Of a stretch of 64,000 nucleotides of DNA, positions 1 to 64,000 are shown in pieces. Under the pieces are notes generated by a model. That model was not told the origin of the DNA. It made no database searches and was given only the letters and a program-made list of their open reading frames with translations. Numbering within the stretch: position 1 is the stretch's first letter; each line of letters begins with the position of its first letter. This stretch comes from an uncultured Chloroflexia bacterium. Lineage in GTDB: Bacteria; Chloroflexota; Limnocylindria; Limnocylindrales; CSP1-4. The translations under genes were made by a program, and so were the position numbers. The DNA lies in NCBI GenBank assembly GCA_963743815.1, contig CAVURB010000010.1, forward strand, positions 134,099 through 198,098. Reading direction: 5' to 3'.

Positions 1-511
1 ATCGCTTCCCGAGCGATTGCTCGCCATCCATGCGCTCGTGGATGACCTCCTGGCATCGCACCAGCCCGACGTCATGGCCGTGGAGCGGCTGTTCTTCTCG
101 AAGAATGTCCAGACGGCCTTCGGGGTGGGTCAGGCGCGCGGGGTCGTGCTCTTGGCCGCGGCCCAGCACGGGGTCCCCGTCCGGGAAGCGACTCCCAGTG
201 AGGTCAAGAGCGCGATCGCCGGGTATGGCGCCGCGGACAAGGAACAGGTCCAGCGGATGGTCCAGATGGTGCTGGGCATGGCCGATCGCCCGCGACCCGA
301 CGATGCCGCCGATGCTCTCGCGATCGCGGTCTGGGCCGCCAACACGCAAGGTGCGGTCGGGGCGGCGACGGCGGCCGTCTACGACCGCGCGGCGGTGGCC
401 CCCATCCAGCGTGGCGTCAGCGGCTACGAGCGGGCGGTCCGTGAGGCGCTCATCCGCGAGAAGGCCGCCGAGCGCGAGGCGAAACGTGCCGCCAAGCGCA
501 CCGCGTCCTAG
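1..511 (+). CDS. ruvC: Crossover junction endodeoxyribonuclease RuvC (5' partial, N-terminus outside window)
   Basis: ORF 17..511 translation (…[12 protein letters not shown]… C-terminal region) typical of RuvC; followed directly by ruvA. Confidence 0.8.
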
Positions 512-532
512 GCGCCGGGCGAGGACGCGCGC

Positions 533-1129
533 GTGATCGCATCGGTCGAAGGCGTCGTCGGCGCCATCACGGCGGATTCGGTCGTCATCGAGGTCGGCGG
601 CATCGGCTACCGCGTGTTCGCGGCGCCGGCGATCCTGTCCACGGCCACCCCAGGCGGCCGGCTCAAGCTCCACACGTATCACTTGGTCCGCGAGGATCAG
701 CAGGCGTTGTACGGCTTCCGGACACCGGAAGAGCTCGGGTTCTTCAACCTGTTGCTGACCGTGAACGGCGTCGGGCCCAAGGTGGCGCTCGCGATCGTGG
801 GCAGCCGGCCAACGGCGGACCTCCAGCTCGCGATCATGACCGGGGACCAGGCCGTGCTCGTGAGCATCCCCGGCATCGGCAAGAAGCTCGCCGAGCGGGT
901 CATCTTCGAGCTCAAGGAGAAGGTGGCCGCGGCTGGGGTGTCGGTGAGCGGGTCGGCGGTCGCGGGTGCCGCCGCCTCCGAGGGCGAGGTCGTCGCCGCG
1001 CTCCAGGCGCTCGGCTACTCGCTGGGGGAGGCTCGCGACGCGTCGCGGGCCGCGCTGAGCGACCTCGCGGTCGGGAGCACCCTGGAGGATCGCGTCAAGG
1101 CGGCGCTCCGGACGCTCCTGCGCGACTGA
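533..1129 (+). CDS. ruvA: Holliday junction DNA helicase RuvA (GTG start)
   Basis: 198 aa; N-terminus MIASVEGVV…GYRV and domain III consistent with RuvA; position after ruvC. Confidence 0.85.
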   Translation: MIASVEGVVGAITADSVVIEVGGIGYRVFAAPAILSTATPGGRLKLHTYHLVREDQQALYGFRTPEELGFFNLLLTVNGVGPKVALAIVGSRPTADLQLAIMTGDQAVLVSIPGIGKKLAERVIFELKEKVAAAGVSVSGSAVAGAAASEGEVVAALQALGYSLGEARDASRAALSDLAVGSTLEDRVKAALRTLLRD

Positions 1130-1132
1130 CGA

Positions 1133-2725
1133 TCAGTTCGCGATACGGCGTTGCTTGATGCGCGTGGCATCGGCAGCGAACGGACCGCCACCTTGGGGAT
1201 GGGTCGCGACGAGCGGCAGCATCGCCCCCGGGAACTCGCCGACCGACGATCGATAGTCGAGGTTGAGCGCGCTCAGGCCGTCGCGGACCCGCTCTGCGGC
1301 CGCGAGCCGCCACGCGTCGTCGATGCCGTCGAGATCCGTCAGCTCGAGCGCGACGGCGGGTCGCGGCGTGCCGGCCGCGTCATCCACTACCGAGAGCATG
1401 AACGAATGCAGGCGCGGGGCGATCAGCGCATCGCCGTATAGCACGGACTCCACGTCCTCGGGGTAGATGTTGGATCCCATGACGCTGACCGTCGCATCAC
1501 GCCGGCCGTGGATCCACAGGAACGGCAGCGGGATCGGTCGCGCCCAGGGGAGCGGTCCGCGCGGTCCGTGGACCTCGGGCGATCGGCCGAGGTCGTCCAG
1601 GTCGAAGCCGAATCCGCGCAGCGTCTCGCGCACCTGCTGATACGGGACGATCCCACCCAAATCGTGGACGTTGTACCGGATCCGTGGCGCCAGGAGGTCC
1701 AGCCGCGACACCGTGCAGATGACCTCACCGCGATCGTTGACCTCCATGAAGTGGATCAGCGGGTTGTACTGGAACACCATCGGGAGCCGAGAGTCCGACC
1801 CGAAGAGGGCGCGCCCGATGTCGGGCCGGGCCCGGGCAAGCCGCCGGACCGCGATGCTGACGGGCGACTCGCCGGCCATGCCGATCTCGATATCGGTGGC
1901 ACCGTAGCCCGAGTAGACCGACACGAACCGATCCAGCAGGATGTCGCGCAGCTCCTCGGTCATGCCCTCGCCGCCCACGAGCCCGTGGATCTCGTAGTCC
2001 TCCCAAGGGAATCCGCGTCGCGTGCCCTCGTCGATGAGGTGCTTGAGGAACGGGGGATAGCCTGAGATGAGGAAGCGGTAGTTCGGGCCGAGGACCTCGA
2101 GCGTGGACAGGATCTTGTCGAGGTCCGGTCCCACGGACTTGACGATGCCGTGTCGGAGCATCCCCAGGCTCATGTTGAATCCGGCCGCCCAGGCGCCCAT
2201 CGAGAAGGCGTTGATGGTCACGAGTGGCCGGGCGCCGAACGCGTAGCGCGCGAAGAAGCCGATGTTGCGGTGCGCGACCTCGCGCTCCCGCCGGCTGCGG
2301 ATCCAGTTGTACGGCGTGCCCGTCGAGCCGCTCGATTCATCGATCGACGTCCCGGGGAAGGGCACCGTGCCGCCGATGCAGCGCTCCATCAGGGAGTAGC
2401 GGTCGACATACGCTCCCTTGTCCGTCTCCGGCAGACGTCGAAGGATGCCGAGCGGAAAGAGCCCAGCGACGCCGATACCTGCTTCGGCGAGGTATGAGCG
2501 ATAGGCCGGCACCGAGCGTGACGCACGCCAGGCGGCCCGTTCGGCCCGGAGCTGGCTGATCCCGCGCAGGAGCCAGGGTGGCGACCACGTGAAGAGCCGC
2601 ATGAGCCAGCCGTATCGCAGGCCCACGGTCTTGAAGGTCACGTCGAGCGGAAACAGCCAGAGACCGCGTCCGACCCCGACGAACGACGCCGCCGCGTGCC
2701 GTCCGATCCGTCGCACCTGCGCCAT
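1133..2725 (-). CDS. Adenylate-forming enzyme, phenylacetate-CoA ligase / coenzyme F390 synthetase-like family
   Basis: 530 aa ORF with AMP-binding motif SSGSTGTPY; true start may be the internal Met near 2602. Confidence 0.6.
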   Translation of the reverse strand: MAQVRRIGRHAAASFVGVGRGLWLFPLDVTFKTVGLRYGWLMRLFTWSPPWLLRGISQLRAERAAWRASRSVPAYRSYLAEAGIGVAGLFPLGILRRLPETDKGAYVDRYSLMERCIGGTVPFPGTSIDESSGSTGTPYNWIRSRREREVAHRNIGFFARYAFGARPLVTINAFSMGAWAAGFNMSLGMLRHGIVKSVGPDLDKILSTLEVLGPNYRFLISGYPPFLKHLIDEGTRRGFPWEDYEIHGLVGGEGMTEELRDILLDRFVSVYSGYGATDIEIGMAGESPVSIAVRRLARARPDIGRALFGSDSRLPMVFQYNPLIHFMEVNDRGEVICTVSRLDLLAPRIRYNVHDLGGIVPYQQVRETLRGFGFDLDDLGRSPEVHGPRGPLPWARPIPLPFLWIHGRRDATVSVMGSNIYPEDVESVLYGDALIAPRLHSFMLSVVDDAAGTPRPAVALELTDLDGIDDAWRLAAAERVRDGLSALNLDYRSSVGEFPGAMLPLVATHPQGGGPFAADATRIKQRRIAN

Positions 2726-2836
2726 GCCGTCCCTCAGCCTCTCCCGGGGCTACCGCGACGATCGCGAGCACTCCCGAACATGGGACGCGTCGTCCCGGGC
2801 GTCGTTACGTGGTGATCGCGTCGCCGTCGGTCATGG

Positions 2837-3313
2837 TCACGGCCGTCGCCCCGCCAAGGCATCGGCGTGCCGGCCACGCGGGTCGATGGATGCTCGGCCC
2901 TGACGAGCCGCGAGGTCGGCCAGCGTTTCCTGGTCGAGGATCTCGAGCATGGCGTCCCGGACGTCGATCATCACGTCGCGCAGGGGACACGTGCCTTCGT
3001 CCGGGCACGAGCATCGGCCGTAGTACCGCAGCGAGACGCAGGGAAGGGGGGCCAGCGCGCCGTCGAGGAGTCGGACCACCCGTCCGATCGTGACCGCTCC
3101 AGGATCCGCGGCCATGGCGTAGCCACCGTGGGCACCCAGCGTGGTCCGCACGATCCCGCCGTGCTTGAGCGTCGCCATGATCTGCTCGAGGAACTTGGAC
3201 GGGAGGTGGTTGCGCTGCGCCAGTGTCCCGAGCGCCAGCGGCCCCTCACCGTCGTGGCGGACGAGGTCCACGAGGGCGCGGAGGCCGTATTCGGAGCGGC
3301 GCGACAGGCGCAT
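2837..3313 (-). CDS. Rrf2 family transcriptional regulator (Cys-containing, IscR/NsrR-like)
   Basis: N-terminus MRLSRRSEYGLRALVDL… HTH of Rrf2 family; C-terminal Cys cluster (CPDEGTC). Confidence 0.75.
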   Translation of the reverse strand: MRLSRRSEYGLRALVDLVRHDGEGPLALGTLAQRNHLPSKFLEQIMATLKHGGIVRTTLGAHGGYAMAADPGAVTIGRVVRLLDGALAPLPCVSLRYYGRCSCPDEGTCPLRDVMIDVRDAMLEILDQETLADLAARQGRASIDPRGRHADALAGRRP

Positions 3314-3383
3314 GGCAGGCATGGTAGACCGCAAGCCCTAGCCCTGTGGTGGGACTTCCGCGAGCGGCACGGGGGTGTAGAAC

Positions 3384-4529
3384 ATGCGTGCGAAATGGAC
3401 ATCGACTGTGCTACCATCCGGCCCGATGGTCGACGACGTTTCGCGCATCCTCTCCGGCGATCTCGAGGACGAGGCTGACCCTGTCATCGAGGGAAGCCTG
3501 CGTCCGCGCTCGCTCGGTGAATACATCGGTCAGCGGGAGGTGAAGGCCAACCTGTCCGTGCTGCTCCAGGCGGCCGTAGGCAGGGGAGAGGCGGCGGACC
3601 ACATCCTGCTCTATGGGCCGCCCGGCCTCGGCAAGACGACCCTCGCGACGATCGTGGCGCGCGAACTCGGCGTCAACGTGCGCTACACGAGCGGGCCGGC
3701 CATCGAGCGAGCGGGCGATCTGGCGGCGATCCTGACCTCGCTCGAAGAGCGCGACGTCCTGTTCATCGACGAGGTCCACCGCCTGAACCACGCGGTGGAG
3801 GAGATCCTCTACCCGGCGATGGAGGACTACGCGCTCGACGTGATGATCGGCAAGGGACCCTCGGCGCGGTCGCTGCGCCTCAGCCTGAAGCCGTTCACCG
3901 TCGTGGGCGCGACCACTCGGGCGGGACGCATCAGTTCGCCATTGCGTGACCGGTTCGGGGCGACCTACCGCCTAGACTTCTACTCGGATGACGAGTTGGC
4001 GCAGATCGTCGAGCGCTCGGCCGAGATCCTGGACGTGCCGATCGATGCAGCGGCGGTCCGCGCGATCGCCCGCCGTGGTCGCGGGACACCGCGGATCGTC
4101 AATCGACTGCTCAAGCGCGTCCGCGATCACGCCCAGGTCCATGGCGACGGCCGCGTCCACGAGGCGACGGCGACCGCCGCGATGCGCCAGATGGAGATCG
4201 ACGACGAAGGCCTCGACTCCGCCGACCGCAAACTGCTCGCGGCGATCATCCAGAAGTTCGCCTCGGGGCCCGTGGGCGTGGCAGCGCTCGCCGCCGTGCT
4301 GTCCGAGGAGACGGACACCATCGAGGACGTGCACGAGCCGTTCCTGCTGCGCCTCGGGTTCATCGACCGGACGCCCCAGGGCCGGATCGCGACGGACCTG
4401 GGCCGAGCGCACCTCTCGGGCCTGGGCTACGAGATCCCGCCGCCGCGACGCGCCGATGCCGGCATGCCGTCGCTGTGGGACGAGCCGATCGCCACGGACC
4501 CGATCGACCCGGCGGCACCGGACGCGTGA
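3384..4529 (+). CDS. ruvB: Holliday junction DNA helicase RuvB
   Basis: [12 protein letters not shown]…[14 protein letters not shown] Walker A, sensor motifs; 381 aa (start could be the Met at 3426). Confidence 0.9.
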
Positions 4530-5701
4530 CCGCCCCCTACATCTCGATCGCGGCCCGCTTCGAGGTGGACACGGCACCCCCGGCGGACGGCTCCACCCGT
4601 GCCCGGACCGGACGCCTGACCCTCGCCCACGGCGTGGTGGAGACCCCGCAGTTCATGCCCGTGGGGACCAATGCCACGGTCAAGGCGCTCTCGCCCGATG
4701 ACATCCGCGACACCGGTGCCAGCATCATCCTGTCCAACACCTACCACCTGTACTTGCGCCCCGGACACGAGCGGATCGCCGCGCTCGGCGGCCTGCACCG
4801 CTTCATGGACTGGGACCGGCCGATCCTGACGGACTCGGGCGGGTTCCAGGTCGTCTCGCTCGGGGACCTGCGGGTCGTGGACGAGGACGGGGTCACGTTC
4901 CGCTCGCATATCGACGGCTCCATCCATCGCTTCACCCCGGAGCACGCCACGGCGGTCCAGGAGGCCCTTGGGTCGGATATCGCGGTCGCGTTCGACCAGC
5001 CGGTCTTCCCGAGTTCGGAGCGCGCCGTCGTCGCCGATGCGACGTCGCGCACCCATCGTTGGGCCGAGCGCTCCCTCGCGGCCCATACGCGGCCCGACCA
5101 GGCGATGTTCGGGATCATCCAGGGCGGCCTGGACCCGGAGCTGCGCGAGGCGTCCACCCGGTTCATCGCGGCGATGCCGTTCGACGGGCTGTGCATCGGC
5201 GGGCTGGCCGGCGACGAGACGCCGGAGCAACGCGATGCTGCCCTGGACGTTGCGGTGCCCCTGCTGGCAGACGACCCAAGGCCGCGCTACCTGATGGGCC
5301 TTGGTTCGCCGGCAGACCTTCTCGAGGCCGTCCACCGGGGCGTAGACCTGTTCGACAGCGTCCTGCCGGCGCGGGTCGCGCGCAATGGACAGCTGTGGAT
5401 CCCCGGCGGTCGTCTGAACATCCGGAATCGCGCGTTCCTCGACGACGCGGCGCCCGTCCAGGAAGGTTGCCCGTGCCTGCTCTGCCGGCGGTTCTCGCGA
5501 GCCTACCTGGCGCACCTCTTCCGAGCGAAGGAGCTGCTCGCCTACCGCCTCGCGACTTGTCACAACCTGACCTTCACCCTAGACTTCATGGCCAGGATCC
5601 GAGCCTCGATCCAGGCCGGTTCGTTCCCCGCTGATATGTCCGGATTGCGCACTCGCGCGGGCCGGATAAGCGGCGGTGAAGTGGCCGAGCAGTCGGCGTG
5701 A
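4525..5701 (+). CDS. tgt: Queuine tRNA-ribosyltransferase (tRNA-guanine transglycosylase)
   Basis: [22 protein letters not shown]… and zinc-site CPCLLC; GTG start overlapping ruvB stop (GTGA). Confidence 0.85.
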
Positions 5702-5743
5702 AGGATCGGGCGGTACGCTGCAGCACAAGTCGGAGGCGAAGCC

Positions 5744-5908
5744 ATGGGCTCGCGAAATCGACCTGGCAAAGAGGCCAAGAAGAAGCCAAAGTCCAAGACC
5801 GGGCCGTCGAGCCTGTCGCCGCTGTCGGAGCCTCCGCAGAACGTGGAGCTGATCCGGAAGCCGCGCAAGCCCAAGCCCGTGGTGGAAGAGGAAACGGACG
5901 AAGCCTGA
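5744..5908 (+). CDS. Small lysine-rich basic protein (54 aa), hypothetical
   Basis: ATG at 5744, strong GC3 bias, MGSRNRPGKEAKKKPKSKTG…; below the 60-aa ORF-track threshold. Confidence 0.3.
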   Translation: MGSRNRPGKEAKKKPKSKTGPSSLSPLSEPPQNVELIRKPRKPKPVVEEETDEA

Positions 5909-5979
5909 GTCGCGCCGATCGCCTCGCGATCCGGTCCGTCGACGGCACCATGAGCGGTCGATAGGAGCGTGACGAGCGG

Positions 5980-7047
5980 ATGGCGATGACGGACGAGCGG
6001 GCAACGGAGCGGGCGACCGAGCGAGCCCAGGCGGAACGGGGCAAGGCCGTGGACGCCGCCCTCCAGTCCATCGAGAAGCAGTTCGGTCGCGGCGCGATCA
6101 TGAAGCTCGGCTCGTCCGAGCGGCAGGCCGTCGACTTCATCCCGACCGGGTCCATCGCGCTCGATCTGGCGCTCGGCGTGGGGGGCATCCCGCGGGGTCG
6201 CATCACGGAGATCTTCGGTCCGGAGTCCTCGGGCAAGACGACCGTCTGCCAGCACGTCCTCGCTGAGGCGCAGCGCCGCGGCGGCGTCGTCGCCTTCATC
6301 GATGTCGAGCATGCGCTCGATCCCGCGTACGCCCGCGCCTGCGGCGTGAACGTCGATGAGCTCCTCGTCTCCCAGCCCGACACCGGCGAGCAGGCGCTCG
6401 AGATCACCGAAACGCTCATTCGCTCCGGCGGCATCGACTGCGTCGTGGTCGACTCCGTCGCGGCGCTCGTGCCGCGTGCGGAGATCGAAGGCGAGATGGG
6501 CGACTCCTTCGTGGGGATCCAGGCTCGCCTCATGAGCCAGGCCCTGCGCAAGCTGACGGGGGCCGTCTCGCGATCCAACACCGCGCTGGTCTTCACGAAC
6601 CAGTTGCGCGAGAAGATCGGTGTCATGTTCGGGAACCCCGAGACCACCCCCGGTGGTCGCGCCCTCAAGTTCTACGCCTCGGTCCGCCTCGACATCCGGC
6701 GCGTTGAGACGATCAAGACCGGCACCGAATCGGTCGGCAACCGGGCTCGCGTGAAGGTCGTGAAGAACAAGGTCGCGGCCCCGTTTCGGGTCGCCGAGTT
6801 CGACATCATGTACGGCGAGGGGATCTCCAAGGAAGGCGGCCTCCTGGACGTCGGCGTGGCGATGGACGTCGTGTCCAAGACGGGCGCGTGGTTCAACTTC
6901 GGCGAGACCCGCCTGGGTCAGGGTCGCGAGGCCTCCAAGGAGTTCCTCAAGACCAGCCCGGAGATCGCGGCCGAGATCGACCGCAAGATCCGCGGCCGGA
7001 TCACCGAAGTGGCGATCCCCGTCGAGGGCATCGAAGAGGCCGAATGA
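5980..7047 (+). CDS. recA: Recombinase RecA
   Basis: 355 aa; GPESSGKTT Walker A, full-length RecA similarity. Confidence 0.95.
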
Positions 7048-7697
7048 CGCTCGGCGCCTGTGGCCTTGACGACGGGCTACGACCAGTGACCAGTCAGCGC
7101 AGGATCAGCTACGCCGAGCGGCGGGAGCAGCGCGCCGCGGTCGAGGACCCGGCAGTCGTGCTGGAGGCGGCCGCGCGGTTCCTCGAGGCGCGGTCGCGGT
7201 CCGTGGCCGAGGTCCGGCGGCGGTTGACGTCCGCCGGATATCGCCCCGATCTCGTCGACGGGGCGATCGAGCGCATGACCGAGCTCGGGATGCTCGACGA
7301 CGAGGCGTTCGCACGGGCTTGGGTGGAGTCGCGTGATCGTGCGCGTCCCCGTGGCGAACGCGCCATCCGCGAGGAGCTGCGGCTCAAGGGCATCGACCGC
7401 GCCACCATGGATGTCGTCCTGGCCGAACGACGGGATGGAGCGTCTGCGTCGAATGCGGACGGCGCGGGTGACGAGGCCGCACTCGGAGCCGAACGGGATG
7501 CCGCCGACCGGTTGCTCGCGAAGAACGCCCGTGCTCTCGCTCGCGTGGCCGACCCGCGCCAGCGCCGTCAGCGCGCCTATGCCTTACTGGCTCGCAATGG
7601 CTTCGACCCCGAGACGTGTCGCGAGGCCGCCGTCGCCTTGATGCAGGACGGGGCGCCGGGCGATCCGCTCGACATCGCTTCGGAAACTGGTGGCTGA
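7044..7697 (+). CDS. recX: Regulatory protein RecX
   Basis: ATG overlapping recA stop (ATGA); RecX-like helical repeats (…RLTSAGY…IDRAT…). Confidence 0.8.
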
Positions 7698-7757
7698 CGG
7701 CACCACATCCAACCCCAGCGCTGGTCACCGGACCAGCCCCTCCGTAGAAAGAAGGGC

Positions 7758-7795
7758 GAGCCCGGTCCGAAGGGCCCGGGACGATGGTCCGGGTC
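7758..7795 (+). terminator. GC-rich tandem hairpin (CCCGG…CCGGG arms) downstream of recX
   Basis: cccggtccgaagggcccgggacgatggtccggg forms stem-loops right after the recX stop. Confidence 0.3.
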
Positions 7796-7900
7796 GTCGG
7801 CAGCGGGCATGCCACGGATACTCGACCAGGCCCTGATCCCGGCGTCCCGCCGGCGACACCCGATACTCTGGGGCAGGAGTAGAGATGATGCTGTCAAGAC

Positions 7901-8692
7901 ATGCGCACGACCTGGTTGGCCGGGAGCGGGGCTCTATTCCTCGCGCTCGTCGTGGCCGGTGCCGCTCTCGGAGCACCGATCCTGACATCGAGTGAGGAAC
8001 CGGCCCCCGACCAGGCCGCCCCGCTCGTCGTCGACACCGCGCCCACGTTCGAGGACGCCGATGGCGACTCGATCGACGACGACTGCGACGCCGACGTCGT
8101 GGCCGATGCCGAGGCCGCCGCCGCCGCAGCAGCAGCGGTCGATACCAACGCCGACGGAGAGATCTCCGTCGCTGAGGCCGCCCAAAGCGAACGGATCGGT
8201 GGCGCGAACTGCAACCACGGGGGCTACGTGAGCGACGTCGCCCAGGAGCAGTGCGACGCCGTGGACGAGGATGGCGACCCGGCCGAGGGTGAGGCCGAGG
8301 TCGAGCCGCCCGGCGAGTGCGTAGAGGACGAGGACGCGGATCCGGAGGGGACCGAAGACGAGGGGGCCAAGGCGGAATGTGTCCCCGTGGCGGCCCCGAC
8401 GTTCGATCCGGCGCGCTTCACGGGGCCGGGAGCGTTCGGCGCCTACGTGTCGTCGGTGGCGGCGTCCGATGCGCTGGGTGGCAAGAACTGCAACCACGGT
8501 GGCGCCGTCAGCGAGGGCGTCAAGGCTGCCAAGGAGGCCGCCCGGGCGGAGCGCGACGCCGCCAAGGCTGAGCGAAAGGTCCAGCGCGATGCCGCCAAGG
8601 CTGAGCGAAAGGTCCAGCGCGATGCCGCCAAGGCTGAGCGAGCCGCCGCGAAGAGCCAGGGTAGCGGCAAGGGTAAGGGTCAGGGAAACTAG
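7901..8692 (+). CDS. Secreted acidic repeat protein with canonical EF-hand Ca-binding loop
   Basis: Signal peptide (LFLALVVAGAALGAP); DTNADGEISVAE EF-hand loop; two copies of an NCNHGG-containing motif (GGANCNHGG, GGKNCNHGG); 33-bp tandem repeat encoding KAERKVQRDAA. Confidence 0.6.
   Translation: MRTTWLAGSGALFLALVVAGAALGAPILTSSEEPAPDQAAPLVVDTAPTFEDADGDSIDDDCDADVVADAEAAAAAAAAVDTNADGEISVAEAAQSERIGGANCNHGGYVSDVAQEQCDAVDEDGDPAEGEAEVEPPGECVEDEDADPEGTEDEGAKAECVPVAAPTFDPARFTGPGAFGAYVSSVAASDALGGKNCNHGGAVSEGVKAAKEAARAERDAAKAERKVQRDAAKAERKVQRDAAKAERAAAKSQGSGKGKGQGN
8563..8640 (+). repeat. Perfect 33-bp tandem duplication (gccaaggctgagcgaaaggtccagcgcgatgcc x2, partial third)
   Basis: Direct reading of sequence 8563-8640 inside the secreted protein CDS. 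Confidence 0.85.
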
Positions 8693-8744
8693 TCCATGGC
8701 CCCTGCCAAGACCGAACGGCGCGGCGATCGCGGCCGCGCGCGCG

Positions 8745-8768
8745 GTAATGGTTGCGGTACCACAACCA
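8745..8768. promoter_or_regulatory. AT-rich palindrome ATGGTTG-cggtacca-CAACCAT upstream of rny
   Basis: 7-bp perfect inverted-repeat arms around a KpnI-like core; sits in the 320-bp intergenic region between the secreted protein and rny. Confidence 0.35.
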
Positions 8769-9014
8769 TCGGTTGACCCTTCGGACACTCGGCCGTAGGC
8801 TACGCGGCAGACAAGCCAGCACCGCTGACAACGGTGCTTCCGAGCCCAGCACCGGCCGATCGCGGCCCATCGAGGACCCTGTCGTCGCTGTGGGAGTGGC
8901 GCCGGGGCCAGGCATCGACCCAGGGGGTCGCTTCACCGTCCTCGTCGCGATCGTGCCAACGCACACGTGACGCGTCCGGCCGCATAACCCGGTCCGGATG
9001 GGAGGACAACCGAT

Positions 9015-10544
9015 ATGGACACACCGGTCGTGGTGGTGGTGGCCCTCGTGGCCGCCGCCGGCGGAGCCCTACTCGGCTTCCTGATCCGGGGCGTCTGGGC
9101 ATCCCAGACGATGAAGGCCGCCCAGGCCGAAGCCCGCCGCATCGAAGCCGAAGCGCGCACCCGTCAGAAGGAACTCATCCTCGAAGCGAAGGACGAGAAG
9201 CTCCGCCTCCAGCGTGAAGCCGAAGACGAGGCTCGCGCGCGACGCGGCGAGCTCACCGCCCAGGAGCGACGCCTGGTCCAGCGCGATGAGCAGCTCGATC
9301 AGCGCACGGAGATGCTCGAGCAGCGCGATCGCAAGCTCCTGGAGCGCGAGCGCGATCTCGACAAGTCCAAGGAAGACCTCGCCCGAGCCACGCAGGAGCA
9401 GGTCGCAGCCCTGGAACGCGTCTCCGGTCTGAGTGCCGAGGATGCCAAGGCGATGCTGCTCGAGGCAGTCCGCGCCGAAGCCGAGCACGACGCCGTCAAG
9501 CTCGGCCGGGCGATCGAGCGCTCGGCCCGCGAGGAGGCGCAGGACAAGGCGCGCGACATCATCGTCACCGCCATGCAGCGCGTAGCCGCCGATCACACCG
9601 CCGAGCACACGGTCAGCGTCGTCCACCTGCCCAGCGACGAGATGAAGGGTCGGATCATCGGCCGTGAGGGCCGCAACATCCGCGCGCTCGAGCAGGCCAC
9701 CGGCGTCGACCTCATCATCGACGACACGCCCGAAACGGTGATCCTCTCCGGATTCGACCCCGTCCGCCGCGAGGTCGCGCGGATCGCGCTCACCAAGCTC
9801 ATCGCCGACGGCCGGATCCACCCAGGCCGCATCGAGGAGGTCGTCGCCAAGGCCCGCGCCGAGGTCGATCTCGTCATCCGCCAGGCAGGCGAGCAGGCCG
9901 CCTACGAAGCCGGCGTCCCCGGGCTCCCGGCCGAGATCATCAAGCTGCTGGGCCGACTCAAGTACCGCACCAGCTACGGCCAGAACGTGCTCAACCACGT
10001 CGTCGAGACGAGCCACCTGGCCGCGGTCATCGCCGCCGAGATCGGCGCGGACGTCCAGGTCGCCAAGATGGGCGGGCTGCTCCACGACATCGGCAAGGCC
10101 GTCGATCACGAGGTCGAGGGTCCGCACGCCGCCATCGGCGCGCAGATCGCCCAGCGCCACAACCTGCCGTTCAAGGTCATCAACGGGATCGCGGCGCACC
10201 ACCAGGAGGTCGAGTACGCCTGCCTGGAGGCCCCGATCGTCCAGGTCGCCGACGCCATCAGCGCGTCTCGCCCTGGCGCCCGCGGCGAGACCATGGACAC
10301 CTACGTCAAGCGCCTCGAGGACCTCCAGGCCATCGCCGAGAGCTTCACCGGCGTCGAGCGCTCCTTCGCGGTCCAGGCCGGTCGCGAGGTGCGCATCCTC
10401 GTCCGCCCCGAGGAGATCGACGACCTGACGGCGACGCGGCTTGCCCGCGACATCGTCAAGAAGATCGAGGAGCAGCTGACCTACCCGGGCCAGATCAAGG
10501 TCACGGTCATCCGCGAGACGCGGGCCGTCGAGTACGCGAAGTAG
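9015..10544 (+). CDS. rny: Ribonuclease Y
   Basis: N-terminal TM, coiled-coil, KH ([16 protein letters not shown]) and HD (GLLHDIGKA) domains; 509 aa. Confidence 0.9.
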
Positions 10545-11115
10545 GGGATTCCGCCTCCGGGGCCCAGGCCGGGTTGAGCAGGCTCGTCAGGGTGTGGTGC
10601 TGCCAGCGGCCCTCGATCCGCAGGTAGTCCTTCGCCGTCCCCTCGATCGTGAAGCCGAGGCGCCGCAGGAGTTCGGCGCTTCGAATGTTGTGCGGCAGGT
10701 AGTTCGCCGAGATCCGATGCAGGTGCATCTCCTCGAACATGTAGGCGATGCCAAGGCGGAGCGCCTCCGTCATCAGGCCCTTGCCCTGTTGTCGTTCCGC
10801 CAACGCGTACCCGAGGAAGCACGACTGGAACGCGCCGCGGATGATGTTCGAGAAGCTCACGAGCCCCAGGACGGGGGCCTCCGCACCGGGCCCGAAGATG
10901 TACAGCTTCACGGCCTGCCCGGCCTCGAACTGCTGGCGATCGATCTCCACCTGTCGGAGCCAGAACGCCTCGGTGAAGTGATCGGACGCTCGGGTCGGCT
11001 CGAAAGGCGCCAGGTAGTCCGCGTTCTCGCGACGGTAGGCGAGGAGCTGCGGCACGTCGGACTCCGTCGCGAGGCGAAGCTCGAACCGGTCGGTGCCGAT
11101 CGATGGCGCTCGCAT
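10507..11115 (-). CDS. GNAT family N-acetyltransferase
   Basis: Start at [15 protein letters not shown] (Met 46 of ORF 10507..11250); acetyl-CoA-binding region (…[19 protein letters not shown]…); convergently overlaps the rny 3' end. Confidence 0.7.
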
Positions 11116-11276
11116 GCTCGATGCATCCCTCCGTCCACGCGTCCCGGTCAGTATCCGCGACCGGCTACGATGCGTGCGTGCACGACGACCCTTCCAACGC
11201 CGCGATCGGGCGGACGCGCCTCGGCAATCCGGCGAACGGCGGAGCGGCACGTCCCAAGGGTGCCTGCCGCGTCCTG

Positions 11277-12062
11277 ATGATCGGCGACATGATCGGCAAG
11301 CCCGGTCGGATCGCGGTCGAGGAGACCCTGCCCGCGCTGCGCGAGGAGCGCGGTATCGACTTCGTCACCGCCAACGGCGAGAACGTCGCCGGCGGCATGG
11401 GCCTGACCCCGGCGACCGCCGACACGATCCTCGCGGCCGGCGTGGACGTCATCACGAGCGGCAACCACATCTGGGACAAGCGCGAGATCTACCCGTACCT
11501 CGAGACCACGGACCGCGTACTCCGGCCGCACAACTACGGCACGCGTGACGTCCCCGGCCGCGGCTGGGGCGTGTACGACGCCCTCGACGGCAGCCACGTC
11601 GCGGTCATCAACCTCCAGGGCCGCACCTACATGCAGCAGATCGAGAACCCGTTCACCGACGCCGACGCGCTCCTCGATGAGACGTCGTCGCCCGAACCGC
11701 TGCCACCGATCCGCCTGGTGGACTTCCATTGCGAGCTCACGAGCGAGAAGAACGCGCTGGGCCTCCACCTCGACGGGCGGGTGAGCGCGGTGGTGGGCAC
11801 GCACACGCACGTGGTGACCGGCGATGAGCGGATCCTGCCGGGCGGAACGGCCTACCAGACCGATCTCGGCATGACCGGGCCGATCTGGAGCGTGATCGGC
11901 TTCGAGCCGCGCACCGTCCTGCCGCGCTTCATCAACGCCCTGCCGACGCGGTTCGAGGTGGGGTCCGGGCCGGTCGTGTTCAACGCGACGCAGATCGATA
12001 TCGATCCCGCAACCGGACGCGCCCTGCAGATCGAGCGCATCCAGCGCCTGCTCGAGGTCTGA
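11277..12062 (+). CDS. ymdB: YmdB-like metallophosphoesterase (2',3'-cyclic-nucleotide phosphodiesterase family)
   Basis: MIGDMIGKPGR…GNHIWDKRE… motifs; conserved rny-ymdB linkage; start chosen at ATG 11277. Confidence 0.8.
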   Translation: MIGDMIGKPGRIAVEETLPALREERGIDFVTANGENVAGGMGLTPATADTILAAGVDVITSGNHIWDKREIYPYLETTDRVLRPHNYGTRDVPGRGWGVYDALDGSHVAVINLQGRTYMQQIENPFTDADALLDETSSPEPLPPIRLVDFHCELTSEKNALGLHLDGRVSAVVGTHTHVVTGDERILPGGTAYQTDLGMTGPIWSVIGFEPRTVLPRFINALPTRFEVGSGPVVFNATQIDIDPATGRALQIERIQRLLEV

Positions 12063-12070
12063 GCATCCCG

Positions 12071-12985
12071 GTGCCGACGACTCGTCGACGCCACGCGCCG
12101 GTGCCGGCGGAGGGGGCCGTCGTCCCGCCGTCGCCGTCCACGATCGACCTCCACGCGCACACGACCCGCTCTGACGGCGTCCTGGAGCCCACCGCGCTGA
12201 TCGCCGCCGCGTACGAGGCGGGCGTCCGCACCTTCGCGCTGACGGATCACGACACCCTGGCCGGCTACCGCGACGTGATGGGCGTCCCCGGCGCCGTCCC
12301 CGCGGGCATGACCCTCATCCCGGGCGTCGAGATCAACGCGCTCGTGACCCGGGATCTGGGCCTCTGGGAGGGCGAGCTCCACATCCTCGGCTTCGGGATG
12401 GATCCCGGCGATGATGCCTTCGAGGCCGCGATGGTCGCCCAGCGCGACCAGCGGCGGGTGCGATTCGCCCGGACGGTCGAGCGACTCCGCGAGATCGGGC
12501 TCCCGATCGATGACCAGGTGGCCGCGCTTGCCCCAGGCGCGGACGACGCCCTCGGCCGGCCCACGATCGCGCGGGCGCTCATCGCCGCCGGGTTCGCCTC
12601 GAGCGTGGAGGACGCCTTCCAGCGCCTGATCGGGCACGGAGCTCCCGGATACATCCGCCGCGAGGGCCTCGGGCCGGAGGACGCCATCCGGGCGATCGCG
12701 GCAGCGGGCGGCATCCCGGTCCTGGCGCACTTCCGCGAGGCGCCGACCCGCATCGAGCTCCTGCGTGAACTGATCGAGGTCGGCCTGGCCGGGCTCGAGG
12801 TCCACTACCGCAGCTTCGACGCCGCGACCACGGCCGCGGTCGGGGACGTCGCCACGACCCTCGGTCTCATCGCGACCGGTGGCACGGACTATCACGGCGA
12901 CCTGGGGCCGTATGCCGAGACCCACGCTGTCTTGTGGGTTCCGCCGGAGGTCGGGCAGGCGCCTGGTGGAGCGTCTCGCGGGCGG
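12071..12985 (+). CDS. PHP-domain phosphoesterase (TrpH/YciV-like); 3' end undetermined
   Basis: LHAHTTRSDGV…TDHDT… PHP motifs; the reading frame has no stop until 15475 and runs antisense through terC, so the true end is unresolved (probable frameshift or sequence error). Confidence 0.55.
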
Positions 12986-13765
12986 CTAGGCCTGTTTGGG
13001 TTCGGGCTCGTCCTTCACGAACGTGGGGCGCAGCTCCACCGGCGGCACCTTCTTGCGCCGCGCTGCCCGGGACCGCAGGTTGAGCGCCTCGACGAACACG
13101 CTGAAGGCCATCGCGGCGTAGATGTACGCCTTGTCGATATGGAACCCGAAGCCGTCCGCCACGAGCGTCACGCCGATCAGCAGCAGGAACGCGAGGGCGA
13201 GCATCTTCACGGATGGGTGGTCGTGGACGAACCGGGACAGCGGGCCCGAGGCGACCAGCATCACGCCGACCGCGATCACGACGGCCGCGACCATCACCGC
13301 GATCTCGTTCGCCATGCCGACCGCGGTCAACACCGAATCGAGCGAGAACACGATGTCGAGCAGAACGATCTGGACGAGCACGCCCCCAAAGGTCGCCGTC
13401 TTCGTGCCGACTTCCGCGTGGTGCGCTTCCTCTCCCTCGAGCGACTCGCCGATCTCGGTCGTGGCCTTCCACAGCAGGAAGAGGCCACCCGCGATCAGGA
13501 TGATGTCGCGCCACGAAAAGTCGCGACCCGCGATCGTGAACACCGGGGCCGTGAGCCCGACGATGAACGAGATCGTCAGCAGCAGCAGGATGCGCATCCC
13601 CATCGCGAGGCCCAGGCCGATGTATCGGGCGCGGTCACGCGACTCCGCGGGCAATCGCTGGACGAGGATCGAGATGAAGATGACGTTGTCGATGCCGAGG
13701 ACGATCTCGAGCACCGTCAGCGTGATGAGCGAGATCCAGATCTCGGGGTTGGTCAGCAGTTCCAT
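12986..13765 (-). CDS. TerC family integral membrane protein
   Basis: MELLTNPEIWISLITLTVLEIVLGIDNVIFISIL… multi-TM TerC signature; start at the MELL Met. Confidence 0.85.
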   Translation of the reverse strand: MELLTNPEIWISLITLTVLEIVLGIDNVIFISILVQRLPAESRDRARYIGLGLAMGMRILLLLTISFIVGLTAPVFTIAGRDFSWRDIILIAGGLFLLWKATTEIGESLEGEEAHHAEVGTKTATFGGVLVQIVLLDIVFSLDSVLTAVGMANEIAVMVAAVVIAVGVMLVASGPLSRFVHDHPSVKMLALAFLLLIGVTLVADGFGFHIDKAYIYAAMAFSVFVEALNLRSRAARRKKVPPVELRPTFVKDEPEPKQA

Positions 13766-13864
13766 AGGCGACCGAGGATACCGTGTCTGCGTGACGCTTC
13801 GGCGTACCATGTCGCGGCTGTGACCCAAACGCGACCCGGAACCCGCGCGCTCCCCGTGCTCGAC

Positions 13865-15475
13865 ATGGTCGATGCCGGCGTCACGTCGGCGCACCCGCCG
13901 CGCCATCCGCTCGTTCCCGAGGACGACCGACTCACCGAATACGTCCCCGACATCCAGGCCCTGCCGCGGTTCCACCTGTGGACGCTCGGCTGCCAGATGA
14001 ACCGCAGCGATTCCGAGGAGATGGCCGGCCGATTGCTCGCGGCCGGCTGCGCCGAGGCGCCATCGATGGACGACGCCGACCTCGTCGTGATCAACACGTG
14101 CGCAATCCGCGAAGGTGCCGAGCAGAAAGTCATCGGGCGGCAAGGGCACCTCGCCCGTCTCAAGGTCGCCAATCCCGGTCTCCGCGTGGTCCTGACGGGA
14201 TGTTCCGTGCGCGAGCCCGACCGCGCCGGCCTCCGTCGGCGCTACCCGGCGGTGGATCTGTTCCTGCGGCCGGACGAGGAACCCGAGCTCGTGCACCGGC
14301 TCGGTCTGGCGTCGGCCCAGGCGCCGATCGCGGTGGGCGCCACCACGACCGTCGGTCGGACCGTGGTCGGGGCGGCGGACGGCCTGTCCGCAACGCGTGC
14401 GCTCGCCGTGGGGGAGGGGACGGTCGCCCGAGGCTCCGCGATCAGCGCCTGGCTCCCGATCATCTACGGCTGCGACAAGACCTGCACCTACTGCATCGTG
14501 CCGTTCAGTCGCGGCCCGGAGCGCAGCCGCCCGTTCGACGACATCGTGGACGAGGCGCGAGCTCTCGCGGCCGCCGGGTATCGAGAAGTCACGCTCCTTG
14601 GCCAGAACGTGAACTCGTATGGTCACGACCTGGCGCCGGAAGAACGGTTCTCCCACGTCGACAGCGAGCGCTGGGCCGGTCACCGGCTCGACCTGGAGGG
14701 TCGCCCCGACCTGGCCGAGCTCATCCGCGCCATCGACGGGCTCCGGACCGCGGACGGCCGCCCGGCGATCGGGCGCCTGCGCTTCGTGACCTCACACCCA
14801 TGGGACCTGTCGGATCGCCTCATCGCCGCGCTGGCAGCGTGCCCGAGTGTCTGCGAGCACCTCCACCTGCCCGTCCAATCGGGCGACGATGCGGTCCTGC
14901 GGCGGATGGGCCGCCAGTACTCCATCGCGCACTACCGGGAACGACTCGCCAGGATCCGCGAGGCCGTGCCAGGCATCACGATCTCCACGGACATCATCGT
15001 GGGGTTCTGCGGCGAGACCGAAGACCAGTTCCAGGCCACGCTCCGTCTGCTCGAGTCCGTGCGCTACGACCAGGTCTTCGCGGCCGCTTACTCGCCGCGC
15101 CCGGGGACGCCCGCCACCAAGCTCGCCGACGACGTGCCACCGGACGTCAAGCGACGCCGCCTCAACGACCTGCTCGCGCTGCAGGAGGTCATCGGGCAGG
15201 AGCGCAATGCGGGCTGGCTGGGCGCCGAGGTCGCGGTCCTCGTGGACACCATGACCCCGGTGCGATCGCACGAGCACGCCGAACCCGACGCGGACGACCG
15301 CGGAACGCGCGATCTCGTTGCCCGGCCCCGACTCTCCGGCCGGACGCGTGGCAACAAGCTTGTCCACCTCGCCGGGGACGAGACGCTCATCGGTCAGGAG
15401 GTGCTCGTCCGCATCGAGCACGCCGGCCCGTATGCGCTGCGAGGCTCGCTGGTCGAGGCCCAGCGCCCGGCGTGA
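13865..15475 (+). CDS. miaB: tRNA-2-methylthio-N6-dimethylallyladenosine synthase MiaB
   Basis: MTTase N-terminal domain (HLWTLGCQMN), radical SAM motif CDKTCTYC, TRAM domain; divergent from terC. Confidence 0.85.
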   Translation: MVDAGVTSAHPPRHPLVPEDDRLTEYVPDIQALPRFHLWTLGCQMNRSDSEEMAGRLLAAGCAEAPSMDDADLVVINTCAIREGAEQKVIGRQGHLARLKVANPGLRVVLTGCSVREPDRAGLRRRYPAVDLFLRPDEEPELVHRLGLASAQAPIAVGATTTVGRTVVGAADGLSATRALAVGEGTVARGSAISAWLPIIYGCDKTCTYCIVPFSRGPERSRPFDDIVDEARALAAAGYREVTLLGQNVNSYGHDLAPEERFSHVDSERWAGHRLDLEGRPDLAELIRAIDGLRTADGRPAIGRLRFVTSHPWDLSDRLIAALAACPSVCEHLHLPVQSGDDAVLRRMGRQYSIAHYRERLARIREAVPGITISTDIIVGFCGETEDQFQATLRLLESVRYDQVFAAAYSPRPGTPATKLADDVPPDVKRRRLNDLLALQEVIGQERNAGWLGAEVAVLVDTMTPVRSHEHAEPDADDRGTRDLVARPRLSGRTRGNKLVHLAGDETLIGQEVLVRIEHAGPYALRGSLVEAQRPA

Positions 15476-16410
15476 CCGCCGCCCCGCCGCTCGTCGTCGT
15501 CGCCGGGGTGACCGCGACCGGCAAGACCGGCCTCGGGATCAGGCTCGCCGAGTGGGTGATCCGACAGGGCCGGCCCGCGGTCGTCATCTCCGCGGATTCG
15601 CGCCAGGTGTTCCGCGGCCTGGACATCGGGACGGCGAAGGTGGGACCCGAAGATCGTGCCCGCGTCCCGCATCACGGCCTGGACCTCGTGGATCCCGACC
15701 AGCCATTCAGCGTGGCCGACTTCGCGAATCACGCGCGGGCCGTGCTGGATGACCTGGCGGCGCAGGATGGCGTCGCCCTGCTCGTCGGAGGGACGGGGCT
15801 GTACCTGCGGACGATCGCTCGTGGCCTGGACACGGCCGCGCTGCCCAGTGATCCGGCGATCCGGGCCCGGCCTGGAGGCGCAGATCCTCGACGATCGACT
15901 CCTGGCGCCTCGTGGCCCGACTTCAGGACGTCGCCCCCAGCCGCGCCGCGTCCGATCGATCTTCACAACCCGCGACGGGTCGTCCGTGCGCTCGAGATCG
16001 CAGAGATCGTGGGCGACAGGCCATTGCCCGTTCGCCGAAGGGCTACCCTGGGGCCAGCACCTGGATCGGGTTGCGCCTGCTCGCCGCGGAACATGCGCGT
16101 GCGGATCGCGGCGCGTGCCCGCGCCCAGTTCGACGCCGGGCTCATCGAGGAGGCCCGAGCGTTGCGCGAGCGCTTCGATCCCGACCTGCCCGCCTTCAGC
16201 GCTATCGGCTACCGAGAGGCGTGGGCCGTCATCGATGGCGAGATGAACCGCGACGAGGCGATCGCGCTCGATGCACAACGCAACCTGCAGTTCGCGAAGC
16301 GTCAGGCGACGTGGTTCCGGTCGGAGCCGGAGATCGCGTGGCTGGACGCCGCAGCGCCCGGCCTCGATGCGGCCGCCACGGCCGTCGTCGCGGGCCTGCT
16401 GGACCGCTAG
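15472..16410 (+). CDS. miaA: tRNA dimethylallyltransferase MiaA (apparent frameshifts at ~15870-15960)
   Basis: GVTATGKTGL P-loop, RRVVRALEI motif, C-terminal QFAKRQATWFR; GTG start overlapping miaB stop; the central segment matches consensus only by hopping frames. Confidence 0.75.
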   Translation: MTAAPPLVVVAGVTATGKTGLGIRLAEWVIRQGRPAVVISADSRQVFRGLDIGTAKVGPEDRARVPHHGLDLVDPDQPFSVADFANHARAVLDDLAAQDGVALLVGGTGLYLRTIARGLDTAALPSDPAIRARPGGADPRRSTPGASWPDFRTSPPAAPRPIDLHNPRRVVRALEIAEIVGDRPLPVRRRATLGPAPGSGCACSPRNMRVRIAARARAQFDAGLIEEARALRERFDPDLPAFSAIGYREAWAVIDGEMNRDEAIALDAQRNLQFAKRQATWFRSEPEIAWLDAAAPGLDAAATAVVAGLLDR

Positions 16411-16426
16411 GGACTATCCTTCCCCG

Positions 16427-17760
16427 ATGCCCCGAACCATCGATCTCATCGACCTCGAACCACCGGTCGAGAAGGTCTTCCTCGTCGCGGTCGACACCGG
16501 CTCCGAGGACGGCTGGACCGCCCAGGAGTCCCTCGCCGAGCTGTCCAGCCTTGCGCGTGACGGCCGGCGCCGACGTGGTCGGCGCCGAGTGGCAGAACCG
16601 CCGCCACGTGGACCCGAACTGGTACATCGGCAAGGGCAAGGCCGAGGAACTGCTCGCGGCCAAGCGCGAGACCGGCTTTGGCACGCTCATCGCGGATGAC
16701 GAGCTGTCCCCCTCGCAGCAGCGCTCGCTCGAGGAGCTGCTCAATGTCAAGGTCATCGATCGCAGCCGACTCATCCTCGACATCTTCGCCCTCCACGCCC
16801 AGACCCACGAAGGTCGGCTCCAGGTCGAGCTCGCCCAACTCGAGTACCAGCTGCCGCGCCTGACCCGGCTGTGGACGCACCTATCGCGCACGCAGGGCGG
16901 GATCGGCTCCCGGGGCCCGGGCGAGAGCCAGCTCGAGACCGACCGCCGGATCATCCGCACCCGGATCGCCAAGATGAAGGAGCGGGTGGAGCAGGTCCGC
17001 CAGCAGCGCGAGACGGCGTCGCGCGGCCGCGACCGGCGGCTGTGGGCCACCGTCGGCATCGTGGGCTACACGAACGCGGGCAAGTCGACCCTGCTCAACA
17101 CTCTGGTCGGGAGCGAGGTCGCGAAGGCCGAGGACAAGCTGTTCGCCACGCTCGATCCGACGAGTCGCCAGGTCAAGCTGGGCGACGGCCAGACCGCGAT
17201 CGTCACCGACACCGTGGGGTTCATCCACAAGCTGCCGCACCAGCTGGTCGATGCGTTCCGGGCGACGCTCGAGGAGGTCAACCGCGCGGACGTACTCATC
17301 GAGGTCGTCGACGCCGCCGATCCGCATCGCGAGGAGCACCGGGCCACCGTCCAGACCGTGCTCGACGAACTGGGCGCGGGCGAGAAGCCCCGGGTCGTGG
17401 CGCTCAACAAGGCGGACCTCGTGGAGCGAGCCGCGCTCGATGGCTCCGCGCACGGCGCCCGGCGATCGGCGGTGCCGTCCTCGTCTCGGCGCTGACCGGG
17501 TTCGGTCTCGACACCCTGCGCGCGGAGATCGCGTCCGTGCTTGCCTCGCTCTGGGTGGACGTGGATGTCGCGGTGCCGTACACGGCCGGCGAGTTGCTGG
17601 CGCGGGTCCGCGAACGCGGCACGGTGGAGATCGAGTACGGCGAACGGGACGTGCGCATCCAGGGTCGCGTCGCGCCCGCCCTGGCCGGCGAGCTCGAGGC
17701 GGTGGCGGCGGCGCTGGGCGGAAGCGATGACGGAAGGGACGGCCACCGGTCAGCCCGACC
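16427..17760 (+). CDS. hflX: GTPase HflX (two apparent 1-nt frameshifts; 3' end uncertain)
   Basis: HflX N-domain (IDRSRLILDIFALHAQTHEGRLQVELAQLEY), GTPase G1-G4 (GYTNAGKST, DTVGF, NKAD); frame changes at ~16565 (extra g) and ~17478 (ccc where cccc is expected). Confidence 0.75.
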
Positions 17761-18507
17761 GCCGGCTGATGACCTGGGATCGGCGCGGCGGGCACGCGAC
17801 GGGCCCGACCGGCGACCGCCTCACCTGGAGTCTCGCCGAGGGCGCGCGCGGGACGCGGTGGCGCGAGACGGCATCGCGGGATGGCGCCCTGATCCGCAGC
17901 GCTCCTGCTCGAGGTGACCCCGACCGGGCGCGTGGCGCGCCTCGAGATCTGACGACCGCCGCCGGCCTGCTCACGCTGCATCCGGAGCCGGATGCGTCGG
18001 CGATCCACGGGAACGTCGTGACGCCGCACGGGATCCGGCATCTCGCGTTCGACTGGAGTCCATCACACGAACTCGTCGTCGCCGGTTCGCTCGACCACCG
18101 ATGCCGTGACGGTCCGCCGGCCGCGCGCCGACCGTGCCCGTGGGCGGGCGCGCCGAGATGGACGTGCTGGCATCGATGACGCGCTCGCAGCCGCGGCCGG
18201 AGCGGTGGGTCGATCGAACGCCCAGCCACCGACCGCTGGGCGGTTCCGCCGACCCGGCCGAGCATCGCGATGCCGCGACGATCCGCGTCGCGCCGGATCG
18301 GGCGCCCGATCCTCGAGCGCCGCGGAGACGTGGGCACTGGAAGCGTGATCCTGTGGATGTGCTGTGGAAGCCGTGGATACCGACCGGCATCTGCAAGGAA
18401 ACTCGTGGACAACCAGGGTTCCCTTGTGACGGCCCATCGCCTATCGTTGGCCGTGCCTGAAGGGGCCTCGGACATCTAGTGATCTTGCCGGTGGTGACAT
18501 CGGTCGG

Positions 18508-18560
18508 AGCCATCTAGTGACCGGCGGTTCCTTCGGGCGTTTCCATGTCCGGCGCGCCGG
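18508..18560 (+). other. Stem-loop element A (GACCGGCG…CGCCGGTC around conserved loop GTTCCTTCGGGCGTTT)
   Basis: 8-bp perfect complementary arms; loop motif is repeated 235 bp downstream. Confidence 0.4.
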
Positions 18561-18746
18561 TCCACTTCGGACCGGCTCCCTTCGTGGATTCGATGTGGAC
18601 AACCGCGCCCAGAAACCGCAACCGAGTCGCAAAGTCGTGGATAAGTCCCTTCCCACGCCGCACGCCGCCCGGGTACAGTGACGTTGCTCGAAGGGGCTCC
18701 AGACCGCAAGCAGTGTCGCAGGTGTTTACATCGGCGGTGCTGACTA

Positions 18747-18790
18747 CGGACCGGTAGTTCCTTCGGGCGTTTTCGTGTGTCCGGTCCGGC
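18747..18790 (+). other. Stem-loop element B (CGGACCGG…CCGGTCCG around AGTTCCTTCGGGCGTTTT)
   Basis: Paralogous hairpin sharing the TTCCTTCGGGCGTTT core with element A; lies in the leader of the threonine-dehydratase-like gene. Confidence 0.4.
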
Positions 18791-18834
18791 GCCGTTCGCG
18801 CCATCTGTGCCCGTCGCCGCAGGGGGGTCGATCC

Positions 18835-19789
18835 TTGATCCAGCACCCAGACCTGACGCGCGGACGCGATCCGCGACGCGCATGCCCGGATCCCGACGGC
18901 ATTCCGGGCGACTCCCCAGTACGTCCACGAGGGCCTCAGCAGTCGGCTCGGCACGCCGGTCATCGTCAAGGTGGAGACCGCCAACCCGATCCGCTCGTTC
19001 AAGGGCCGAGGGACGTGGATCGCCATCGCCGCGCTCGCGGCCGACGGCAGGATCTCGGTGGATCGCCCCGTCGTCTGCGTCTCGGCCGGGAACTTCGGGC
19101 AGGGCGTGGCGTATGCCGCCCGCGCCCTCGGGCTGCCGGCGGTGGTGTTCTGCTCCGTCAACGCCAACCGCGGCAAGGTCGCGCGGATGCGGGCGCTCGG
19201 CGCGACGGTCCACGAGGTCGGCGAGGGCTTCGATGACGCCCGCGGGGCATCGGAAACGTGGGCGGCCGACCACGGGGCCGAACTCCTCGTCGATGGCGAC
19301 GACCCGCGGATCTCGACCGGCGCCGCCACCCTGGCCCTCGAGATCACCGATGCCGTCGACGCGGGAGACCTACCGGCGCCGGTCGTCGCGTCGATCCCGG
19401 TCGGCAACGGCGCGCTGCTCAACGGCGTGGGATCGTGGCTGCGCGCGACCCTGCCCACGTGCCGCGTCGTCGGGGTCCAGGCCGAACGCGCCGACGCGAT
19501 GACCCGGTCCTGGCGCGCCGGAGCCCCGGTCGACACCGAGTCCGCCGACACCTACGCCGACGGCATCGCCTCGCGGGTCGCCATCCCGCGCGCGGTCGAG
19601 CTGATGACGGGCCGGGTCGATGACATGGTCACCGTCTCGGAGGACGCCCTCCGAGCGGCCCAGGCGGTCCTGACCGAGGAGCTCGGCGTGACCGTCGAAG
19701 GGGCAGCAGCCGCCTCCTGGGCCGGACTGCTCGCCGACGGACCGCGCCCAACGGCCCGGCGCTCGTCATCGTCACCGGCAGCAACGTGA
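18835..19789 (+). CDS. PLP-dependent threonine/serine dehydratase family protein (TTG start; apparent frameshift near 18860)
   Basis: …IRDAHARIPTAFRATPQYVHEGLSSRLGTPVIVKVETANPIRSFKGRG… PLP-lysine motif; SD GGGGGG upstream of TTG. Confidence 0.7.
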
Positions 19790-19910
19790 CCTGACGGCCG
19801 GCGGGCGGCGCGAGCGGTCTCGCGGCGCGTCGCGGGCTGCGCTACGGTTCCACCATGACCAGCGCGCGCCGGTTCCTGCCGGCGACCCCGCCGATCTCCT
19901 CCGCGCCATC

Positions 19911-20681
19911 GTGCCGCTGGTCATGCTGGCCGCCTCAGCCCTCGTCCCGGTCCTGCGCATCCCGGTCGTCGTCGTCCTCGTGGCGGGCACCGGGGTCGCC
20001 ATCGGCCGGGACGCCCCGGTCCGCTGGGCATGGGCGGCCGCCATCCCGGTCGCCCTGAGCCTGGCCTGGGAGGGATGGCCGGCGCCGCTGGCTGCGGCGG
20101 ACGGATCAGAGTGCGCGATCCCCGCGTCGCCCATCGCGGTCTGGCGGGCTGCCCAGGCCCTGGTCGTGCTGGGCGTCGTCGCTGCGCTTGCCATCATCCT
20201 TGGGGCGAGCCGGGCATCGCTCGGGCCTGCGCCTGCCGGCTCGGCGCTACGTCCGCTGGGCCATCATCGGCTTCCTCGTGACGGGGCCGGTGGCCCTGCT
20301 CATCGGGCCCGTCCTTGCGCGCGCCGTTCTTCGGCCCCATCCGCTACGACGTGACGGTGGTCGGGGCGATCGTCCCGGCGCTCCTGTTCGCGACCGCGCA
20401 ACGGGGTCATGGAGGAGGTCACCTACCGCGGTGCCCTGCTGGGCTGGTCGGCCAGGGTGATGGGCGTGGGACCGGCGCTCCTCGGCCAGGCGATCATCTT
20501 CGGTCTCGCCCACTCGCGGTCCGACGTCCTCGCGATGCCGATCCCGCTCATGCTCGGCCTCGGGATCGGCGGGCTGCTCGCGGGCGCCATCGCCGTGCGC
20601 ACGCGGTCGCTGCTCATCCCGATCGCCATCCACATCGGCTTCGATATCCCGCTCTACTACGGGCTCGCCTGCGCATCCTGA
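19911..20681 (+). CDS. CPBP family intramembrane metalloprotease (CAAX protease/Abi), apparent frameshifts
   Basis: Motifs EEVTYRG, FGLAHS, HIGFD in the C-terminal frame; a gggg homopolymer frame change at ~20405. Confidence 0.65.
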
Positions 20682-20809
20682 TCCCGACCGACGCGAGATG
20701 CCCGCGAGGCCCCGCTCCGATCTCGCTCCGGCCTGCCGTTCGGCTCTTGGCGGCCGCAGACGGATACGCGCACCATCGACGATGGCGGCATCCGTGACCG
20801 GAGGTCGGA

Positions 20810-22167
20810 GTGATGTCGGTGAACGAGCGGGATCCTCAGGGGCCGGGAGCGAGCACCACGGCCGCGGACCTCGATGGTCGACCGACGGCACGGCTGGGCC
20901 GCGCCCAGCTCTTCCAGATCTCCGCCTTCTGGTTCGCGCTCAACGCGATCTGGGGCGCCTTCGAGATCTTCCAGCAGAAGCGCGTCATCCAGCTCGTCGG
21001 TGACGGCGCTCCGCTCGCCCTGGGAGCGATGGAGTTCATCGCCCTTCCGATCGCCATCCTCACGATGCCGATGATGGGCTCGATCTCCGACTACACGACG
21101 ACGCGATGGGGGCGCCGCAAGCCGTTCATCCTCACCGGCTCGCTCACGGCCGCTGTCGCCATCGTCGGCCTCGCCCTCGCTCCGTCCTTTCCGTCGCTGA
21201 TCGCGGCCTTCGTGCTCCTCCAGCTCACCTCGAACATCGCCCGCGGTCCGTTCGCCGGGTGCGTGCCCGACCTCGTGCCCGAGGAGCAGGTCGGGATCGC
21301 GAGTGGCCTGATGGGCCTGATGATCACCCTCGGGCCTGGTCGGCGGGCTACCTGCTGATCATGACCGGGTATCTCCTTGGCGAGGACTTCACCCTTCCGA
21401 TGATCGCGCTGGGGCTGCTCGTCGCCCTGGCGGGGATCGGCACGTTCCTCTGGATCCCGACAGGCCCGCACGGCAAGCCACGCGAGGGCCGCACGTGGGC
21501 AAGGATCGCGCTCGAGACGTTCGGGACGGACATCCTGCGCGAGCGGAGCTACGTGTTCCTGCTGGGATCCCGGTTCTTCATGATGATGGCCACGAGCTTC
21601 TTCATGAACCTGAACATCCTGTACATGGAACGGACCTTCGGGCTGGTCGGGTCCGAGCAGGGGGTGTGGGTCCTGGTCGCCCTGGGGATCGCGGTCGGGG
21701 CGACCGCCCTGGGCACGATCCCTGGTGCCAGGCTTTCCGACCGGGTCGGCCGCAAGCCCGTCATCTACGCCAGCGCGATCGTCGGTGCGGTCGGGATGGG
21801 GGTCATCGGGCTCGCCCCGATCATCGAGGTGGCGATGGTCGGGATCGGTCTGGTCGGGCTTGCGGGCGGCGCCTTCCTGGCGGTCGACTGGGCGCTGATG
21901 ACCGACATCATCCCCAAGGCCTCGGCCGGCCGGTACATGGGCCTGAGCAACGTCGTGGAGGCCACCAACGGGCCTACCGCGACGACCGTGGGTGGCGCGA
22001 TCATGACGGTCGTGGGGCTGGCGCTCGGCCAGGCGATCGGCGCCCGTGCGGCGATGCTCGCGGCGGTCGCGATGTTCGCCCTTGGCGCGCTGCTGCTCAC
22101 GCGGGTCGTGGAGCCGCATCGCTCCCGCACGGCCTCGCCCGTGGCCGGCGCGCCGATCCCGGTCTGA
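20810..22167 (+). CDS. MFS transporter (apparent frameshift near 21345)
   Basis: 12-TM MFS-like hydrophobic profile over two frames (20810..21358 and 21106..22167). Confidence 0.7.
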
Positions 22168-22226
22168 CACCCCAGCCCGGCCCACCGGCCGGACTGCCCG
22201 CGCGCGTCCCGTGCCATCATCGGGGC

Positions 22227-24049
22227 ATGACCCAGCAGTTCGCCCGCGTGCCCGTCGATGCCGGCGATGTCGTCCGCGAGGTCCGCGGCTTCGGTGGCGT
22301 GCCGTGGCAGCGCCTGTTCCGCTACCTGCGACCGCACCTGGCGCCGTTCTCGGTCGCGATCGTCGGGCTGCTGATCAGCTCGGGGGTCGGGCTCGCCTTC
22401 CCGCTCGTGATCGCCGGCATCACCTCGCAGGTCGTCGCCGGCGGCGACCCCGCCGGCCTCGATTCGCTCATCGTCATGCTCGTCGTGCTGTTCTGCGTGC
22501 AGGCGGTCGGCGGGTTCGTCCAGACGTGGCTGCTCGGCGTCGTGGGGGAGCGGGTCGTCGCCCAGCTCCGCGGCGAGCTGTACGGGCGCCTGGTGACGCT
22601 CTCGCTCGACTTCCACGGCCAGCATCGGGTGGGCGAGCTCGTGTCGCGCCTCTCGAGCGACGTGACCCTCGTCCGCACGATGCTCACCCAGACCGTCACG
22701 AGCCTGCTGTCGTCGCTGATCGGGCTCATCGGCTCGGTGATCATCCTGTTCACGCTCAGCCCGACGCTGCTGCTCGTGGTCCTCCTCCTGGCACCGGCGC
22801 TGATCGTGGTGGCGATCGTGTTCGGACGCCCGCTGCAGCGCGTCAGCACGCAGGTCCAGGACACGATCGCGCGCAGCACGACGACGGCGGAGGAGGTCAT
22901 CTCCGGGATCCGGGTGGTCAAGAGCTACGTCCGCGAGGACTGGGAGCTCCAGCGCTACGACGCGGACCTGCGCAGCGTGGTCACGGCCGGGTCGCGCCTC
23001 GCGCTGTGGCGGGCCGGGCTTCGGGGCGCTGATGGGGTTCCTGGGCTTCGGGGCCATCGCCCTGCTGCTCTGGTACACCGGTCACCAGGTCATCGACGGC
23101 ACGCTCGGGGTGGGGACCCTGACGGGGTTCCTGCTGTACGGCGTGGCCATCGGGGCGAGTCTGGGGACGATCGCGAGCCTGTACGGGCAGTTCCGCGAGG
23201 GGACCGGCGCGGTCCAGCGCGTGTTCGAGATCATCGACACGCAGGCCCACCATCCTCGACGCGCCGGATGCCGCGCCGATCGGCGAGGTCGCGGGGCGCA
23301 TCCGGTTCGAGGGCGTCACGTTCGGCTACGACCCCGAGCGACCCGTCCTGCGCGATATCGACCTCGACATCGGGGCAGGGGAGAGCGTCGCCCTGGTCGG
23401 CCCGTCCGGTTCGGGCAAGACCACGCTCGTCGGGCTGATCCCGCGGCTCTGGGACGTCCGCTCGGGCGTCATCCGCGTCGATGACATCGATATCCGTGAC
23501 GTGACCGTGGCGAGCCTGCGCGAGCGGATCGGCCTCGTCGCCCAGGAGGCGACGCTGTTCGGCGGGCACGGTCGCCGAGAACATCCGCTACGGACGCCTC
23601 GACGCGACGGACGAGGAGCTCGCGGACGCGGCCCGCGCGGCCAACGCCCACGAGTTCATCACGCGCGCTGCCCGGACGGGTACGACACGGTCGTCGGCGA
23701 TCGCGGGATGCGCCTGTCGGGCGGCCAGCGCCAGCGCGTGGCGATCGCCCGGGCCATCCTCAAGGACCCGCCCATCCTGCTGCTCGACGAGGCGACGAGC
23801 TCGCTCGACAACGAGTCGGAGCGGCTCGTCCAGGAAGCGCTCGACCGCCTGAAGGTCGGGCGGACGACGATCATCGTGGCGCATCGGCTGTCCACGATCC
23901 GCGAGGCGGACCGGATCGCCGTGCTCGACGACGGCTGGCTCGTGGAGCTCGGCACGCAGGACGAACTGCTGGCGCGCGATGGCCTGTACGCGCGCCTCCA
24001 TCGGCTCCAGTTCGCCGTCGCCGACGCCGATGCACTGATATCGATGTGA
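22227..24049 (+). CDS. ABC transporter, fused permease/ATP-binding exporter (MsbA-like); several apparent frameshifts
   Basis: 6-TM exporter domain, Walker A GPSGSGKTT, signature LSGGQRQRVAIARA, Walker B ILLLDEATS; frames switch at ~22990, ~23210, ~23570, ~23680. Confidence 0.8.
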
Positions 24050-24060
24050 TATCATCCTGA

Positions 24061-24081
24061 CGTGCGACGAAGGGGTTCGCA
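24061..24081 (+). terminator. Hairpin GTGCGA-cgaaggggt-TCGCAC between ABC exporter and SPFH gene
   Basis: 6-bp perfect stem just upstream of the AAGGAG RBS of the SPFH gene; terminator/attenuator candidate. Confidence 0.3.
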
Positions 24082-24094
24082 CGAAAGGAGTCCC

Positions 24095-24998
24095 ATGAAC
24101 ACGGAGCGCACCGGCTGGTCCCTGCCGGGTATCCCCACCTTCATCGTCCTGCTCGTGGCGTCGATCGCCCTGGGCATCGCCGGCATCTGGTACGTCATCG
24201 CCGTCATGATCCCGGCGGGGGAGGGCATCGGCTGGGCTCGAGATCCTCGGGTTCATCGCCCTGCTGCTGGCGTTCATCGGCGTGCTTGCCATGTTCAGCG
24301 GCCTGACACCGGTCAACCCCAACGAGGCGCGCGCGCTCGTGCTGTTCGGCCACTACGACGGCACGGTCCGCAAGCAGGGCCTGCAGTGGGTCAACCCGTT
24401 CACCGAGCGGCGCCGGATCTCCGTCCGCGTGCGCAACTTCGAGACCTCGCGGCTCAAGGTCAACGACCACGACGGCAACCCGATCGAGATCGCCGCGGTC
24501 GTCGTCTGGAAGGTCACCGATACCGCGGAAGCGCTGTTCGAGGTCGACGACTACGAGAACTTCGTCCATGTCCAGGCCGAGTCGGCGCTGCGCAACCTCG
24601 CGATGACCCACCCGTACGACACGCACATCGAGGGCGAGATGGCCCTCCGCTCGAACCCGGTCGAAGTCGCCGCGCAGTTGCGCATCGAGATCCAGGATCG
24701 GCTCGAGACCGCCGGCGTCGAGGTCATCGAGGCCCGGATCAGTCACCTCGCCTACGCCGCGGAGATCGCCAACGCGATGCTGCGGCGCCAGCAGGCGAAC
24801 GCCGTCATCGCCGCCCGCACCCGGATCGTGGAGGGGGCGGTGAGCATGGTCGAGATGGCGCTCGAACAGCTCTCGACCAAGAACATCGTGGAGCTCGACA
24901 ACGAGCGCAAGGCACAGATGGTGAGCAACCTGCTCGTGGTGCTGTGCTCGGAGCACGAGACGCAGCCCGTCGTCAACACGGGAACGCTCTACGCGTAG
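24095..24998 (+). CDS. SPFH/band-7 (stomatin/prohibitin-like) domain protein (apparent frameshift near 24237)
   Basis: N-terminal TM then SPFH domain (…[30 protein letters not shown]…). Confidence 0.75.
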
Positions 24999-25043
24999 GG
25001 GAGGGGTGCCGGCGTTCCGGCCGGCACCGGGTCCCCTGCCACG

Positions 25044-25262
25044 GTGCCACTGATGGCCGAACGCAAGCCGTTCCTCCTGCGGCTCGACCCCGAGACCTTC
25101 GAGGCCCTGCAACGCTGGGCCGCCGACGACCTGCGCAGCATGAACAGCCAGGTGGAGTTCCTGTTGCGTCGGGCGCTGGCGGATTCCGGACGGCTGGGAG
25201 GCCGGGGCTCCGCGCGACCTGGCCGTCCAGCCCCACCCGCGCGCACCGACGGGTCGCCCTAG
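25044..25262 (+). CDS. Arc/MetJ-type ribbon-helix-helix DNA-binding protein
   Basis: KPFLLRLDPETFEALQRWAADDLRSMNSQVEFLLRRAL matches the Arc-like RHH domain common downstream of SPFH genes. Confidence 0.65.
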   Translation: MPLMAERKPFLLRLDPETFEALQRWAADDLRSMNSQVEFLLRRALADSGRLGGRGSARPGRPAPPARTDGSP

Positions 25263-25359
25263 TACGGCATCAGGCCGGCCATCGAACCATTCGCTCTTCC
25301 ATCGACTCGTACCTTGTAGAGCGTCCCACCCGGGGACGCCCGACGGAGGGAGCGACTCG

Positions 25360-25920
25360 GTGGATCGAGCGCTCGTGGAGTTGGCCCAACACGGTGACGA
25401 GGAAGCGTTCGCCAGCCTGATGCGCATGGCTGGCGATCGGCTGATGGCCGTCGCGTATCGGATCCTGCGCGACGTCGATCGAGCCGAGGACGCGGTCCAG
25501 CAGACCATCGTCACCGCGTGGCGCGAACTCCCCAAGCTTCGCGACACGGATCGCTTCTCCGGTTGGCTCTACCGTGTCCTCGTCCACGCCTGCTATGCCG
25601 AAACGCGGCGAAGCCGACGGATGGACGTGCGCATCCACGCGCTGCCGGTCGACCCCGGTGGCGGCACCGACGACTTCCTCTCGGTCGAGGACCGCGACGA
25701 ACTCGAGCGGGCGTTCCGGCGCCTGCCGGCAGAGCAGCGGGTGGTCTTCGTCCTGCACCACTACCTCGGGATGCGCCATGCCGAGATCGCCGAGACGCTC
25801 GACGTCCCGGTCGGCACGGTCAAGTCCCGCATCCACTACGCGTCGGCGACGCTGCGGGCGGCCCTCGAGGCCGACGCTCGGCCGACGTCGACCACCTCGA
25901 GTGGGGAGCGGCTGGCATGA
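25360..25920 (+). CDS. ECF-type RNA polymerase sigma-70 factor
   Basis: Region 2 (DAVQQTIVTAWR…FSGWLYRV) and region 4 (LPAEQRVVFVLHHYLGMRHAEIAETLDVPVGTVKSRI); GTG start with GGAGGG RBS. Confidence 0.85.
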   Translation: MDRALVELAQHGDEEAFASLMRMAGDRLMAVAYRILRDVDRAEDAVQQTIVTAWRELPKLRDTDRFSGWLYRVLVHACYAETRRSRRMDVRIHALPVDPGGGTDDFLSVEDRDELERAFRRLPAEQRVVFVLHHYLGMRHAEIAETLDVPVGTVKSRIHYASATLRAALEADARPTSTTSSGERLA

Positions 25921-26755
25921 ACGAGCGTGCGTTCGATCGGATCGCCGAGGCCTACCTCGCCGATGGCCCGACCGTCCTCGCTGACCGTGTGCTCGACGCT
26001 GCCCTCGGCGAGGTCCACCTGACACGACAACGGCGTGTGCTGGTGCGCGTGCCGTGGAGGTTCCCTGACATGAACACCTTCGCGAAAGTCGCGGTGGCCG
26101 CGGTGGCGATCGTCGCGATCGGCGCCATCGGGCTCAACGTTCTCGGACCCGATGGGAGCGGGACCGGCGGCTTGCCCAGTGCGGTCCCATCGGCCTCGGT
26201 CGCGCCGACGCCGACGGTAGCTCCGACTCCGACTCCGACTCCGACAGCGGCTCCGACCGCACCGCCCCTGACCGGGCAGTTCACGTCCGCCAGACATGGG
26301 TTCTCGATCGCTTACCCGGAAACCTGGTCCACGCGAGCGGCGACCACGCCGTGGACCTCGGGCTACGTCGACTACGGGCACGAGGGTGGCGACATCCTGT
26401 ACGACGCGTCGAGGGAGGCCAGAGCTCTTCCTGGCTCTAGCCTCGCAGCCGCTCGCGGATCGGACTCGCGCGGAGTTCGAGGCCGACGATCTGGCAGGTG
26501 CTGGTCAGCGATGATCCGGCGTCCGACTGCGCGCTGTCGGCCGAGCCGATCACCATCGACGGTGCCGCGGGCGTCATCTGCGGCGACATCGCCCTCGTGA
26601 CGGACGGCGGTCGCGGCTACTTCGTCAAGCTGTACACGTCGGGCGATGAGGCGTGGATCGGTGAGGTGTACGACGACGAGGCGTTCACGTCCATCCTCGC
26701 CACCATGGAGCTCCAGCCGGAGGACGCCGTCGACGCGCCGTCTCCAGCCTCCTGA
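25917..26755 (+). CDS. Membrane-anchored anti-sigma factor candidate (apparent frameshifts near 26400-26500)
   Basis: ATGA overlap with sigma factor stop; single TM (FAKVAVAAVAIVAIGAIGL) and Pro/Thr-rich linker. Confidence 0.55.
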
Positions 26756-26765
26756 TCGGGGATAG

Positions 26766-26798
26766 GGGGTCACCCTTGCCTCCTCAGCGAGGGTGACC
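26766..26798 (+). terminator. Hairpin GGGTCACCC-N15-GGGTGACCC
   Basis: Perfect 9-bp inverted-repeat arms immediately after the anti-sigma stop. Confidence 0.5.
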
Positions 26799-27046
26799 CA
26801 CCTGTGCCGCCCGGAATCGACCGCAGTCAGCTCGAGGCGACCCGCATCCGCAGGACCCAAGTGACACCGATTCCGACGTCCTGCCGCGACACCGAAGGAT
26901 CCCGAACCCGGGCAGCCAACCCGCGAACCGCCGCACGAACGGGTTGCCGAAGCGGGCGCCGAACGCGCGGAGCGGGGTCAGCCGGGTCGTGGTCGAATGC
27001 GTCATCGAGTGCACAGTAGTCCACCCGTCCGTGGCAGGATGGAGAC

Positions 27047-27460
27047 ATGCCATTCCCGGATCGTGACCTCGCGGTCACCAACATCCTGGTCGTGGCCGAC
27101 ATCGCCAGATCGCGAGCGTGGTACCTCGACGTGCTGGGCGCGACGCTCTACGGTGAGTACGGCGGCACGTCGGTCGTGCTGCAACTTGGGACGTCCTGGC
27201 TCCTGCTCGTGAGCGGTGGGGGACCGACCGCCGACAAACCCGCGGTCACGCTGGCGCCGCCGGCCGACCCTGCGGTCCTGGATCACCTCATCACGATGCG
27301 GGTCCAGGACTGCCAGGCAGCGTACGAGGAGCTTCGCGGTCGTGGCGCCGTGTTCCTGACCCCACCCGTGGCGCATGGTCCCGAAACGCGTTGCTTCTTC
27401 CGCGACCCGGACGGCCATCTCTTCGAGATCAGCGAGTACCGGGGTGTCGGCCCGACTTGA
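27047..27460 (+). CDS. VOC family protein (glyoxalase/bleomycin-resistance fold)
   Basis: 137 aa; paired betaalphabetabetabeta-module pattern with metal ligands (H…E) typical of the VOC family. Confidence 0.65.
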   Translation: MPFPDRDLAVTNILVVADIARSRAWYLDVLGATLYGEYGGTSVVLQLGTSWLLLVSGGGPTADKPAVTLAPPADPAVLDHLITMRVQDCQAAYEELRGRGAVFLTPPVAHGPETRCFFRDPDGHLFEISEYRGVGPT

Positions 27461-27493
27461 CTGAGTCGACTGATGTTGTAGTATGCGACAACG

Positions 27494-27745
27494 ATGCTGA
27501 CCGTCCCTGAAGCCGCTCGTCGCGCCGGGCGCAATCCGGAGACCATCCGACGCTGGATCCGCGAGGGGAAGCTCCGTGCTCGCAAGGTAGGCACCCAGCA
27601 CGTCCTCGAAGAGGAGGATCTCGCCGAAGTGCTGCGTGGATCGTCCGACACGATGCCTCTGCCAGAACACTGGAAGCGAGGATTCTGGGGTGGGCCGATG
27701 CCCGATTGGGCTGCCATCGTCCGCGAACAGCGGTCGGAACACTGA
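27494..27745 (+). CDS. HTH (MerR/excisionase-like) antitoxin of a type II TA pair
   Basis: LTVPEAARRAGRNPETIRRWIREGKLRARKVG HTH; stop overlaps start of the downstream PIN gene by 1 nt. Confidence 0.65.
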   Translation: MLTVPEAARRAGRNPETIRRWIREGKLRARKVGTQHVLEEEDLAEVLRGSSDTMPLPEHWKRGFWGGPMPDWAAIVREQRSEH

Positions 27746-28149
27746 TGCCGGCGCTCGTGGTCGACGCGAGTGCCGCCCTTCATGTCGCCCTGTCTGATGG
27801 TCCGACGGCCGAGTTGGAGCGCTTCGAACTCGTCGCTCCGCCTCTGTTCCTGTCGGAGCGAACGTCATCTCTCGCCTCCGCCGCATTTCGTGGCGCGATC
27901 CCGCAGGACGCCGTACTCGACGCCTTCGATCGGCTCGAGGCCATGACCGTGCGGATCCTCGAGACCGACGACGGGCACCGTCGCGCGGCGCTGGCATTGG
28001 CGCGCTCGCTCGGCTGGGCGAAGACCTACGACGCCGAGTACGTCGTCATGGCGCAACGGTTGTCGTGCTCGCTCCTGACGACCGATGTACGCCTGGTGCG
28101 CGGCGCCGCCCACCTGGTCCAGATGCTCGATCCACGGGACTGGACGTAG
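27745..28149 (+). CDS. PIN-domain ribonuclease toxin (VapC-like)
   Basis: MPALVVDASAAL… N-terminal acidic Asp, …LLTTD… conserved PIN acidic residues; 134 aa. Confidence 0.65.
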   Translation: MPALVVDASAALHVALSDGPTAELERFELVAPPLFLSERTSSLASAAFRGAIPQDAVLDAFDRLEAMTVRILETDDGHRRAALALARSLGWAKTYDAEYVVMAQRLSCSLLTTDVRLVRGAAHLVQMLDPRDWT

Positions 28150-28248
28150 GAGCGTGGGAGCGGAGACGCGGGCGCCTGGTCAATTAGTCGACCCCGGGAT
28201 CTGGAACAGACGACAGACCGTCGCCACTGCTGGCCGCAGGGTCCGTCT

Positions 28249-28326
28249 ACTCACTGCCGATAAGGTAAGTTATGTCTGTACAACGTCCACCAGACGTTCC
28301 CGTGCTCGAACGACGCAGGAGTAGAC
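28249..28326. promoter_or_regulatory. Inverted repeat CCGTCTACTC…GAGTAGACTG flanking a lower-GC spacer upstream of the FN3 protein gene
   Basis: 8-9 bp perfect arms about 60 bp apart in the promoter region of 28369. Confidence 0.3.
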
Positions 28327-28368
28327 TGCGTCGACGATCGCTCGTTCGCCCCAGGATGGAGCCAACTG

Positions 28369-30297
28369 ATGTCGACGCCGCGCCGGACCAGCATGCTCGC
28401 CGCTCTGCTTGCAGCGTCACTGGCGCTGACCGGTGTCGGCCTGGTGACAGCCGCCTCGGCGCCGTCCGCGCCGACGGACGTCGCGATCGGGGCGGGCGAC
28501 GGGACGGTCGATGTCGCCTGGCTGCCGGCCGACGACGGGGGCAGCCCCGTGACGTCGTACCACGTGAGCGTGGAGCCCGGCGGCCACGCCGTGGACGTCC
28601 CCGGCGATACCACGAGTGCGTCGGTCGGCGGGTTGCCGAACGACGTCGCGGTCACGGCTACGGTCACTGCGACGAATGCGCTCGGCACGGGGTCCGCGTC
28701 CGCGGCATCTGCGGCGGTGACGCCAAGAGCAGGCGCGTTTGCGCCGTCGGCACAGGTCATCCGTGGATCAGGGCCAGTGACCGTGGGCTACGGTTTTGTT
28801 TCGCCGACGGATCCCGTCGCGACGGTCGCGGCTGGTGAGGCGTCGGCCGGCGTCGCAGTCACACTCGTTGAGACCGCTCCCACCATCGCGCTGCCCAGTG
28901 GCTTCCTGCGACTCGGCGGGCAGGTGGAGCTGACGGGCCTCACCGGCAGTGTCGAAGGGAGCGCGATCCAGCTCGTTCTCACGTTCCGTGACCACGCACT
29001 CCTGGGGCGCCATGCGTCGGGTCTTCGGGTCTTTGACGAGGCCAGCGATGTCGTCCCGAGGTGCGCTGAGTGGGTCGTTCCTGATCCGTGCGTGGATCTT
29101 CAGGAGCCCGAATCGGACGGTTTCTGGGAGGACGCTGGGGGAACGCTGACGATCCTCTCTACGGTCGGCCACAGCTTTGTCTTCGGCTTCGAAGCCGAGG
29201 CTATCGCGCCGAGCGTCACCATCACTACTCCGGCCGTCGACGCGCGCTACAGTCGAGGACAGGTCGTCTACGTCGACTACACCTGCGCCGATGAGCCGGG
29301 CGGTAGTGGGATCGCCGGCTGCACGGCCTGGGACGACCTCGGTCGCGAGTTCCCAGACGGTCGGCTCCTGCCGGCGTTCGACGAGAACCGGATCATCGTC
29401 GTCGGCATCGACCGCGCCGGCAACAGGACGGTCGTCCAGCACTACTATCGGTACGTCGACGACATCGACGAGACCTTCGTCGGGCCGATCACGCTCAGCA
29501 CCGACCCCGGCGGCCTCGGAGCTTCCTCGGACCGCCCCGTCACGACGACGCTGAGTACGCCGCCGACGACCACCAGCGGCCACGTCGTTCTCGACCAGCG
29601 ATCCGCGCCCGACCCGATCGCGGGCTACGAACTCTTGGGCCGATACATGCGGATCGAGGCGGACCTGGTGCCGCTCCCAACGAGCGCGCAACCCATGGCC
29701 ATCGAGTTCCGGATCGACGGACCCGAGATCCCTGATGGCGTGGATCCGATGGACGTCGAGGTCCTTCGGAACGGGGTCGCGGTCCCCCCCTGTCCCGGTT
29801 CGACGGTCGCGGCCCCCGATCCGTGCGTGACGAGCCAGGGCCTGGTCGACGACGACCTCGTCATCCGGGTGCTCACGAGCGCGGCCAGCGACTGGACGTT
29901 CGGCGTCCGGACTGTGGTGCCGTTCGCGTTCGACGGCTTCTACCAGCCGGTGGATGACGATCCGGTCGCTGGTCACCTGCCCGTCAACACGGTCAAGGCC
30001 GGCGCCGCCGTCCCCGTGAAGTTCAGTCTCGGCGGCGACCAGGGATCGGCGATCTTCGGCGCGGGTTCACCGTCGTCGCGCCGCATCGACTGCTCCTCGG
30101 CCGATCCGGACGATGCCATCGAGCAGACCGTCTCCGCGGGCGGCAGCAGCCTCGCGTACGACGCCGCGACGGGCGTCTACACCTACGTCTGGAAGACCGA
30201 CAAGTCGTGGGCGAAGGCGCCGAACGGCCCCTGTCGCCAGCTGTCCGTGACCCTCACGGACGGCTCGGTGCACGTCGCGAACTTCAAGTTCCAATAG
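28369..30297 (+). CDS. Large secreted protein with N-terminal fibronectin type III domain and C-terminal Cys-containing beta-sandwich-like domain
   Basis: Signal peptide; FN3 signature (PSAPTDVAIGAGDGTVDVAWLP…SPVTSYHV); 642 aa; C-terminal PVKFSL…YTYVWKTDK…CRQLSVTLTDGSVHVANFKF. Confidence 0.6.
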   Translation: MSTPRRTSMLAALLAASLALTGVGLVTAASAPSAPTDVAIGAGDGTVDVAWLPADDGGSPVTSYHVSVEPGGHAVDVPGDTTSASVGGLPNDVAVTATVTATNALGTGSASAASAAVTPRAGAFAPSAQVIRGSGPVTVGYGFVSPTDPVATVAAGEASAGVAVTLVETAPTIALPSGFLRLGGQVELTGLTGSVEGSAIQLVLTFRDHALLGRHASGLRVFDEASDVVPRCAEWVVPDPCVDLQEPESDGFWEDAGGTLTILSTVGHSFVFGFEAEAIAPSVTITTPAVDARYSRGQVVYVDYTCADEPGGSGIAGCTAWDDLGREFPDGRLLPAFDENRIIVVGIDRAGNRTVVQHYYRYVDDIDETFVGPITLSTDPGGLGASSDRPVTTTLSTPPTTTSGHVVLDQRSAPDPIAGYELLGRYMRIEADLVPLPTSAQPMAIEFRIDGPEIPDGVDPMDVEVLRNGVAVPPCPGSTVAAPDPCVTSQGLVDDDLVIRVLTSAASDWTFGVRTVVPFAFDGFYQPVDDDPVAGHLPVNTVKAGAAVPVKFSLGGDQGSAIFGAGSPSSRRIDCSSADPDDAIEQTVSAGGSSLAYDAATGVYTYVWKTDKSWAKAPNGPCRQLSVTLTDGSVHVANFKFQ

Positions 30298-30492
30298 TCG
30301 AGGGAGCGGCTCCGTCGGCACGGGCGATGGGGGACGATCCTCGGCCGGTGCTGGTTGGAGGCCCCGTGTTCGATGTCATCGTCGGCTGGGTCGGCATGAC
30401 TCCCCTACCCCGTGGGCGATCCGGACGGTCGATCATTCCGGACCATGCACCAGGCTCGTTGCGGTGACCCAGGCTGTCGCCGTCCAACCGCC

Positions 30493-31644
30493 CTATGGCA
30501 GCGTCCATGCGGCGGGCACGCACCTTGGGTTCTCTGTCGATGACGGCGGTGGCGGGCAGGCTGAGCCGACGATCGTGCGGCCGCTCACGGCGTGCATCCC
30601 GAAGTACTCGTAGCCTGCCGGTGGCGGCAGGACCTGAACCGAGTCGGTTTCGAGGTCCCAGACCAGATTCGTGGTGAAGTCGTGCCCGATCGCGACCGGG
30701 CCGCTCACACCGACGGCCGTGCCGTAGACGTTGGTTGCCGGGAGGGCGAGCTGGCGCACCGAGCCTGTGCCCGTATCCCAGACCAACGGCAGCGGCGTGC
30801 CCTCCTCGCCGAAGCAGCAATTGCCGACCGCCGTCGTGCCGTCCACCGAGCGCGGAATGCCGTCCATGGTCGCCGAGACCAGGTCGAGGTCCCGGGCCTC
30901 GGCAGTGAGCGGGCTCCAGACCAAAGGAAGGGCTTCGTCGCGGTCGCAACGGATCCCCACGACGGTGTCGCCGCTGATGGCGAGCGGGTTGCCGCAGTCA
31001 TAGCCGGCGGGCAACTCGAGGATCCGGACGGCGCCCGTGTCGGTGTCCCATGCCACTGCAGCCCCGACCTCCCCGCCCGTGGTCCACACCTGGCCGACCG
31101 CCGTCGTCCCATTGATGGCATGCGCCTCGGATCGCGTGAAGCCGGCGGGGATATCCAGGATCCGGAGCCCGCCGGTCCGGGAGTCCCAGGCCATCGCACG
31201 ATCCTGGCCGCGCTTGCCCCCCGTGCCGAGGACGCCTGTGCCGACGGCGGTCATGCCGCTCACGCCGTCGAGCCGGACGTAGGTCTCGCCGTTCGGGTGG
31301 ACGAACTCCTCGGGAACCTCCAGCACCCGGAGCGCACCGGTGGCGGTATCCCAGACGGCGGGCAGCTCGTCGTTGATGCCGATCTGCACCCAGCCAACGG
31401 CCGTCGTGCCATCCACGGCCTCGGCCTCGCCTCGGCTGTAGCCGGCAGGCAGGTCGAGCGCTCGGAACGTGATCTCAGGCGTCGGAGTCGGCGTCGGCTC
31501 CGGCGTCGGGAGCGCCGTTGATGTGGGCGCTGAGGCAGTGGCAGTCCCGGCGCTGCCCGACGGCGCGGGGACCTCGCTGCACGCGGCACTGACGAGGGCG
31601 ATGACCACGACGATGACGACCCGGATGCGCTTCATATCGATCAT
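30493..31644 (-). CDS. Lipoprotein with ~6 tandem HAF-like extracellular repeats
   Basis: Lipobox (LVSAAC); repeated unit …AV(N/D)GTTAVG…WDTxTGxxRxLxLPAGY… about 45 aa, six times. Confidence 0.6.
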   Translation of the reverse strand: MIDMKRIRVVIVVVIALVSAACSEVPAPSGSAGTATASAPTSTALPTPEPTPTPTPEITFRALDLPAGYSRGEAEAVDGTTAVGWVQIGINDELPAVWDTATGALRVLEVPEEFVHPNGETYVRLDGVSGMTAVGTGVLGTGGKRGQDRAMAWDSRTGGLRILDIPAGFTRSEAHAINGTTAVGQVWTTGGEVGAAVAWDTDTGAVRILELPAGYDCGNPLAISGDTVVGIRCDRDEALPLVWSPLTAEARDLDLVSATMDGIPRSVDGTTAVGNCCFGEEGTPLPLVWDTGTGSVRQLALPATNVYGTAVGVSGPVAIGHDFTTNLVWDLETDSVQVLPPPAGYEYFGMHAVSGRTIVGSACPPPPSSTENPRCVPAAWTLP

Positions 31645-31740
31645 CGTGCCGCAGCGCCCGGGTTGCGGTCGAGGGCTGTCCGGCAGGGATTCGGCGGGCC
31701 TCCACGTCGACTGGGATCGTCGCCTTCAGGCGCCGCAGCG

Positions 31741-32124
31741 TTAGCGTTCGTCGCCGTAGGGTCGGGTGATGATCTCGAGGTTGTGCCCGCTCGGGTCGTC
31801 GAAATAGACACCGCGGCCGCCATCGTGGGTGTTGATCACGCCCGGCTCCTCGTGGCCGGGATCGGCCCAGAACTGATGGCCCCCTGACTGGATTCGACCG
31901 AAGATCGCGTCGAAGTCGTCCTCGCCCACGAGGAAGCAATAGTGCTGCGAGGCGATCTCCTCGGTCGTGTCGAGGTAGTCGAGGGTCACGGCGTTCGACA
32001 CCGCGACGGCGTGGAACGGACCCCAGGTCGTCGGACTCGGCAGTCCGAAGAGATGGGTGAGGAACTCCGCCGAGGCCCGACTGTCCCGCGAATACACGAT
32101 GGTGTGGTTGAGCTCGATGGACAT
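31741..32124 (-). CDS. VOC family protein (glyoxalase-like)
   Basis: 127 aa VOC fold. Confidence 0.6.
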   Translation of the reverse strand: MSIELNHTIVYSRDSRASAEFLTHLFGLPSPTTWGPFHAVAVSNAVTLDYLDTTEEIASQHYCFLVGEDDFDAIFGRIQSGGHQFWADPGHEEPGVINTHDGGRGVYFDDPSGHNLEIITRPYGDER

Positions 32125-32151
32125 GGTCCTACTCCTCCCTCGTTGTCGACC

Positions 32152-32798
32152 CTAACCGAGGCGCCAGAAGTCGCCGGTGAGGCCGAGCCGATCGAGCACA
32201 GCCTGGTTTTGCTCCCGCGAGTGCGGTCGCCAGTCAGGATCGAGGCGGTCCCACCACCAGGCCTCGGCGAGCTCGGCGGCCTTCGTGATCGACATGGTCG
32301 CGCCGGGCGGACGACCAGCGAGCCATCGGGAGAGGTGTGCTTCCGACCGGAAGACGAGCATGGTCCCTCACGTGTACCCGATGTCGTCCCACCAGGTGCG
32401 TGCCGGCACGAGGACATGGAAGACCGGGGCCGGGTCCGTCGGGCGATAGTCGTGGACCTCAAGATCGACCGAGTCGCCACAGTCGGCGCACGTCGTGTGG
32501 ATCATCGAGTCTGTACGCAGGACGACACCGATCCCGAACGCGTCCCATCCACAATTCGCGAACCAGGACCGACCGGCAGCCTCCACCCGATGCGGCGTCT
32601 CCACCGCGGAGAACGGGTTCGCCATCCGCAGCTGCCCCGCACCGTCGAGGACGAGCGCATGGGCGTCGTGCAATCGCTGCCAGGTGGTGACGACGACGTC
32701 GCTCCCCTGCCCCGTGGCAGCGGCGACCTCATCGATCGCTCGGCGCTCGACCGAGCTCGGCGAACAACCGATAGCTCGCGTTCCGGACGGCCAGATCG
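32152..32798 (-). CDS. MerB-like (alkylmercury lyase family) protein with in-frame TGA at the Cys159-equivalent position; candidate selenoprotein
   Basis: Catalytic motif WFANCGWD (Cys96/Asp99 equivalents of MerB); TGA at 32368-32370 aligns with catalytic Cys159 (…DIGYT-U-GTMLVFRSE… vs MerB …SFCCHVHFFAS…); downstream reading frame shows purifying selection; conserved hairpin follows the TGA; a 1-nt indel near the N-terminus (~32740). Confidence 0.6.
32328..32367 (-). other. SECIS-like hairpin immediately 3' of the UGA (mRNA GGGACCAUGCUCGUCUUCCGGUCGGAAGCACACCUCUCCC)
   Basis: Lower stem GGGA/UCCC, apical stem CUUCC/GGAAG with GGUC tetraloop about 15 nt after UGA; sequence is nearly identical in the paralog at 40329-40368. 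Confidence 0.5.
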
Positions 32799-32840
32799 TC
32801 AGGCGTCATCGCCGCAAAGGGTACGTGGTCCGGCCCCGAT

Positions 32841-34175
32841 CTATGGCGCATGGGCCGCGAAGAGTTGCCACGTGCCCGGGACGCCCTTCAGCTCGTGGCT
32901 GCCCCGGTCGTCGAACTCGAGTTCAGACCCAACGACGAGGTCCCTGACCGTGCTCGAGACCAGGACCTCACTCGGCCCGGCGAGGGCCGAGACCCGGGCA
33001 CCGATGTGGACGGCCATTCCGGCGATGTCGTCGGGCAGGACGTCGACTTCCCCGACGTGCAGCCCGGCCCGGATCTCCAGGCCGAGCTCCCGGACCTCGT
33101 CGCGGATCGCGAACGCGCATCGGACGGCTCGGGCCGGGCCGTCGAAGGTGGCCAGGAATCCATCGCCGATCACCTTGACCTCCCGCCCTCCGAAGCGGTC
33201 CAGCTGGCGACGGACGATCCGGTTGTGATCAGCCAGCAGGGTCCGCCATCGACCGTCGCCGAGCTCGGCCGCCCGTTGGGTCGATCCGACGATATCGGTG
33301 AACAGCACGGTCGCGAGCACGCGACGGGGGTCGAGCACCGGCCGAACACCCGTCACGAAGTCCTGGATCTCGGCGACGATCGCGTCCTGATCGCCAGCCC
33401 AGATGAGATTGTCGACACCGGGCAGCTCGACGTAGCGGGCATCGGGGATGTTCGCGGCGAGATAGCGTCCATGCTCTGCGCGGAATCCCGTCGCATCCGA
33501 TCGGTGGATGACCAGCGTCGGGACGCGGATCGCGGCCAGGACGTCCCGGACATCGCTTTCGTAGATGAGGCGGACGATCGCCTTCGTGCTGCCGGGCGTC
33601 GCCGCGCTCCGCTCGTAGCGCGCCCAGGCACGCCGGATCCGTTCGTCATCGGCCACGGACGGCGCGAAGAGGTCGATCATGACGCCGCGTCCGGCAAAGT
33701 CCTCGGCCTGCTCCAGGGCGGGTGTGAGTTCGACCATCGGCGCCCCGGCCGGGTAATCCGACGCCTCGAGGAACCGGGCGAAGCAGTCGACCAGGATGAG
33801 GCTCGAGACCCGATCAGGATGGGTGGCGGCGAACGGCATTGCCAGGATCCCGCCGCCGATGTTCGCGATCACGGCGGCTCGCTCCGAGCCGACGGTGTCG
33901 AGCACGGCCGGGATATCGGCCATGAACTCCTCGAGGGTCGGTAGCGACGACGTCGGGATCGGGTCCGACAATCCCGTTCCTCGCTTGTCGAACATGATCA
34001 GCCGACCGAAGGTCGCGAGGCGCTCCCGCAGCGCGGCGACCGGCGGGACGTCCCACTGGGCGTCGACATGGCCGAACCACTGATCCAGCAGGAGGATGTC
34101 TGGCGGCCCTTCGCCAACGACCTGGTAGGCCAGGTGCAGATCGCCGAGCCGGGCGTATCTGGTCTCGGGAAGCAT
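32841..34175 (-). CDS. Alpha/beta-hydrolase fused to class III adenylyl/guanylyl cyclase (LipJ/Rv1900c-like)
   Basis: N-terminal alpha/beta hydrolase domain, C-terminal cyclase catalytic domain (…VLFTDIVGSTQ…KVIGDGFLATF…). Confidence 0.8.
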   Translation of the reverse strand: MLPETRYARLGDLHLAYQVVGEGPPDILLLDQWFGHVDAQWDVPPVAALRERLATFGRLIMFDKRGTGLSDPIPTSSLPTLEEFMADIPAVLDTVGSERAAVIANIGGGILAMPFAATHPDRVSSLILVDCFARFLEASDYPAGAPMVELTPALEQAEDFAGRGVMIDLFAPSVADDERIRRAWARYERSAATPGSTKAIVRLIYESDVRDVLAAIRVPTLVIHRSDATGFRAEHGRYLAANIPDARYVELPGVDNLIWAGDQDAIVAEIQDFVTGVRPVLDPRRVLATVLFTDIVGSTQRAAELGDGRWRTLLADHNRIVRRQLDRFGGREVKVIGDGFLATFDGPARAVRCAFAIRDEVRELGLEIRAGLHVGEVDVLPDDIAGMAVHIGARVSALAGPSEVLVSSTVRDLVVGSELEFDDRGSHELKGVPGTWQLFAAHAP

Positions 34176-34245
34176 CGTTCGGAAGCGTACTCACCGTCGG
34201 ACTCCTCCGTCGCCTTACCCAGCAACCTGAGCACGCCCGGGCCGG

Positions 34246-34947
34246 ATGACCGACCATTCGGTCATGCCGACCGAGCACGACCAGCCATCCCCTCCCCCGC
34301 CGGTGAGCCCGCCGAGCGGCCCGCCGACGCCGGGGGACGTCGCCTGGGTCGCCGCCATCACCGCCGCGAAGGCCACCGTCGTCGCACTGGCCATCGACGC
34401 GTTCCTCAACTCCGACCAGCCCCGCTATCACGGCAAGGGCATGCGTCTCCGCGCCATCGGGTACGCGGGTGGGCTGCTCGTCGTGCCGGCGGCCTGGCGC
34501 GCCCTCGGACGACGCGAGCCGTACCCCCGGGAGCTTGACCTCGCGATCACCCTCCCACTCCTCGTCGATGCCGGCGGCAACGCCATCGGGATCTATCGGC
34601 GCGCCCACGTCGACGACCTGATCCATTTCGCCGATGGAGCGCTCGTCGCGTCCGTGGTCGGTGCGCTCGCGACGCCGCGGGTCCGGACCTCGTGGGAGGC
34701 CGCCGCAGCCGGGACGCTGGCGGGCGGCGCGGCGGCGGGGCTGTGGGAGATCGGCGAGTGGATCGGTTTCAAGCTGGGAGCCAAGGGCATGAACCTGTCC
34801 TACGACGACACGATGACCGACCTGATCGAGACGATGGCGGGAGCGGCGCTCGGCGGCGTCATCACCCTGTTGCGCCATCCGTCGCGTCTGCGGCGCGTGC
34901 CCGGCGGCTCGGGCGACCCGCTCGTCGAGCCGCACTCGAAGGCCTGA
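34246..34947 (+). CDS. Hypothetical membrane protein
   Basis: 233 aa ORF with Pro-rich N-terminus and several hydrophobic helices; good GC3 bias. Confidence 0.45.
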   Translation: MTDHSVMPTEHDQPSPPPPVSPPSGPPTPGDVAWVAAITAAKATVVALAIDAFLNSDQPRYHGKGMRLRAIGYAGGLLVVPAAWRALGRREPYPRELDLAITLPLLVDAGGNAIGIYRRAHVDDLIHFADGALVASVVGALATPRVRTSWEAAAAGTLAGGAAAGLWEIGEWIGFKLGAKGMNLSYDDTMTDLIETMAGAALGGVITLLRHPSRLRRVPGGSGDPLVEPHSKA

Positions 34948-34953
34948 CGCCGC

Positions 34954-35764
34954 GTGGCAGGCGGACGCGCTCCGGGTGACGCTTCCGTCGATATCGGCTA
35001 CGTCGGGCACGCCACGGTGCGCCTCGACGTCGCGGGGACGTTGATCCTGACCGACCCGTTCCTGCGCGCGCGCCTGGGGCCATTGGAGCGACACGGACCG
35101 ATGCCGGACGAGGTGGCCGATCTGGACATCGACCTCGTGCTGATCTCGCATGGGCACCCGGACCACTTCGACCCGGAGTCGCTCGCGTCGCTCAGGGGTT
35201 CGCCGACGGTCGTGGTCCCGCGCGGGCTCGGCGCTCGCGCGCGACAGGTGCTCCACGGGGACGTGATCGAGGTCGCGGCCGGGGAACGACTCTCGATCGG
35301 CGGCGTCACGGTCGACGCCGTCCCGGCCTCCCACTGGATCTCGCCGGGCGCCCCTCGCGCACAGCCGATCGGGTACGTCGTCGATGCCGGTCCGCGGATC
35401 TACTTCGCGGGCGACACGGGGCCATTCGCGGGTCTCGACCGGGTGCTCGCCGACGTCGACGTGGCGCTGCTTCCCGTCTGGACATGGGGTCCGCACCGTG
35501 GGCCCGGCCACCTTGGCCCGAAGTCGGCCGCCCAGGCCCTGGCCGCCGCCGGCCCGACGGTGGCGATCCCCATCCACTGGGGCACGCTCTACCCGCGGCG
35601 GCTGCACCGGCGTCTGGTCCGGCCCGTTGCGCGAGCCCGGCGACCGATTCGCCGACCACGCGGGTCGACTGGCGCCCGCGACGACCGTGGAGGTCCTGCG
35701 CCCGGGCGAGGACACGATCGTTCGCGTCGGTCGACGCGGTCAGGACGGTCCGTCGGGGCCGTAG
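34954..35764 (+). CDS. MBL-fold metallo-hydrolase (apparent C-terminal frameshift)
   Basis: LISHGHPDHFD metal-binding motif; C-terminus recovered in the second frame ending at 35764. Confidence 0.7.
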
Positions 35765-35774
35765 ACTCCGCGTG

Positions 35775-36977
35775 ATGGAGGGGTACGAGCTGACCGAGGC
35801 GGCCGCACGCTGCGGTCTGGGCGTCGACGAGCTGCAGCGGCTGGTCGCCCTCGGCGTGATCCGGCCCAGCGTCGGCGATCGGTTCAGCCGGGGCGACCTG
35901 CGTCGGGCCAGCCTGGTGACGAGTCTCGCGGCCGCGGGCATCTCGCTCGAGGGGCTCGCGCGCGGCGATCCGCGACGACCAGGTGTCGCTGGCCTTCCTC
36001 GATGCGACCGCGTTCGACCGGTTCGCCCAGCTGTCAGAGGTGACGTTCGCGGAGATGGCCGACCGGTCGGGCGTGCCGCTCGACTTCCTCCAGTACATCC
36101 GCGAGGCCTCGGGTTCTGTGGCCCCGGAGCCTGGCGACCGCATGCGCGACGCCGAGCTGCCGATCGTCACGTGGCTCCAGACGGCCCTCGGCGCCGGGAC
36201 CCGCCCGGCAGCGACGCTCCAGATGATCCGCGTCCAGGCCGACGGCCTGCGCCGCATGGCGGAGACGGAGGCGGCGTGGTGGCAGGCGGAGGTGCTCGGG
36301 CCCGGCGGCGGCGGGCGGCCAGCGGACGGACGAGGTCCTGGGCGCCGACTTCGGCGATCGGATGAGCGCCCTCACCGAGCAGGCGGTGATCTCGATGTAC
36401 CACCTCCAGCAGACGAAGGCGTGGACCAGCAATCTCGTGGAGGGGGTCGAGGCGATGCTCGCCGGCGCAGGGTTGCACAGCCGCCTGGACCGGCCACCGG
36501 CGATGTGCTTCCTCGACATCACCGGCTACACGCAGCTCACCCAGGAGCACGGTGACGCCGCGGCCGCCGAGCTGGCGGACCGGCTCAGCGGGATCGTGGG
36601 CCGGGCGTCGGTCAAGTACGGCGGGCGGGCCGTCAAGTGGCTCGGCGACGGCGTCATGTTCCACTTCCCCGACCCGGGGCAGGGCGTGCTCGCGGCGATC
36701 GAGATGGTCGCAAGCGTGACCGGGGCCGGTCTGCCGCCGGCGCACGTGGGGCTCCACGCCGGCCCGGTGATCTTCCAGGAGGGCGACTACTACGGGGCCA
36801 CGGTCAACATCGCGTCGCGGATCGCGGACTACGCCCGGCCGGACGAGGTGGTCGTCAGCCAGGCGGTCGTCGATGCCGCCGACGGCGCGCCGGTCACTGT
36901 TCCGCTCGATCGGGCCGGTCGCGCTGAAGGGGGTCGCCGCGCCACTGGACCTGTACGTGGCCACGCGGCCGGCCTAG
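35775..36977 (+). CDS. Adenylyl cyclase with N-terminal MerR-type HTH (multiple apparent frameshifts)
   Basis: MEGYELTEAAARCGLGVDELQRLVALGVIRP MerR HTH; cyclase domain MCFLDITGYTQLT…VKWLGDGVMFHF…; assembled from three frames. Confidence 0.65.
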
Positions 36978-37001
36978 TCGCCGAGGCATCGAGGAGGACA
37001 C

Positions 37002-37430
37002 ATGGGGTACGTGATCGGGGCGACGGTCGAAGCCGATGTGGATCCCGCCGCGGTCTTCGCTCTGTACATGGACCCGTCGACTTGGCCGGTCTGGGGCCAC
37101 AACGTCCGTTGGGCGCATGCCGACGGCCCGCTCGTCGAGGGCGGGATCGTCGAGATCCGCCCCAGATATCCGGTCACCTACAACTGCCGGATCCTGCGCC
37201 TGGTGCCGGGCTCGCTGCTTCGCATCGAGGTAAAGCCGAAAGGCATGACGATCGTCAACGTCTACGAGATCGAGCCGACCGCCGGCGGGTGCCGCGTCCG
37301 CCACGCCTTTGAGATCTCTGGCCCGCTTTCCGGACCCCTTCGATGGTTCGGCGTCGCCCGCCTCTACCAGTCGTCACTCGGCGACGAGATCCGCCATTGC
37401 ATCGAGCTCGCCACGTCGAGGTCCGCCTGA
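37002..37430 (+). CDS. SRPBCC (polyketide cyclase/START-like) family protein
   Basis: 142 aa ORF, START-like beta-grip pattern. Confidence 0.55.
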   Translation: MGYVIGATVEADVDPAAVFALYMDPSTWPVWGHNVRWAHADGPLVEGGIVEIRPRYPVTYNCRILRLVPGSLLRIEVKPKGMTIVNVYEIEPTAGGCRVRHAFEISGPLSGPLRWFGVARLYQSSLGDEIRHCIELATSRSA

Positions 37431-37459
37431 ACGTCTCCCCCACTGGGATCCCGCCCGAA

Positions 37460-38473
37460 CTAGTCGCCCGAACGCTGCATCGCGGCGAGGCTCCCGAGCG
37501 CGGCCGGATCGAGCGCATCCTGCGACACGGCAGCGACCCGGGCGCGGGTGCGGGCCCGCAGCGTGGCGGTCCTGACGCCGTCCCGCTGGCCGGCGCGCTC
37601 GCCGACGACGGCACCGGGGCCGATCTCGGCGATCTCCTCGCCGTCCCGCACGACGACGAAGATCCCATCGAGGATCAGGAACACGTCCGTGCCGGGTTCA
37701 CCCTGCGGACGAGCTCCTCGTCCGGCCGCGAGGGTGCGGATCTTGGGCTTGGCCCCGTCGTCCATGATCGCGCCGGACAGCGAGCGCTCCAGCGCCAATT
37801 CGACCGCCGCGACGATGGCCGGCGAGTCCTGCTCGCCCCATGGGGTTCGATCGCCGTGCGCGTGGTTGAACCACTGCGCGAAATCGATGGTGCCGGACTT
37901 CTGGACGAGCCGTCCTTCGTGGTCATAGATCCAATGGCGCGGGAAGGGGCTGGCGCCCACGAGCTCGTGACTCGAGCTGCCGTCGGCGTTCAGGGTCAGG
38001 GCGAGGGTCGTCCACGCGATCGACGGCCAGAACTGGACGAACGGCTTGTGCGGGACGGGCCGGGGTGTCGGGAGCCCCATCCGCCCACCGATGGTCTGCA
38101 CGAACCGGGCCGACGTTTCGGTGATCTCGGGCGCCGGCTGGATGTCAGGCAGCTGGACCGCGGGGAACCGCAGCGCAGCCGGCCCCACTTTGACCGTCGT
38201 GGCGCCGATGTGGCCCTGGCCGAGATGACCGGCGTCCACGATGCGCCCGTCCTCCACCTCGATGAACGCCCGAAGCTCGTTGGCCTCGCGGAAGCGGTCG
38301 CTCGTCCGCAGCGCCTCCAGATCCTCGATCCGATCCGGCGGTGGCTCGTCGTAGTGGGTCACCCCGAGCTCGAACGTGATCTTCGCCGGGCCGGTGATCG
38401 CCTCGGACGGGATCCAGGAGACGGCGATGACGGACAATTCGAAGCGCTGTCGGACCACGGGCGTAGACCTCAT
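37460..38473 (-). CDS. Protein with N-terminal domain of unknown function and C-terminal cyclic-nucleotide-binding domain
   Basis: C-terminal …DGEEIAEIGPGAVVGERAG…RTATLRA… phosphate-binding cassette of cNMP-binding domains. Confidence 0.65.
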   Translation of the reverse strand: MRSTPVVRQRFELSVIAVSWIPSEAITGPAKITFELGVTHYDEPPPDRIEDLEALRTSDRFREANELRAFIEVEDGRIVDAGHLGQGHIGATTVKVGPAALRFPAVQLPDIQPAPEITETSARFVQTIGGRMGLPTPRPVPHKPFVQFWPSIAWTTLALTLNADGSSSHELVGASPFPRHWIYDHEGRLVQKSGTIDFAQWFNHAHGDRTPWGEQDSPAIVAAVELALERSLSGAIMDDGAKPKIRTLAAGRGARPQGEPGTDVFLILDGIFVVVRDGEEIAEIGPGAVVGERAGQRDGVRTATLRARTRARVAAVSQDALDPAALGSLAAMQRSGD

Positions 38474-38526
38474 TGCGGGGCGGGCACCCGGGTAGTCTAG
38501 CCATCGACGACCGTGCGTTTGGAGCG

Positions 38527-39138
38527 ATGACGATGAAGCTGTCGGCCACGATGTTCCTCACCCTGGACGGTGTGTACCAGGGGCAAGGGGGCGCCGACGA
38601 GGACCGCCGCGGCGGGTTCGAGCGCGGCGGCTGGGTGGCACTGCATCCCGACGAGGAGATCTGGCCCTACATCCAGTCGGTCTACGAGCGCGCCGACGCG
38701 TTCCTGCTCGGGCGCGTCACCTGGGAGATCTGGGCCCGGTATTGGCCGTTCCACGACGCGGGCGACCCGGTCTCGCACGGGCTCAATGTGCTGCCGAAGT
38801 ACGTCCCCTCGACCACGCTCACCGACCCGTCGTGGGCACTGACCCACGTCATCTCGGGCGACGTCGAGGCGGCGGTGCGCGAGCTCAAGGCGCAGCCCGG
38901 ACGCGAGCTCCAGGTCCACGGCAGTGGTGTGCTGCTCCGATGGCTCCTCGAGCGCGACCTCGTGGACGAGCTCAACCTGCTGATCTACCCCGTGGTGGTG
39001 GGCGACGGGATGCGGCTGTTCCCGGAGCGTGGCCCGACGCACGACCTGACCCTGGTCTCGTCGAGGACGACGCCGTCCGGCGTGACCCTCCAGACCTATC
39101 GACCGGCCGGCCGCGCGACGTTCGGGGCTGCCGGCTGA
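38527..39138 (+). CDS. Dihydrofolate reductase family protein (RibD C-terminal domain-like)
   Basis: MTMKLSATMFLTLDGVYQG… and …LQVHGSGVLLRWLLERDLVDELNLLIYPVVVGDG… typical of the YwjB/RibD_C family. Confidence 0.7.
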   Translation: MTMKLSATMFLTLDGVYQGQGGADEDRRGGFERGGWVALHPDEEIWPYIQSVYERADAFLLGRVTWEIWARYWPFHDAGDPVSHGLNVLPKYVPSTTLTDPSWALTHVISGDVEAAVRELKAQPGRELQVHGSGVLLRWLLERDLVDELNLLIYPVVVGDGMRLFPERGPTHDLTLVSSRTTPSGVTLQTYRPAGRATFGAAG

Positions 39139-39265
39139 CTCGCGGGTAGAGCGCTAGCGGCGAACGACCTCGAATCGAATGGTCATTCCGCCGATGTGCC
39201 GGCGTGCGGCCGGCACCTAGGCTGGCCCTTCGACTCAATCGACCCTTCTTGAACAAGGAGACCAC

Positions 39266-40102
39266 ATGACCGAGGTCATGGAACTGAACGATGCCGACCG
39301 CGCCCTGAAGGCCCGCCACCGCGCGATGTGGGCGATGGGCGACTACGACGCCGTCGCCACGCAGGTCATCCCGGCGCTCGGGCCCGTCCTCGTCGACGGG
39401 ACGGGGATCAATCCCGGCGATCGCGTCCTCGATGTCGCGGCAGGGTCCGGGAACGCATCGCTGCCGGCCGCTCGCGCGGGCGCACGGGTCGTTGCCAGCG
39501 ACCTCACGCCTGAGCTCCTCGATCACGGGCGCCAGCACGCCGCGTCCGAGGGACTCGAGATCGACTGGCATGAGGGCGATGCCGAGGCGCTGCCGTACGA
39601 GGACGCGTCGTTCGACGTGACGATGTCGCTCGTCGGGATCATGTTCGCGCCCCACCATCAGGCGAGCGCCGATGAACTGGTCCGCGTCACCCGTCCCGGC
39701 GGACGGATCGGCCTCATCAGCTGGACACCGGAGGGCTTCATCGGCCAGATGTTCGCGACGATGAAGCCGTATGCTCCACCGCCGCCTCCCGGGGCGCAGC
39801 CTCCGCCGCTCTGGGGCCGCGAGAGCCACGTCCGCGAGCTGCTCGGCGACAGCGTCACGGACGTGCGAGCGACCGTCGCGAACCTGACGGTCGACGCGTT
39901 CACCGGCCCAGAGGACTTCCTGGCGTACTTCAAGCGCAACTACGGCCCGACGATCGCGGTGTACAAGTCGCTTGCCGACCAGCCGGAGCGCGCCGCTGCG
40001 CTCGACCAGGAGCTCGTGGACCTCGCCTCCCGGTTCGGATTCGCCGACGGCGTCGCGACGATGGACTGGGAGTACCTGCACTTCACCGCCACCAGGGCGT
40101 GA
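39266..40102 (+). CDS. Class I SAM-dependent methyltransferase
   Basis: VLDVAAGSGNASL motif I, 278 aa. Confidence 0.75.
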   Translation: MTEVMELNDADRALKARHRAMWAMGDYDAVATQVIPALGPVLVDGTGINPGDRVLDVAAGSGNASLPAARAGARVVASDLTPELLDHGRQHAASEGLEIDWHEGDAEALPYEDASFDVTMSLVGIMFAPHHQASADELVRVTRPGGRIGLISWTPEGFIGQMFATMKPYAPPPPPGAQPPPLWGRESHVRELLGDSVTDVRATVANLTVDAFTGPEDFLAYFKRNYGPTIAVYKSLADQPERAAALDQELVDLASRFGFADGVATMDWEYLHFTATRA

Positions 40103-40142
40103 GCCCGATGGGGCGCTCCTGACATCCCGTCTTTCGTCGGAG

Positions 40143-40483
40143 CTAGCCGAGGCGCCAGAAGTCGTCCGTGAGGCCGAGGCGATCGAGGATCGCCTGGTTC
40201 TGCTCGCGTGTGTGCGGCCGCCAGTCGGGATCGAGGCGGTCCCACCACGAGGCTTCCGCGAGCTCGGCGACCTTCGTCAGCGGGATGCTGGCGCCCGGCT
40301 GGCGGCCGGCGAGCCAGCGGGAGAGGTGTGCTTCCGACCGGAAGACGAGCATCGTCCCTCAGGTGTGACAACGTCACTCCCCTGACCCGTGGCGGCCGCG
40401 ACCTCGTCGACGATCGGCGCGCGTCCCAACTCGGCGAACAGCCGATACGTCGCGTTCCGGACAGCCAGGTCCTCAGGCGTCAT
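40143..40483 (-). pseudogene. Internally deleted paralog of the MerB-like gene (N-terminal 45 aa + C-terminal 71 aa; retains TGA and SECIS-like hairpin)
   Basis: About 90% nt identity to 32152-32385 and 32695-32798; ~310 bp including the NCGWD catalytic region is missing; junction at short gtg microhomology; N and C parts are out of frame. Confidence 0.6.
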
Positions 40484-40609
40484 CGCCGACAAGGGTACGC
40501 CGACGCGATCACGGTCGGACCGGGTTGCGCCGCATCAGGTCATGGCTACCATGGACGTGGCGCGCGCGTTGATGCGAGTCGGCCTGCGGGTCGAAGCGGG
40601 AGGGCGACG

Positions 40610-41370
40610 ATGCGGCGGTTCCTGGTGATCCTGGCGATCTTGGCGATGGTGCTTGTCGGCTGTAGCGGGGCGGCTGGCTCGGCGGCGCCGACGGACGGAC
40701 CGACGACGGGGTCCAGCGCCCCATCGGAGGCGGCGTCCCAGGCTCCTGGCGGGTCCCCTTCCTCGTCGACCGATGCGTCGGCGGCCGCCTCCGAGCCCCC
40801 GGCCGCGTCCGAGGCCACCGGGATCCCGGCGGCGTGTGCCGAAGGTTTCGCGGAGTATCTCGTCGCGATCGAACCGCTCGTCTCGGGGTTCGATCCAGCG
40901 ACCGGGACCCTGGCTGACCTCTTCAGCGCGAAGGAGGCCGCCCGATCGAAGTCGATGGAGCTTCTGACCGCCAACGACTCGCGGGCACCGTACAGCTGCT
41001 CGGAAGTCGGCCTCGAGTGGGCGTACTTCGATTCGGACACGCCGTGGGATGCCGTCCTGGCGATCGCCGCCGACGACGGCCCCGGGCACGGTGGCCTATC
41101 TGACGGGGCTGCGGGCCACGTCGGCGTTCGACGTGAACGCGATGAGCGTCTACGGGATCGAGGGGTGTGACGACGCCGTCGCCGAGCATCAAGGAGCGCG
41201 TGGCCGCCGAGATGGGCGACGGCCTGACCAGGGTCGACGAGATGCCCTTCGACGAGGCCGTCGCGCTGGTGGGCCTCTACCGGGCCTACATGCGCGAGGT
41301 CCGGAACGAGGTCTGCCCGCGCGACGAGCTGGGCAACGACGAGTTCGGCTTCATGGCCTCCGCCGGTTGA
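40610..41370 (+). CDS. Lipoprotein, hypothetical (apparent frameshifts)
   Basis: MRRFLVILAILAMVLVGCSG lipobox, Ser/Ala/Pro-rich linker; C-terminus in another frame ending at 41370. Confidence 0.5.
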
Positions 41371-41372
41371 GG

Positions 41373-42771
41373 CTACGCGGTCGGCGGCTCCACGTTGTGG
41401 TTCAGGTGGAAGACGTTGGTCGGGTCCCACGTGCGCTTCAGGGCGCGGAGACGTTCGAGCTTCGCGTCACCGTAGCTGGCGCGGGTCACGTCCGGCCCGG
41501 CATCCGACAGCTCGTTGATGTACCGGCCCGGAAGGAGGTCCGGCTCGACGATCGCCATCGCCCGCCGTACCCAGTCCAGGTTCGCCTGATCGAGCGCCGG
41601 ATCGGACCAGGCGGTGTCGGGGCTCACATCGAACGGCGCGGTCGCGCCCGGTGAAGGCCGTCGCGTCGTCCGCGACGCGCCCGATCGCGCCGCCCATCGC
41701 CGTCACCGAGATGCTGCTGTCGCCCGGGACGTGCTCCACGTGCTCGACGAACGCATCGAGGACCGCGGGCGAACAGTCGGCGATGTAGCCGCCGAGGATG
41801 GCGGTCCGCGAACCCCACGCGAGTTCGAGGTCGCTCGACCGCTGCGCGTCGAGGTACGGCTCGCTCGTGGCGGTCGCCGAGGCCGGCTTCGGGTCCATGG
41901 TGGAGCGGAGCGAGATCTCGCTCGACGTCCTCCCCTGCCCCACTGTGGTTGTACGAGATGACGACGATCGGCCGGCCGGCGACCGATTCCGGATAGTCCG
42001 CGGCCGGCTCGGCGAGCGCGACGGTGAAGATGGCGGCGATCGTCTCGGGCGCCGTCGCCACGAACTCGCGAAAGATCGGCCAGAGCTCGTGGATGTCGGT
42101 CGCGGGGTGGATCCGGACGCCCCGGTGGAGCGTCCCCGGAGAACGGATGCAGCTCCAGCTCCAGGCTCGTCACGATGCCGAAGTTGGCACCGGCGCCGCG
42201 GAGTCCCCAGAACAGCTCCGGCTCGTGCTCGACATCTGCTCGCACCGTGCGCCCGTCGGCGGTCACGAGCTCGACTGCGCGAAGGCTGTCGATCGTCAGG
42301 CCGAACCGGCGCTGCAGCCGTCCGACGCCGCCGCCGAGCGTCAGCCCGGCGACGCCCGTGTGACCGACGACCCCGACCGGGCAGACGAGGCCGTGCTCCT
42401 GGGCCGCGATGTCGAGTGTGCCGAGGAGTGCTCCGCCACCGGTCCGCGCCAGCCGCGCGCGTCGGGTCGACGGTCACCTCGTTCATCCGCCCGAGGTCGA
42501 TGACGAGACCACCGTCGGTCGTCGAATGCCCGACCGCGCTGTGGCCGCCGCCGCGCACGGCGATCTCGAGCTCGCGCTCACGGCCGAAGCGGATGGCGGC
42601 CGCAACGTCGTCGACGCTCGACGGCCGGACGATCAGCGCCGGCCGACGGTCGAACACCGCGTTCCAGACGCGTCGAGCGTCGTCGTACGTGGCGTTCTCG
42701 GGCGCGATGACGTCGCCGGCGAAGTGGCGCCGGAAGGCGTCGAGCTGGGCGAGCGTCGGGGCGGTGGTCAC
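41373..42771 (-). CDS. FAD-linked oxidase (BBE/VAO family), multiple apparent frameshifts
   Basis: FAD-binding PCMH domain (…[10 protein letters not shown]…), C-terminal BBE domain (…[14 protein letters not shown]…); pieces in three frames. Confidence 0.65.
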
Positions 42772-42791
42772 GCTCGCACCCTACCGCCTCC

Positions 42792-43025
42792 TTATTCGTC
42801 GCGGGACGCGGACAAGGCATCGAGTGCTTGTGGGTCCAGGGCGTCGGCAGGCACGCTCGCCACGCGTGCAGCCGAACGCGCCACGAGGGTGGCGGTCCGC
42901 CGCCCATCGGTAAGCCCGGCGCGTTCGCCGACGACGGAACCCGGCCCGATCTCGACCACGGGCTCGCCATCGACCTGGATCCATGAGACGGAGGTGACCC
43001 ACGACTCGAATCGCTGACGTGCCAT
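42792..43025 (-). pseudogene. Internally deleted paralog of the cNMP-binding protein (N-terminal ~17 aa fused in frame to the C-terminal cNMP cassette)
   Basis: MARQRFESWVTSVSWI | QVDGEPVVEIGPGSVVGERAG…RTATLVA… matches both ends of 37460..38473 with the middle ~250 aa absent. Confidence 0.5.
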
Positions 43026-43031
43026 GGATCT

Positions 43032-43433
43032 CTACCTCGTGATCTCGCGTTCGATGTGGTTGACATGCTGAGCCTCGTGGTCGGCCAGCCGGTCGATGTA
43101 ATGCCGCGCGGACCGCTCCTCGACGCCGCGCGCGGGGATGTTCACGGCCGCGGTACGCGTGAAGTCTGCGGCATCGGTCGCGCGAAGATGCGCCATCAGG
43201 CGCGCTCGATCCCTTGTGAACGCCGCCAGCGATTCGCCGAACGGTTGCTCGAGGAAATCTGTTCGATGGATCGTGGAGCGCGGGCTCTGCGCGCGGAACG
43301 ACGGGTGCTCCTCGTCGAGGATCCGCTCGATGTAGCCGCCCCACGTCAGATCACAGGCGCGGATGTGACCCAGGATGTCACGCGCGGACCAGCCACCGTC
43401 CTCCAGTGGCTGGTGCAGAAGGTTCGCCGACAC
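43032..43433 (-). CDS. DinB/YfiT-like (DinB_2) metal-dependent hydrolase family protein
   Basis: 133 aa, His-rich DinB_2 motifs (…ILGHIRACD…HEAQH…). Confidence 0.6.
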   Translation of the reverse strand: MSANLLHQPLEDGGWSARDILGHIRACDLTWGGYIERILDEEHPSFRAQSPRSTIHRTDFLEQPFGESLAAFTRDRARLMAHLRATDAADFTRTAAVNIPARGVEERSARHYIDRLADHEAQHVNHIEREITR

Positions 43434-43526
43434 CCCACCCGTCGCGGCCGCGATCCGCGCGGGCCCACGTTCGAGGAGCGCGAGGGCCTCGTCGACCGCA
43501 AATCGCGGTTTGGGCTCGCTGATGGC

Positions 43527-43976
43527 TTACGCCTCTGAGCCGGGGCCCATCGCGACCGTCCCATCGGAGAGGACCGGCGTGATGAGACCGAACACGTTGC
43601 CGTCGGGGTCGATCAGGTAGCCGCCCCGGCCGATGCCGGGATAGTCGGTCGCCGGCAGCGCCTCGACGGCGCCGAGCTCGATACCGCGGGCCATCAGCCC
43701 ATCGACCTCCTCGACGCCGACCACGAAGTTGCAGCCGTTGATCGGCGCTCCCACCTCCGGGCGCGGTCCGCCGCGCTGCGTCAGGCCGCCATTGATGCCG
43801 AGACCCGCCTTCGCCTCGACGTTTCCGATCGCGCCCTCGCCGGTATCGATGATCCAGTACGGCTGCTCGCCGCCGCCGATGTCCTGGAACGTCCAGCCGA
43901 GCAGCTCGGAGTAGAAGTCGATGAGCCGTTGCGGCTCCGATGCATGGATCTCGAAATGGACGACGAGGTTGGCCAT
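43527..43976 (-). CDS. VOC family protein (glyoxalase-like)
   Basis: Start at MANLVVHFEIHASEPQRLIDFY…; VOC fold. Confidence 0.65.
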   Translation of the reverse strand: MANLVVHFEIHASEPQRLIDFYSELLGWTFQDIGGGEQPYWIIDTGEGAIGNVEAKAGLGINGGLTQRGGPRPEVGAPINGCNFVVGVEEVDGLMARGIELGAVEALPATDYPGIGRGGYLIDPDGNVFGLITPVLSDGTVAMGPGSEA

Positions 43977-44127
43977 GGCGGTCTCCTTGGGCTCGAGGTG
44001 GGGGCCACGCGTAGTATCGCGGCTCGTCGCCCCGCAGGATCGCCAGCTGGTCACCTCGTCTGCCGTGTGCCTTCCCCGGGAGTTTGGCACTCTGCTGGAT
44101 ACCACCTGACGCACGAGGAGACGAGTC

Positions 44128-44763
44128 GTGGGCCATCCCGATCCTGGCGCTCTACATCCGATGCCCGGCCAGCCGAGCGTGATGTTCATCCGAAACCTTC
44201 CCGGCCTCCCCGCAACGGTCGAAATCGGCGAGTTCACCTACTACGACGACCCGGGCGGGCCCGATGCGTTCTTGCGCAACGTCCTGTACCACTTCGACTT
44301 CCGTGGCGATCGGCTGCGCATCGGTCGGTACTGCGCGATCGCCACGGGTGTCCAGTTCGTCATGAACGGCGGCAATCACCGGACGGCGGGAATCTCCACG
44401 TTCCCGTTCCCGATCTTCGAGGCCTGGCGCGGGATGTGGCCCGGCGAGTTCGACTTTCCGACCAACGGCGACACGATCATCGGCAACGACGTATGGATCG
44501 GCCGGGACGCGCTGGTCATGCCGGGCGTGACCGTGGGCGATGGCGCGATCATCGCGACCCGCGCTGTCGTCACGCGGGATGTGCCGGCGTACGCCATCGT
44601 CGGTGGCAACCCGGCGCAGGTCATCCGGATGCGATTCGATCCCGCCACGGTGGTTCGCCTTCTGCGCATCGCGTGGTGGGATTGGCCACCCGACCGCGTC
44701 ACGGCCGCGATCGCCTTGATCAGCCAGGCGGATGTCGACGCCCTCGAGACCTTCGCGGGCTAG
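44128..44763 (+). CDS. Xenobiotic acyltransferase (XAT) hexapeptide-repeat family, Vat/CatB-like (streptogramin A / chloramphenicol acetyltransferase-like)
   Basis: …NVLYHFDF…[31 protein letters not shown]…[45 protein letters not shown]… matches the Vat family closely. Confidence 0.75.
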
Positions 44764-44987
44764 GGGCTCAGCCGCGCCCGGTCTGGGTCGTGCCGGCGTC
44801 AACGTGGGCGAGGATGCCGAGGTTGAGCGTGCGCATGGGACCTCATGTCGTTCGCCCATTTCCTGCGTGCTGCGGCGTGCGACGGCAGGACTACGGTCGC
44901 GGGCCCGTCAAGGCCGAACGCAAAGGACCCCGGCCCACCTGCTGGCGGGCCGGGGTCGCGCCCCCGTGCGATCTTGGTTGGGGGTCA

Positions 44988-46310
44988 GTGGTTGCGTTCG
45001 AAGTAGTGCTTCGACACCCAGCGGGCGACCTTCGCACCGAGCCAGGCGCCCTGGACGTCGGCTCGTCGGAAGTGGATGCCGACGAAGACGCGACCGTCGA
45101 TCGCGTCGTCGATGAAGCCAGCTGAAGCGGGTGTAGTGACGGGTGACCGGCACCGCCCCGACGCTCGTCAGGGAGAACCTCATCTTGTTCGTCCCGAAGA
45201 ACGCGCGCGCGGCGTTCATCGAGCTGGCCGCGACACAGTTGTAGCCGGAAGGCGGATCCGGGTAACCCGGGTTCGCGATCAGCGACTCCCACGTGGGATC
45301 GGCGACGGTGGCCGGGTTCCCATCAAAGTCCGCCTGCTGGATCGCCGTCTGTGGGCGCCAGAAGAGCCAGTGGTCCTTGTTCTCGCAAGCACGCGATCCC
45401 GGCATCCGCGGTCGACATGCTGGTCATCACGAACAGACGAGCCTGCTGGCTGGTCGACAGATGACGCTTGGCGGCGATCTCCCGCAGCCCGCGGTTGATC
45501 ATGGGGAAGGGGTTGGCCGAGACGAAGGTCGCGATCTCGGCTTGCTCCGGGGTCCGGATCGAGGTCTTCCCGCCGATCGTCTTGACTTCGTTGAACTCCC
45601 TGGCGTATGCGGCGCTGGTAAGCGGATACGGTGCCCCGATTCGGTACTGATCCGGCACTCCGCAGGGTGAACGGCTTGACGAGGCTCACCCACGCGAAGG
45701 AGTTGGCGTTGCGCGGCGGCACGAGGCGCCACTCGCCCGGGTCGGTCCCCGGTGCGGGAAGGTGCTAGGTGCCGAACCGGCCGTCACCCACGCGTGCGGC
45801 GAGCATCGCCGCCGCGGCCTCCGCCCCGACCTTGATCCCCCGCTCCTTGGCTTTCCCGTCGCGGATCTTCGCGAGCGAGATGTCGTACAGGTTCAGCAGG
45901 CTGGTCTTGACCGGCGCCATGTCCGGCGTCGCAGGGGTGAGTCCGTCGAGGACTCCGTACGCGGCAGCCGCGACCGCGGCCGCCTGGGAGGCCGACCGCT
46001 TCGCACGGAGTCCGCCCAGGTACGGCTCATGCGTCTTGACGATCGCCATCACGGCGTCGTAGATCGCGCCGTGGACCATCGCGAGATGGATCGGCGAAAG
46101 CGGAGGTGGCTGACCGAGGCCGGGTGGCGTCCCGGTCAAGGGGTTGGTGATCGTATTGACGGCGTTGAGGTTCCACTCGAGGACCATGTCCTTGGGTTCG
46201 TGACCGGCCATCGACGAGGCCGGGATCAGCATCGAAACGACGATCAGCGCGATCGCCATCGGCATCGACAGCCAGCGCCTGATCGTTGAACGCTGCCGGA
46301 ATGGACTCAT
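44988..46310 (-). CDS. Secreted (Tat-like signal) PAP2-superfamily / vanadium-haloperoxidase-like protein (apparent frameshifts)
   Basis: TIRRWLSMPMAIALIV signal; PSGY and R-x5-H-x3/4-D PAP2-like motifs in the C-terminal frames; reconstructed from three frames. Confidence 0.5.
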
Positions 46311-46408
46311 GACGGATCTCCTCGTATCGATCGTTCACCGTCGGCGCAGAGCGCCGCGGACGCCGAGCAGGCGGGTCCGGGCCTCAGGCGCTGCCGGAGA
46401 TCCGTCAT
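46311..46408 (-). promoter_or_regulatory. Long-range inverted repeat in the 5' leader; 3' arm covers the SD and start codon of the PAP2-like gene
   Basis: Perfect 13-bp arms ATGACGGATCTCC (46311-46323) and GGAGATCCGTCAT (46396-46408); in the minus-strand mRNA the downstream arm contains GAGGAG-N-AUG. Confidence 0.4.
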
Positions 46409-46695
46409 CGCGTCCCTCCCTTCGGGTGTGGACACCGGCGACCCAGCTCCGGGGTCGGATCCGCGCCCGCGTCCGTCGCTGGGCGCGCTGGTCCCTCGGT
46501 GGTGCGATCCCTCTGAGCAGTAAGGGCGTTCGAGCACCCGATTCGGTTCAATCTTCGTGAGCCGGCGTCTGTCGCACCTGTGCCCCATGCAAGCAAGATG
46601 CCGTCCGGAGGGTCAAGGTTGGCGGCGACACCGTCGAACCGGGTAACCGGTCCTCCAAGGGCAGAGGCGTACGATGGCCGCGCTCGAGGAGTGCA

Positions 46696-47289
46696 ATGGA
46701 CCTGCAGGCTCCGACAAGGCGGTCCGCACGCGAGGCTGATGACGCGCTCGTCCGACGCGCCGCGGCCGGGGAGATGGCTGCGTTCGACGCCCTCGTCCTA
46801 CCCCGCAGACAACGGTGCCACCGGATCGCCCGATCGATCCTCGCCAACGAGGCTGACGCCGCCGATGCAACCCAGGACGCGTTGCTGGCCGCCTGGCGCA
46901 AGCTTCCACGGCTGCGCGACACGGGAGCGTTCGACGGCTGGTTGACACGGATCGTTGCCAATACTTCGCTCATGGCTCGTCGCCACCGGAAACGACTCCG
47001 CGAGGTCTCTGTCTCGCCGGAGATGTCCCATCCCGAGGAAGCATCGACCTGGGAGCTGGCATCCGTTGCTGGGCAGGACGAGAGCGACGCATGCGTGGAG
47101 CGCGACGCGATGGGCCGCGCGTTCGATCGCCTCTCGCCGGCCGACCGGGCGATCCTCGTGCTGCACCACGTCCATCAACGGCCCGTAACGGAGGTCGCCA
47201 AGAGGCTCCATGTCCCGGTCGGGACCGCAAAGTGGCGGCTCCACGCTGCGCGGAAAGCGCTTGAGCGGGCGATGAAGGCCGAGTCCTGA
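46696..47289 (+). CDS. ECF-type RNA polymerase sigma factor
   Basis: Region 2 (ADATQDALLAAWR…FDGWLTRIV) and region 4 (RAILVLHHVHQRPVTEVAKRLHVPVGTAKWRL). Confidence 0.85.
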   Translation: MDLQAPTRRSAREADDALVRRAAAGEMAAFDALVLPRRQRCHRIARSILANEADAADATQDALLAAWRKLPRLRDTGAFDGWLTRIVANTSLMARRHRKRLREVSVSPEMSHPEEASTWELASVAGQDESDACVERDAMGRAFDRLSPADRAILVLHHVHQRPVTEVAKRLHVPVGTAKWRLHAARKALERAMKAES

Positions 47290-47307
47290 TTCGCGGTTCC
47301 CGACGGA

Positions 47308-48138
47308 CTAGGCTGACAGGGGCTGCGTCTCGGGCTCGTGTTCCCCGGCGAGGAATGCGCAGCCGTCGGTGGCGAACGCGGCCCCGGGTCCCATGTGGCC
47401 GGCGTCGGCGTACTCGATGTGGCGCACATTCGGGAGGCCGGCGACGAATTCGCGCACGACATCGGGCGGATAGGCGGTGTCGCGCCCGCCACTGACGACG
47501 AGGGTGGGGCAGCGGATGGCGGCCAGCTCGTCGGTCGCGTCGAAGGCGTCGTCACTGTCCGCGTCGATCCGGAGAACGCGCAGATCCTCGTATCGACCGC
47601 CGATGTACGGGCCGAAGAGCCAGGTGATCGCGCTGCCCAGTCGCGGGAACCTGGGCAGGAACCACGGGCCGAACTCCGCCCAGCCAGAGCGCCAGCGGCC
47701 AGCGAGAAAGTGGTCCACCGCGCGACGCTGCCGCGCCCGCACATCGTCAGTGATGCGATGGGCGGTGAACCCGAAGATGACGCGCTCGACGAGCTCGGGA
47801 TGGCGGCTTGCCAGGAACTGTGCGTAGCCGCCACCGGTGGAGATGCCCATCACGGCGACCGCTCTCCCCCACTGCTCGCGGATGACCGCGGCGTAGTCGT
47901 CCGCAACGTCAGCAGCTGAACTGCCTGGCGCCAGGTCTGCGCGGCGGCCGACCTGGACGATGCTGAGGTCGTGCTGCTCGATCGGTCCGAGCCAGGCCTT
48001 CCATGCGCGCGCCGTCGCTTTGGTCGTGGGGACGTCGGCGGTGAACGACAGCCCGGGGATGTAGAGCACGACGCGCGAACCCGCGCCGGCGCGCGCGAAC
48101 GGGTGGCCCGAGGCCAGCCTTCCGGTCTCGATCGCGAC
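47308..48138 (-). CDS. Alpha/beta hydrolase
   Basis: GISTGG nucleophile elbow, C-terminal His motif; start approximate. Confidence 0.65.
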   Translation of the reverse strand, partial: VAIETGRLASGHPFARAGAGSRVVLYIPGLSFTADVPTTKATARAWKAWLGPIEQHDLSIVQVGRRADLAPGSSAADVADDYAAVIREQWGRAVAVMGISTGGGYAQFLASRHPELVERVIFGFTAHRITDDVRARQRRAVDHFLAGRWRSGWAEFGPWFLPRFPRLGSAITWLFGPYIGGRYEDLRVLRIDADSDDAFDATDELAAIRCPTLVVSGGRDTAYPPDVVREFVAGLPNVRHIEYADAGHMGPGAAFATDGCAFLAGEHEPETQPLSA

Positions 48139-48213
48139 GTCAGGCACGGCGTGGACGCACGGCGGGGTACCGCATCGCCGCAGAGTGTACGGCGCCGCGG
48201 TACGCTCGGACCG

Positions 48214-48996
48214 ATGGATCGTCCCCGAACTCGGTCGACTGGACGCTCTCGCCGGCTGCTGCTCGTGGTCATCGGACTCGTGGCCGTGGCGGTCGCCGGC
48301 CTCGTCGTGGCCTCGAATCTGGCTGCGCCCTCGCAGGTGCTCTCCGGCGATCCGCCGGTCCTCGCCGGCCGGCAACTCTGGGGGTCCTGCGCCGCGGGGT
48401 TCTATGCGCGCCGCGGCGACACGGTCGTCCTCACGTCGTCCGCGCATTGCGCCGGAGAGGGCGCGACGGCCTACGACCCGGACAGCCGCGGCGTGCGGGG
48501 CGTGTTCGGCCCGGGTGCCGTCCTCGAGCCGTGCCCGCACGCCGGCCACACGTGCCGACCCTCGGACATGAACTACCTGGTCGTGGCCTCCGATCGCATC
48601 CCCTGGGGCCGCCTCAACATGATCGACATGGGCGAGGGCGGCCTCCGCGTCATCGGACCGGGCACGGCGCCCCTGACCTGCTCGGACATCACGATCGGCG
48701 ATCCCGTCGAGATCAACGGGCGCGACAGCTACCGCGAAGGCCGCGTCGCGGAGATCGGCGAGTACCTTCACGAGCCCACCGCCGACGGCGACTACTTCCC
48801 GTGCATGGCCATCGCGCCGGACGTCGGGGTCGGGGTCGGCGATTCGGGTGGTGCTGTGCTCGTGCGCGGTCTGCCGGCCGGGGTCACGAGCCGGAGCTTC
48901 GGTGGCAGCCTCGGATTCACGCCGCTCGCCGAGGGCCTCGCCGCGCTCGATCTGGAGCTATGCACCTCCCCGGACTGCGGTCTGGCGGCACCGTAG
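48214..48996 (+). CDS. Membrane-anchored trypsin-like serine protease (S1 family)
   Basis: TSSAHCAG (His), GDSGGAV (Ser) catalytic motifs; N-terminal TM anchor. Confidence 0.75.
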   Translation: MDRPRTRSTGRSRRLLLVVIGLVAVAVAGLVVASNLAAPSQVLSGDPPVLAGRQLWGSCAAGFYARRGDTVVLTSSAHCAGEGATAYDPDSRGVRGVFGPGAVLEPCPHAGHTCRPSDMNYLVVASDRIPWGRLNMIDMGEGGLRVIGPGTAPLTCSDITIGDPVEINGRDSYREGRVAEIGEYLHEPTADGDYFPCMAIAPDVGVGVGDSGGAVLVRGLPAGVTSRSFGGSLGFTPLAEGLAALDLELCTSPDCGLAAP

Positions 48997-49031
48997 TCGG
49001 CGATGGCTTGACAGGGCCGTGATACAACCGT

Positions 49032-49379
49032 ATGGTTGTATCAATGCAGCCCACGTACGACGTCGATCATGTCTTCGCCGCCCTCGCCGATGCGACGCGG
49101 CGCGACATCGTCCTGCGCGCCCTGGATGGTCGCGAAGGCGTCGCCGAACTGGCCGCGCACTACCCCATGAGCTTCGCGGCCGTGCAGAAGCACGTCGCGG
49201 TGCTCGAGCGCGCCGGCCTGGTGACGAAGCAACAGATCGGCCGCCGCAAGGTCGTGCGCACGAACATGGAGGCGTTGCGACACGCCCGTGGGCTGCTCGA
49301 CCAGTACGAGGCGCTGTGGCGCGGTCGCATCGATCGCATGACGGACCTCATCAGCCGCACGAAGGAGCTACGCACGTGA
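49032..49379 (+). CDS. ArsR/SmtB family transcriptional regulator
   Basis: winged HTH (…LADATRRDIVLRAL…VAELAAHYPMSFAAVQKHVAVLERAGLV…). Confidence 0.8.
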   Translation: MVVSMQPTYDVDHVFAALADATRRDIVLRALDGREGVAELAAHYPMSFAAVQKHVAVLERAGLVTKQQIGRRKVVRTNMEALRHARGLLDQYEALWRGRIDRMTDLISRTKELRT

Positions 49380-49876
49380 CCGTGACTGCCGTCCAGAAGG
49401 ACCCCGAGAAGCTGACCATGACCATCGCCGCGGAGTTCGACGCCACACCGGAGCGCGTCTGGGAGCTGTGGGCCGATCCGCGCCAGCTCGAGCGCTGGTG
49501 GGGCCCGCCCACCTACCCGGCCACCTTCACCGCCCACGACCTGGCTCCGGGCAGTCGTATCGAGTACTACATGACCGGCCCGACCGGCGACCAGCCGCAC
49601 GGGTTCTGGGACGTCGTCGAGGCGGATCCTCCTCGCCGGCTGGTCTTCATCGATGGCTTCGCCAACGAGGACGGCACACCGAACGACGACCTCCCGCGCG
49701 GCGAGGCCCGCGTCACGATCGAGGTGATCGGTGCCGGCCGGACGCGAATGTCCATCGAGAGCCAGTTCCCGAGCACCGAGGCGATGGAGCAGGTCCTGGC
49801 CATGGGCATGGAAGAAGGTCTCAAGCAGGCCGTCGGCCAGATCGACGCCATCCTGGCCGAAGGAGTCCCCGCATGA
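49376..49876 (+). CDS. SRPBCC / Aha1-domain (activator of Hsp90 ATPase-like) protein
   Basis: GTG start overlapping arsR stop (GTGA); …PERVWELWADPRQLERWWGP… typical of the AHSA1 domain. Confidence 0.7.
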   Translation: MTVTAVQKDPEKLTMTIAAEFDATPERVWELWADPRQLERWWGPPTYPATFTAHDLAPGSRIEYYMTGPTGDQPHGFWDVVEADPPRRLVFIDGFANEDGTPNDDLPRGEARVTIEVIGAGRTRMSIESQFPSTEAMEQVLAMGMEEGLKQAVGQIDAILAEGVPA

Positions 49877-50748
49877 CCACCATGACGGGGCCGACGACGA
49901 GCACCCTCGAGGCCCAGGGTGCCACGATCACCTACGACATCCGATCGAGCGACTCGGCGGCGCCACCGCTGTTCCTGATCGGCTCGCCGATGGGCGCCGG
50001 CGGATTCGGGACGCTCGCGTCGCACTTCCCCGATCGCACCGTCGTGACCTACGACCCACGGGGCGTCGAGCGCAGCGTCAAGGCCGATCCGGCCGGCCTG
50101 TCCACGCCCCAGGAGCATGCCGATGACCTGCATCGGGTCATCGAAGCCCTCGGCGCGGGACCGGTGGACATGTTCGCGAGCAGCGGCGGCGCGGTGAATG
50201 CCCTCGCGCTCGTCGCCGCCTACCCCACGGACGTGCGGATGCTGGTCGCACACGAGCCACCGCTGGCATCGATCCTGCCCGACCGGGATGGCGCGATGGC
50301 GCTCACCCAGGCGATCCACGACACGTACCAGCGCGATGGGTTCGGTGCCGGCATGGCCCAGTTCATCGTCGCCGTGAGCCACCAGGGGCCGATCACCACC
50401 GAGCTCGCGGCCCAACCTGCGCCCGATCCGGCCATGTTCGGGATGCCGGCAGGGGACGACGGAGATCGTACGGACCCGCTGCTGGGGCAGAACATCGTCT
50501 CATGCACCCACTTCGAGCCCGACTTCGAGGCGCTGCGCGCGGCTCCGACGCGGATCGTCATGGCCGCCGGCGTGGAATCGACCGGTCAGATGGCGCACCG
50601 CGGTGCGGACGCTGCGGCCGAGCGCCTCGGCACGACGGCCCTCCGCTTCCCCAGCGACCACGGAGGGTTCCTCGGCGGCGAGTATGGCCAGGCCGGCGAT
50701 CCGGACGCGTTCGCGGCGAAGCTGCGCGAGGTCCTTGCCGAAGCGTGA
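49873..50748 (+). CDS. Alpha/beta hydrolase
   Basis: ATGA overlap with upstream gene; FASSGG nucleophile elbow. Confidence 0.7.
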   Translation: MTTMTGPTTSTLEAQGATITYDIRSSDSAAPPLFLIGSPMGAGGFGTLASHFPDRTVVTYDPRGVERSVKADPAGLSTPQEHADDLHRVIEALGAGPVDMFASSGGAVNALALVAAYPTDVRMLVAHEPPLASILPDRDGAMALTQAIHDTYQRDGFGAGMAQFIVAVSHQGPITTELAAQPAPDPAMFGMPAGDDGDRTDPLLGQNIVSCTHFEPDFEALRAAPTRIVMAAGVESTGQMAHRGADAAAERLGTTALRFPSDHGGFLGGEYGQAGDPDAFAAKLREVLAEA

Positions 50749-50954
50749 CCGATCAACCGGACGAGAGCGAGTTCACCCCACGCATCGGCAACGTCGCGCG
50801 TCGGGAGCTCGCTCTTCAGGGCTACACCCGGTACGAGCAGCTGACCCGCGTCACCGCGAAGGCGCTGCTGGACATCCACGGCGTCGGCCCCAAGGCCGTC
50901 CGGATCCTGGCGGAGGAACTGGCCGCTCGCGGCCTCGCCTTCGCTCTTGACTAG
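50745..50954 (+). CDS. Small helix-hairpin-helix DNA-binding-like protein (69 aa)
   Basis: GTGA overlap with hydrolase stop; …LLDIHGVGPKAVRILAEELAARGL… HhH motif. Confidence 0.45.
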   Translation: MTDQPDESEFTPRIGNVARRELALQGYTRYEQLTRVTAKALLDIHGVGPKAVRILAEELAARGLAFALD

Positions 50955-51073
50955 GTGTCACGCACCGCGGATCTGCGGCCATCGGCTATGGTGTCGACCA
51001 TGCAGTCTGCCCCGAGTCAGACGGTGGATCCGTTCGCCGACCCGACCCGGTTCACCCGGCCATCGAGCGGCCA

Positions 51074-51505
51074 GTGACCGCCCGGTCGGCGCGCAACCTG
51101 CTGCCACTCGTACTCGCCTATCTGCCCGTGCCGATCGCCGGCGCGATCCTCTCTGCGCGATGGAGGGTCGGTGCCTCGCCCGACGGCGGCCCGCGCGACA
51201 TGTTCCTTCGCGGGACCGCGTTGACCCCACCGCTCTTCCTCCCGGCGGCCCTCGTGGTTGCCGCGGCCGTCGCGCCGCGCGAGTCGACGGCTGGGCGCAT
51301 CGGCGCCGGCGTCGTATCGATCATCGCGGGATTGTTCGCGGCCGGCAGTACCGCGAACCTCCCCAATGACTTCAGAGCGGCCGAGGCGGCGGGCACGCCA
51401 CCGCAGCTGACCGCGGGCCTCGCCGCGGTGCATCTCGCGCTCGCCGTGGCGCTCCTGGCCAACGCGCTGCCGCGCCTGCGGGCTCGCGACGGGCGGACAG
51501 GCTAG
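51074..51505 (+). CDS. Hypothetical membrane protein
   Basis: 143 aa with four hydrophobic segments. Confidence 0.4.
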   Translation: MTARSARNLLPLVLAYLPVPIAGAILSARWRVGASPDGGPRDMFLRGTALTPPLFLPAALVVAAAVAPRESTAGRIGAGVVSIIAGLFAAGSTANLPNDFRAAEAAGTPPQLTAGLAAVHLALAVALLANALPRLRARDGRTG

Positions 51506-51514
51506 GTCCGCGCG

Positions 51515-52006
51515 ATGGTCGAGTGGCAGGATCTCGCCGCCGAAGCCCCGCACATCGCCGAGATCTTCGTCCGCCGGCACGCAGCCACGGGAAATCTGTG
51601 CCTGCTCGCCACGCTCCGCTCCGATGGCTACCCGCGGATCAGCCCGATCGAGCCGCGGATCTTCGAGGGGACGCTGGTCCTCGTCGGCATGCCAGGAACG
51701 TACAAGTTCCAGGATCTGGCCCGCGATCCGCGGTTCAACCTCCACACGGCCACCGTGGACACGCAGGTGGGCGACGGCGATGCCAAGGTCTGGGGTCTCG
51801 CCCGGAACGTGCAGGACCCGGGGTTGCATGCGCGATTTGCCGACGACCTTTACCAGGGATCCGGGTTTGACCTTCGGGGACAGGCGTTCGATCCCTTCTT
51901 CGTCGGGGATCTGACCGGGGCGTCCTCGTTGGAACTCGTGGATGGCCGGTTGCGGATCACGATCTGGAGGCCCGGCGAGGGCGAGCGGATCGTCGAGAAG
52001 ACCTGA
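51515..52006 (+). CDS. Pyridoxamine 5'-phosphate oxidase family protein (FMN/F420-binding split barrel)
   Basis: 163 aa; PNPOx-like pattern (…LATLRSDGYPRISPI…). Confidence 0.65.
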   Translation: MVEWQDLAAEAPHIAEIFVRRHAATGNLCLLATLRSDGYPRISPIEPRIFEGTLVLVGMPGTYKFQDLARDPRFNLHTATVDTQVGDGDAKVWGLARNVQDPGLHARFADDLYQGSGFDLRGQAFDPFFVGDLTGASSLELVDGRLRITIWRPGEGERIVEKT

Positions 52007-52013
52007 CGCCCGA

Positions 52014-52595
52014 TCAGCCCGGGACAGGCGCCGGAACCAGCTGCGCGGCGATCTCGCGTGCCCAGGCCTCGATGGCCTCCCAGTCCCGGAAGTCGCCCGG
52101 GGGCAGGATCCCCTTCGACATGGGCATCATCCGGACCAATCGCTCGGCGACGGTGCGGGGCGGATCGTCGGGGTCGAACGCCCCGGTGAAGACGCGATGG
52201 TCGCGCGGATGCGTGATCGCGCTGAGCTCCTCGATCTTCTTCCGGCCACCGCTACCGGGGCCGTCAGCCGGCCCGAGCGCGTCCTCCAGTGGACCGCCGA
52301 CGGTCTTCTTGGCGGTGGAGCCGAGCAATGGCCCACTGCTGAAGAGCCAAAACGGTCGCGTCGCGAGGGTCGACGCGTTGCGCTCGATGAAGTCGACCGC
52401 TTCCCTGAGCCAGCTTCCCATGTAGACACCACTGCCGACCACGACCGCGTCGGCGCGCGCGACGTCCACCGTGATGCCATTCGCGTCCGCGACGTCCGCC
52501 TCGAGCCCTTCCGTTCGCAGCACTTCGCCGATCCGCTCGGCGATCCCACGCGTTCCGCCGTGTCGGCTGCCGTAGACGACGAGCACCCTAGCCAT
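52014..52595 (-). CDS. Flavodoxin-like fold family protein
   Basis: MARVLVVYGSRHGGTRGIAE… flavodoxin N-terminal phosphate-binding loop. Confidence 0.7.
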   Translation of the reverse strand: MARVLVVYGSRHGGTRGIAERIGEVLRTEGLEADVADANGITVDVARADAVVVGSGVYMGSWLREAVDFIERNASTLATRPFWLFSSGPLLGSTAKKTVGGPLEDALGPADGPGSGGRKKIEELSAITHPRDHRVFTGAFDPDDPPRTVAERLVRMMPMSKGILPPGDFRDWEAIEAWAREIAAQLVPAPVPG

Positions 52596-52780
52596 GACAG
52601 CGCCTCCTGGCCGGGCCGCTCGCTTGTTCGGGGTCCGGCATCGTGCGCCAGTACAACGCGTCTGACCGGCGACCGGAAGGGTCGGACGGCCCGACCCCGG
52701 GAGCCGTTCGGCTTGCCGTCCGCCGATGCGCTCGCCACGTAGGGATCCGGACGAGGGTCCGCGCCCGGATATGGATCGAG

Positions 52781-52806
52781 GCCCCGTCATGCGACGGGGC
52801 CTCGAG
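52781..52806 (-). terminator. Perfect 11-bp stem hairpin GAGGCCCCGTC-atgc-GACGGGGCCTC
   Basis: Sits immediately downstream (on the minus strand) of the sigma/anti-sigma-like gene pair. Confidence 0.55.
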
Positions 52807-52830
52807 CGTGGGCCGTCTCGGAACGGCGGG

Positions 52831-53469
52831 TCAGCTGGCGAAGGCGGCAGCCCAATCCGATGCGGTGTCAGCGTCGTAGTCGAGCGTGTAGCCGCACGCA
52901 CCGATCGTGCCGCCGTTGGCCGTCACCAGGTACCGGCCTCCCACCTCGAAGTCCGGGATCGGGCCGGAGATGGCGATATCCACGACCGGTGCAGTCAGCG
53001 TGATGCTGCCCTCGGCACCCTTCCAGCCCTCGTTGACATCGAAGGTGATCTGGTCGCCATCCACGGCGGTGACGGTGCCATCGAAGGCGACCTCGTTGTT
53101 CGGCACGTTCGCCGCCTCGTAGATGAGGCACGAGGCGACGCCACCGCCACCGGCGGCCGGGTTCTCGGTCGGGCTGGGCGCGACGCCCACCGGTCCCGGG
53201 TCTCTCGTCCCGAGCCCGCCGGCACCGAACGCGACGGCGAGGGCGACGACGCCGATGAGGGCCAGGCCGCCGAACAGGGCGAGCGGGCCGCGGGTGGGCC
53301 GGACGGTGGGATCGAACTGCTTGTCGGACATGATGTGCTCCTGGGTCCTCACCGTCACGCGGGCGAGACTCGCGTCGGGCAGGTCGTCCACACGGGCGGG
53401 ATCGGCAGCGCGGAGGCGGTCGATCGGATCGGAACCGGTCGGCAGGCTCACTTCACTACTCCTTTCCAT
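52831..53469 (-). CDS. Membrane protein downstream of the ECF sigma factor (anti-sigma candidate)
   Basis: Single TM (LALFGGLALIGVVALAVAF), Pro/Gly-rich linker, C-terminal beta-rich domain; overlaps the sigma gene 3' end. Confidence 0.45.
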   Translation of the reverse strand: MERSSEVSLPTGSDPIDRLRAADPARVDDLPDASLARVTVRTQEHIMSDKQFDPTVRPTRGPLALFGGLALIGVVALAVAFGAGGLGTRDPGPVGVAPSPTENPAAGGGGVASCLIYEAANVPNNEVAFDGTVTAVDGDQITFDVNEGWKGAEGSITLTAPVVDIAISGPIPDFEVGGRYLVTANGGTIGACGYTLDYDADTASDWAAAFAS

Positions 53470-54039
53470 GCGGCACCATTCGTGCCCTTCACATCAGTCG
53501 ATGTCCGGCTTGGGTCTGGATATTTCAGGTCATCCCCTCCAAGATCCGCGAGCGCCGCCGCAAAGCGTGCGCGGGCGCGATGCAGTCGGATAGCGACCGC
53601 GTTGGCCGTGATGCCGAGGACCGTCGCGATCTGCTGGTTCCCGAGCTCCTCCCAGGCGACGAGTCGCAGGACCTCCTGGTCCGCTGTCGATAGTCGGGCG
53701 AGGGCCACGAACGCCGGTCCGTCCCGGTCGTCCCCCGTCGGGATCGGTGTCGCGACGTCGTCCACGCGGAGGAGCGCGGCGAGGCGCTCCCGCCGGCTCA
53801 GCCCACGCCGATGGTTGGCGAGGACGCGGCGAGCGACGGCGTACAGCCACGGGAGCGGTTCCGCGGCCGGGATCGACATCGAGCTTGCGCCAGGCGATCG
53901 TGAACGTCTCCGCTGCGACGTCCTCCGCATCCGCAGGCGTCGCTGTTCGGCGCATCGCATACGCCAGCACGGGCCGCTGGTACTCCGTGAAGATCGCGTC
54001 GAAGCGGGCGAGGGGTGCGGGGTGCGTGGGGACGGTCAC
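53448..54039 (-). CDS. ECF-type RNA polymerase sigma factor (apparent frameshift)
   Basis: Region 2 (AEDVAAETFTIAWRK) and region 4 (LSTADQEVLRLVAWEELGNQQIATVLGITANAVAIRLHRAR) in two frames. Confidence 0.7.
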
Positions 54040-54100
54040 CGTCCCCGGACGACCTCGGGCGTCACGTGGTTCCCCGATGGGGCCCGGGCGACCGGGGGAC

Positions 54101-55361
54101 TCATGCGGCGCCACCAAGCTCGTCCACGATGCGCTCGACCGCGGCCGCCGACTCGTTCGCGGCGGCAAGCAGCAGGCCGGATTTGCGGTCGGTGAGCCAC
54201 CGAAGCCCGAGGAAATGGACCCCAGGGACGCGCGCTGCACCTCGGTCGTGGACGGGAACCCCCGCGTCATCCAGGACGGGCACGTGGAGATAGTCGAAAC
54301 CCGGCGTGAACCCGGTCGCCCAGATGACCGTCGAGACTCCGGCGACGTCGAGGTCGAGGACGTCGGGACCCTTGACCGACAGTGGATCGGGGTGTGGGGC
54401 ATCGGCAGGATCGACCTCGAGCGGCAGCGGCGTGGCGCCGCTCTCCAGGATCCGGCGCTCGATGAGGGCGTTGAGTTCGGCCGAGACGCGGTCGCCGAAC
54501 GCGATGTTGCGACCCAGCGAGTCGTCGAGCGCGATCCGGTCGCCGTCCACGGCCACCGGACGGCCCAGCAAGGTGACCCCCAGGTCTGCGAGCGACTGGA
54601 GGCCCACGGTGTGACCCAGGCGCCCGACCCCCGAGATCTGCGGGATCGGCATCGCCATCATCCGCGGATCCGGGAGTCGGTCGGGGGTCACGTCGTAGAA
54701 GCCGTTCTCGGTGAGCCATTCGAGTGAGTCCCGGCCGCGCTGTCGCCGCCGCAGGCGCCCGGCCGCGCTCGTACAGAGGAAGACCCGTCGGCCCCCGGCG
54801 ATGAGATCCTCGGCGATCTGGACACCGGACTGGGCACTCCCGACGACCAGGACGGCGCCGTCGGGCAGCGACGCCGGCGAACGGTACGCCGCCGAATGCA
54901 GCTGCCGGACGGACGAGGGAAGCTCCTCCGCGAGGCTCGGCAGCCGCGGCCTCCCCTGCCCGCCCGATGCGACGACGACATGGCGAGCCGTCAGTGATCC
55001 GACCTCTGAGGCCCCCGTGGTGACGCGGAAGGTGTGTGGGAGAGCGTCCGCCTCGACGGCGGTGACAGGCGCCGACGTCCGGACCGGCAGTCGATGGAGA
55101 TCGACATAGGCGTCGAATCGGGCGACGAGCTCGTCACGAGTGAGAAAGGCGTCCCGTGGCTCGATCGGATCGGCCTCGCCGGGCAGTCAATTCATCCAGT
55201 TGGGCGTGTTGAGAGCGAACGAGTCCCAACGCTCGGATCGCCAGGTCTCTCCGATGCGTCCCCGTTCCAGGACGACGTGCTCGATCCCGCGATGCGACAG
55301 GTGCCAGCTGGCGGCCAGGCCGGCCTGGCCGCCGCCGATGACCACGACATCGATCACGACG
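54101..55361 (-). CDS. FAD/NAD(P)-binding oxidoreductase (flavin monooxygenase-like), apparent frameshifts
   Basis: [20 protein letters not shown] dinucleotide-binding motif; C-terminal …IWATGF… motif. Confidence 0.65.
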
Positions 55362-56060
55362 GTGTCGCTCCACCGATGACGATCGACTCGAGAACGGGTT
55401 CGGCGACCGAGAGTGTGCGATCCCACTCGGCCACGGAGCCTCCAACGAGGATGGCGAGCAGGCCGTCGGCGGTGTCGAAGAACGAGATCCAGAGGCGCCG
55501 GCCGGGGTCGAAGGCAAGCGTTCCCGGCGCGACCGACATCACGGGCGACGTGGTCGAGCCCGTGTTCTCGATCTCGAGCGTGAACCCGTCGCGACCGCCG
55601 AGTCGCGAGCCGCTCTCTCCGAGGACATCGAGCCCCGGGTTCTGCTTGACCGCGGCGACGGCGTCAAGGGCCGTGGCCGCAGGGATCATCGCCCCGTCCG
55701 CGCCGACGACCGCGTTGACCAGGGCGAACTGGACGGCGATCACATCAGGGGTGCCTGGGTCTTGCTGGACGTCGAAGAACCCGTCCGTGATCGTGCCGCC
55801 GACCCAGCCGTCATCGATCGTGAAGGTGATGGCCGGCGCGAAGCCGACTCGTGTGTAGGTCCCGGCGGGCAGCGCTCCGGCCGCGATCTCGCGAGGCCCA
55901 GACGCTACCGATGGTGATGCACTGGGCGCCGCCGAAGCGACGGCCGTCGACGAGGGCGTTGTGGCCGCGGACGGGGCGGGTGCGGGCACACAGCCCACCA
56001 CCAGGATGCAGGCAGCGATGCCGGCGGATCGGCCGATCGACTGCCGGTGCGTCGCCACCA
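55354..56060 (-). CDS. Lipoprotein, hypothetical
   Basis: [13 protein letters not shown] lipobox followed by Ala/Ser/Pro linker and a beta-rich domain; start approximate. Confidence 0.45.
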
Positions 56061-56065
56061 CGACG

Positions 56066-57055
56066 CTATCCCGCCGGGATGACGAGGACCTTGCCCTTGG
56101 CCCGACCCTCGTCGACGTAGACGGAGGGCATCGACGACCTCCGCGAGCGGGTACCGCCGATCGATGACCGGGCGGAGCATGCCCGGCGGCATGGAGTTCG
56201 CCGAGTGTCGCGACGTCCGTCGGGAGGAACGGCTTCCACCACAGCATCAGACCCATCGACTTGCCGGTCGCGAGCGACGCCACGGGCCCCACGATCAGCG
56301 ATTGGACGAGACTGCGGGGTGCTGCCGCCGAGCGTGACGTAGACACCCTTCGGTCGCAGCGCGCGCCGGATGGCGAGGATCGAGTGGTGCGATTCGGCCG
56401 CAAGGATCCAGTCGTAGCGCTCGCCGGTCGTCGTGTAGTCGGTCGTCGTGTAGTCGATCACGTGGTCAGCGCCAAGCGACGCGAACGAGGTCCATCTTGC
56501 CGGTGCTGCAGACCCCGGTCACCTCGGCGCCGAGGTGCTTCGCGATCTGGACGGCGAACGGCCCGACATTGCCCGACGCACCATCGATGAGGACCCGGTC
56601 GCCGGGACCTGGCGTGCGGCCGTCACGGCGGCGCAGTCCCTGGATGGCGAGGATCGCCGAGTGCGGCATCGTGGCGGCGTCCTCGAAGGACATCCCGTCC
56701 GGGATCATCGCGAACACCGAATCGGGCGCGGCCACTGCTTCCGCGAAGCTTCCCGAACCGGTCGGGTAGAGATCGGCGAAGACCCGATCGCCGGGCTGGA
56801 ACCGCGTGACACCGGGACCGATCGCCTTGACGACACCGGCGACATCGCACCCGACGCGACCGTTCCGAGGCGCGCGCACACCGAGGAACAGGCGGAGGAA
56901 ACCGGGTTTCGGGCAGGATGAGGTCCAGGTCGGCACGATTGACCGACGCGGCCTCCACGCGGACGACGAGCTGACCCTGGGTGGGCACGGGTTCGTCCAC
57001 ATCGCGCACCTGGACGACGTCGGGCGACCCGTACCGGTCACGAACGGCCGCTTTC
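56066..57055 (-). CDS. Zinc-binding alcohol dehydrogenase / quinone oxidoreductase (MDR family), apparent frameshifts
   Basis: N-terminal MKAAVRDRYGSPDVVQVRDV…, GASGNVGPFAVQIAK NAD(P)-binding motif; contains a 15-bp tandem duplication. Confidence 0.65.
56426..56455 (-). repeat. Perfect 15-bp tandem duplication (ggtcgtcgtgtagtc x2) encoding DYTTT-DYTTT
   Basis: Direct reading of the sequence inside the MDR gene. Confidence 0.8.
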
Positions 57056-57760
57056 ACCGCTCCTTCCCGTCCGCGGCGGACGCCTGGCCCGATTCCCCAT
57101 CCGCGCCCTTGGTCGCTCTGTAGGCGGCCAGGTCCTCCTTGGCCTTGCGGTCGAAGAACGGGATGAGGAAGGGCAGCATGAACAGACCGGCGACCAGGAG
57201 CGCCGCGAACGGGACGAGCCCCTGGATGCTCCTGGGGGAGCACGGCCTCGAGGACGCGCGCGCCCACGAAGTAGCCGATCGCGCCGGCCGGCAGCGCGAG
57301 GATGAGCAGGATCGTGGGCAGGGATCGCATCGCTACCGATCGTACCCCGCGCGCCGCGCGGATCAGCCAGGTGATACCGCCACGATGAGGCTGCAGGCAA
57401 GCATCACGATCGCGACCGGGACCCAGATGCGCCGCTCCCCCGCGCTCCGCGAGGCGGCGTTGAGGACCACGCTGACCGCCGAGAACGCCACCACGAGCCA
57501 GATGAGCGACGGCAGGCCCTCGAGCATCGGGACGATGATCAGGCCCGCGCTCGAAAGCACGATCAGGACGAGCAGGCCGAGGAGCGCCGCCATCCCGGCT
57601 GCGGCGACCCGCATCCGCGGCGGATATCGACCAGGGAACGCGCCACCCATCGCGTAGGCGCCCCACGGTGCGCCAACGGCAAGGGCGATCTGAAAGACGA
57701 TCACTCCCAGGGTGACGATCGAGAACACGAGTGCGGCGATGGTCGTCATCACACGTGATG
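57052..57760 (-). CDS. Hypothetical polytopic membrane protein
   Basis: Several TM helices (MTTIAALVFSIVTLGVIVFQIALAV…); stop overlaps the MDR GTG start. Confidence 0.5.
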
Positions 57761-57851
57761 ATGGCCGGTTCGAACCGACCACGCTGCGCCGCGGATCGAT
57801 GAGGATGCGACGGGGGCACGGGGTGCCGTCGGTCGGTGTAGGGTTGCCGAC

Positions 57852-58283
57852 GTGGTGCATCTCTCCGGCGAGGCTCTGGAACTCCTGGCTTCAGATGCTG
57901 TCGCGACCGTCGTGACCATCGGCACGGACGGAGCTCCGCACGTCAGCGTGGCCTGGATCGCTCTCGAGGAGAGCGAGATCGTGTTCGGCACTCTCGACGA
58001 CCAGCCCAAGCTCCGAAACCTGCGCCGCGATCCGCGGATCTCCCTGTCGATCCAATCCGATCGGATCAACGCGTGGGGTCTGCGCGAGTATCTCGTCATC
58101 CGTGGGTCCGCCCGGGTCACCGAAGGGGGTGCTCCCGAGTTGCTCCAGAGACTCGCCCATACGTATCTCGGGCCTGAGGTCGTGTTCCCCGCGATGGCAG
58201 ATCCACCCCCGGGGTTCGTGACGCGTGTGCGAATCGATCGCCTCTCGGGGATCGGAGACTGGCAGGCGACCGGGGCCGTCTGA
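57852..58283 (+). CDS. PPOX-class (pyridoxamine 5'-phosphate oxidase-like) probable F420-dependent enzyme
   Basis: 143 aa split-barrel pattern (…VATVVTIGTDGAPHVSVAWI…). Confidence 0.65.
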   Translation: MVHLSGEALELLASDAVATVVTIGTDGAPHVSVAWIALEESEIVFGTLDDQPKLRNLRRDPRISLSIQSDRINAWGLREYLVIRGSARVTEGGAPELLQRLAHTYLGPEVVFPAMADPPPGFVTRVRIDRLSGIGDWQATGAV

Positions 58284-58292
58284 GTCGCCGAC

Positions 58293-58963
58293 TCAGATCG
58301 GCGGCGCGACGATGACGTACCGGCCGTACCAGGCCTTGTCGTAATACGCGGGGATCGCGTCGAGCTCGCGGTAGGTGTTCAGCGGGCTGGCCTCGGCCGC
58401 GTAGAGCCGGTGACGTGACCCATACGGATCGCTGATCCAGACATTGATGAGCCGGAAGTCCCCGTCCTCGGGGTCGCTGCTCGCCTCGAATCCGGTCATC
58501 ACGACCGCGTGGCGGCCGTTCTGCACGAGCGAGCCCGACGGGCTTGCGCTCCTCGGCGATCACGCGAGCCGCGTGCTTCAGGGCGATGTACTCGAGTCGA
58601 GTAGGACTCCCAGCGGTACTCGAACGCGCCCCGACCTGCCTTGGTCGAGAAGTACGTCATCGCTCGTGCCCAACCCAGCGGATCGGAACCGCGCTGGACG
58701 CGGTCGTCGAGGGTGTCGCGGGTCTGCGCCCACTTGAGCATGTAGAGCTGGTTCAGGTTGAGGTCGCGCCGGGCGATGAAGTTGAGCATCATCGCGGTGC
58801 TGGCAGCGATGCACGTACGGGAATCGACTTGGCGCTCGTACCCGTCACGGAAGTACAGGTCTTCCACGTGAAGCGCCGCAGCGGCCGGCGCGGGGGCACT
58901 CGAAAGCAGGCCCACCGCCAATGCGAAGGCGACGAATCCCGGTAGCACGGCGCGTCTGGTCAT
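58293..58963 (-). CDS. Secreted peptidase C39-like domain protein (apparent frameshift)
   Basis: Signal peptide; Cys (…SRTCIAAS…) then downstream His, consistent with the C39_2-like fold. Confidence 0.45.
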
Positions 58964-59153
58964 CCCGGATCTCCCTCCCCCGGCGTTCGCATGGATCTCG
59001 GAAGTCTCGCATCGCCGGTGGTACGACGGGTGCCCGCGAGGGTCGCCTGACGTTGCGGGGACCTTACAGGAGGCGTCGCCGAGGGTGTGTGGCCCATCCG
59101 TCCCCCTCCGCCCGGGACCACCGTCATAGGACGTTCGTGCCAGAATCCGGCCC

Positions 59154-59598
59154 ATGCCACTCAACGGTGAGTACGCGCCCAGCACGGCGGAATGGGCCCG
59201 CAAGCAAGCGGAACGGTACGAGGCGTCCGATGGGGCCGTGTCCGGTGCGCTGCGTGGCCGCCCGATCATCGTGCTGACGTCGGTCGGCGCAACCACCGGG
59301 ATGCTGCGCAAGACCGCATTGATGCGCGTGGCACACGACGACGTGTACGCCGTCGTGGCGTCCCTTGGCGGCGCGGCGCGAAACCCGGTCTGGTACCACA
59401 ACCTCAAGGCCAACCCGCACTGCGAGCTCCAGGACGGTCCGAGCAGGCGGGACTACCTCGCCCGCGAGGTCAGCGGCGACGAGAAGGCCGTCTGGTGGGC
59501 ACGAGCGGTCGAGGCTTGGCCGGATTACGCGAAGTACCAGAGCCAAGACGCTTCGGGAGATCCCGGTCTTCGTCCTTGAGCCGCTCGAGGCGTCGTGA
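59154..59598 (+). CDS. Deazaflavin (F420H2)-dependent nitroreductase family protein (Ddn-like); 1-nt frameshift near 59545
   Basis: …[12 protein letters not shown]… and C-terminal …[13 protein letters not shown] in the adjacent frame. Confidence 0.7.
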
Positions 59599-59622
59599 CC
59601 GGGGCCCGCGGGTCGCTTGCCC

Positions 59623-60066
59623 TCAGCTGACCGCTTGCTTCACCAGTGCGCCGATACGCGCCTCATCGGCGGCGGTCAACTCGATCAGGCCGTAGGCGGT
59701 CGGCCACATGGTGCCGTCGTCGAGGTTCGCGTCATCGCTGAACCCGAGTGTCGCGTACCTGGACTTGAACTTCTGCGCAGCCTGGAAGAAGCAGATGACC
59801 TTGCCGTCCTTGGCATACGCGGGCATCCCGTACCACAGCCTTGAGGCAAGGTGCGGCGCCGCGGCCTTGACGATGGCATGCAGTCGCTCGGCCATGACCC
59901 GATCCGGACCGGACATCTCGGTGATCTTTTCGATCACGTCGCGCTCCCCGTCCGCTCCGCGGCGTGTGGCCTTCTGCTCCTTGGCACGCTCCTTCATCGC
60001 GGCCCGTTCATCGTCGGTGAACGTGGCGCTCGTGGCGCTCTTGCCGGTCTTTGGGGCGTCGCTCAT
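59623..60066 (-). CDS. DUF1801 (YdhG-like) domain protein
   Basis: 147 aa with conserved …[16 protein letters not shown]… pattern. Confidence 0.55.
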
Positions 60067-60555
60067 GGCGGATCTCCTGACATAGGGGTCCAGTCCGGGT
60101 GGACCCTCATCCTAGGGAACCGCCAGCGCCGCGGCCTCTCGAAAGCCGCGGCCACAGGAAACATGACCGATCCGTCGCTATCGGGCGGGTGATCCAGGCG
60201 GCACGGCGCCTCAGAAGGGCAACGACATCCCGGCTGGGTCGGACGTGAGGTCGAGGGAAGGACCTGCGGTCGCGATGCCGATGACGGCTGTCAGGGCCAG
60301 GATCACGGCGACCGAGATAGCCGCGATGAGGAGGACGCGGCCGACACCCGCGAACGTGGTCTGCGTCGGCTGATGGAGCGTCACGGTGCACCTCGCACGG
60401 GTCGCCTGGAACGGGCCGCCGGTGACGACGTGCGCCTTGGCGACCCGATCGAAGCACACGCCCCCATGTCGCCGGCGGCAGCGCCCCCTGGGACCGATGC
60501 TGCATCACCCTGGGCCATCCGCCAAGTGCCACCCGGCCGACGAAGCACGGGCCGT

Positions 60556-61237
60556 TCAGAGGTCCTCGGAGGCGTCGAGCCCCTGCAGGTCGACGCTGAT
60601 CGGGCGACCGAGGCCGTCGACCAGTCGCCAGCGAACGTCGAGGTCGTCGTCGCGGCCATCCACGAGAACCGCAGCGATGGCCGTCGGGGATGCCGCGGGT
60701 CCGAGCGCGAGGATCCTGCGGACGACGGCGAACGCCGCCGCTGCCGGTACGTGACCCACGACATCGCGCCGCGCGATCCCCTCGGCGTCGCGTGCGGACG
60801 CGGCAGAAAGCCGCTCCACCAGGCGACGGGCGCGCTTGCGCGCTGTCTGGATCGAGTTCGGTGATCCAGCGCGGCTCCTCGGACCTGGCTGACTTCGGTC
60901 TCGGTGGTCTCACCGACCTGGCAGGCGCCGCCGGCTTCGCCGTCGTGCTTCTGGCGGCACTTCGTGGCCGTCGATCCTCCCGGATCCGCTCTGCGCGCGC
61001 CGCGAGTGGCGACGTCACCGGCTCCGACGCGCGGGCCTCGGCGATGGCGTCCTTGGCGGCCCCAAGGCTACCGAATGGACCCCGAACGAGGGGGAGCCCA
61101 AGGTCGTCGACCTGCTCGGCGTCGACCACGACCCAGGTCCCCGACTGTGGCTCGATCGTGAACCGCGCATCGCGCGTCTGCCAACGCCCGCCGCCGAGTC
61201 GCTTGAGCGCTTCGTCCTTGTCCGCTGCGGCTGCCAT
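60556..61237 (-). CDS. Hypothetical protein (apparent frameshift; rest of the 376-aa ORF is a GC-frame artefact)
   Basis: Well-biased N-terminal ~110 aa (MAAAADKDEALKRLGGGRWQ…) continuing in a second frame to 60556. Confidence 0.35.
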
Positions 61238-61261
61238 GCGGGCACGATACCGCGTGAGCCC

Positions 61262-62072
61262 TCAGGCAGCCGACGGCGCTCCCTCGTACAGGGCGTCCAG
61301 CTGGGCGTCGGATCGTCCGCGGAGCAGTCGCCATCCATAGGCCCACAAGGTCAGGTTCAGGGCGAGCCACGCCATCAGGATCGGGATCAGGACGGGATGG
61401 TCCACGCCACCGGCCGTCAGCGTCGTGAGCGCCATGACATCGAGCGCGACATGCAGCGCGATGACCGGCCAGAGGCTCCCGGACCTGATCCGCAGGGCCG
61501 CCAACGTGACGCCACCGGCTGTCGTGGCCGCGATCTGCATGACCGTGAAGGGCAGGTTCGCGCCCGCGACGAGGTTGACCGAATGGGCGAACCCGAAGAG
61601 GAACGCAGTCCCGATGATGGCATTCCGCCAGCCTTGTGGACGCAGGCCCTCGAGCACGATCCCCCGGAAGAAGATCTCCTCGTTGAGGGCGATGAGCGGC
61701 GCCCCGACCAGCACGATCGGCACGATCTGTGATCGCTCGATGTTGATCCCGAGCAGGAGGAAGACGGACCCCGTCAGCACGGGGTACGCGAACGCACCGA
61801 CTGCTGCCCTTCGGCCCAGCCGCGTCAGCCCGATCCGATCCCACCATCCGAGTGCGGCGACCAGGACCAGTGCGAGGGCGGCGTAGAAGCCCCAGATGAC
61901 CGGGCCGAGCCAGCCATCGGGCAACCCGGGCAACACGGTCCGCACAAGACGTGCGTCATTCCAGGCGATGGCGATGTGGATGGCTTCGAACACGACGAAG
62001 CAACCCATCACGAAGAGCGCGGGGTGCCGTCGCTGCCAAGGAACGCGCATCGGAGTAGCTTGGACGGCATCC
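61262..62072 (-). CDS. CPBP family intramembrane metalloprotease (CAAX protease/Abi)
   Basis: EEIFFRG, FGFAHS, HVALD motifs. Confidence 0.75.
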
Positions 62073-62424
62073 ATGGCTGCATCGTCGTGGCTCGCGTGAC
62101 GGCCGCACCAGTGTCCTTGGTCGTCGCGCACCCGTCCGGATGGCCTGTGGGCCACGCCCAGGGCTCCGGGCGCCGGGACTTGCGCTGGGTGTGATGATGC
62201 GCACATGGTCGAGTACGGACATGGCGTCAGCGAGGGAGCCGGTCAGGTCTCCGGGTCCCAGGGCGGCCTTGGGTCGGGCGGCGGCGACTGGGGAGCCCGG
62301 ATCGGTGACATCGCCAATGACGCGGTGCACGGGACTCTCCGCCCTGTCCCCGGCCCAGTTGCTGCTGCTCATCGCCGTCGTCGTCATCGGCTTCTTCGTG
62401 CTGAAACGAGCGTTGTAGGCGCGT

Positions 62425-62782
62425 TCAGGAACCGTCGATCTCGGCGATCCGCCCGCGCACGATCCGCGTGACGAGTTCGGACGGGATCGGCGTCGAAGGC
62501 GTGAACCTGATCGTCCCCTTCGCCGTGTCGAAACCGGCGAGTTCGTCGCGGTGCGCCTCGATCATCGACGGTCCCATCGGGAAGAACGAGCAGTGACCCT
62601 TGGCCGCCGCAGTAGGCGACGAGCGGACGGCCCTTGTAGCGGAACGCCGGCGCGCCATAGCTCAGGGCCTCGATCGCCTCGGGTGCCGCCTGTGCGATCG
62701 TCTCGCGCAGCGACTGGAGCGCGGCACGCTGGTCGTCGGGCAAGGCGGCGAGCATCGCGTCGATCCGCTCGGCCGCCGGCAC
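62425..62782 (-). CDS. DUF1801 (YdhG-like) domain protein (apparent frameshift)
   Basis: …EALSYGAPAFRYKGRPLVAY… then …HCSFFPMGPSMIEAHRDELAGFDTAKGTIRF… in the second frame. Confidence 0.5.
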
Positions 62783-62792
62783 GTCCGGTCGG

Positions 62793-63224
62793 TCACCGGT
62801 GGTCCTCCGTTGGGTTTCTCATCCGTCCACCGGCTCTCTCCTGGATGGCCCAGCTGTTCCCGTCCGGGTCCGAGAAGAACACGAACGAGTTCCAGCGGCC
62901 CCCGGGACCCTCGACGAACCCCTCGCCGTCGTGGTGCTGGATCGAGCTCACCGGGACGCCACGCGCGCTGAGCTCGGCCCGCGCGGCTGCGATGTCCTCC
63001 ACCACCAGCTGCAGACCCCGGAGCGAGCCCGGAGCCATGTCGGTCATGCCCTTGCCGATCGTGATCGAGCACGCGGAACCCGTGGGTGTCAGTTGGACGA
63101 CCCGGAACCGATCGTTGGGGGCGTGGTCGACGTCGACGTTGAACCCCATCATCTCGGCGTAGAAGTGCTTGGCGCGATCCACGTCAGACACCGGGACGAC
63201 CACGACTTCGAGCTTGTAGTCCAT
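62793..63224 (-). CDS. VOC family protein (glyoxalase-like)
   Basis: 143 aa; MDYKLEVVVVPVSDVDRAKHFYAEMMGF… VOC fold. Confidence 0.7.
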   Translation of the reverse strand: MDYKLEVVVVPVSDVDRAKHFYAEMMGFNVDVDHAPNDRFRVVQLTPTGSACSITIGKGMTDMAPGSLRGLQLVVEDIAAARAELSARGVPVSSIQHHDGEGFVEGPGGRWNSFVFFSDPDGNSWAIQERAGGRMRNPTEDHR

Positions 63225-63251
63225 CGGGGTCGGGTCCTCCAGGGATCGGGT

Positions 63252-64000
63252 TCAGGCGTCCATCTTGCCACCGGGATCGCGGGCGAGGAATCGCGTGGCG
63301 ACCTGGTCCGCGATCGCTCGGCTCCTGGGTTGGCCGGTCAGGGCGGCCAGGAACGGTTCGCGTTCGATCGCGATGAGCTGGGTGGGCGTGGCTGCCCGGA
63401 CAGTGGCCGTGCGGGGGATGTCATGGAGGAGCGCGATCTCGCCGAACCCGTCGCCGGGCCCAAGGGTCCGGGTCACCGTCCCGCCGACCTCGACATCAGC
63501 GCGCCCGTCCGCGATCACATAGAACCGGTCACCGCGTTCCCCTTCCACGATGATCGCGACGCCCGGGACCGACGCAACGGTCTCGGCATCGGACGCGAGG
63601 CGCTCCAGGACGGGGGCGGACAGTGGACGGAACATCGCGACCGATCGGATGAGGCGGAGCTCCCGCAAGTACCCGTCCTCCGCCCGATCCGCGCGGATGA
63701 ACGCCGGCGCCGCAAGGAGCGCGACGACCGGCAGGGACAGGCCAGCCGCCACGAGCGCGCCTTCCACGCCGAACAGGACGATCAGCAGCGGCACCATCAG
63801 GCCGCCCAGGGCTTCCGCCGCGACCATCGCGGCCTCGGTGAGCCCGAAGACCCGGGTCATCACGTCGTCTCCGGCCAACCGTTGCGTGAGCGTGGTCGCC
63901 GCCACGTAGGCGAACGACCAGCCGACCCCGGTCGCCACGAACAACGCCACGACGATCGCCGGCACGCGGACGATGCCCAGGAGCGCGACGACGACCCCGA
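63252..64000 (-). CDS. Membrane transporter-like protein with C-terminal cyclic-nucleotide-binding domain (5' partial; N-terminus beyond window end)
   Basis: TM helices then …FGEIALLHDIPRTATVRA… cNMP-binding cassette. Confidence 0.65.
   Translation of the reverse strand, partial: GVVVALLGIVRVPAIVVALFVATGVGWSFAYVAATTLTQRLAGDDVMTRVFGLTEAAMVAAEALGGLMVPLLIVLFGVEGALVAAGLSLPVVALLAAPAFIRADRAEDGYLRELRLIRSVAMFRPLSAPVLERLASDAETVASVPGVAIIVEGERGDRFYVIADGRADVEVGGTVTRTLGPGDGFGEIALLHDIPRTATVRAATPTQLIAIEREPFLAALTGQPRSRAIADQVATRFLARDPGGKMDA

Follow-up and report, generated by a model that had tools for sequence, protein, structure and literature searches.

A MerB-like gene with a conserved in-frame UGA, a candidate selenocysteine codon, and two internally deleted gene relics in an uncultured Chloroflexia bacterium

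The region described here covers 31.7–44.0 kb of a 64,000-nt stretch of DNA from an uncultured Chloroflexia bacterium, hereafter the window. Its minus strand carries a VOC/glyoxalase gene (31741–32124; Pfam Glyoxalase) directly downstream of a MerB-like gene (copy 1, 32152–32809; 218 codons, assigned from Pfam MerB and translation) and, further along, the gene of a full-length cNMP-binding protein of 337 aa (37460–38473). The same strand holds a relic of a second MerB-like gene (merB', 40143–40483; ends kept and middle deleted by blastn and translation), a 77-aa mini-cNMP ORF (42792–43025) and a second VOC/glyoxalase gene (43527–43976; Glyoxalase_6 type). When 31.0–39.2 kb was compared with 39.2–45.5 kb by blastn, only four significant segments were shared, all of them agreeing in strand and order: 32152–32375 with 40143–40366 (86.2%, 224 nt, E 1e-72), 32692–32825 with 40367–40499 (85.1%, 134 nt, E 6e-38), 37560–37628 with 42886–42954 (78%, E 4e-9) and 38398–38460 with 42964–43027 (75%, E 2e-5). 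These segments bear out the initial annotation in describing two genes that each have a nearby copy keeping the N- and C-terminal ends, with the copies in common minus orientation and relative order. No additional MerB or cNMP copies were found by tblastn within the 64-kb window.

The Pfam MerB profile matches copy 1 over residues 66–184 (E 1.4e-27, 96.6 bits against a gathering score of 27), and this match runs across an in-frame TGA at 32368–32370 (minus strand). The protein contains Cys86 and Asp89, followed by the TGA codon, which conservation and alignment with Cys homologs lead us to read as selenocysteine (Sec147), and then a 71-residue tail. The gene, first delimited as 32152–32798, extends to 32809. 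In L001, the contig of a relative, a 146-aa homolog (P0001, 98% identical to copy 1) is accompanied by the 69-aa ORF, and the VOC gene adjoins merB there too. The 2503-nt alignment with L001 has a single gap, an extra G at 32739 (minus strand), which gives copy 1 a +1 frameshift at codon 24, where P0001 reads APTIDEV. The extra G could be a genuine lesion or stem from faulty assembly; given the frameshift, even the "intact" merB may be dead in this strain.

Several findings suggest that the TGA encodes selenocysteine. First, 79 of the 80 closest species-level loci have TGA here, and the same TGA is present in merB' at 40359–40361. The sole non-TGA locus, that of Geodermatophilus saharensis, has TAG and falls in the Geodermatophilaceae, a family in which UAG is decoded as Sec via tRNASec(CUA) (PMC5330540); the codon thus tracks the organism's reassigned Sec codon. 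Second, in 69 of 78 loci the frame continues for 71 codons past the TGA, with a tail that is 60–98% identical at the amino acid level. Third, the TGA aligns with the catalytic second Cys of MerB2 (PDB 5c17), and a full-length Cys homolog of 219 aa (P0005; DIVYSCTTMNLFRSE) has a Cys encoded by TGC at the TGA position. As expected of a selenoprotein gene, the in-frame UGA and the reading frame past it are kept among orthologs, both window copies included, and the Cys homologs align at the UGA. SaoL likewise has Sec at this site (bioRxiv 10.1101/2022.07.06.499078). Lastly, 118 of the best 120 database homologs end at 145–168 aa, right at ...DIG(Y/F)T, and a UGA that encodes Sec would explain why gene callers report a 146-aa "MerB" and a 69-aa "hypothetical protein" in place of one gene.

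Downstream of the UGA lies a predicted SECIS hairpin, CUUCC-GGUC-GGAAG (32340–32353, minus strand), with 19 nt separating the UGA from its loop. RNAalifold gives this hairpin as the consensus, and it occurs in the unconstrained MFE structure of 73 of 82 sequences and has a constrained MFE of ≤ −7.5 kcal/mol in all 82. Columns 17–28 are invariant in every one of these sequences, synonymous sites included: the Phe codon is TTC throughout, the Arg codon CGG and the Ser codon TCG, in contrast to another Arg, 12 codons further on, that uses five different codons. The GGUC loop, 5-bp stem and 19-nt spacing lie within all limits of the bSECIS model, namely a 3–9 nt loop with G in its two initial positions, a 4–16 bp stem, 16–37 nt from the UGA and an MFE of ≤ −7.5 kcal/mol (PMC13188914). 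Because the element is invariant, no compensatory covariation was found in the hairpin across the 82 sequences; an extended stem beyond the 5 firmly supported base pairs was unsupported. In the single Cys form, 2 of the 5 hairpin pairs are broken. The UGA at the position equivalent to the catalytic Cys159 would be decoded as selenocysteine with the aid of this downstream hairpin.

Alternatively, the TGA could be a genuine stop and the MerB-like protein naturally split into parts of 146 and 69 aa, the second restarting at a conserved ATG two codons on. The Met at +3 is present in 82/82 sequences and these genomes use TGA as a stop most often, both as such a split would have it, and no Sec machinery was seen, with no tRNA-Sec in the window or in 60 fetched loci. 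However, the +3 Met occurs in the Cys form as well, the stop falls exactly on the catalytic Cys position, and the two parts are always in one frame and exactly two codons apart. The true terminal stops of these merB-like genes are TGA in 47, TAG in 30 and TAA in 1, so that TGA makes up 60% at gene ends versus 79/80 at the internal site, where the lone TAG belongs to the family that uses UAG for Sec. The invariant synonymous sites, moreover, make a SECIS-type hairpin, and we regard a naturally split protein as extremely improbable. The 69-aa ORF, which had been put forward as a possible functional truncated paralog, is in both copies the frame downstream of the conserved in-frame TGA, so that neither copy has it as a gene of its own. 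The main interest of the region, judged from sequence, is that the MerB-like gene appears to be an unannotated selenocysteine-encoding gene, with the "69-aa ORF" as its post-UGA part.

The relic merB' consists of 39 N-terminal codons, a junction at 40366|40367, 5 nt, the TGA, a SECIS hairpin at 40331–40344 and a 71-codon tail. Its net loss of 316 nt, equivalent to 32376–32691 of copy 1, puts the N-terminal frame out of phase. The Sec frame (...GSGE*RCHT*GTM) meets a further TGA five codons upstream of the Sec codon and is closed there, so merB' cannot translate that codon. The merB pair differs by a dS of 0.49–0.61 and a dN of 0.07 (omega 0.12–0.15); omega in this range at a dS of 0.5–0.6 points to long purifying selection before the deletion. 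We infer that merB' was probably a once-functional second copy in which a single 316-nt internal deletion would have cut out the catalytic core (Cys86/Asp89) and caused a frameshift, leaving the start, UGA, SECIS and tail in place.

The full-length cNMP protein has a conserved ~250-aa N-terminal region without a Pfam match and a C-terminal cNMP-binding domain (Pfam cNMP_binding, residues 257–321, E 6e-10), and its ~332-aa homologs number in the thousands and are 78–91% identical to it. Translation and alignment agree with the initial annotation that the 77-aa ORF is an in-frame N+C fusion: N-terminal residues 6–21 (copy-1 numbering) are joined to the last ~60 residues, including the phosphate-binding GERA...RTATL, and about 253 codons of the full-length gene are missing. 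The ORF scores 31.3 bits against the Pfam gathering score of 27.5 (E 2e-7). Compared with the complete cNMP-binding domain (PF00027), an eight-stranded barrel with a phosphate-binding cassette, it spans only profile positions 34–82 of 89, while the full-length gene covers positions 13–82. A full-length protein from another genome, P0198, matches the mini-cNMP at 45/59 C-terminal and 12/16 N-terminal positions, versus 38/55 and 10/16 for the window's own copy, from which it differs by a dS of about 1.27, near saturation, and a dN of 0.29 (omega 0.23). The 77-aa ORF would be the remains of a second member of this very conserved ~332-aa family, formed by in-frame loss of ~253 codons, with just the latter half of the binding domain retained.

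The short ORFs had also been proposed to be functional, the 77-aa ORF as a cAMP-binding decoy or dominant-negative module and the 69-aa MerB tail as an independent small protein. For the former, the frame is open, GERA...RTATL is kept, the score is above the Pfam gathering value and omega is below 1. The cNMP family also has other independent in-frame N+C fusions (the 76-aa P0277, seen in three samples, and the 98-aa P0274), and all three minis retain the start and the phosphate-binding half-domain. Yet the first barrel β-strands are absent from the 77-aa ORF, its omega chiefly records pre-deletion history, and at 70% GC a stretch of 77 open codons often arises by chance. In the protein collection it is, at 90% identity, a singleton, as is the relic ORF of merB'. 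The detection of such fusions is itself biased, since only in-frame ones get called as proteins of this kind, and the three fusion junctions all differ, as independent accidents would give. As for the MerB tail, in each of the 80 relatives it forms part of a larger protein, and the ribosome-binding-like GAGG 5' of its ATG is not conserved. Functional mini-proteins are therefore very unlikely; the idea fails for the 69-aa ORF, a post-UGA tail, and is unlikely for the 77-aa ORF with its partial domain and singleton status. In a broader and highly speculative version, to which we give little credence, the ~332-aa family might recurrently yield in-frame minis (the 77-aa ORF, P0277 and P0274) as cAMP sponges or dominant-negative partners, and the UGA and SECIS of merB' might titrate SelB. 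The end-only copies are real, yet most likely dead, internally deleted remains of old paralogs.

How the two relics came to lie together was initially explained by a single old duplication of a ~7 kb block (VOC-MerB-...-cNMP), the second copy of which then decayed by deletions. The relics are indeed less than 3 kb apart and less than 8 kb from their full-length relatives, on matching strands and in matching order, with a VOC gene near each block. The internal-deletion derivatives stand, but a one-block duplication is unsupported given the unequal synonymous divergence, the unrelated VOC genes and a relative without either relic. First, dS is 0.49–0.61 for merB versus 1.27 for cNMP, pS 0.38 versus 0.61 (about 2.8 SE from pair counts) and dN 0.07 versus 0.29, estimates that rest on 71–110 codons and with cNMP dS near saturation. 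Second, the mini-cNMP is nearer to other genomes' proteins than to copy 1. Third, the four short segments exhaust the similarity: the intergenic 4.6 kb and 2.3 kb share nothing by blastn, and the next match, with E 0.004 over 38 nt, leaves no collinearity between the blocks beyond the gene fragments. Fourth, the VOC genes, though present at the edge of each block as described, fall into different Pfam subfamilies, show only 34% identity across 58 aa and occupy opposite, non-equivalent block ends, and the second is no duplicate of the first. Lastly, the ~88%-identical contig L082 has no remnant of merB' or of cNMP'; there the methyltransferase and the FAD oxidase that flank merB' in the window are directly adjacent. 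With just two genes, the same order and orientation would arise by chance about 1/8 of the time. We consider a single block duplication unlikely.

Several genes around the relics are frameshifted. Between the relics, an FAD_binding_4/BBE oxidase gene (41373–42771, minus strand) is broken by four 1-nt indels, recognized from four switches of GC3 phase and four gaps against the intact 464-aa gene of L082. A lipoprotein-like gene (40610–41370, plus strand), with no Pfam match, runs in three successive frames by translation and comparison with L082, which amounts to two apparent frameshifts; together with merB' it makes up 1.27 kb absent from L082. An Ad_Cy_reg/adenylate-cyclase gene (35775–36975, plus strand) has three +1 insertions (35960, 36300 and 36896); L001 and L082 both carry an intact 399-aa version. 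The frameshifted genes may reflect either real decay or assembly errors. It is plausible, if not the reading we favour, that the many 1-nt frameshifts (among them the extra G in merB copy 1, the four FAD-oxidase indels, the three cyclase insertions and the two shifts in the lipoprotein-like gene) are metagenome consensus errors and that only the two large internal deletions are real. In comparisons with L001 and L082, which are independent relatives, the indels are private to the window, the closest named relatives are MAGs, a compensated pair in the full-length cNMP gene at 37705 and 37725 (versus L001) restores the frame after 7 codons, and another frame discrepancy occurs near 53.9 kb versus L010. 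Against this, the indels cluster (one per 2.5 kb at 31.7–34.2 kb, elsewhere 7 in 2.6 kb and 4 in 1.4 kb), many long window ORFs (500–680 aa) are intact, and the indels are not limited to homopolymers.

Taken together, the region probably holds two unrelated genes, one of them a MerB-like selenoprotein gene, and one dead relic of each, derived from an old paralog or a horizontally acquired relative. The relics would be independent in origin, having arisen separately in a rearrangement-prone stretch that holds several frameshifted genes.

Both relics resemble ordinary bacterial pseudogene decay by internal deletion in that they keep their ends and lose their middles and sit amid damaged genes, in a region whose gene order varies among close relatives. 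They differ from it in that the relic of the selenoprotein gene retains a perfect UGA and SECIS and the cNMP relic happens to stay in frame. The hairpin is like bacterial SECIS elements of the E. coli fdhF type, likewise short hairpins just 3' of the UGA with an apical loop starting G-G-U; the fdhF loop is likewise GGUC, at positions 22–25 counted from the U of UGA. Whereas bSECIS elements are described in a review as having little sequence in common (PMC13188914), the 15-nt core here is, unusually for such elements, invariant across at least three phyla.

Among known selenoproteins, the predicted MerB-like selenoprotein has a relative in SaoL, a MerB-like organometallic lyase (NCBIfam NF040728; Haft & Gwadz, bioRxiv 10.1101/2022.07.06.499078), but lies outside that family. 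Both are MerB-family proteins (PF03243) with Sec at the MerB Cys159-equivalent and a conserved Cys-x-x-Asp (Cys99/Asp102/Sec162 in SaoL; Cys86/Asp89/Sec147 here), and for both, database entries routinely end at the UGA, with 50–70 residues of true C-terminus beyond. However, the SaoL HMM gives 50.4 bits here against a cut-off of 140, and the motif is T-U-(G/S) rather than C-U. SaoL marks a nine-gene SAO locus, whereas the commonest neighbour family here occurs in only 14 of 80 loci; the carriers described for it are strict anaerobes, whereas those found here are high-GC Chloroflexota (Limnocylindrales-type) and Actinomycetota MAGs, together with Geodermatophilus. Scores for the MerB equivalogs are also below cut-off (NF009710 and NF033555; 43.3 versus 193 bits and 41.5 versus 200 bits); merA, merR and merT are not nearby, and there are no conserved neighbours among the 80 loci. 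The alignment with MerB/MerB2 (PDB 5c17) extends over residues 20–175 and takes in FA(N/W)C as well as the position of the second catalytic Cys; relative to the catalytic residues Cys96/Asp99/Cys159 of MerB R831b, the predicted Sec stands in place of the second Cys.

The reading best supported by our analysis is that this stretch, which is plastic and rich in lesions, carries a MerB-like selenoprotein gene with a strikingly invariant SECIS hairpin and two independently decayed relics. The MerB-like gene (copy 1) occupies a single minus-strand frame from 32809 to 32152 that is broken by a TGA at 32368-32370 (...WWDDIGYT*GTMLVFRSE...), and its internally deleted relic, merB' (40143-40483, minus strand), has a TGA at the same aligned position. 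Database searching returned 2369 MerB-like homologs; among the best 120 of these, 118 end exactly at ...DIG(Y/F)T, with lengths of 145-168 aa, and the 219-aa database protein P0005 reads through the selenocysteine (Sec) position with ...DIVYSCTTMNLFRSE.... The Sec codon was mapped with tblastn in the 80 nearest loci among species-representative genomes; these represent Chloroflexota (Limnocylindrales among them), Gaiellales, Acidimicrobiia, Thermoleophilia, Methylomirabilota-labelled bins, and Geodermatophilus. It was TGA in 79 loci and TAG in one, with 71 open codons beyond it in 69 of 78 of these loci. The genuine stop codons at the ends of these genes, which provide a matched control, were TGA in 47 cases, TAG in 30, and TAA in 1. 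The lone TAG, with an intact SECIS hairpin, belongs to Geodermatophilus saharensis DSM 45423 (NZ_FZOH01000009.1, L054:10442-10444). Santesmasses et al. 2017 (PMC5330540, citing Mukai et al. 2016) describe for Geodermatophilaceae a tRNASec whose anticodon is CUA, together with Sec-TAG selenoprotein genes, so that the sole exception behaves as a Sec codon should. This TAG fits the UAG-for-Sec reassignment, for which it is a natural control, and would add a MerB-like protein to the Geodermatophilaceae UAG selenoproteome. The Sec position also aligns with the second catalytic Cys of MerB2 (PDB 5c17, ...GGTCKQIHYFSS), and the Cys-x-x-Asp is supplied upstream by FANCGWD. Judged from sequence, the MerB-like gene thus appears to encode a selenoprotein.

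Two observations concern related loci. Long "tRNA-Cys(gca)" calls made by ARAGORN 2-5 kb from the MerB-like gene (L074:11310-11406 and L075:15641-15735; 95-97 nt) were suspected to be tRNA-Sec-like genes; they had no Rfam tRNA or tRNA-Sec match, which makes them probable false positives, and were dropped. Separately, the homolog P0095 (239 aa, from a contig of 52,751 nt) has a garbled middle followed by ...LDPDWRPHTREQNQAILD... and seems to be a read-through translation with a frameshift, a further case of mis-calling of this gene.

The sequence following the UGA is constrained at the nucleotide level. All 82 sequences carry the string TCTTCCGGTCGG unchanged at columns 17-28, with numbering from the T of TGA, and with synonymous sites frozen such that Phe is encoded only by TTC, Arg only by CGG, and Ser only by TCG. 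The Glu codon is GAA in 68 and GAG in 13, the latter still pairing as U-G. In contrast, the Arg codon 12 codons further on is CGC in 39, CGA in 17, CGT in 13, CGG in 12, and AGA in 1. RNAalifold predicted a hairpin of CUUCC-GGUC-GGAAG at 18-22/27-31 with loop GGUC, and each of the 82 sequences forms all five of its pairs; the SECIS of E. coli fdhF likewise has a GGUC loop, one nucleotide nearer the UGA. In 48-nt folds, the hairpin was part of the unconstrained minimum free energy (MFE) structure in 73/82 sequences, and the constrained MFE was ≤ -7.5 kcal/mol in all 82. It falls within all four limits of the published bacterial SECIS model, namely a loop of 3-9 nt with G in its two leading positions, a stem of 4-16 bp, a spacing of 16-37 nt, and an MFE ≤ -7.5 (PMC13188914). 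Compensatory covariation was absent from the hairpin across the 82 sequences because nothing varies, and an extended 9-bp stem was rejected, its covariation being not above controls. Two of the five pairs are broken in L088, the sole Cys form, where Ser is encoded by TCT and an A opens the codon after it. The hairpin was recognisable only once the 82 sequences were compared: a fold of the 66 nt surrounding the TGA had a non-significant z-score and a different MFE structure. Rfam had no match in the window at the gathering score.

The initial annotation had viewed the short MerB-like and cNMP-binding genes as consistent with an old duplication of one ~7 kb block followed by deletional decay. 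Using blastn with sensitive settings, comparison of 31.0-39.2 kb with 39.2-45.5 kb in this window of ~70% GC yielded four significant matches, collinear and all on the same strand. Two join the merB copies (32152-32375 with 40143-40366, 86%, E 1e-72; 32692-32825 with 40367-40499, 85%, E 6e-38), and two join the 337-aa cNMP-binding gene (37460-38473, minus strand) with the 77-aa ORF at 42792-43025 on the same strand (37560-37628 with 42886-42954, 78%, E 4e-9; 38398-38460 with 42964-43027, 75%, E 2e-5). Pfam detected MerB in the long merB copy and cNMP_binding in the 337-aa protein as well as in the 77-aa ORF, and tblastn found no further copies of either gene in the 64 kb window. The pairs, with their shared strand and order, are therefore real, but since the remaining matches were at noise level, the "block" amounts to these four short segments. 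A single block duplication is neither needed nor supported. First, the synonymous divergences of the two pairs differ by ~2.8 standard errors, by our own calculation from counts. Second, the glyoxalase (VOC) genes thought to mark the block edges (31741-32124 and 43527-43976, both minus strand) share 34% identity over 58 aa and sit at opposite ends. Third, the intervening DNA has nothing in common by blastn. Lastly, merB', the lipoprotein-like gene next to it, and the 77-aa ORF are all lacking from the related locus L082 (~88% identical).

That the short copies derive from internal deletion did hold. Relative to copy 1 corrected for an extra G, merB' lacks 316 nt equivalent to 32376-32691, leaving 39 N-terminal codons, 5 nt, the TGA, the SECIS, and the tail; its N-terminal part was placed from BLAST segments, as MAFFT global alignment of long and short copies misplaced N-terminal parts. 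Since 316 nt is not a whole number of codons, the N-terminal frame ends in ...DVVTPEGRCSSS...*; the Sec frame is shut five codons upstream (...GSGE*RCHT*GTM), and the catalytic Cys86/Asp89 are absent. Its C-terminal ORF, proposed earlier as a functional truncated paralog, is instead the post-UGA part of a selenoprotein gene. Divergence between the two copies (dS 0.49-0.61, dN 0.07, omega 0.12-0.15) indicates that merB' was constrained, and presumably functional, for most of its history and that its deletion is comparatively recent. It is closest to the copy-1 clade (L002 87%, copy 1 85%), followed by L003 (83%); it is either an old paralog or a xenolog that came from a close lineage. A second MerB-like copy within 10 kb was seen in none of the 80 loci.

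The 337-aa protein belongs to a highly conserved ~332-aa family (78-91% identity across thousands of metagenome proteins) whose cNMP domain is C-terminal. In the 77-aa ORF, residues 6-21 are connected to 277-end by a two-residue junction, QV; the ORF has lost ~253 codons in frame and covers only positions 34-82 of the 89 in the cNMP profile. Its nucleotide identity to the 337-aa gene is 66% (dS ~1.27, dN 0.29), and proteins from other genomes resemble it slightly more (P0198, 45/59 and 12/16) than this copy does (38/55 and 10/16); the context of P0198 (L087), its closest full-length relative, showed no synteny with the second block. The ORF is a singleton at 90% identity. Two other in-frame N+C fusions exist in the family: P0277 (junction SWI|GPGAVVGERA; L084:587-817, L085, and L086), identical in three samples with a DNA ligase gene downstream, and P0274, from another metagenome with a different junction. 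We read these fusions as independent accidents that come to notice only because gene calling reports the in-frame ones; a function for such mini-proteins is improbable.

Gene order in the region is fluid. In L082, the methyltransferase gene converges on and overlaps an intact FAD oxidase gene of 464 aa, and the 1.27 kb comprising merB' and the lipoprotein-like gene is missing between them; the first VOC gene abuts the cyclase and merB is wholly absent. No clean target-site duplication or microhomology was established for the 1.27-kb segment or either deletion junction. The lipoprotein-like gene (40610-41370, plus strand) has a signal peptide plus Cys, can be read only by moving through three successive frames, and had no Pfam match. 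A DUF2238 membrane protein and metallo-beta-lactamase-fold cassette at 34242-35734, a local hotspot of gene-order change, is located elsewhere in L082 and replaced by Fic and a 41-aa ORF in L001 (92-94% identical); no mobile-element genes were seen near it. An Ad_Cy_reg/adenylate-cyclase gene (35775-36975, plus strand) adjoins or lies near the 337-aa cNMP gene in the window, L001, and L082, with an SRPBCC gene between them in the window and L001, which suggests a conserved pairing of cAMP producer and sensor. Another cyclase, with an alpha/beta-hydrolase domain fused to it, is located at 32841-34175.

Comparison with L001 and L082 identified 1-nt indels private to the window: one in merB copy 1 (32739, minus strand), two mutually compensating in the cNMP gene (37725 and 37705, minus strand), three +1 insertions in the cyclase (35960, 36300, and 36896, plus strand; intact at 399 aa in both relatives), four in the FAD_binding_4/BBE oxidase (41373-42771, minus strand) relative to the L082 gene, with four switches of GC3 phase, and two apparent ones in the lipoprotein gene. 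These may be consensus errors, given that the window comes from a 250-kb contig with MAGs as nearest relatives; however, their clustering and the intact state of long ORFs in other parts of the window argue for real decay. The +1/-1 pair in the otherwise intact cNMP gene, 20 nt apart at the domain start, rewrites seven residues (AAGRGARPQ versus A(A/P)D(E/D)ELV(R/T)Q). Near 53875 (minus strand), adjacent high-identity tblastx segments against L010 are offset by one base, suggesting a further frameshift in the gene at 52.7-54.0 kb, in the window or in L010.

Decayed duplicates are themselves ordinary, and their value lies in what they expose: a widespread MerB-family gene, with 550 relatives in species-representative genomes and thousands among metagenome proteins, systematically mis-annotated as two ORFs of 146 aa and 69 aa. 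As a caution, where a short conserved ORF lies beside a truncated enzyme gene, it may represent the end of a gene that contains UGA. A simple probe could be made of the invariant 15-nt SECIS core. If the assignment is true, Sec-dependent organometal chemistry would reach beyond strict anaerobes into high-GC Chloroflexota and Actinomycetota, most carriers there being MAGs.

The closest known system is SaoL (NF040728), the "alkylmercury lyase MerB-like protein" of selenoproteome reviews, whose Sec162 aligns with MerB Cys159 (bioRxiv 10.1101/2022.07.06.499078). No NCBIfam model covers our clade, the literature searched contains no description of it, and the GOS selenoproteome paper does not mention MerB in its main text. 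Sec at the MerB Cys-equivalent position is shared by SaoL and, on our prediction, by the protein of the window. However, the protein of the window scores 50 bits against a SaoL cut-off of 140, falls under the MerB equivalog cut-offs, and has T-U where SaoL has C-U. Unlike SaoL, its gene is without conserved neighbours, clustering of neighbouring genes having yielded no partner, and occurs in other, high-GC lineages. The MerB-like genes thus appear to form a selenoprotein clade distinct from SaoL.

Follow-up and report, generated by a model that had tools for sequence, protein, structure and literature searches.

SaoL (NCBIfam NF040728) is a predicted MerB-like selenoprotein in which Sec162 is aligned to Cys159 of the organomercurial lyase MerB. 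It carries a C-U motif, is encoded within a nine-gene SAO locus and is found in strictly anaerobic hosts (Haft & Gwadz 2023, bioRxiv 10.1101/2022.07.06.499078). Selenoprotein catalogues further list an 'alkylmercury lyase MerB-like protein' (PMC9312934, PMC13188914). A second relevant system is that of the Geodermatophilaceae, which are reported in PMC5330540 to carry tRNA-Sec with the anticodon CUA, and whose FDH, UGSC-motif and AhpC selenoproteins have TAG at their Sec sites (Mukai 2016 as cited in PMC5330540).

In the present study, we analysed a window of 64,000 nucleotides, that is, the whole stretch of DNA under consideration, together with the relatives of a MerB-like gene located in it. 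Our comparison of sequences indicates that this gene very probably encodes a MerB-like carbon-metal lyase in which selenocysteine (Sec) replaces the second catalytic thiol, MerB Cys159. The earlier note on this DNA was not aware of a characterised Sec-containing MerB. The idea of such an enzyme is not new, as the predicted SaoL, with Sec at the same position, was already published, while the clade described here is itself new. No paper describing the clade was found in the literature.

The gene (copy 1) and its parts are listed in Table 1. The in-frame TGA of the minus strand is followed by 71 sense codons before the terminal TAG, in agreement with the roughly 70 codons of open, MerB-like frame claimed previously, whereas the gene boundary given before at 32798 has to be moved outwards to the actual ATG start. 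The repaired translation of copy 1, which is 96% identical to that of locus L004 and 98% identical to protein P0001, matched the Pfam MerB family (PF03243) with 96.7 bits and an E-value of 1.3e-27 (cutoff 27). This match covers profile positions 1–124 of 126 and therefore spans the TGA.

Table 1. Coordinates of the MerB-like gene, of its parts and of the second copy in the window.
Feature	Position	Strand	Basis or remark
Candidate MerB-like selenoprotein gene, copy 1	32152..32809	(-)	218 residues after one-base repair; predicted Sec is residue 147
Start codon ATG	32807..32809	(-)	Same start in P0001, L001 and L004
Extra base, frame shifted after codon 24	32739..32739	(-)	Alignment with L001, L004 and copy 2
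Cys86 codon TGT, MerB Cys96 equivalent	32551..32553	(-)	80/80 family genes; alignment
Asp89 codon GAC, MerB Asp99 equivalent	32542..32544	(-)	80/80 family genes; alignment
UGA putatively read as Sec147, MerB Cys159 equivalent	32368..32370	(-)	Family-wide TGA; Cys in full-length homologues
Putative SECIS region: apical hairpin and weaker, lineage-variable lower pairing (GGGA/UCCC in the lineage of copy 1)	32328..32367	(-)	
Putative apical SECIS hairpin CUUCC-GGUC-GGAAG	32340..32353	(-)	Invariant pairs and loop; frozen codons
True stop codon TAG	32152..32154	(-)	End column shared by every relative, ...FWRLG-stop
Copy 2, remnant with TGA 40361-40359 and hairpin 40344-40331	40143..40483	(-)	Alignment; dS to copy 1 of 0.49

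The MerB-like identity proposed from the C-x-x-D motif is upheld by the Pfam score, and the C86-x-x-D89 segment (WFANCGWD) of copy 1 was aligned with Cys96 and Asp99 of MerB. The TGA was aligned with the second catalytic Cys of MerB2 (PDB 5C17, GGTCKQIHYFSS), so that its proposed location at the Cys159-equivalent site is confirmed. The same TGA was also aligned by BLASTP, at a weak E-value of 0.014, with Cys159 of R831b MerB. C86 and D89 were conserved in 80/80 family genes; an additional C107-x-x-C110 pair and H131 are likewise invariant. The second catalytic Cys is absent from the clade; its column is occupied by UGA, and full-length homologues have Cys there. Copy 1 scored below the NCBIfam MerB cutoffs (40.5 bits against 200 and 42.1 against 193 for NF033555 / NF009710), and reached 50.3 bits with the SaoL model NF040728 (cutoff 140). 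No model of NCBIfam release 20.0 was found whose cutoff is passed by copy 1.

A close Cys homologue, P0122, was modelled with AlphaFold2 in place of the window protein (pLDDT 83.9, pTM 0.78). When this model was compared with the PDB using Foldseek, the top 11 matches were all MerB or MerB2, with TM values of 0.56–0.72 and E-values down to 2e-9 over about 200 columns, and MerB and MerB2 were the only PDB matches obtained. The extent of these matches suggests that the 70 residues past the Sec site are part of the MerB fold. The profile search of the PDB with the family alignment covered the N-terminal 146 positions, which end short of the Sec site.

The genome scan used one genome per species and retrieved 80 loci from 80 species, hosted mostly by Chloroflexota (Limnocylindria), together with Gaiellaceae, Thermoleophilia, Acidimicrobiia, Dormiibacterota, Methylomirabilota and Eisenbacteria. 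At the Sec column, 80/80 loci have TGA, as do the two copies in the window. In each of the 80 loci the tblastn alignment continued through the stop in a single frame, and the TGA was followed by 69–71 conserved codons ending in ...FWRLG-stop; no indels were observed among the family loci between the TGA and the remaining reading frame. The residue preceding Sec is Thr in 97% of the family genes, giving the motif T-U-[G/S]. Four genes of the window with Pfam support end in TGA as an ordinary terminator, which shows that UGA has not been reassigned throughout this DNA.

The same position was recovered in searches of different design. The protein search returned 2365 relatives; among the best 120 of these, 112 were called as 145–147 aa and 7 more had longer calls that still covered only 67% of the query, and all of these ended exactly at the TGA, at 68–98% identity. 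P0095 (239 aa), considered as a full-length form, was rejected as a frameshifted read-through. The metagenome scan was anchored on the hairpin alone, with the Sec-site codon left free, and yielded 120 stretches. TGA was present in 119/120, the remaining one being an unrelated chance match, and a sense codon was present in none. Among representatives clustered at 50% identity, 1761 relatives were obtained, and of the best 149, 73 ended exactly at the Sec site and 38 were full length. Most of these 38 have Cys at the Sec column and, with P0005, P0121 and P0122, they provide the Cys-containing homologues, aligned at the TGA, that a conceptual Sec-to-Cys comparison had been proposed to reveal.

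Selection on both sides of the stop was then compared. The median pairwise dN/dS was 0.27 upstream and 0.27 downstream, and downstream of the TGA copy 1 differed from its closest relative, L004, by eight synonymous changes and one non-synonymous change. These values indicate that the downstream region is translated under purifying selection as strong as that acting upstream. Had the downstream part been non-coding or in another frame in the orthologues, the Sec reading was to be given up; it was found in the same frame. A decaying gene, in which a Cys codon was turned into the TGA by nonsense mutation (TGC/TGT to TGA), would be in keeping with the frameshift of copy 1, the large deletion in copy 2 and the broken state of neighbouring window genes. 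Such decay does not account for an identical TGA in 80 species and 119 metagenome contigs with this level of downstream constraint, or for a stop at the same site, in the form of TAG, in Geodermatophilus isolate genomes. We therefore regard a pseudogene as so improbable as to be nearly negligible, and the earlier view that the gene is not dead holds at the level of the family.

The putative SECIS element was analysed at the level of codons and of folding. The hairpin starts 14 nt past the UGA and its loop lies 19 nt past the UGA; the E. coli fdhF SECIS likewise has a GGUC loop. Neither the loop of the hairpin nor any of its five base pairs varied in 79 distinct sequences, and the hairpin was identical in copies 1 and 2, as had been remarked before for a nearly invariant element 3' of the UGA. 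It encodes an FRSE motif whose codons are Phe TTC in 79/79, Arg CGG in 79/79, Ser TCG in 80/80 and Glu GAA in 78% of sequences. Other conserved Arg columns use 4–6 codons each, the commonest at 58% or less, and another conserved Glu column uses GAG at 81%. Frozen synonymous sites were confined to the hairpin codons. Since these sites are frozen while other Arg columns vary, the constraint acts at the nucleotide level and not at the protein level.

Published criteria for bacterial SECIS (bSECIS) elements specify a 4-nt loop beginning with GG, a stem of 5–7 bp, a spacing of 19 nt and a minimum free energy (MFE) of -7.5 kcal/mol or lower. In 81 family sequences the hairpin showed the GGUC loop, a stem of 5–7 bp and the 19-nt spacing. 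The MFE of the 42 nt past the UGA was -10.8 kcal/mol in copy 1 and at or below -7.5 kcal/mol in 81/81 sequences (range -7.5 to -22.9, mean -14.0), and the apical hairpin was part of the MFE structure in 75/81. When folded singly, the sequences gave z values of about 0 relative to shuffled controls, and the 61-nt MFE structure of the window is without the apical hairpin. The lower helix was 84% paired, with covariation no better than in shuffles, and no compensatory covariation was detected in the upper stem because this stem never varies among the 79 distinct sequences. The earlier claim of SECIS-likeness is thus retained with respect to the published criteria and not with respect to single-sequence folding, and the support for the hairpin, as read from the alignments, is comparative and not thermodynamic.

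Natural variants of the Sec codon served as controls for this assignment. Three close relatives (L003, L084 and L085), which are 73–74% identical to each other and have stop-codon forms as their nearest relatives, carry a Cys codon (TGC/TGT) in place of the stop, and the hairpin codons were lost in all three. L003 has TCT and ACC in their place, L085 has TTT-CGC-TCC, and L084 has TTT-CTC-GCC, by which the peptide itself is changed to FLAE. In three cultured Geodermatophilus species (G. saharensis, SYSU D00814 and SYSU D00766), TAG was observed at the Sec column with the hairpin intact. NCBI-named entries, among them those of the Geodermatophilus assemblies GCA_054050055.1 and GCA_054049915.1, hold a 147-aa truncated 'organomercurial lyase'. 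Considered on the aligned codons, the UGA to UAG switch in this genus is the behaviour expected of a Sec codon; neither an ordinary stop nor a signal for re-initiation would be expected to follow it. The reading of the TGA as a Sec codon with a SECIS element, put forward previously, is well supported because the stop is conserved with equal constraint on either side, the hairpin is frozen in the stop-codon forms only, Cys homologues exist without the hairpin and TAG replaces TGA in Geodermatophilus.

The invariant stop could also be a true one. In a split gene, the C-terminal 69 residues would be produced by re-initiation at the ATG at +3, and the two polypeptides would assemble into a MerB-like fold. 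This ATG was retained in 84/84 sequences, 47/81 have a GAGG motif overlapping TGA-GGN, and gene callers annotate a pair of 146 aa and 69 aa, the latter called from the invariant ATG three codons past the stop. The remaining 34/81 sequences are, on the other hand, without a Shine-Dalgarno-like motif, and the +3 position is Met or another hydrophobic residue in the Cys forms as well. The stop and the ATG are separated by two codons that specify small residues only and vary synonymously, never by indels. The stops at the ends of the 80 family genes were taken as an internal control (TGA 44, TAG 32, TAA 1); TGA makes up 57% of these and 80/80 of the internal stops. TAG at the internal site was restricted to Geodermatophilus, a genus of the family for which tRNA-Sec(CUA) is reported in PMC5330540. 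Splitting the gene would moreover delete the catalytic residue itself and would leave the frozen synonymous sites of the hairpin, and the loss of the hairpin in the Cys forms, without an explanation. A split gene is accordingly judged very improbable, and the Sec reading is preferred.

Copy 1 has one extra base at about position 32739 relative to L001, L004 and copy 2, which places its first 24 codons in another frame. This base lies outside a homopolymer. The window was compared with L001, a syntenic locus with 94% identity, and 8 single-base indels were identified in 5.1 kb. Seven of them, including those at 35960, 36300 and 36896, fall within 35735–38379 (2.6 kb) and break up a gene whose counterpart in L001 is an uninterrupted 399-aa ORF; in addition, a FAD-oxidase-like gene at 41373–42771 is spread across several frames. 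The window assembly looks indel-prone from this comparison, and the seven further indels, with the scattered frames of the FAD-oxidase-like gene, make it probable that the insertion at 32739 arose in assembly. If the insertion were real, the family would still consist of selenoproteins while the window copy had recently been inactivated, possibly together with a loss of the function from the host. A frameshift seen in the assembled sequence away from any homopolymer, and a clearly dead second copy in the same window, are in line with recent inactivation; the indel pattern, typical of an indel-prone assembly, and the eight-to-one ratio of synonymous to non-synonymous changes relative to L004 point the other way and make it unlikely. 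By alignment, copy 1 is an orthologue with its predicted Sec codon, SECIS and downstream frame intact.

Copy 2 is without 316 nt that comprise the whole catalytic core, the junction being located at a CAC(C/G)TG microhomology, and its N- and C-terminal parts lie in different frames. Its dS of 0.49 relative to copy 1 makes it as distant as orthologues in other species. These features identify copy 2 as a dead deletion remnant of an anciently diverged second copy. This paralog had been cited as evidence of purifying selection on the region past the TGA. Downstream of the TGA, the two copies differ at 19 synonymous and 11 non-synonymous sites (dN/dS 0.15), which agrees with that argument; the argument is nevertheless weaker than claimed because copy 2 is a deletion remnant that diverged long ago.

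The gene neighbourhood was examined in the window and at 85 loci. The window neighbours of copy 1 include a glyoxalase, a hydrolase-cyclase and an MBL gene. Neighbourhood clustering detected no conserved neighbour of the family gene across the 85 loci, and merA, merR, merT and merP were not found near the gene in the window or at these loci. Likewise, selA, selB, selD and tRNA-Sec were not found in the window or in approximately 1.4 Mb of related flanks. The earlier statement that the window holds neither mer nor sel genes is borne out by these searches. ARAGORN reported no tRNA-Sec in the window and 60 related loci; four unusually long 'tRNAs' in its output were not confirmed by Rfam and were discarded as false positives. 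The Rfam scan of the whole window gave no match, and tblastn with E. coli SelA, SelB and SelD sequences returned only weak GTPase-domain matches in the window and in L001–L090. For the host of the window, we infer Sec competence.

The lack of Sec machinery in the window and the searched flanks would suit a recoding of UGA to a residue other than Sec, in which the hairpin stimulates read-through by a near-cognate or suppressor tRNA and Cys or Trp is inserted. Against this stand the fit of the hairpin to the bSECIS model, with its 4-nt loop starting with GG, and the site itself, which is the metal-binding Cys of MerB, where exchange between Cys and Sec is a known pattern. The switch to TAG in Geodermatophilus, of the family reported with tRNA-Sec(CUA) in PMC5330540, is a further point against it. 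We give such non-Sec recoding a very slight chance and retain Sec as the residue at this position.

In the proposed mechanism, a ribosome would reach the UGA of copy 1, where the hairpin, lying inside the coding sequence, would act as a bacterial SECIS and may recruit SelB.GTP.Sec-tRNA(Sec) through binding of SelB. Sec would be inserted and translation would go on for 71 codons. The predicted product is a protein of 218 residues with the MerB fold and an active site formed by Cys86, Asp89 and Sec147. An organometal would presumably be bound via Cys86 and Sec147, with Asp89 protonating the leaving carbon as in MerB. The reaction would then be the protonolysis of a carbon-metal bond in which Sec serves as the metal ligand, and the substrate may be an organomercurial or another organometal. 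Selone-based MerB mimics cleave the Hg-C bond faster than their sulfur analogues (PMC11639659), and it is therefore chemically sensible for a carbon-metal lyase to have a selenolate where the metal binds.

The identification of this clade would have consequences for annotation, for the genetic code and for ecology. Thousands of family entries are cut at residue 146/147, each leaving an orphan 69-aa ORF, where the true product would be the full-length selenoprotein. The Geodermatophilus forms would add another natural switch of the Sec codon from UGA to UAG, and this in cultivable strains. No other Sec-MerB has been predicted apart from SaoL, which occurs only in rare anaerobes and is encoded within a dedicated locus; the present clade is widespread in aerobic soil bacteria and stands alone in the genome. 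A tentative proposal, which we place on the doubtful side, is that aerobic soil Chloroflexota and Actinomycetota hold an abundant unannotated selenoenzyme that cleaves carbon-metal bonds without a mer operon, possibly as a high-affinity demethylase of trace methylmercury or organometal(loid)s. If so, the availability of selenium in soil would be directly tied to organometal turnover.

The clade can finally be placed among the known systems. With canonical MerB, represented by the R831b enzyme (PDB 3F0O/3F0P) and B. megaterium MerB2 (PDB 5C17), it shares the fold, the N-terminal helical domain and the catalytic Cys and Asp. It differs in having a predicted Sec for Cys159, a sequence identity of only about 20%, scores far below the NCBIfam MerB cutoffs (40–42 against 193–200 bits) and no mer genes nearby. 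As in the Geodermatophilaceae UAG-encoded selenoproteins, the Geodermatophilus orthologues of the clade have TAG at the Sec site and a SECIS-like hairpin, whereas FDH, UGSC-motif and AhpC proteins, and no MerB-like protein, are named for that family in the relevant passage of PMC5330540.

The clade and SaoL have in common the MerB fold (PF03243), a UGA-encoded Sec predicted at the MerB Cys159 column, the retained Cys96 and Asp99 equivalents and database entries that are typically truncated at the UGA. They differ in the length of the region past Sec, which comprises about 70 residues in the clade and about 50 in SaoL, and in the extra invariant CxxC pair of the clade. The clade is not SaoL because it fails the cutoff of the SaoL model (50.3 bits against 140), carries T-U-[G/S] in place of C-U, has neither the nine-gene SAO locus nor any conserved neighbour, and occurs in soil Chloroflexota (Limnocylindria) and Actinomycetota, including cultured aerobic Geodermatophilus, where SaoL is found in strict anaerobes. 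As far as these comparisons reach, the clade is related to SaoL and distinct from it.

The codon at the selenocysteine (Sec) site of the MerB-like genes was TAG rather than TGA in three Geodermatophilus species, and the adjoining hairpin was retained in each. This matches the tRNA-Sec(CUA) reported for the Geodermatophilaceae in the passage of PMC5330540 on their selenoproteins; no MerB-like protein is among those named in that passage. The same TGA and hairpin as in the family (T-U-TQMNLFRSEEHV) were also observed on a metagenome contig, L164, the flanks of which were unlike the family on both sides (upstream …PAWRWRENWANT, downstream …RRWNLFEPGSEPG…). This locus may represent a second Sec-containing subfamily that has the SECIS in common with the first.

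The second MerB-like copy in the window had undergone a deletion of 316 nt, flanked by CACCTG and CACGTG microhomologies. Its dS of 0.49 to copy 1, the MerB-like gene at 32152-32809, marks it as an old paralogue, or else as a copy acquired separately, and not as a recent duplicate. Two family members, L011 and L033, were likewise found in a single MAG (VAR_78_metabat_359). The MerB-like family can be present in more than one copy per genome, the window being another case. Additional in-frame stops were seen in L011, within the N-terminal region (…APTVG*VAAR…), and in L063, directly before the Sec site (…QQW*EDIVFT…, TGG to TGA), which are either sequencing errors or signs of decaying copies.

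Comparison of part of the window with its syntenic relative, contig L001 (92–94% identical), revealed many single-base indels. They break up a cyclase-type gene whose ORF of 399 aa is uninterrupted in L001. An FAD-linked-oxidase-like gene was also scattered across at least three frames. These two regions suggest an indel-prone assembly or, alternatively, a region of decaying genes. In four related loci, ARAGORN called unusually long tRNAs of 83–95 nt (Cys, Gly, Arg). The Rfam tRNA model did not confirm them at its gathering score, and the calls are probably spurious, having arisen in coding DNA of high GC content.

Coordinates of the features described (window positions unless a locus is named)
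Feature	Position	Strand	Remark
TAG Sec-site codon	10442-10444 (locus)		L086, L088, L089/L090: Geodermatophilus saharensis, SYSU D00814, SYSU D00766
L164 TGA and hairpin	1488-1519	+	
Copy 2, MerB-like	40143-40483	-	N-terminal 39 codons fused to TGA, SECIS and C-terminal 71 codons
Region of indels vs L001	35735-38379		contains split cyclase-type gene
Single-base indels vs L001	35960, 36300, 36896, 37436, 37444, 37706, 37725		
FAD-linked-oxidase-like gene	41373-42771		
Long ARAGORN tRNA calls	L066 15641-15735; L069 13428-13522; L082 240-330; L060 7306-7388		
Codons 107/110 and 131 of copy 1	about 32490-32482 and 32418-32416	-	conserved residues

A C-x-x-C pair (TTCADCGD, codons 107 and 110) and a His at codon 131 (FHVLVPA) were invariant in 80 of the 80 family genes. 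Such conservation may reflect a second metal site or a structural site. Unlike the MerB-like family, MerB2 (PDB 5C17) lacks the C-x-x-C pair in the aligned stretch.

Follow-up and report, generated by a model that had tools for sequence, protein, structure and literature searches.

A probable pseudogene relic of a second, selenocysteine-type MerB-like gene in an uncultured Chloroflexota bacterium

The window, by which the whole 64,000-nucleotide stretch of DNA analyzed here is meant, carries two copies of a MerB-like gene on its minus strand, a full-length copy A and an internally deleted copy B that runs from an ATG at 40483 to a stop at 40143. Copy B is probably a pseudogene: it would be what remains of another, diverged gene of the selenocysteine type that was disabled by a fairly recent out-of-frame deletion. 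It combines clear homology to the intact gene with a disabling lesion that is absent from 111 relatives. The elements of the two copies are the following:

32152..32809, minus strand: copy A, full-length MerB-like gene, ATG at 32809 and stop at 32152, with its TGA at 32368-32370 and the hairpin core at 32340-32353.
40492..40497, minus strand: TACCCT hexamer (TAnnnT, -10-like), 8 nt upstream of the ATG of copy B, within the 16 nt of upstream homology common to copy A.
40367..40483, minus strand: first 39 codons of the MerB-like gene, still present in B (MTPEDLAVRNATYRLFAELGRAPIVDEVAAATGQGSDVV), delimited by alignment to copy A.
40366..40367, minus strand: deletion junction, its placement ambiguous by a few nt, at which 316 nt of copy A (32691..32376) are missing.
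40359..40361, minus strand: relic TGA at what was selenocysteine codon 147 of the intact protein, now in another frame than the 5' ORF.
40331..40344, minus strand: SECIS-like hairpin core CUUCC-GGUC-GGAAG, at +17..+30 after the T of the TGA, identical to copy A.
40277..40483, minus strand: chimeric 68-aa ORF, 39 MerB N-terminal plus 29 out-of-frame residues, the product to be expected from continued use of the old start.
40143..40352, minus strand: open 69-codon ORF plus stop (MLVFRSEAHLSRW...FWRLG), the C-terminal third of the MerB-like protein.

The relationship between the two copies is readily apparent from local alignment. Positions 40499..40411 of B align to 32825..32737 of A (89 nt, 85.4% identity), 40410..40367 to 32735..32692 (44 nt, 86.4%) and 40366..40136 to 32375..32145 (231 nt, 85.3%), so that B retains 133 nt at the 5' end of the gene and 231 nt at its 3' end. 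An earlier reading of this DNA, made from the sequence alone, had described a match to the two gene ends at about 90% identity; the ends hold, and the overall identity is lower, at 85%. The homology begins 16 nt upstream of the ATG and ceases within about 10 nt past the stop. In addition, the family-invariant 15-mer TCTTCCGGTCGGAAG has only two sites in the window, one in each copy. By these alignments, the homology between A and B is far beyond chance. The stretch missing from B, 32691..32376 of A, comprises 316 nt and includes NCGWD, the Cys-x-x-Asp motif of MerB, in line with the sequence-only reading that the middle with the catalytic Cys/Asp had been lost. That reading had also fixed the junction at a gtg/tca microhomology, where it cannot be pinned: the two sides share a 2-nt AC overlap between imperfect repeats (left GTCAC/CACCTGG, right GGGTAC/ACCTGAG, with the slash marking the break).

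The consequences of the deletion for translation are severe. As 316 is not a multiple of three, the 5' end of B runs out of frame across the old UGA, which it reads as CCT GAG, and ends as the chimeric ORF; the N-terminal part had indeed been noted as lying in a different frame. The TGA itself is retained, as previously stated, and is located at 40359-40361 in plus-strand coordinates, not at 40369-40371. In its own frame it is embedded in GE-stop-RCHT-stop-GTM, with another stop 5 codons upstream. Because of the frame shift and of this stop, the UGA in B goes undecoded, which leaves the hairpin without a UGA to act on. Copy B thus has neither a UGA within a translated reading frame nor a translated equivalent, Cys or Sec, of MerB Cys159, and the Cys-x-x-Asp pair (MerB Cys96/Asp99), present in A and in the relatives, lies inside the missing 316 nt. 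Neither the 69-aa ORF nor the 68-aa chimeric ORF scores as MerB with Pfam PF03243, and the 69-aa ORF alone has no match in NCBIfam. No further indels or stops occur in either retained frame of B over the 364 aligned nt, which is consistent with a recent deletion on the scale of the 15% divergence between the copies.

Strong comparative evidence points to a selenoprotein gene as the parent of both copies, combining a conserved in-frame UGA, Cys homologues and a constrained SECIS-like hairpin. The conceptual product of frame-corrected copy A has 218 residues and scores 96.7 bits with PF03243 (cut-off 27) over residues 66-184, a span that crosses the TGA and extends 38 residues into the part corresponding to the 69-aa ORF. 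With this frame-corrected product as query, 2365 relatives were retrieved, and nearly all of the best 120 of these are exactly 146 aa long, because the gene callers stopped at the TGA. One relative of 219 aa (P0005) reads through with a Cys at the TGA position, encoded by TGC in the DNA. When P0005 was in turn compared with 1.84 billion representatives, many clusters of about 146-153 aa were obtained together with full-length proteins of 220-235 aa. Each full-length homologue forms one polypeptide across the TGA point, and Cys occupies the TGA position in 14 of the 17 that were aligned, P0005 counted, the other three having W or A. In the alignment with MerB2 (PDB 5c17), moreover, the TGA falls on the second catalytic Cys. 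An AlphaFold2 model of P0005 from a 20-row alignment, with a mean pLDDT of 56.9, was too poor to use.

At the DNA level, the family was followed through 31 genome loci (MAGs of Chloroflexota/Limnocylindrales, Gaiella, Thermoleophilia and Acidimicrobiia) and 80 soil-metagenome loci. These 111 loci (L001-L031 and L033-L112) make 113 copies with the two of the window. All 113 carry TGA at the same codon, never TAA or TAG, and past it the reading frame is conserved up to a shared C-terminus. Collectively, the comparisons point to what appears to be an undescribed clade of selenoproteins, found in soil Chloroflexota and Actinomycetota (Gaiellales, Thermoleophilia, Acidimicrobiia), whose members are cut at 146 aa almost everywhere in public gene calls. 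It is this parent family, exposed by following up the relic, that holds the real interest. The window contains no tRNA, and no Sec machinery was found among the window ORFs scanned. In many family members a TAnnnT hexamer precedes the start codon by 6-9 nt and a Shine-Dalgarno sequence is missing, which suggests leaderless mRNAs; the sites in the window are 32818-32823 and 40492-40497 (minus strand).

The hairpin after the UGA is under evident constraint. Positions +17..+28 (CUUCCGGUCGGA) are invariant in 105 unique sequences, and all 14 core nucleotides (+17..+30) are invariant or near-invariant. Five invariant pairs join +17..+21 with +26..+30 around a GGUC loop, and two more pairs can form in some sequences; pairing is kept where pair 18-29 alternates between U-A and U-G and pair 15-32 between G-C and C-G. 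The codons that underlie the hairpin are fixed as well, Arg being CGG and Ser being TCG in 105 of 105, whereas other conserved Arg positions use 5-6 codons. In the Cys-type gene the Ser codon is TCT and the closing pair is broken, an observation from one sequence only. Minimum free energy folds of 46-66 nt from the region after the UGA are no more stable than shuffled sequences (z = +0.3 to +1.3), and consequently the case for the hairpin rests on comparative data. No Rfam family matches at gathering thresholds over the whole window, and a permissive scan of 40100-40600 returned noise only. The geometry presumably resembles that of the E. coli fdhF SECIS, a short stem-loop 3' of the UGA inside the coding sequence with a GGUC apical loop, placed about 20 nt after the UGA in the family and about 19 nt in fdhF. 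The family stem differs in having just 5-7 bp and no evident bulged U, binding of SelB to it is putative, and in B no decoded UGA lies upstream.

Between A and B, 2 of 48 nt differ from the TGA to +47. This region is nearly the same in both copies and the hairpin core is identical, much as the sequence-only reading had it, although the element is shorter than the 40 nt given there, with a stem of 5-7 bp, the GGUC loop and a 14-nt core. Compared with its relatives, copy B has all the family invariants of this region intact: the TGA, the AUG at +9 and the hairpin. Of 105 Sec-type genes, 104 share the AUG three codons past the TGA (32359-32361 in A, 40350-40352 in B), which may contribute to the lower stem of the SECIS (G11-C33, U10-A34) or serve as a re-initiation codon.

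The divergence of the retained segments is substantial and mostly synonymous. The 39-codon 5' segment differs from A at third positions in 14 of 19 cases (dN/dS 0.12). In the 69-codon ORF, which is open as had been reported, 10 of 69 residues differ and 20 of 29 nucleotide differences fall at third positions (dN/dS 0.15), again in agreement with the mostly synonymous change described before. Across both segments, dS amounts to 0.48-0.61 and dN/dS to 0.12-0.15. Furthermore, B is about as distant from A (84-86% nucleotide identity; 84-87% with the orthologue of A, L001, included) as from L036, L033 and L002 of other organisms (84-88%). By these values, the divergence between A and B is old and shaped by selection, and B ranks as an old paralogue or xenologue, not as a recent duplicate of A.

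It should be taken into account that the pairwise dN/dS mostly records the history before the deletion and is consequently no evidence that the 69-aa piece is still used. The substitutions private to B number 7 synonymous and 6 non-synonymous, like those of intact relatives, in a branch-specific test with few sites and low power; against full neutrality, the binomial p is 0.024. This ratio fits a young deletion and fits equally well a continuing constraint on the 3' ORF. At the level of single residues, B has Ser at a Trp site (W35S) that is W in 101, H in 2 and Ser in none of 103 relatives, and, at an N-terminal site, an Ile that is absent from all 63 relatives compared.

The lesion itself appears to be restricted to this locus. 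The same deletion is absent from all 31 genome loci and 80 metagenome loci, every one of which has the TGA and, if its contig extends far enough, the upstream domain intact. No protein with the junction of B was found among 5.8 billion sequences; the sole match in the junction search, P0121, is a different truncation of a different homologue. Exact-protein look-ups returned no record for the 69-aa ORF of B or for the neighboring methyltransferase.

An orthologous locus was sought by way of the neighboring methyltransferase gene in four relatives, L115, L116, L117 and L118/L119, and none of them has the B element. The contig of L115 stops 128 nt past the methyltransferase gene, with no similarity to B there, and L116 and L118/L119 have other genes downstream of it. 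L117 (Logan SRR13394437) matches both flanks, window positions 39179-40100 at 87% and 41371-42197 at 91%, and has an unrelated 244 nt at the place of the following segment of the window:

40101..41370, strand not applicable: lineage-specific segment of 1270 nt, with a putative lipoprotein ORF (40610-41170, plus strand) besides the B relic, delimited by comparison with L117.

Judged from L117, B sits in a lineage-specific, variable segment. A repeat search around B gave no convincing mobile-element ends, and neither end of the segment showed a repeat or mobile-element signature. As no intact orthologue of B was recovered, we infer the ancestral state from the family.

On this basis, the ancestor of B would have been a full-length gene of 146 codons, the UGA and 72 codons, like A and the 111 relatives. 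A single 316-bp deletion between the short similar sequences at the junction would have taken out approximately codons 40-145, including the catalytic Cys-x-x-Asp. What is left at the 5' end would then be a likely leaderless start and 39 codons, followed by 29 foreign codons and a stop, with the UGA and the SECIS-like hairpin out of use and the 69-codon ORF representing the untouched 3' end of the gene. The perfect appearance of the UGA and hairpin would reflect very strong constraint before the deletion and a time since then too short for decay.

The relic is of small importance in itself, being one more bacterial pseudogene from a deletion between short repeats, and it indicates that the lineage probably once had two copies of the UGA-containing MerB-like gene. 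It resembles ordinary pseudogenes of this kind in its out-of-frame internal deletion at a microhomology, the loss of catalytic residues, the preserved gene ends and the lack of a counterpart in relatives. Unlike them, it happens to keep a recoding signal, the UGA with its SECIS-like hairpin, and an open 3' ORF, features that probably make it look more important than it is. The death of a gene can leave a conserved UGA, a hairpin and a low pairwise dN/dS in place, and these, taken alone, are no evidence of expression.

Copy A has one extra base near 32736-32739, which shifts the frame at codon 24 and leads to a stop at codon 27. This base is absent from L001, from copy B and from L114 (GCA_021733565.1), which is 94% identical in nucleotides, has the same gene order around A and bears an intact 146-aa call. 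Similar lesions split two other genes. The FAD-binding oxidase gene (FAD_binding_4, 41373-42771, minus strand) passes through frames -3/-1/-2/-3 relative to the L117 protein, and the adenylate-cyclase-like gene (35775-36971, plus strand) through frames 3/1/2/3 relative to the L114 protein, with three single-base insertions in each case. The segments of both split genes are 74-96% identical to the relatives, the extra base is always in the window, and neighboring genes are clean. Overall, the window holds at least seven ORF-breaking single-base insertions, copy A included. These are probably assembly errors, and for this reason copy A is probably intact in the organism. Other frameshifted or truncated family members are L028 and L030 (over the whole match), P0095 and L032 at 2452-2658 (P0121). 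L028 and L030 come from 'MFD' MAGs, as does L001, which suggests that indel errors are common in assemblies of this type.

Among the alternatives to a pseudogene, the least unlikely is that the 3' piece is still a gene, its 69-codon ORF being translated from its own AUG, 7 nt past the old UGA, into a stand-alone small protein, for instance a C-terminal domain acting in trans. The sequence-only reading had left a small protein and a recent remnant side by side. The ORF is open, with a GC3 of 0.91 and the low dN/dS against A, a purine-rich GAGG lies 4 nt before its ATG, the AUG at +9..+11 is kept in nearly all Sec-type genes where Cys-type homologues have I, L or M, and the changes private to B show no non-synonymous enrichment. 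The dN/dS value is however pairwise and dominated by the time before the deletion, and the piece is only the last third of one MerB domain, given that PF03243 covers residues 66-184. In the 111 loci and in the full-length homologues it is always fused to the N-terminal part, on its own it matches neither Pfam nor NCBIfam, its Trp has been replaced by a Ser never seen at that site in 103 relatives, and ribosomes from the old ATG would pass the AUG site out of frame. A small protein is therefore considered unlikely and a remnant is favored, one whose deletion, not whose duplication, would be recent (dS about 0.5-0.6). Very unlikely is also the broader proposal that B is not dead, its leaderless 5' end driving a transcript on which the SECIS-like hairpin and the 69-codon ORF are maintained, either for a mini-protein or for a SelB-binding RNA that tunes selenocysteine insertion into the intact paralogue. 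The narrower possibility that the UGA-hairpin module acts purely as RNA, for instance as a decoy that binds SelB or by regulating selenocysteine insertion for A, is highly improbable. Its hairpin core is the same as in A and in the whole family, and the likely promoter and start are retained; this identity is nevertheless what recent descent from a strongly constrained gene would give, no free-standing hairpin occurs elsewhere (the motif is found only in A and B within the window and otherwise inside intact genes), and Rfam gives no match. To our knowledge, no SelB-binding decoy of such a kind has been described.

An artefactual deletion in an organism that has two intact copies is slightly more unlikely than the small protein. 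The consensus is imperfect, as the single-base insertions demonstrate, and no independent contig reproduces B. The errors seen are nonetheless insertions of 1 nt, none of them a large deletion, the 15% difference from A means that B is no collapse of A reads, the junction has no long repeat that could cause a collapse, and both flanking blocks align without gaps. A related idea, that the frame shift is an assembly error hiding an in-frame deletion, is unlikely for the same gap-free blocks and because the errors in the window are insertions; it would need one missing base within 12 nt. Finally, a similarity limited to the hairpin, that is, a mobile RNA motif with no gene duplication, has a negligible probability and is refuted by the pairwise alignment that the sequence-only reading had proposed as a check: the homology covers both gene ends, 133 nt 5' and 231 nt 3', it diverges with a codon-position pattern and it ends at the gene borders. 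The most probable reading of B thus stays that of a pseudogene.

With regard to known systems, the nearest is SaoL, the MerB-like selenoprotein of the SAO locus (NCBIfam NF040728; Haft & Gwadz, bioRxiv 10.1101/2022.07.06.499078), the only MerB-like selenoprotein found in the literature searched. Both belong to the PF03243 fold family, in both UGA-selenocysteine replaces the second catalytic Cys (MerB Cys159), and in both the genes are routinely truncated at the UGA in databases and the frame resumes after it. In contrast to SaoL, the parent family reaches only 50.3 bits on NF040728 (cut-off 140), has a Thr-Sec (T-U) instead of a Cys-Sec (C-U) motif and is longer by about 40 residues at the C-terminus (AWW.DRL...GLTG.FW). 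Its members come from MAGs of Chloroflexota, Gaiellales, Thermoleophilia and Acidimicrobiia and from soil metagenomes, whereas SaoL is found in anaerobic Firmicutes and the like, and they neighbor glyoxalase and hydrolase-cyclase genes, not a nine-gene SAO set. An assignment of the parent family to SaoL was rejected on score, motif and neighborhood; copy B is, moreover, only a fragment of a parent-family gene.

Canonical MerB (E. coli R831b, PDB 3F0P; Bacillus MerB2, PDB 5c17) is more distant. Copy A can be aligned to MerB2 over residues 20-175 (E = 6e-7), and there the Cys-x-x-Asp and the TGA position of A coincide with catalytic residues. The NCBIfam MerB models give only 40-42 bits against cut-offs of 193-200, the parent family has Sec for Cys, and B is devoid of the catalytic core. 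No mer operon genes are present among the window ORFs near either copy.

The window has 70% GC and is chromosomal; its upstream genes include ruvB, tgt, recA, ymdB and the gene for RNase Y. Copy B and a class I methyltransferase gene (39266-40102, plus strand) are arranged tail-to-tail, and the putative lipoprotein ORF (lipobox LVGC) is divergent from B, with B upstream. A promoter and terminator scan of 39900-40800 found nothing, the sigma-70 consensus being probably inappropriate for this host. The wider surroundings include the following genes, of which the hydrolase-cyclase fusion, the cyclase and the cNMP-binding proteins belong to cyclic-nucleotide signalling, and the glyoxalase/VOC and RibD_C genes, like the methyltransferase gene, to the detoxification type:

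31741-32124: glyoxalase/VOC gene.
32841-34175: alpha/beta-hydrolase-cyclase fusion.
35775-36971: cyclase.
37460-38473 and 63252-63965: cNMP-binding proteins.
38473-39138: RibD_C.

The part of the window from 28000 to 44000 is rich in genes for cyclic-nucleotide signalling and in small genes of the detoxification type.
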